DNA of 33,498 nucleotides from assembly GCF_001194135.2 (NCBI RefSeq), contig NC_068983.1:82098965-82132462 (forward strand), given 5' to 3'. The stretch's first letter is position 1; each line of letters opens with the position of its first letter. Source of the DNA: Octopus bimaculoides. Its lineage: Eukaryota. Below are positions 1 through 33,498 of this stretch, in pieces. A model generated the notes under the pieces. That model was not told where the DNA came from, made no database searches, and saw only the letters and a list, made by a program, of their open reading frames with translations. Both the position numbers and the translations under genes were made by a program.

Positions 1-24228: not shown

Positions 24229-25790
24229 CTTCTGTCATATTGTGGGTTCTTATTTCTTTGTCCTTGGGATTATCCTTCCGGCGGATTTTATTATAGAGTA
24301 TCCTAGCTACAACGTCATGTCTCATCGTTAGATGATACCATGATGACATTTTCGGACAACTGCTTATGATATGGGTGATATCTTCACACAAAGTCTGCAT
24401 CAGTTGTCACATTTTACAGCTTTACCTGCATCACTATCCCTTTTGTGCTTGGTTGATATTTCCTGTTCCTGGATTGCAAATGCATACCCTTCAAAGTGGG
24501 AGGTAGTAATCTGGCTATTGGTCCATGATAAACTGCTTTGATGATCTGTTACTATCATCACAGAGCTTTCTACTAACGTATCTATGCACAGTCTTCTGCT
24601 CATATAGGATCATCCTTTCATCTGATGATATGTTGCGGTAGAGTTCTGCAACTTCTTTGGGCATGTATTCTAGGTTATCAGACAAAGAGTGTTGCTTAAA
24701 GAGCTGCCTTCCAAGTCTTATGATGTTATCAGCCTCATGTATACAAACTTGGTCAAGGGATGCATTTCTACATTTGGTGGTTAAAAGATGTTGCCGAAGG
24801 GATATGATGCAACATTCAAAGGTATTTTGGATTAATGTTAAGCCTCTTCCACCTTGTTTTCGTTTTAAGTAGAGGTGGTCTACATCACGGTTTATGTGGA
24901 AATTATGTGTGCTCGTTTGTATTTTTTGAGTTTTCACATCAATGGCTCGAATCTCATCAAGCATCCAATCAAGCAGCCCAAATGATGGTATGAATACTGG
25001 CACTGCAAACACATTGTGGGCCACTGTTTTATTGAATGCAGAGAGCTCTGTCTGCCAGTATGTAGGTTCATCACACTGTTGTAAATACTCATCACCAATT
25101 TCGTTAACAGCTTTTAATACCGTATCTGGTGGGTTTTTTTGTTTTTTTACTTACTTTGGTAGAGAATACTCTTTCCTCGAGAGAGTCCTTCAAAGCCAAA
25201 GTTATTTTTCCTCCGAAAATAACAGTAAGGACACATTTCACTGACATATAATCCTGACTGCCACTACTACTACTACAATAATCGTTGCTGTTACGCCTGC
25301 TATTTACCATAATCGTAGTAGGGGGACAGTGGTCAATTACTTGAACCAGTAATGTAGTTTGGCTGGCAGGCACTATAGAATCTGTTGGAATGTCACTAGT
25401 TGCGAAACCAGGTAGTGGTCTTATATCATTCACGCTTTGTTTGTAGAGTTTGGAACAAGATTAATTTTCAATTTCTTAATAAAGTTACAGTTACTAACCT
25501 TCTTTCTATGTTCTACAAATGTTGCTTGTTGGCGTAGTCGCTTTGCAGTAAAAAGATTTAATTCTGGATGCAGATCGTCCCAGTATGATTTCAATCGTTT
25601 CATATAACCAACAGTGGGATTTTGTTTCGCTTTTTCGAGGCACTTAAATAGATCATTATTCAATTCATAACTCTAAGAGAAATGAATTTTGTAGAAAGAA
25701 TTTGTTTACCTGTTGAGCTGTTGTTTTCGTTCTGTTCCTCGATTGTGTTGTACTTCATGTTGTGTCCAGCCATGTTGCTTGTAATAACTT
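24229..25790 (-). mobile_element. R4/Dong-like RLE-type LINE retaining its N-terminus but lacking RT
   Basis: N-terminal NPTVGYMKRLKSYWD...RLRQQA, then directly the post-RT FAVPVFIPSFGLLDW...LYLKRKQGGRGL, FEGYAFAIQEQEI and the CCHC-type EDITHIISSCPKMS...MRHDVVARIL. These are motifs typical of the R4 clade; the element is frameshifted. Confidence 0.85.
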
Positions 25791-25852
25791 TCTACATGGA
25801 CTCACACACAAGTATAAAAATATACGTGCACACATATGTATGGCTTTATATA

Positions 25853-26110
25853 GGCGTGGCTCTGTGGTAAGAAGCTTGCTTTCCAGCCACATGGTTCTGG
25901 GTTCAATCCCACTAGATGACACCTTGGCAATGGTCTTCTACTATAACATCGGGCTGACCAAAACCTTGTGAGTGAATTTGGTAGGCAAAAACTGAAAGAA
26001 GCCCGTCGCATATATATATATATATATATATATGTATATGTATATCTATGTGTATATGTATGCATATCTATGTGTCTGTATTTGCCCCCCCCCACACACA
26101 CACACATCAC
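25853..26110 (+). mobile_element. Family A SINE, 5' half, running into a gap
   Basis: ggcgtggctctgtggtaagaagcttgc...gggttcaatccc...ctgaaagaagcccgtcg. Confidence 0.88.
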
Positions 26111-26590
26111 NNNNNNNNNNNNNNNNNNNNNNNNNNNNNNNNNNNNNNNNNNNNNNNNNNNNNNNNNNNNNNNNNNNNNNNNNNNNNNNNNNNNNNNNNN
26201 NNNNNNNNNNNNNNNNNNNNNNNNNNNNNNNNNNNNNNNNNNNNNNNNNNNNNNNNNNNNNNNNNNNNNNNNNNNNNNNNNNNNNNNNNNNNNNNNNNNN
26301 NNNNNNNNNNNNNNNNNNNNNNNNNNNNNNNNNNNNNNNNNNNNNNNNNNNNNNNNNNNNNNNNNNNNNNNNNNNNNNNNNNNNNNNNNNNNNNNNNNNN
26401 NNNNNNNNNNNNNNNNNNNNNNNNNNNNNNNNNNNNNNNNNNNNNNNNNNNNNNNNNNNNNNNNNNNNNNNNNNNNNNNNNNNNNNNNNNNNNNNNNNNN
26501 NNNNNNNNNNNNNNNNNNNNNNNNNNNNNNNNNNNNNNNNNNNNNNNNNNNNNNNNNNNNNNNNNNNNNNNNNNNNNNNNNNNNNNNNNN

Positions 26591-26632
<42 letters not shown>

Positions 26633-27780
26633 TCTCACATATATACATTGCCATAAGTAATACAAACTATATAGTACAGAAAAGAAACATTTACTATATC
26701 AGTGTATATTTTATATGTTTAAAGCATATTATTGTCTTGATGTCAAATTAAACCAAGAAATATATATCATGTTCTCGGCATGATATCTCGAATATCAAAC
26801 TTCAAGTAGATTGCACATGTTTCATATGTTTTATATATACTGCGGTGAAACAAATTTTTTGATATTCATGCTGTGTTGGTGTGCTCGGAGTTTCATATCA
26901 GGTGTCAATCTTATACTGATATGCAAATGCGCATACCCTCATGTGAATAATGTACTCTCAACAAAGGGGTGATCAGAGTTAACCGAACTAATAAAGCCTG
27001 AAATCGCATTAAACTTGGTTAACTTTGATAATCATGTTACGATTGCAACAACTTAGGGTATATTTCATGTTTTTAATGGAACAGTAAAACTATATTCTTT
27101 TACTCTTGAGCTGATACTCACGTAGTCACTTGACCTCCTAGAAATAGCAGATAAATCAAACCTTACAGTCGTAAAATATTGGTTAACATAGTTTAGAAAA
27201 GATATATATATATATGTAACGATAGATTTTGTGTAGGTACTAATTGTAACGGGTGAGATTGATTAGGTACACAATAATATGACAAGTCGGAGTCAGCAGT
27301 TGTAACGATAAAAATTTTTTGTTATAACGGCAAGTTGTAAGATGTGAAAGATGGACAATGAATGAAGTTTTGAAGGAAGTATTTATTTACCGTTACATTA
27401 CAATACCTTGCCTCGACGGGCAGGTTATGATAAAATCCAAAAGCACGCGAAGTAAAGTCTGTGTTTGTGTCCTCTTCATTGTTTAGTAGTAATTACAGAG
27501 AGAGAGAGAGAGAATGATGTTGTAAGAGAATAGAATTAGAGCTAGTGAGAGTTGTAGGGTGTGGGACGTTGTCTCACAGTTTCTGACAATAAACTTCATT
27601 TCTCTTTCTAACCAAGGTTCTAGCTGGTCAGCCAGACTTCGTTGTCACCGAAGTGACTAACACGTTGAGTCGTCACCGACTGGTGACTAACTGATTTTTG
27701 CTTGGGGTGTTCTTGCTTTTATAACTATCTAGAAGGATAGACATATAATTGAGAACAATAGATTTAGTTGGTGGTCTTAC

Positions 27781-28017
27781 CATTGTTCCACCGTGGGAAA
27801 AGTTCTGTTGCAGTGTTAATTTAAATTTGGTAATGGTGGATCGAATCCACTTCATGCATGCAAGATCCACTATATAAGTCAGTAAATAGTGGGGTTGTGT
27901 TAACCGCACGTGGAGAAATAATAGGAAAATGAAAATAATAATAAGGCAGAATGCTAAACTGAAAGCATATTTTAATATAGATGTGTAAAAAGGATTTCTA
28001 ACCGGCTTTCCTTGCAT
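27781..28017 (-). CDS. Candidate first coding exon of an unidentified type II (signal-anchor) membrane protein, 79 aa
   Basis: TTGCCATGC start context. Encodes MQGKPVRNPFYTSILK-YAFSLAFCLIIIFIFLLFLHV-RLTQPHYLL...SHGGTM, i.e. a basic N-tail plus one hydrophobic helix. It ends at a canonical ATG|GTAAG donor in phase 0. The unspliced ORF runs 114 aa to 27673. No family recognised. Confidence 0.5.
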
Positions 28018-28281
28018 GGCAAATTTTCAACAAGAGGGACAATGAAAATGTTTTTTACAAAAAAGTGAAAAATAATATATAAAAAAATAAATATACCAAT
28101 ACATTATATTGTCTTTAAGCTTTTAAAGTTCAATGGTAATCCATGTAGATAATAATTGGAAAAAATAGGATGCATGAAATTGAGAGTTGTGTTTGGTTTA
28201 AAAAGCTAAAAGTTTATGTGTTAAGCAGGAAGTGTGGTGTCAAAAGCGGGAAGTGTGTGTAAGGGAAGACAATTCTGTGGG

Positions 28282-28288
28282 TTTTATA
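28282..28288 (-). promoter_or_regulatory. Candidate TATA box (TATAAAA) facing the 28017 exon
   Basis: gagTATAAAAccc on the minus strand, ~265 nt upstream of the ATG. Motif match only. Confidence 0.35.
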
Positions 28289-28402
28289 CTCTTTAGTTTG
28301 AGTTCTGGACTTATTAACACACAAACCCCTCAGTGACCATATTTCTCTAAGAACAGACATAAACTTCCTGTTGACAAAGAGTCCAGAATTCCAACTAAAG
28401 AG

Positions 28403-28409
28403 TATAAAA
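28403..28409 (+). promoter_or_regulatory. Mirror-image candidate TATA box in the right arm
   Basis: The identical gagTATAAAAccc context occurs on the plus strand because of the inverted duplication. Confidence 0.3.
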
Positions 28410-29594
28410 CCCACAGAATTGTCTTCCCTTACACGCACTTCGTGTTTTGACACCACACTTCCTGCTTAACGCATAAACTTTCAGCTTTTTAAACCAAATA
28501 CAACTTTCGATTTCATGCATCCTAATTTTTCCAACTATTATCTACATGGATTACCATTGAACTTTAAAAGCTCAAAGACAATATAATGTATTGGTATATT
28601 TATTTTTTTATATATTATTTTTTATATATTATTTTTCACTTTTTTGTAAAAATACGTTTTCATTCTCCCTCTTCTTGAAAATTTTTTATTTTTTAAATTT
28701 TTTCTGCCCCTTAAACTTTAATAAACCCATTATTATAAACTATATAGATCCTATACTAATTCTTTACATTATAAAAATTAAGCTTACCTTTTATGCGTCT
28801 TTAAAATATATATTAGCTTAAATTTTTTTTAATAATTTTTTTTTTTAAATAATTCAAAATAGTTTTCTGAGCCCAATATATATAATAGTCTTAAACTTTA
28901 CACCTTATCTATAGCCTTTGAATTCAAAATTGACACTACTTCAGGTTTTTTGTATAAACTAATTACATTTTATTATTAACAATTTTATTATTAACACACT
29001 TCTTATTATTAACATATTAATTAAGCTAATATTGATAGCTATAAATTTCCCATACTTAGTATATGTATAACAATACTGATGCTTTATTCAGACTAAAGAA
29101 AAAGTCCTGTTGACCTAAATGGTTAATTCCCCAACATTATGATAGCAGTAAAACCCCAACCTAAAATAGTGTTGCCACTCTGACCAGAGAAACCTTTATA
29201 ACTATATCCGTGTATAATGCTTACACCTTCCTTTTCCTTAGAAGGGATTGCCCCTTATACTATTATCACAAGATAAGAGACAATAAAATCAGAGACAGTT
29301 TGAATTCTACCTGAAACTAATTACTAGCCTTGGCTATGTCAAGATGGATTTTTATGTATTCTTCTTCCCACTTGGATTTTAAATGTTGCCACAATTATAA
29401 TATGTCTATTCTACTGTAATTTTTCTACATTTTTGTGCAGCTGAAGATTGCTCTACATATTGCATTTAATGTAATGCTTGCATTACTTAAATAAATGGAG
29501 TAGCATGAAACGTGCGTACTGCAATCATCTTTTAAAATCCGTGTTACTTATCTTGATGTGTATATATATATCGAGAGAGAGAGAGAGAGAGCAC

Positions 29595-29875
29595 TTCTCT
29601 GTCTCTCGGAAGATGAAGCTCCACATCTACAATGCATCGATCCTCTCCATTATCCATTATCTTCTATAGAGCAGAAAAGTCCCCACCCCACTCGAAGATC
29701 CTAGGAAAGAGAATCGATAGTTTCGATGGCAGAGCCCTGGGAACCATCGCCAACATCAGATGGTACCATTCACGTTTTCAACATAGATCTGCGTGCACGC
29801 ACACAACTGCCCGTAGCATCCCACCTCGTAGCTATCTGTCGCATGCACTTGTACGGACACAATTAAGTCCACGAA
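29595..29875 (+). mobile_element. Decayed RTE-like LINE C-terminal fragment
   Basis: KMKLHIYNASILS..., KILGKRIDSFDGRALGTIANIRWYH, and after a frameshift NIDLRARTQLPVASHLVAICRMHLYGH, which matches the post-RT LRxILxIxWxDxVxN...RLRWxGH region. Confidence 0.75.
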
Positions 29876-30559
29876 ATATTTATTACAATGCGCTTTTGCT
29901 TGAGATGTGAGCTCAGGAGATAATGGAAAGGAACATAAAATACTGGGAAATATTCTGCTCGCCTCTTTGATGTTTCTTCTCCCCACCAACCTACATGTGT
30001 ATGTGTTTGTATACGTATGCATATGTATGCATGTGTGTATGTGTATATCTTGTGTCTAGGAAGGGTCATTATGCCAGTAAAAATTAAATAATCACACACA
30101 CTGATTCAATAACACTTCTTTATTTTACTAACTAGTCAAATGCCTAAGTGTGTAGATGTGTGTACGTATGCATTCATGTAAGTATATATGCATGTATGTA
30201 TGTGTGTATATGTGTGGGTGTGCGTATGCATGCATTCATGTAAGTATATATGCATGTATGTGTGTGTATGTAGAGGTGTGAGCGTCTACTTACGTGTGCG
30301 CGCTCCGGTTTGTTTGCGCATATGCATGTATGTGTGCGCGTGTGTATGTATGTATGTAGTGCCATTGTTGTTTTTAAATTAGGTAGGCGTCTGTGCGTAT
30401 GTCTGGAGAAAATGGAATGCGTTGGGGAGACTTCTAGGAGTTTAGCTGAGAAGATAAACGAAACTCTGGCGTGAGTATCACGACAGGAAACAATCGTCGA
30501 TACTCTACCAACATACCAAACATCAACATAGCGGCATACTGAATCAACAAATGGATGTA

Positions 30560-30650
30560 TTAGTATAACGCTCGGGAATAGAGAAAGTCTTTAACGTTTC
30601 GAGCCTACGCTCTTCAACAGAAAGAAACAAGGAGAGAAAAAAATATGTGT
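30560..30650 (+). mobile_element. Possible Penelope-like terminal fragment
   Basis: aacgtttcgagcctacgctcttcaacagaaag resembles the ...CGAAACGT... terminal motif of Penelope-like elements. Short, and assigned from recollection. Confidence 0.4.
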
Positions 30651-33498
30651 AGCGCTCAAATGATTCGAACTTAAATTCCGATGTCTACGAAGGTCCAATT
30701 CCGTGGGCGGTAAAGAGTAGTTATAATAGGAATGTAGGAGAGCAGACACGGGGTATATTACACGGATAAACAAGTTAAATATAACAATATTAAGTGTTAC
30801 TGAGTTATACATGATCTGGGCGAATCTTTGCATGTGTATGTANNNNNNNNNNNNNNNNNNNNNNNNNNNNNNNNNNNNNNNNNNNNNNNNNNNNNNNNNN
30901 NNNNNNNNNNNNNNNNNNNNNNNNNNNNNNNNNNNNNNNNNNNNNNNNNNNNNNNNNNNNNNNNNNNNNNNNNNNNNNNNNNNNNNNNNNNNNNNNNNNN
31001 NNNNNNNNNNNNNNNNNNNNNNNNNNNNNNNNNNNNNNNNNNNNNNNNNNNNNNNNNNNNNNNNNNNNNNNNNNNNNNNNNNNNNNNNNNNNNNNNNNNN
31101 NNNNNNNNNNNNNNTATATGCATGCATGTATATACGTGTATGTTGAAAAATGGTTTTACTCTTGTGTGAAATGTATTTACGAAGTTACTTAGAACTACAC
31201 ATTAGAGTTGAATAATGCTACTTATTCAAAACAATATTTGCATAAGCTGCTAATCGGAGAGTTCTTCGTTTCCAATCTACAGGTGAAGGGGCGCTGTAGT
31301 TTCTGAAACTTTCTTATATATCCATCGGGTAGATACCCTCAGACATCCCTGGAAACAACTTCTTCGGAGATTACAGCTCTCAATGGAGGACAAGCATCAT
31401 TTTAAAAGGAAAACAAGCCCCTCCCACCAAGAAAAAAAAAACACGGAATGACAGTGTTAATTCCATTGGGTTCACTTTACAGCATTGAAACTTGATTCTC
31501 TCTGGCATCACTTGCACGATGTTGAGAATATACCACCAGCATTGGTCAAACGATCTTAACATCAGATTCAGAATTCATCCTAGGCTGGCGCCACGTACTA
31601 TTCGTCCTCTAAACAATTCAGGCTCATAACAGATAAATTCACTGCAATATAATTTCTCTTCCCCGATAGGCCCTGCAGCCCCAAAACAAATCAAAGAAGA
31701 AAAAGATTTCATTACCTTCAAAACGAAACCTGGTCAAATTTCTGCGAGGGATACCAGATAAGCCATCTATACCTGGATACATCTCAGTCAATAACAACTC
31801 CCTACTTGAATGGGCCATTATACCACGAAGCTTGGCTTTAAAATGACTTAACAAATACTATCAGGTGATGCTATTAAGTTATACATGATCTGGGCTAATC
31901 TTTGACCGAAGCATGTCTAAGTTAGCTAAGTTGAACACTATGGTTGACCTAACTGACTTATCACCTTCCCTGTAATTGTTGGCTTTAACATGGCCATTGC
32001 AGGTGTCATAATTTTAATATAAAATTGGGCGTGCATGAACATATGGGTACCTAAATCTTTGAATATATACATACGTTAATAACTCAATATATGATATAAA
32101 TCAAATGTTCTAAGTATGATAACGTTATAACGATAACTTTTGAGATATGGTTGTGCTGGTCATGGCTAACGAGACGATTAGTGAAGAATGCAGCGTTTAG
32201 GATCCGAGATACTGTGTATGGGACTTTTTTATGCTAAAACATATACGAGTTAAAGTATATGTATTACTGGTGTTGAAAGGTATTTTATGAATATAATGAT
32301 ATGTAAAAGACATAGATACTGTGTTGTCTTGGCTGCGTTATCTATTAGATATTAACTCTCAGTTTGTTTCGAAGTGTGTACTTTTACGTAGGTACTTGAA
32401 CCTGTACATATGAGATAAAAGCTTTTAAATTCAAATTTGTCTCAGGGTGGATTATTAAGTTGATTTTCTCTGTTGCGTGCATGATATAAATGCCGGTTTT
32501 CGTGTCTATATCTTTCTACTTGAATTTATATCTCGTAACGCTTGACCGTTTAATGAACAGACGTACTTGGATAAGCTAGTAGCAGCTCTTCTAGTTAATT
32601 ATAAGAAGAGGAGGGAATATTGGTAGAATCTTGATTTGTTAAGTTGATATAGGATATGGTTGTAGCGTTTATTAATGAAGACATGCTTAGTCAGAACTTA
32701 TTTTTAGACATATATAGTCAAATGGATACTTGTGTGGGTTGAGACAGTTGTATATTTGGAGGGGGTCACGGTATTGTATCATTTATATTTTTGACATACG
32801 TATATCTATATCTCTTTATATCTACTAACCGTTATTTTAAAAATACTTAATAGCGTTCTGTTTATCTTTTATGCAGTCATCAAAATTGTTATAAGTAAAA
32901 GAATTTGAATAACATCTGCGTTCAACTCCATTTATTTACTTATACTATACAAATTAATGCACATTAACCCGGAGTTTCTACTTTTGAATAGGTCACTACA
33001 TCCTTTCGCGAATTTTGCTACCCTGGTAAATGTTTATTGAATTTTCCGTGTTAGCTGTAAACAAAGGATAATTCAGTCATCCATTTATATATATATGTAA
33101 GGGACGACCGTGCGAACTCATAAAAGGAGAAATGGTGACGAATGGAAAAACAGAGGACTCCTTTTATTTAAACGTGTCACACGGTCGAACATACAATTAT
33201 ATATCAAAGATGATGATATACATGATATGTTATACGACGATAACATAGATGACCAGTAATGAAAGACCACAACCGTATAAGATGAATAACAGAGATATTT
33301 ATTGTAGCGTTAAAGATGTATGTCTGTGTGTGAGTGTGAATGCGACATATAAGAACATAATCAAAGACAGGCCGTCATACAAAGAAAAGTGTGTATGTTA
33401 GTGATACATGTGTGAGTTATTACAGCAGATAGAAAGAGTGAGTAAATGACACGTGAGCAATTATACCAGTTCGTTAGTACACTATAGGAAAAGTTCTG

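What the first reader, a model, noticed from the sequence alone, without database searches (positions are those of the whole stretch)
28021..28684. 664-bp foldback whose end falls 3 nt before a candidate start codon
Seen: 291/305-bp inverted arms of unique-looking sequence, ~94% identical, around a 68-nt spacer. The left arm read on the minus strand continues ...GAAAATTT-GCC-ATG, whereas the right arm stops at ...GAAAATTT. There is no target-site duplication and no recognisable transposon end. Inference: a local inverted duplication copied the gene's leader but not its ORF. Any transcript starting upstream of 28684 would fold into a ~290-bp duplex next to the AUG. In a coleoid cephalopod with abundant ADAR editing (established knowledge) that could act as an editing substrate, a hairpin-siRNA source or a translational brake.
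Basis: partly seen in the sequence, partly recalled or inferred. Interest (0 to 1): 0.75.

Follow-up and report, generated by a model that had tools for sequence, protein, structure and literature searches.

The report
Non-coding 664-bp foldback, probably transposon-derived
The 664-base inverted repeat is real and would fold into a very long hairpin if transcribed, but nothing shows that a gene lies beside it, so it is most likely an ordinary foldback-type repeat in repeat-rich non-coding DNA.

Summary
The structure is exactly as described. The arms are 28021-28311 and 28380-28684, with a 68-nt spacer. They match at 274 of 290 aligned bases (94.5%) and differ by three indels. The predicted RNA hairpin is -417 kcal/mol (z = -44). 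It is not an assembly artefact, because artefacts give identical arms.

The "candidate start codon" opens a 114-aa ORF. That ORF has no relative among 1.84 billion representative proteins and no Pfam domain. It shows no codon-position signal, and its length recurs in about 10% of composition-matched simulations. There is no evidence that the arm is a gene's leader.

"No target-site duplication" is also unsafe. The outermost arm bases are palindromic and hide a perfect 6-bp candidate (AAATTT) or a 7/8 8-bp candidate. Such a signal arises by chance about 10-12% of the time.

Copy number, the decisive test, could not be measured because no eukaryotic genome was reachable. There is no other copy in the window.

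My best reading, at 0.5, is a foldback/MITE-like non-autonomous DNA transposon copy. A one-off local inverted duplication is at 0.33.

Transcription, ADAR editing and siRNA production were untestable. Interest is low.

The parts
28021..28311 (.). Left arm of the foldback (291 nt, 29% GC).
   Evidence: inverted match to 28380-28684, 274/290 identical. Only 1 CpG where 4.8 are expected.
28312..28379 (.). Unique 68-nt spacer, the loop of the hairpin.
   Evidence: no complementarity across it. In the predicted fold it forms the terminal loop region.
28380..28684 (.). Right arm of the foldback (305 nt, 28.5% GC).
   Evidence: It keeps 5 CpG (5.2 expected). Four of these are TpG in the left arm.
28595..28636 (.). 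Subterminal 14-nt tandem repeat (TATATATTATTTTT, about 2.9 copies). One extra unit (28623-28636) is the 14-nt indel between the arms.
   Evidence: searches (Tandem Repeats Finder; family D3) and the gap list.
28020..28027 (.). Left copy of the candidate hidden target-site duplication: CAAATTTT, or AAATTT at 28021-28026.
   Evidence: AAATTT matches 6/6 with 28679-28684. CAAATTTT matches AAAATTTT 7/8 with 28678-28685. A signal this good occurs in 0.10-0.12 of simulated inverted-repeat ends, so it is weak evidence.
28678..28685 (.). Right copy of the candidate hidden target-site duplication: AAAATTTT, or AAATTT at 28679-28684.
   Evidence: as for the left copy.
27673..28017 (-). I judge it a chance ORF and not part of the element.
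   Evidence: or 11 (ORF), (no Pfam domain; no homologues; length reached in 9-10% of simulations; no codon-position signal).

Best explanation
The locus is a real, fairly young, non-coding 664-bp near-perfect palindrome in AT-rich, repeat-dense and apparently gene-free DNA.

Most likely it is one copy of a foldback-type non-autonomous DNA transposon, that is, a MITE-like element with very long terminal inverted repeats. The element proper would span about 28027/28028 to 28677/28678. It would have inserted into an AAATTT / AAAATTTT target. That target is palindromic, so its duplication reads as the outermost bases of the arms.

After insertion the two arms diverged by ordinary neutral mutation: transitions, CpG decay and one microsatellite slippage.

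Shown: the structure, its non-artefactual nature, its lack of coding capacity, and the absence of a demonstrable neighbouring gene.

Inferred: the transposon origin.

No host function is implied. If an RNA happened to read through both arms, it would form a duplex of about 290 bp, the ordinary kind of repeat-derived ADAR substrate.
For: - Size (664 bp), AT-richness (29% GC), sharp symmetric ends and almost full-length inverted arms around a short loop.
- No ORF with any homologue inside it.
- The terminal hexamer AAATTT is palindromic. It gives a perfect 6-bp or a 7/8 8-bp target-site duplication candidate, seen in only 10-12% of simulated ends.
- There is a subterminal short tandem repeat.
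- The surroundings are repeat-dense. There are 8 copies of a tRNA-derived SINE, a Tc1/mariner relic, a truncated retroelement, and a second small palindrome with 41-bp inverted ends at 2318-2477.
- Arm differences look neutral: 11 transitions to 5 transversions, and no significant bias towards G:U pairs on either strand.
- TIR elements and MITE families are documented in octopus genomes (PMC13282606), if the window is from one.
Against: - No second copy was found: not in the 33.5-kb window by blastn with word size 7 or nhmmer --max, and not in the metagenome, prokaryote-genome or viral collections. Those collections are not expected to hold this organism.
- The target-site duplication candidate is only weakly significant (p about 0.1).
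- The ends (TCAAC.../CAAC...) match no transposon superfamily that I could test.
- No related autonomous element was identified.
Confidence: 0.5

Rival explanations
1. A one-off local inverted duplication. A replication template switch or fold-back repair event copied about 300 bp of unique sequence in reverse orientation, 68 bp away. The element is single-copy in the genome.
For: - The arms look unique. No other copy, even a diverged one, exists in the window, whereas the true dispersed repeat of this window occurs 8 times.
- The arm pair (94.5% identical) is more similar than any pair of SINE copies in the window (70-88%).
- There is no recognisable transposon terminus.
Against: - Neither junction shows microhomology. 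This is from reading: 28379|28380 and 28684|28685 have 0 nt.
- The palindromic AAATTT end has no explanation under this model other than chance (about 10%).
- From general knowledge, transposon-derived palindromes of this size far outnumber unique inverted duplications in repeat-rich animal genomes.
Confidence: 0.33
2. Two independent head-to-head insertions of the same interspersed repeat of about 300 bp, 68 bp apart. This would resemble the inverted SINE pair at 17926-18320 / 18821-19178 in this window.
For: - Both arms start and stop at the same positions of the shared sequence.
- The window does contain one such inverted SINE pair.
Against: - No further copy of the arm sequence exists in the window. 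The family would therefore be too sparse for two copies to land 68 bp apart by chance.
- Neither arm is individually flanked by a direct repeat (reading).
- There is no poly-A or microsatellite tail and no tRNA-like head.
Confidence: 0.08
3. A functional hairpin next to a real, lineage-specific gene. The foldback would lie in the 5' leader of an orphan 114-aa membrane protein and act as an ADAR substrate, an siRNA source or a translational brake.
For: - The ORF starts 3 nt from the arm end in a GCCATG context.
- An ATG-ORF of at least 114 codons beginning within 10 codons of an inverted-repeat end is rare a priori, about 4e-4 per end in simulation.
- The duplex potential is extreme.
Against: - The ORF has no homologue anywhere, no domain and no codon-position signal.
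- It lies on a G-poor strand, which lowers stop-codon density.
- The coincidence was selected after the fact from a scan of many windows.
- Arm mismatches do not favour G:U pairs on the minus-strand RNA, 3 against 8 on the plus strand. There is therefore no sign of selection on that hairpin.
- A survey of mollusc small RNAs that included Octopus bimaculoides found Dicer processing of long dsRNA elusive (PMC12479628).
Confidence: 0.05
4. An assembly artefact, such as a chimeric palindromic read or a mis-join in a draft, gap-rich scaffold.
For: The window is a draft scaffold with 8 runs of N.
Against: - The arms differ at 16 positions plus three indels, whereas artefactual foldbacks have identical arms.
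- The foldback lies 1.4 kb or more from the nearest gap, inside a contiguous 4.25-kb block (26591-30842).
Confidence: 0.03

Closest known systems
Foldback-type DNA transposons and long-TIR MITEs, for example Drosophila FB and Galileo (P superfamily, 7-9 bp target duplications) and the palindromic non-autonomous elements of nematodes and other invertebrates. Named from memory.
   Same: - Under 800 bp and AT-rich, with no coding capacity.
- The arms make up almost the whole element around a short loop.
- It has a subterminal short tandem repeat.
- It has a candidate 6-8 bp target duplication.
   Different: - No second copy could be shown.
- The termini match no family I could test.
- The arms are not built from long arrays of subrepeats, as in classic FB elements.
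Hairpin-RNA (hpRNA) endo-siRNA loci of Drosophila and young plant MIRNA genes, both formed by inverted duplication of a gene fragment. From established knowledge.
   Same: A long, near-perfect inverted duplication with a short loop, capable of forming a duplex of several hundred bp.
   Different: - No parental or target gene is identifiable.
- Neither transcription nor small RNAs are testable here.
- Long-dsRNA dicing appears weak in molluscs (PMC12479628).
Repeat-derived dsRNA made by nearby inverted repeat pairs, the main substrate of ADAR hyper-editing across metazoans (PMC9989829).
   Same: Two inverted copies lie within 100 nt of each other and have strong predicted pairing.
   Different: The arms here are not copies of an abundant family such as the window's SINE. 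There is no evidence that the locus lies inside a transcript.
Rfam RF04120, the MIR5998 microRNA precursor.
   Same: Both are long perfect hairpins. cmscan gives 72.8 bits on one strand and 70.8 on the other.
   Different: - The score is far below the family's gathering score of 180.
- The two strands score about equally.
- The alignment rests on stem geometry, not on sequence. This is a generic long-hairpin match, not membership.

Membership tests
MITE / foldback non-autonomous DNA transposon | Terminal inverted repeats with sharp ends | tested here: met
   arms of 291 and 305 nt. The inverted repeat stops abruptly at 28021 and 28684.
MITE / foldback non-autonomous DNA transposon | Small size (under about 800 bp) and no coding capacity | tested here: met
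   The element is 664 bp. Its internal ORFs of 80 aa or less have no Pfam domain or homologue.
MITE / foldback non-autonomous DNA transposon | Target-site duplication flanking the inverted repeats | tested here: inconclusive
   AAATTT matches 6/6, or CAAATTTT/AAAATTTT matches 7/8, hidden in the palindromic arm ends. A signal this good has a chance frequency of 0.10-0.12.
MITE / foldback non-autonomous DNA transposon | Multiple dispersed copies in the genome | not testable with these tools
   No eukaryotic genome is reachable. There are 0 extra copies in the 33.5-kb window and 0 in the metagenome, prokaryote and viral scans.
MITE / foldback non-autonomous DNA transposon | Termini shared with an autonomous transposase-bearing element | not tested
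   The only transposase relic in the window (Tc1/mariner HTH, 3426-3890) is 24 kb away. I did not compare it with the arm ends.
5' leader hairpin of a protein-coding gene | A real coding sequence immediately downstream | tested here: not met
   ORF114 has no homologues, no domain and no codon-position signal. Its length is reached in 9-10% of simulations.
5' leader hairpin of a protein-coding gene | Transcription start upstream of the hairpin | not testable with these tools
   No expression data are available.
hpRNA / endo-siRNA hairpin locus | Long inverted repeat able to form an intramolecular duplex | tested here: met
   -417 kcal/mol, z = -44.
hpRNA / endo-siRNA hairpin locus | 21-23-nt small RNAs from the arms and a target gene homologous to them | not testable with these tools
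   There are no small-RNA data and no genome. No homologous sequence exists in the window.
ADAR hyper-editing substrate | Clustered A-to-G mismatches between RNA and DNA over the arms | not testable with these tools
   No RNA-seq data. The DNA-level differences between the arms show no one-strand A-to-G bias.
Rfam MIR5998 | Score at or above the family's gathering threshold (180 bits) | tested here: not met
   72.8 and 70.8 bits on the two strands.
Assembly artefact (palindromic chimera) | Arms identical apart from sequencing error | tested here: not met
   16 substitutions and 3 indels, including a 14-nt repeat unit.

The most novel reading that the evidence does not exclude
The foldback is a single-copy, lineage-specific inverted duplication that is transcribed together with the adjacent 114-codon ORF. 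It would act as a cis-regulatory dsRNA module, either an ADAR hyper-editing sink or a translational brake, for a young orphan membrane protein. The rarity of an ORF that long starting within 10 codons of a repeat end (about 4e-4 per end) is the only hint in its favour.
Probability: 0.04. Interest if true: 0.6.

Novelty: new member of a known kind. Interest (0 to 1): 0.18.

Why it matters
As it stands it matters little. Long inverted repeats of this size are a routine product of transposons and of replication errors in repeat-rich animal genomes. Nothing here ties this one to a gene.

It would matter in two cases. If genome-wide data showed it to be single-copy, transcribed and heavily edited next to an expressed ORF, it would be a clean natural example of a new cis-acting dsRNA element. 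If instead it belongs to a young foldback transposon family, about 3% from its ancestor per arm, that would point to recently active DNA transposons in this lineage.

Tried and rejected
1. Finding other copies through translated ORFs. A chimera of the 80-aa and 41-aa foldback ORFs gave no hit. The control chimera of ORF114 plus a SINE-derived ORF also found nothing, not even itself. The protein collection therefore holds no ORF calls from this genome's non-coding DNA, and these negatives say nothing about copy number.

2. Reaching the source or a sister genome through transposon proteins. A chimera of the retroelement and Tc1 ORFs returned only two ENA metagenome proteins at about 40% identity. 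Both sit on short contigs of 1.9 and 3.8 kb. This was a dead end.

I searched ORF114 alone instead.

4. Exact 23-24-mer scans of the arm found nothing: two against metagenome contigs, one against prokaryote genomes and one against viral contigs.

5. A full-text search of the paper library for arm and SINE k-mers returned 0 papers. The octopus repeat paper has no library held as text.

6. Rfam gave nothing at gathering thresholds. In E-value mode it gave a generic long-hairpin match to MIR5998 on both strands, which I rejected as membership. ARAGORN found no tRNA.

7. Selection for an RNA hairpin: G:U-compatible transitions are 8 on plus-strand RNA against 3 on minus-strand RNA. This is not significant and is partly explained by CpG decay in the left arm.

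8. Microhomology at the junctions expected from a template switch: none was seen.

9. I considered an integrated parvovirus-like terminal hairpin next to an ORF and dropped it. The ORF has no homologue, and the arms are much longer than such hairpins.

Full report
**Observation**

The feature is in the sequence as described. The left arm is 28021-28311 (291 nt) and the right arm is 28380-28684 (305 nt). A unique 68-nt spacer (28312-28379) separates them.

A global alignment of the left arm with the reverse complement of the right arm gives 274 identities in 290 aligned columns (94.5%). There are 16 mismatches, 11 transitions and 5 transversions, and three indels of 1, 14 and 1 nt. The Jukes-Cantor distance is 0.057. 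The 14-nt indel is one extra unit of a subterminal tandem repeat, TATATATTATTTTT, in the right arm.

On the minus strand the left arm runs ...GAAAATTT GCC ATG. The right arm stops at ...GAAAATTT and is followed by TTTATT.

Folded as RNA, the region is one continuous hairpin of -417 kcal/mol, against -132 +/- 6 for dinucleotide shuffles (z = -44). The plus strand folds slightly better than the minus strand, -421 against -413 kcal/mol. It is the longest and best-matched inverted repeat in the window.

**Is it an artefact?**

The window is a draft eukaryotic scaffold with eight runs of N, and about 32% G+C (35% with the N runs left out). The foldback lies inside a contiguous 4.25-kb block (26591-30842), at least 1.4 kb from any gap. 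The arms differ at 16 positions and by a repeat-unit indel. Palindromic chimeras and mis-joins give identical arms, so I treat the structure as real. I give the artefact reading 0.03.

**The neighbouring "start codon"**

The ATG opens a 114-aa ORF (27673-28017, minus strand). Five results argue that it is not a gene:

- It has no Pfam domain. The best hit is a 12.9-bit match to Strabismus, far below that family's cut-off.
- It has no hit in the word-indexed protein collection.
- It has no hit at E <= 0.001 in an exhaustive phmmer search of 1.84 billion representative proteins.
- Its codon positions carry no coding signal. G at position 1 is 0.12, and G+C is flat at 0.35/0.35/0.37. The decayed Tc1 transposase and retroelement ORFs of the same window still show G1 of 0.20-0.31.
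- The ORF lies on a G-poor strand, which thins out TAG and TGA stops. An ATG-ORF of at least 114 aa appears in 9-10% of second-order Markov simulations of the 4.25-kb block.

One point goes the other way. An ORF that long starting within 10 codons of a given inverted-repeat end is rare a priori, about 4e-4 per end. That coincidence was picked after the fact by a reader scanning many windows. A genome with many thousands of inverted repeats would supply several such cases. I rate the chance that ORF114 is a real gene at about 5-10%. The statement that the arm is "the gene's leader" is therefore not supported.

**Target-site duplication**

The outermost arm bases are palindromic.

- If the element proper starts at 28027, AAATTT (28021-28026) is repeated perfectly at 28679-28684.
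- If it starts at 28028, with ends 5'-CAACAAGAGGG / 5'-CAAGAAGAGGG, then CAAATTTT (28020-27) matches AAAATTTT (28678-85) at 7 of 8 positions.

In simulated inverted-repeat ends of the same composition, a signal this good appears in 10-12% of cases. This is weak support for transposition. Equally, a target-site duplication cannot be excluded.

**Copy number**

This is the decisive test, and I could not run it because no eukaryotic genome is reachable with these tools.

- Within the window there is no further copy of the arm, by blastn with word size 7 or by nhmmer --max with a profile of the two arms.
- As a yardstick, the window's tRNA-derived SINE occurs eight times at 70-88% identity.
- Exact 23-24-mer scans of the metagenome, prokaryote-genome and viral collections found nothing. 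That is expected for a metazoan sequence.
- Translated searches were uninformative, because the protein collection holds no ORF calls from this genome's non-coding DNA. The control query did not even find itself.
- Transposon-protein queries led only to short metagenome contigs.

**Mutation pattern**

The arm differences look neutral.

- Of the 11 transitions, 8 would be G:U pairs in plus-strand RNA and 3 in minus-strand RNA.
- Four transitions are CpG in the right arm against TpG in the left arm. The left arm has 1 CpG where 4.8 are expected, and the right arm has 5 where 5.2 are expected. This is suggestive of asymmetric CpG decay, but the numbers are too small to build on.
- There is no one-strand A-to-G bias that would point to an edited RNA intermediate.

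**What it most likely is**

The evidence is as follows:

- The element is 664 bp and AT-rich, with sharp symmetric ends.
- The arms occupy nearly the whole element, around a short loop.
- It has a subterminal tandem repeat and no coding capacity.
- Its terminal hexamer is palindromic.
- It sits among SINEs, a Tc1/mariner relic, a truncated retroelement and a second small palindrome with 41-bp inverted ends at 2318-2477.

On this evidence I favour a foldback-type non-autonomous DNA transposon copy, at 0.5. The arms do look unique, and they are more similar to each other than any SINE pair in the window. Against it, the expected junctions show no microhomology, and the palindromic end would have to be chance.

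Two independent head-to-head insertions (0.08) is unlikely, because no solitary copy is present in the window. A functional leader hairpin of a real orphan gene gets 0.05.

**How it would behave**

At the DNA level a 68-nt spacer and 5.5% arm divergence make the palindrome tolerable.

At the RNA level, any read-through transcript would form a duplex of about 290 bp. Across metazoans, including the Octopus bimaculoides data set, clustered hyper-editing of dsRNA made by nearby inverted repeats is the main class of ADAR activity (PMC9989829). A mollusc small-RNA survey that included O. bimaculoides found evidence for Dicer processing of long dsRNA "elusive" (PMC12479628). If the locus is transcribed in a cephalopod, passive hyper-editing is therefore more plausible than siRNA production. 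None of this is testable here.

**Comparison with known families**

- The closest kinds are foldback and long-TIR MITE elements, hpRNA or young-MIRNA inverted duplications, and generic inverted-repeat ADAR substrates.
- Rfam gives nothing at gathering thresholds.
- In E-value mode the central 168 nt hit the MIR5998 model at 72.8 and 70.8 bits on the two strands, far below the gathering score of 180. The alignment rests on stem geometry. This is a generic long-hairpin match, not membership.

**Origin and age**

I could not verify that the window comes from a coleoid cephalopod. Its composition, TA/TG microsatellites, dense tRNA-derived SINEs and draft gaps are compatible with that, but no tool result names the organism.

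If it is an octopus, a published calibration applies: JC 0.065 about 18 My and 0.09 about 25 My (PMC13282606). That puts the event at roughly 8 My, with 0.029 per arm. The same paper documents TIR elements and MITE families in Octopus vulgaris.

**Verdict**

This is an ordinary structural class, and interest is low unless genome-wide and expression data show it to be single-copy and transcribed.

Noticed in passing
window 1-335, 5185-5667, 9865-10314, 11429-11565, 17920-18346, 18821-19284, 23308-23743, 25813-26067: There are eight copies, some partial, of one tRNA-derived SINE of about 410 bp. Pairwise identity is 70-88%. On the reverse strand of the consensus the head reads ...GGCTGTGTGGTAAG...GGTTCTGGGTTCAGTCCCAC..., which looks like A and B boxes. 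An internal TA/TG microsatellite coincides with several assembly gaps. ARAGORN and Rfam do not call it.
   Followed up: partly
window 17926-18320 and 18821-19178: Two SINE copies lie head to head about 500 bp apart. They are 82% complementary over about 400 bp, with a 125-nt core at 94%. This is a second potential dsRNA-forming inverted pair in the same window, of the ordinary repeat-pair kind.
   Followed up: no
window 2318-2477: A small palindrome of about 160 bp with 41-bp inverted ends (AAATCCAAATTGAGGGAATAGAGTAGGTAAAATCCAGGCTA, 4 mismatches) around a unique core of about 75 bp. It has the shape of a MITE. I did not resolve its target-site duplication.
   Followed up: partly
window 22417-25693 (minus strand): A truncated, frame-broken retroelement. 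Its ORFs match residues 18-88 and 736-1007 of a 1140-aa reverse-transcriptase protein (P0001, Pfam RVT_1) and also match P0002, at 33-55% identity. The RT domain itself is missing.
   Followed up: partly
window 3183-3899 (minus strand): A Tc1/mariner transposase relic. HTH_Tnp_Tc3_2 scores 32.2 bits, just above its cut-off, and is followed by a DDE-like ...FSDDSRF... stretch with frame breaks.
   Followed up: no
window 7245-7412, 13616-13784, 13850-13973, 24084-24228: A second short interspersed family of about 130-170 bp, with four copies at 71-81% identity. It is unclassified.
   Followed up: no
window 28021-28311 versus 28380-28684: CpG content is asymmetric between the arms. The left arm has 1 CpG (4.8 expected) and the right arm has 5 (5.2 expected). 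Four of the 11 transitions are CpG in the right arm against TpG in the left arm. This may mean the two arms differ in methylation history, but the numbers are too small to be significant.
   Followed up: partly
window 6369-6613 and 12793-13046: An inverted pair of about 250-bp sequences, 82% identical and 6 kb apart. Both sit next to TA microsatellites, so this is probably another dispersed repeat.
   Followed up: no
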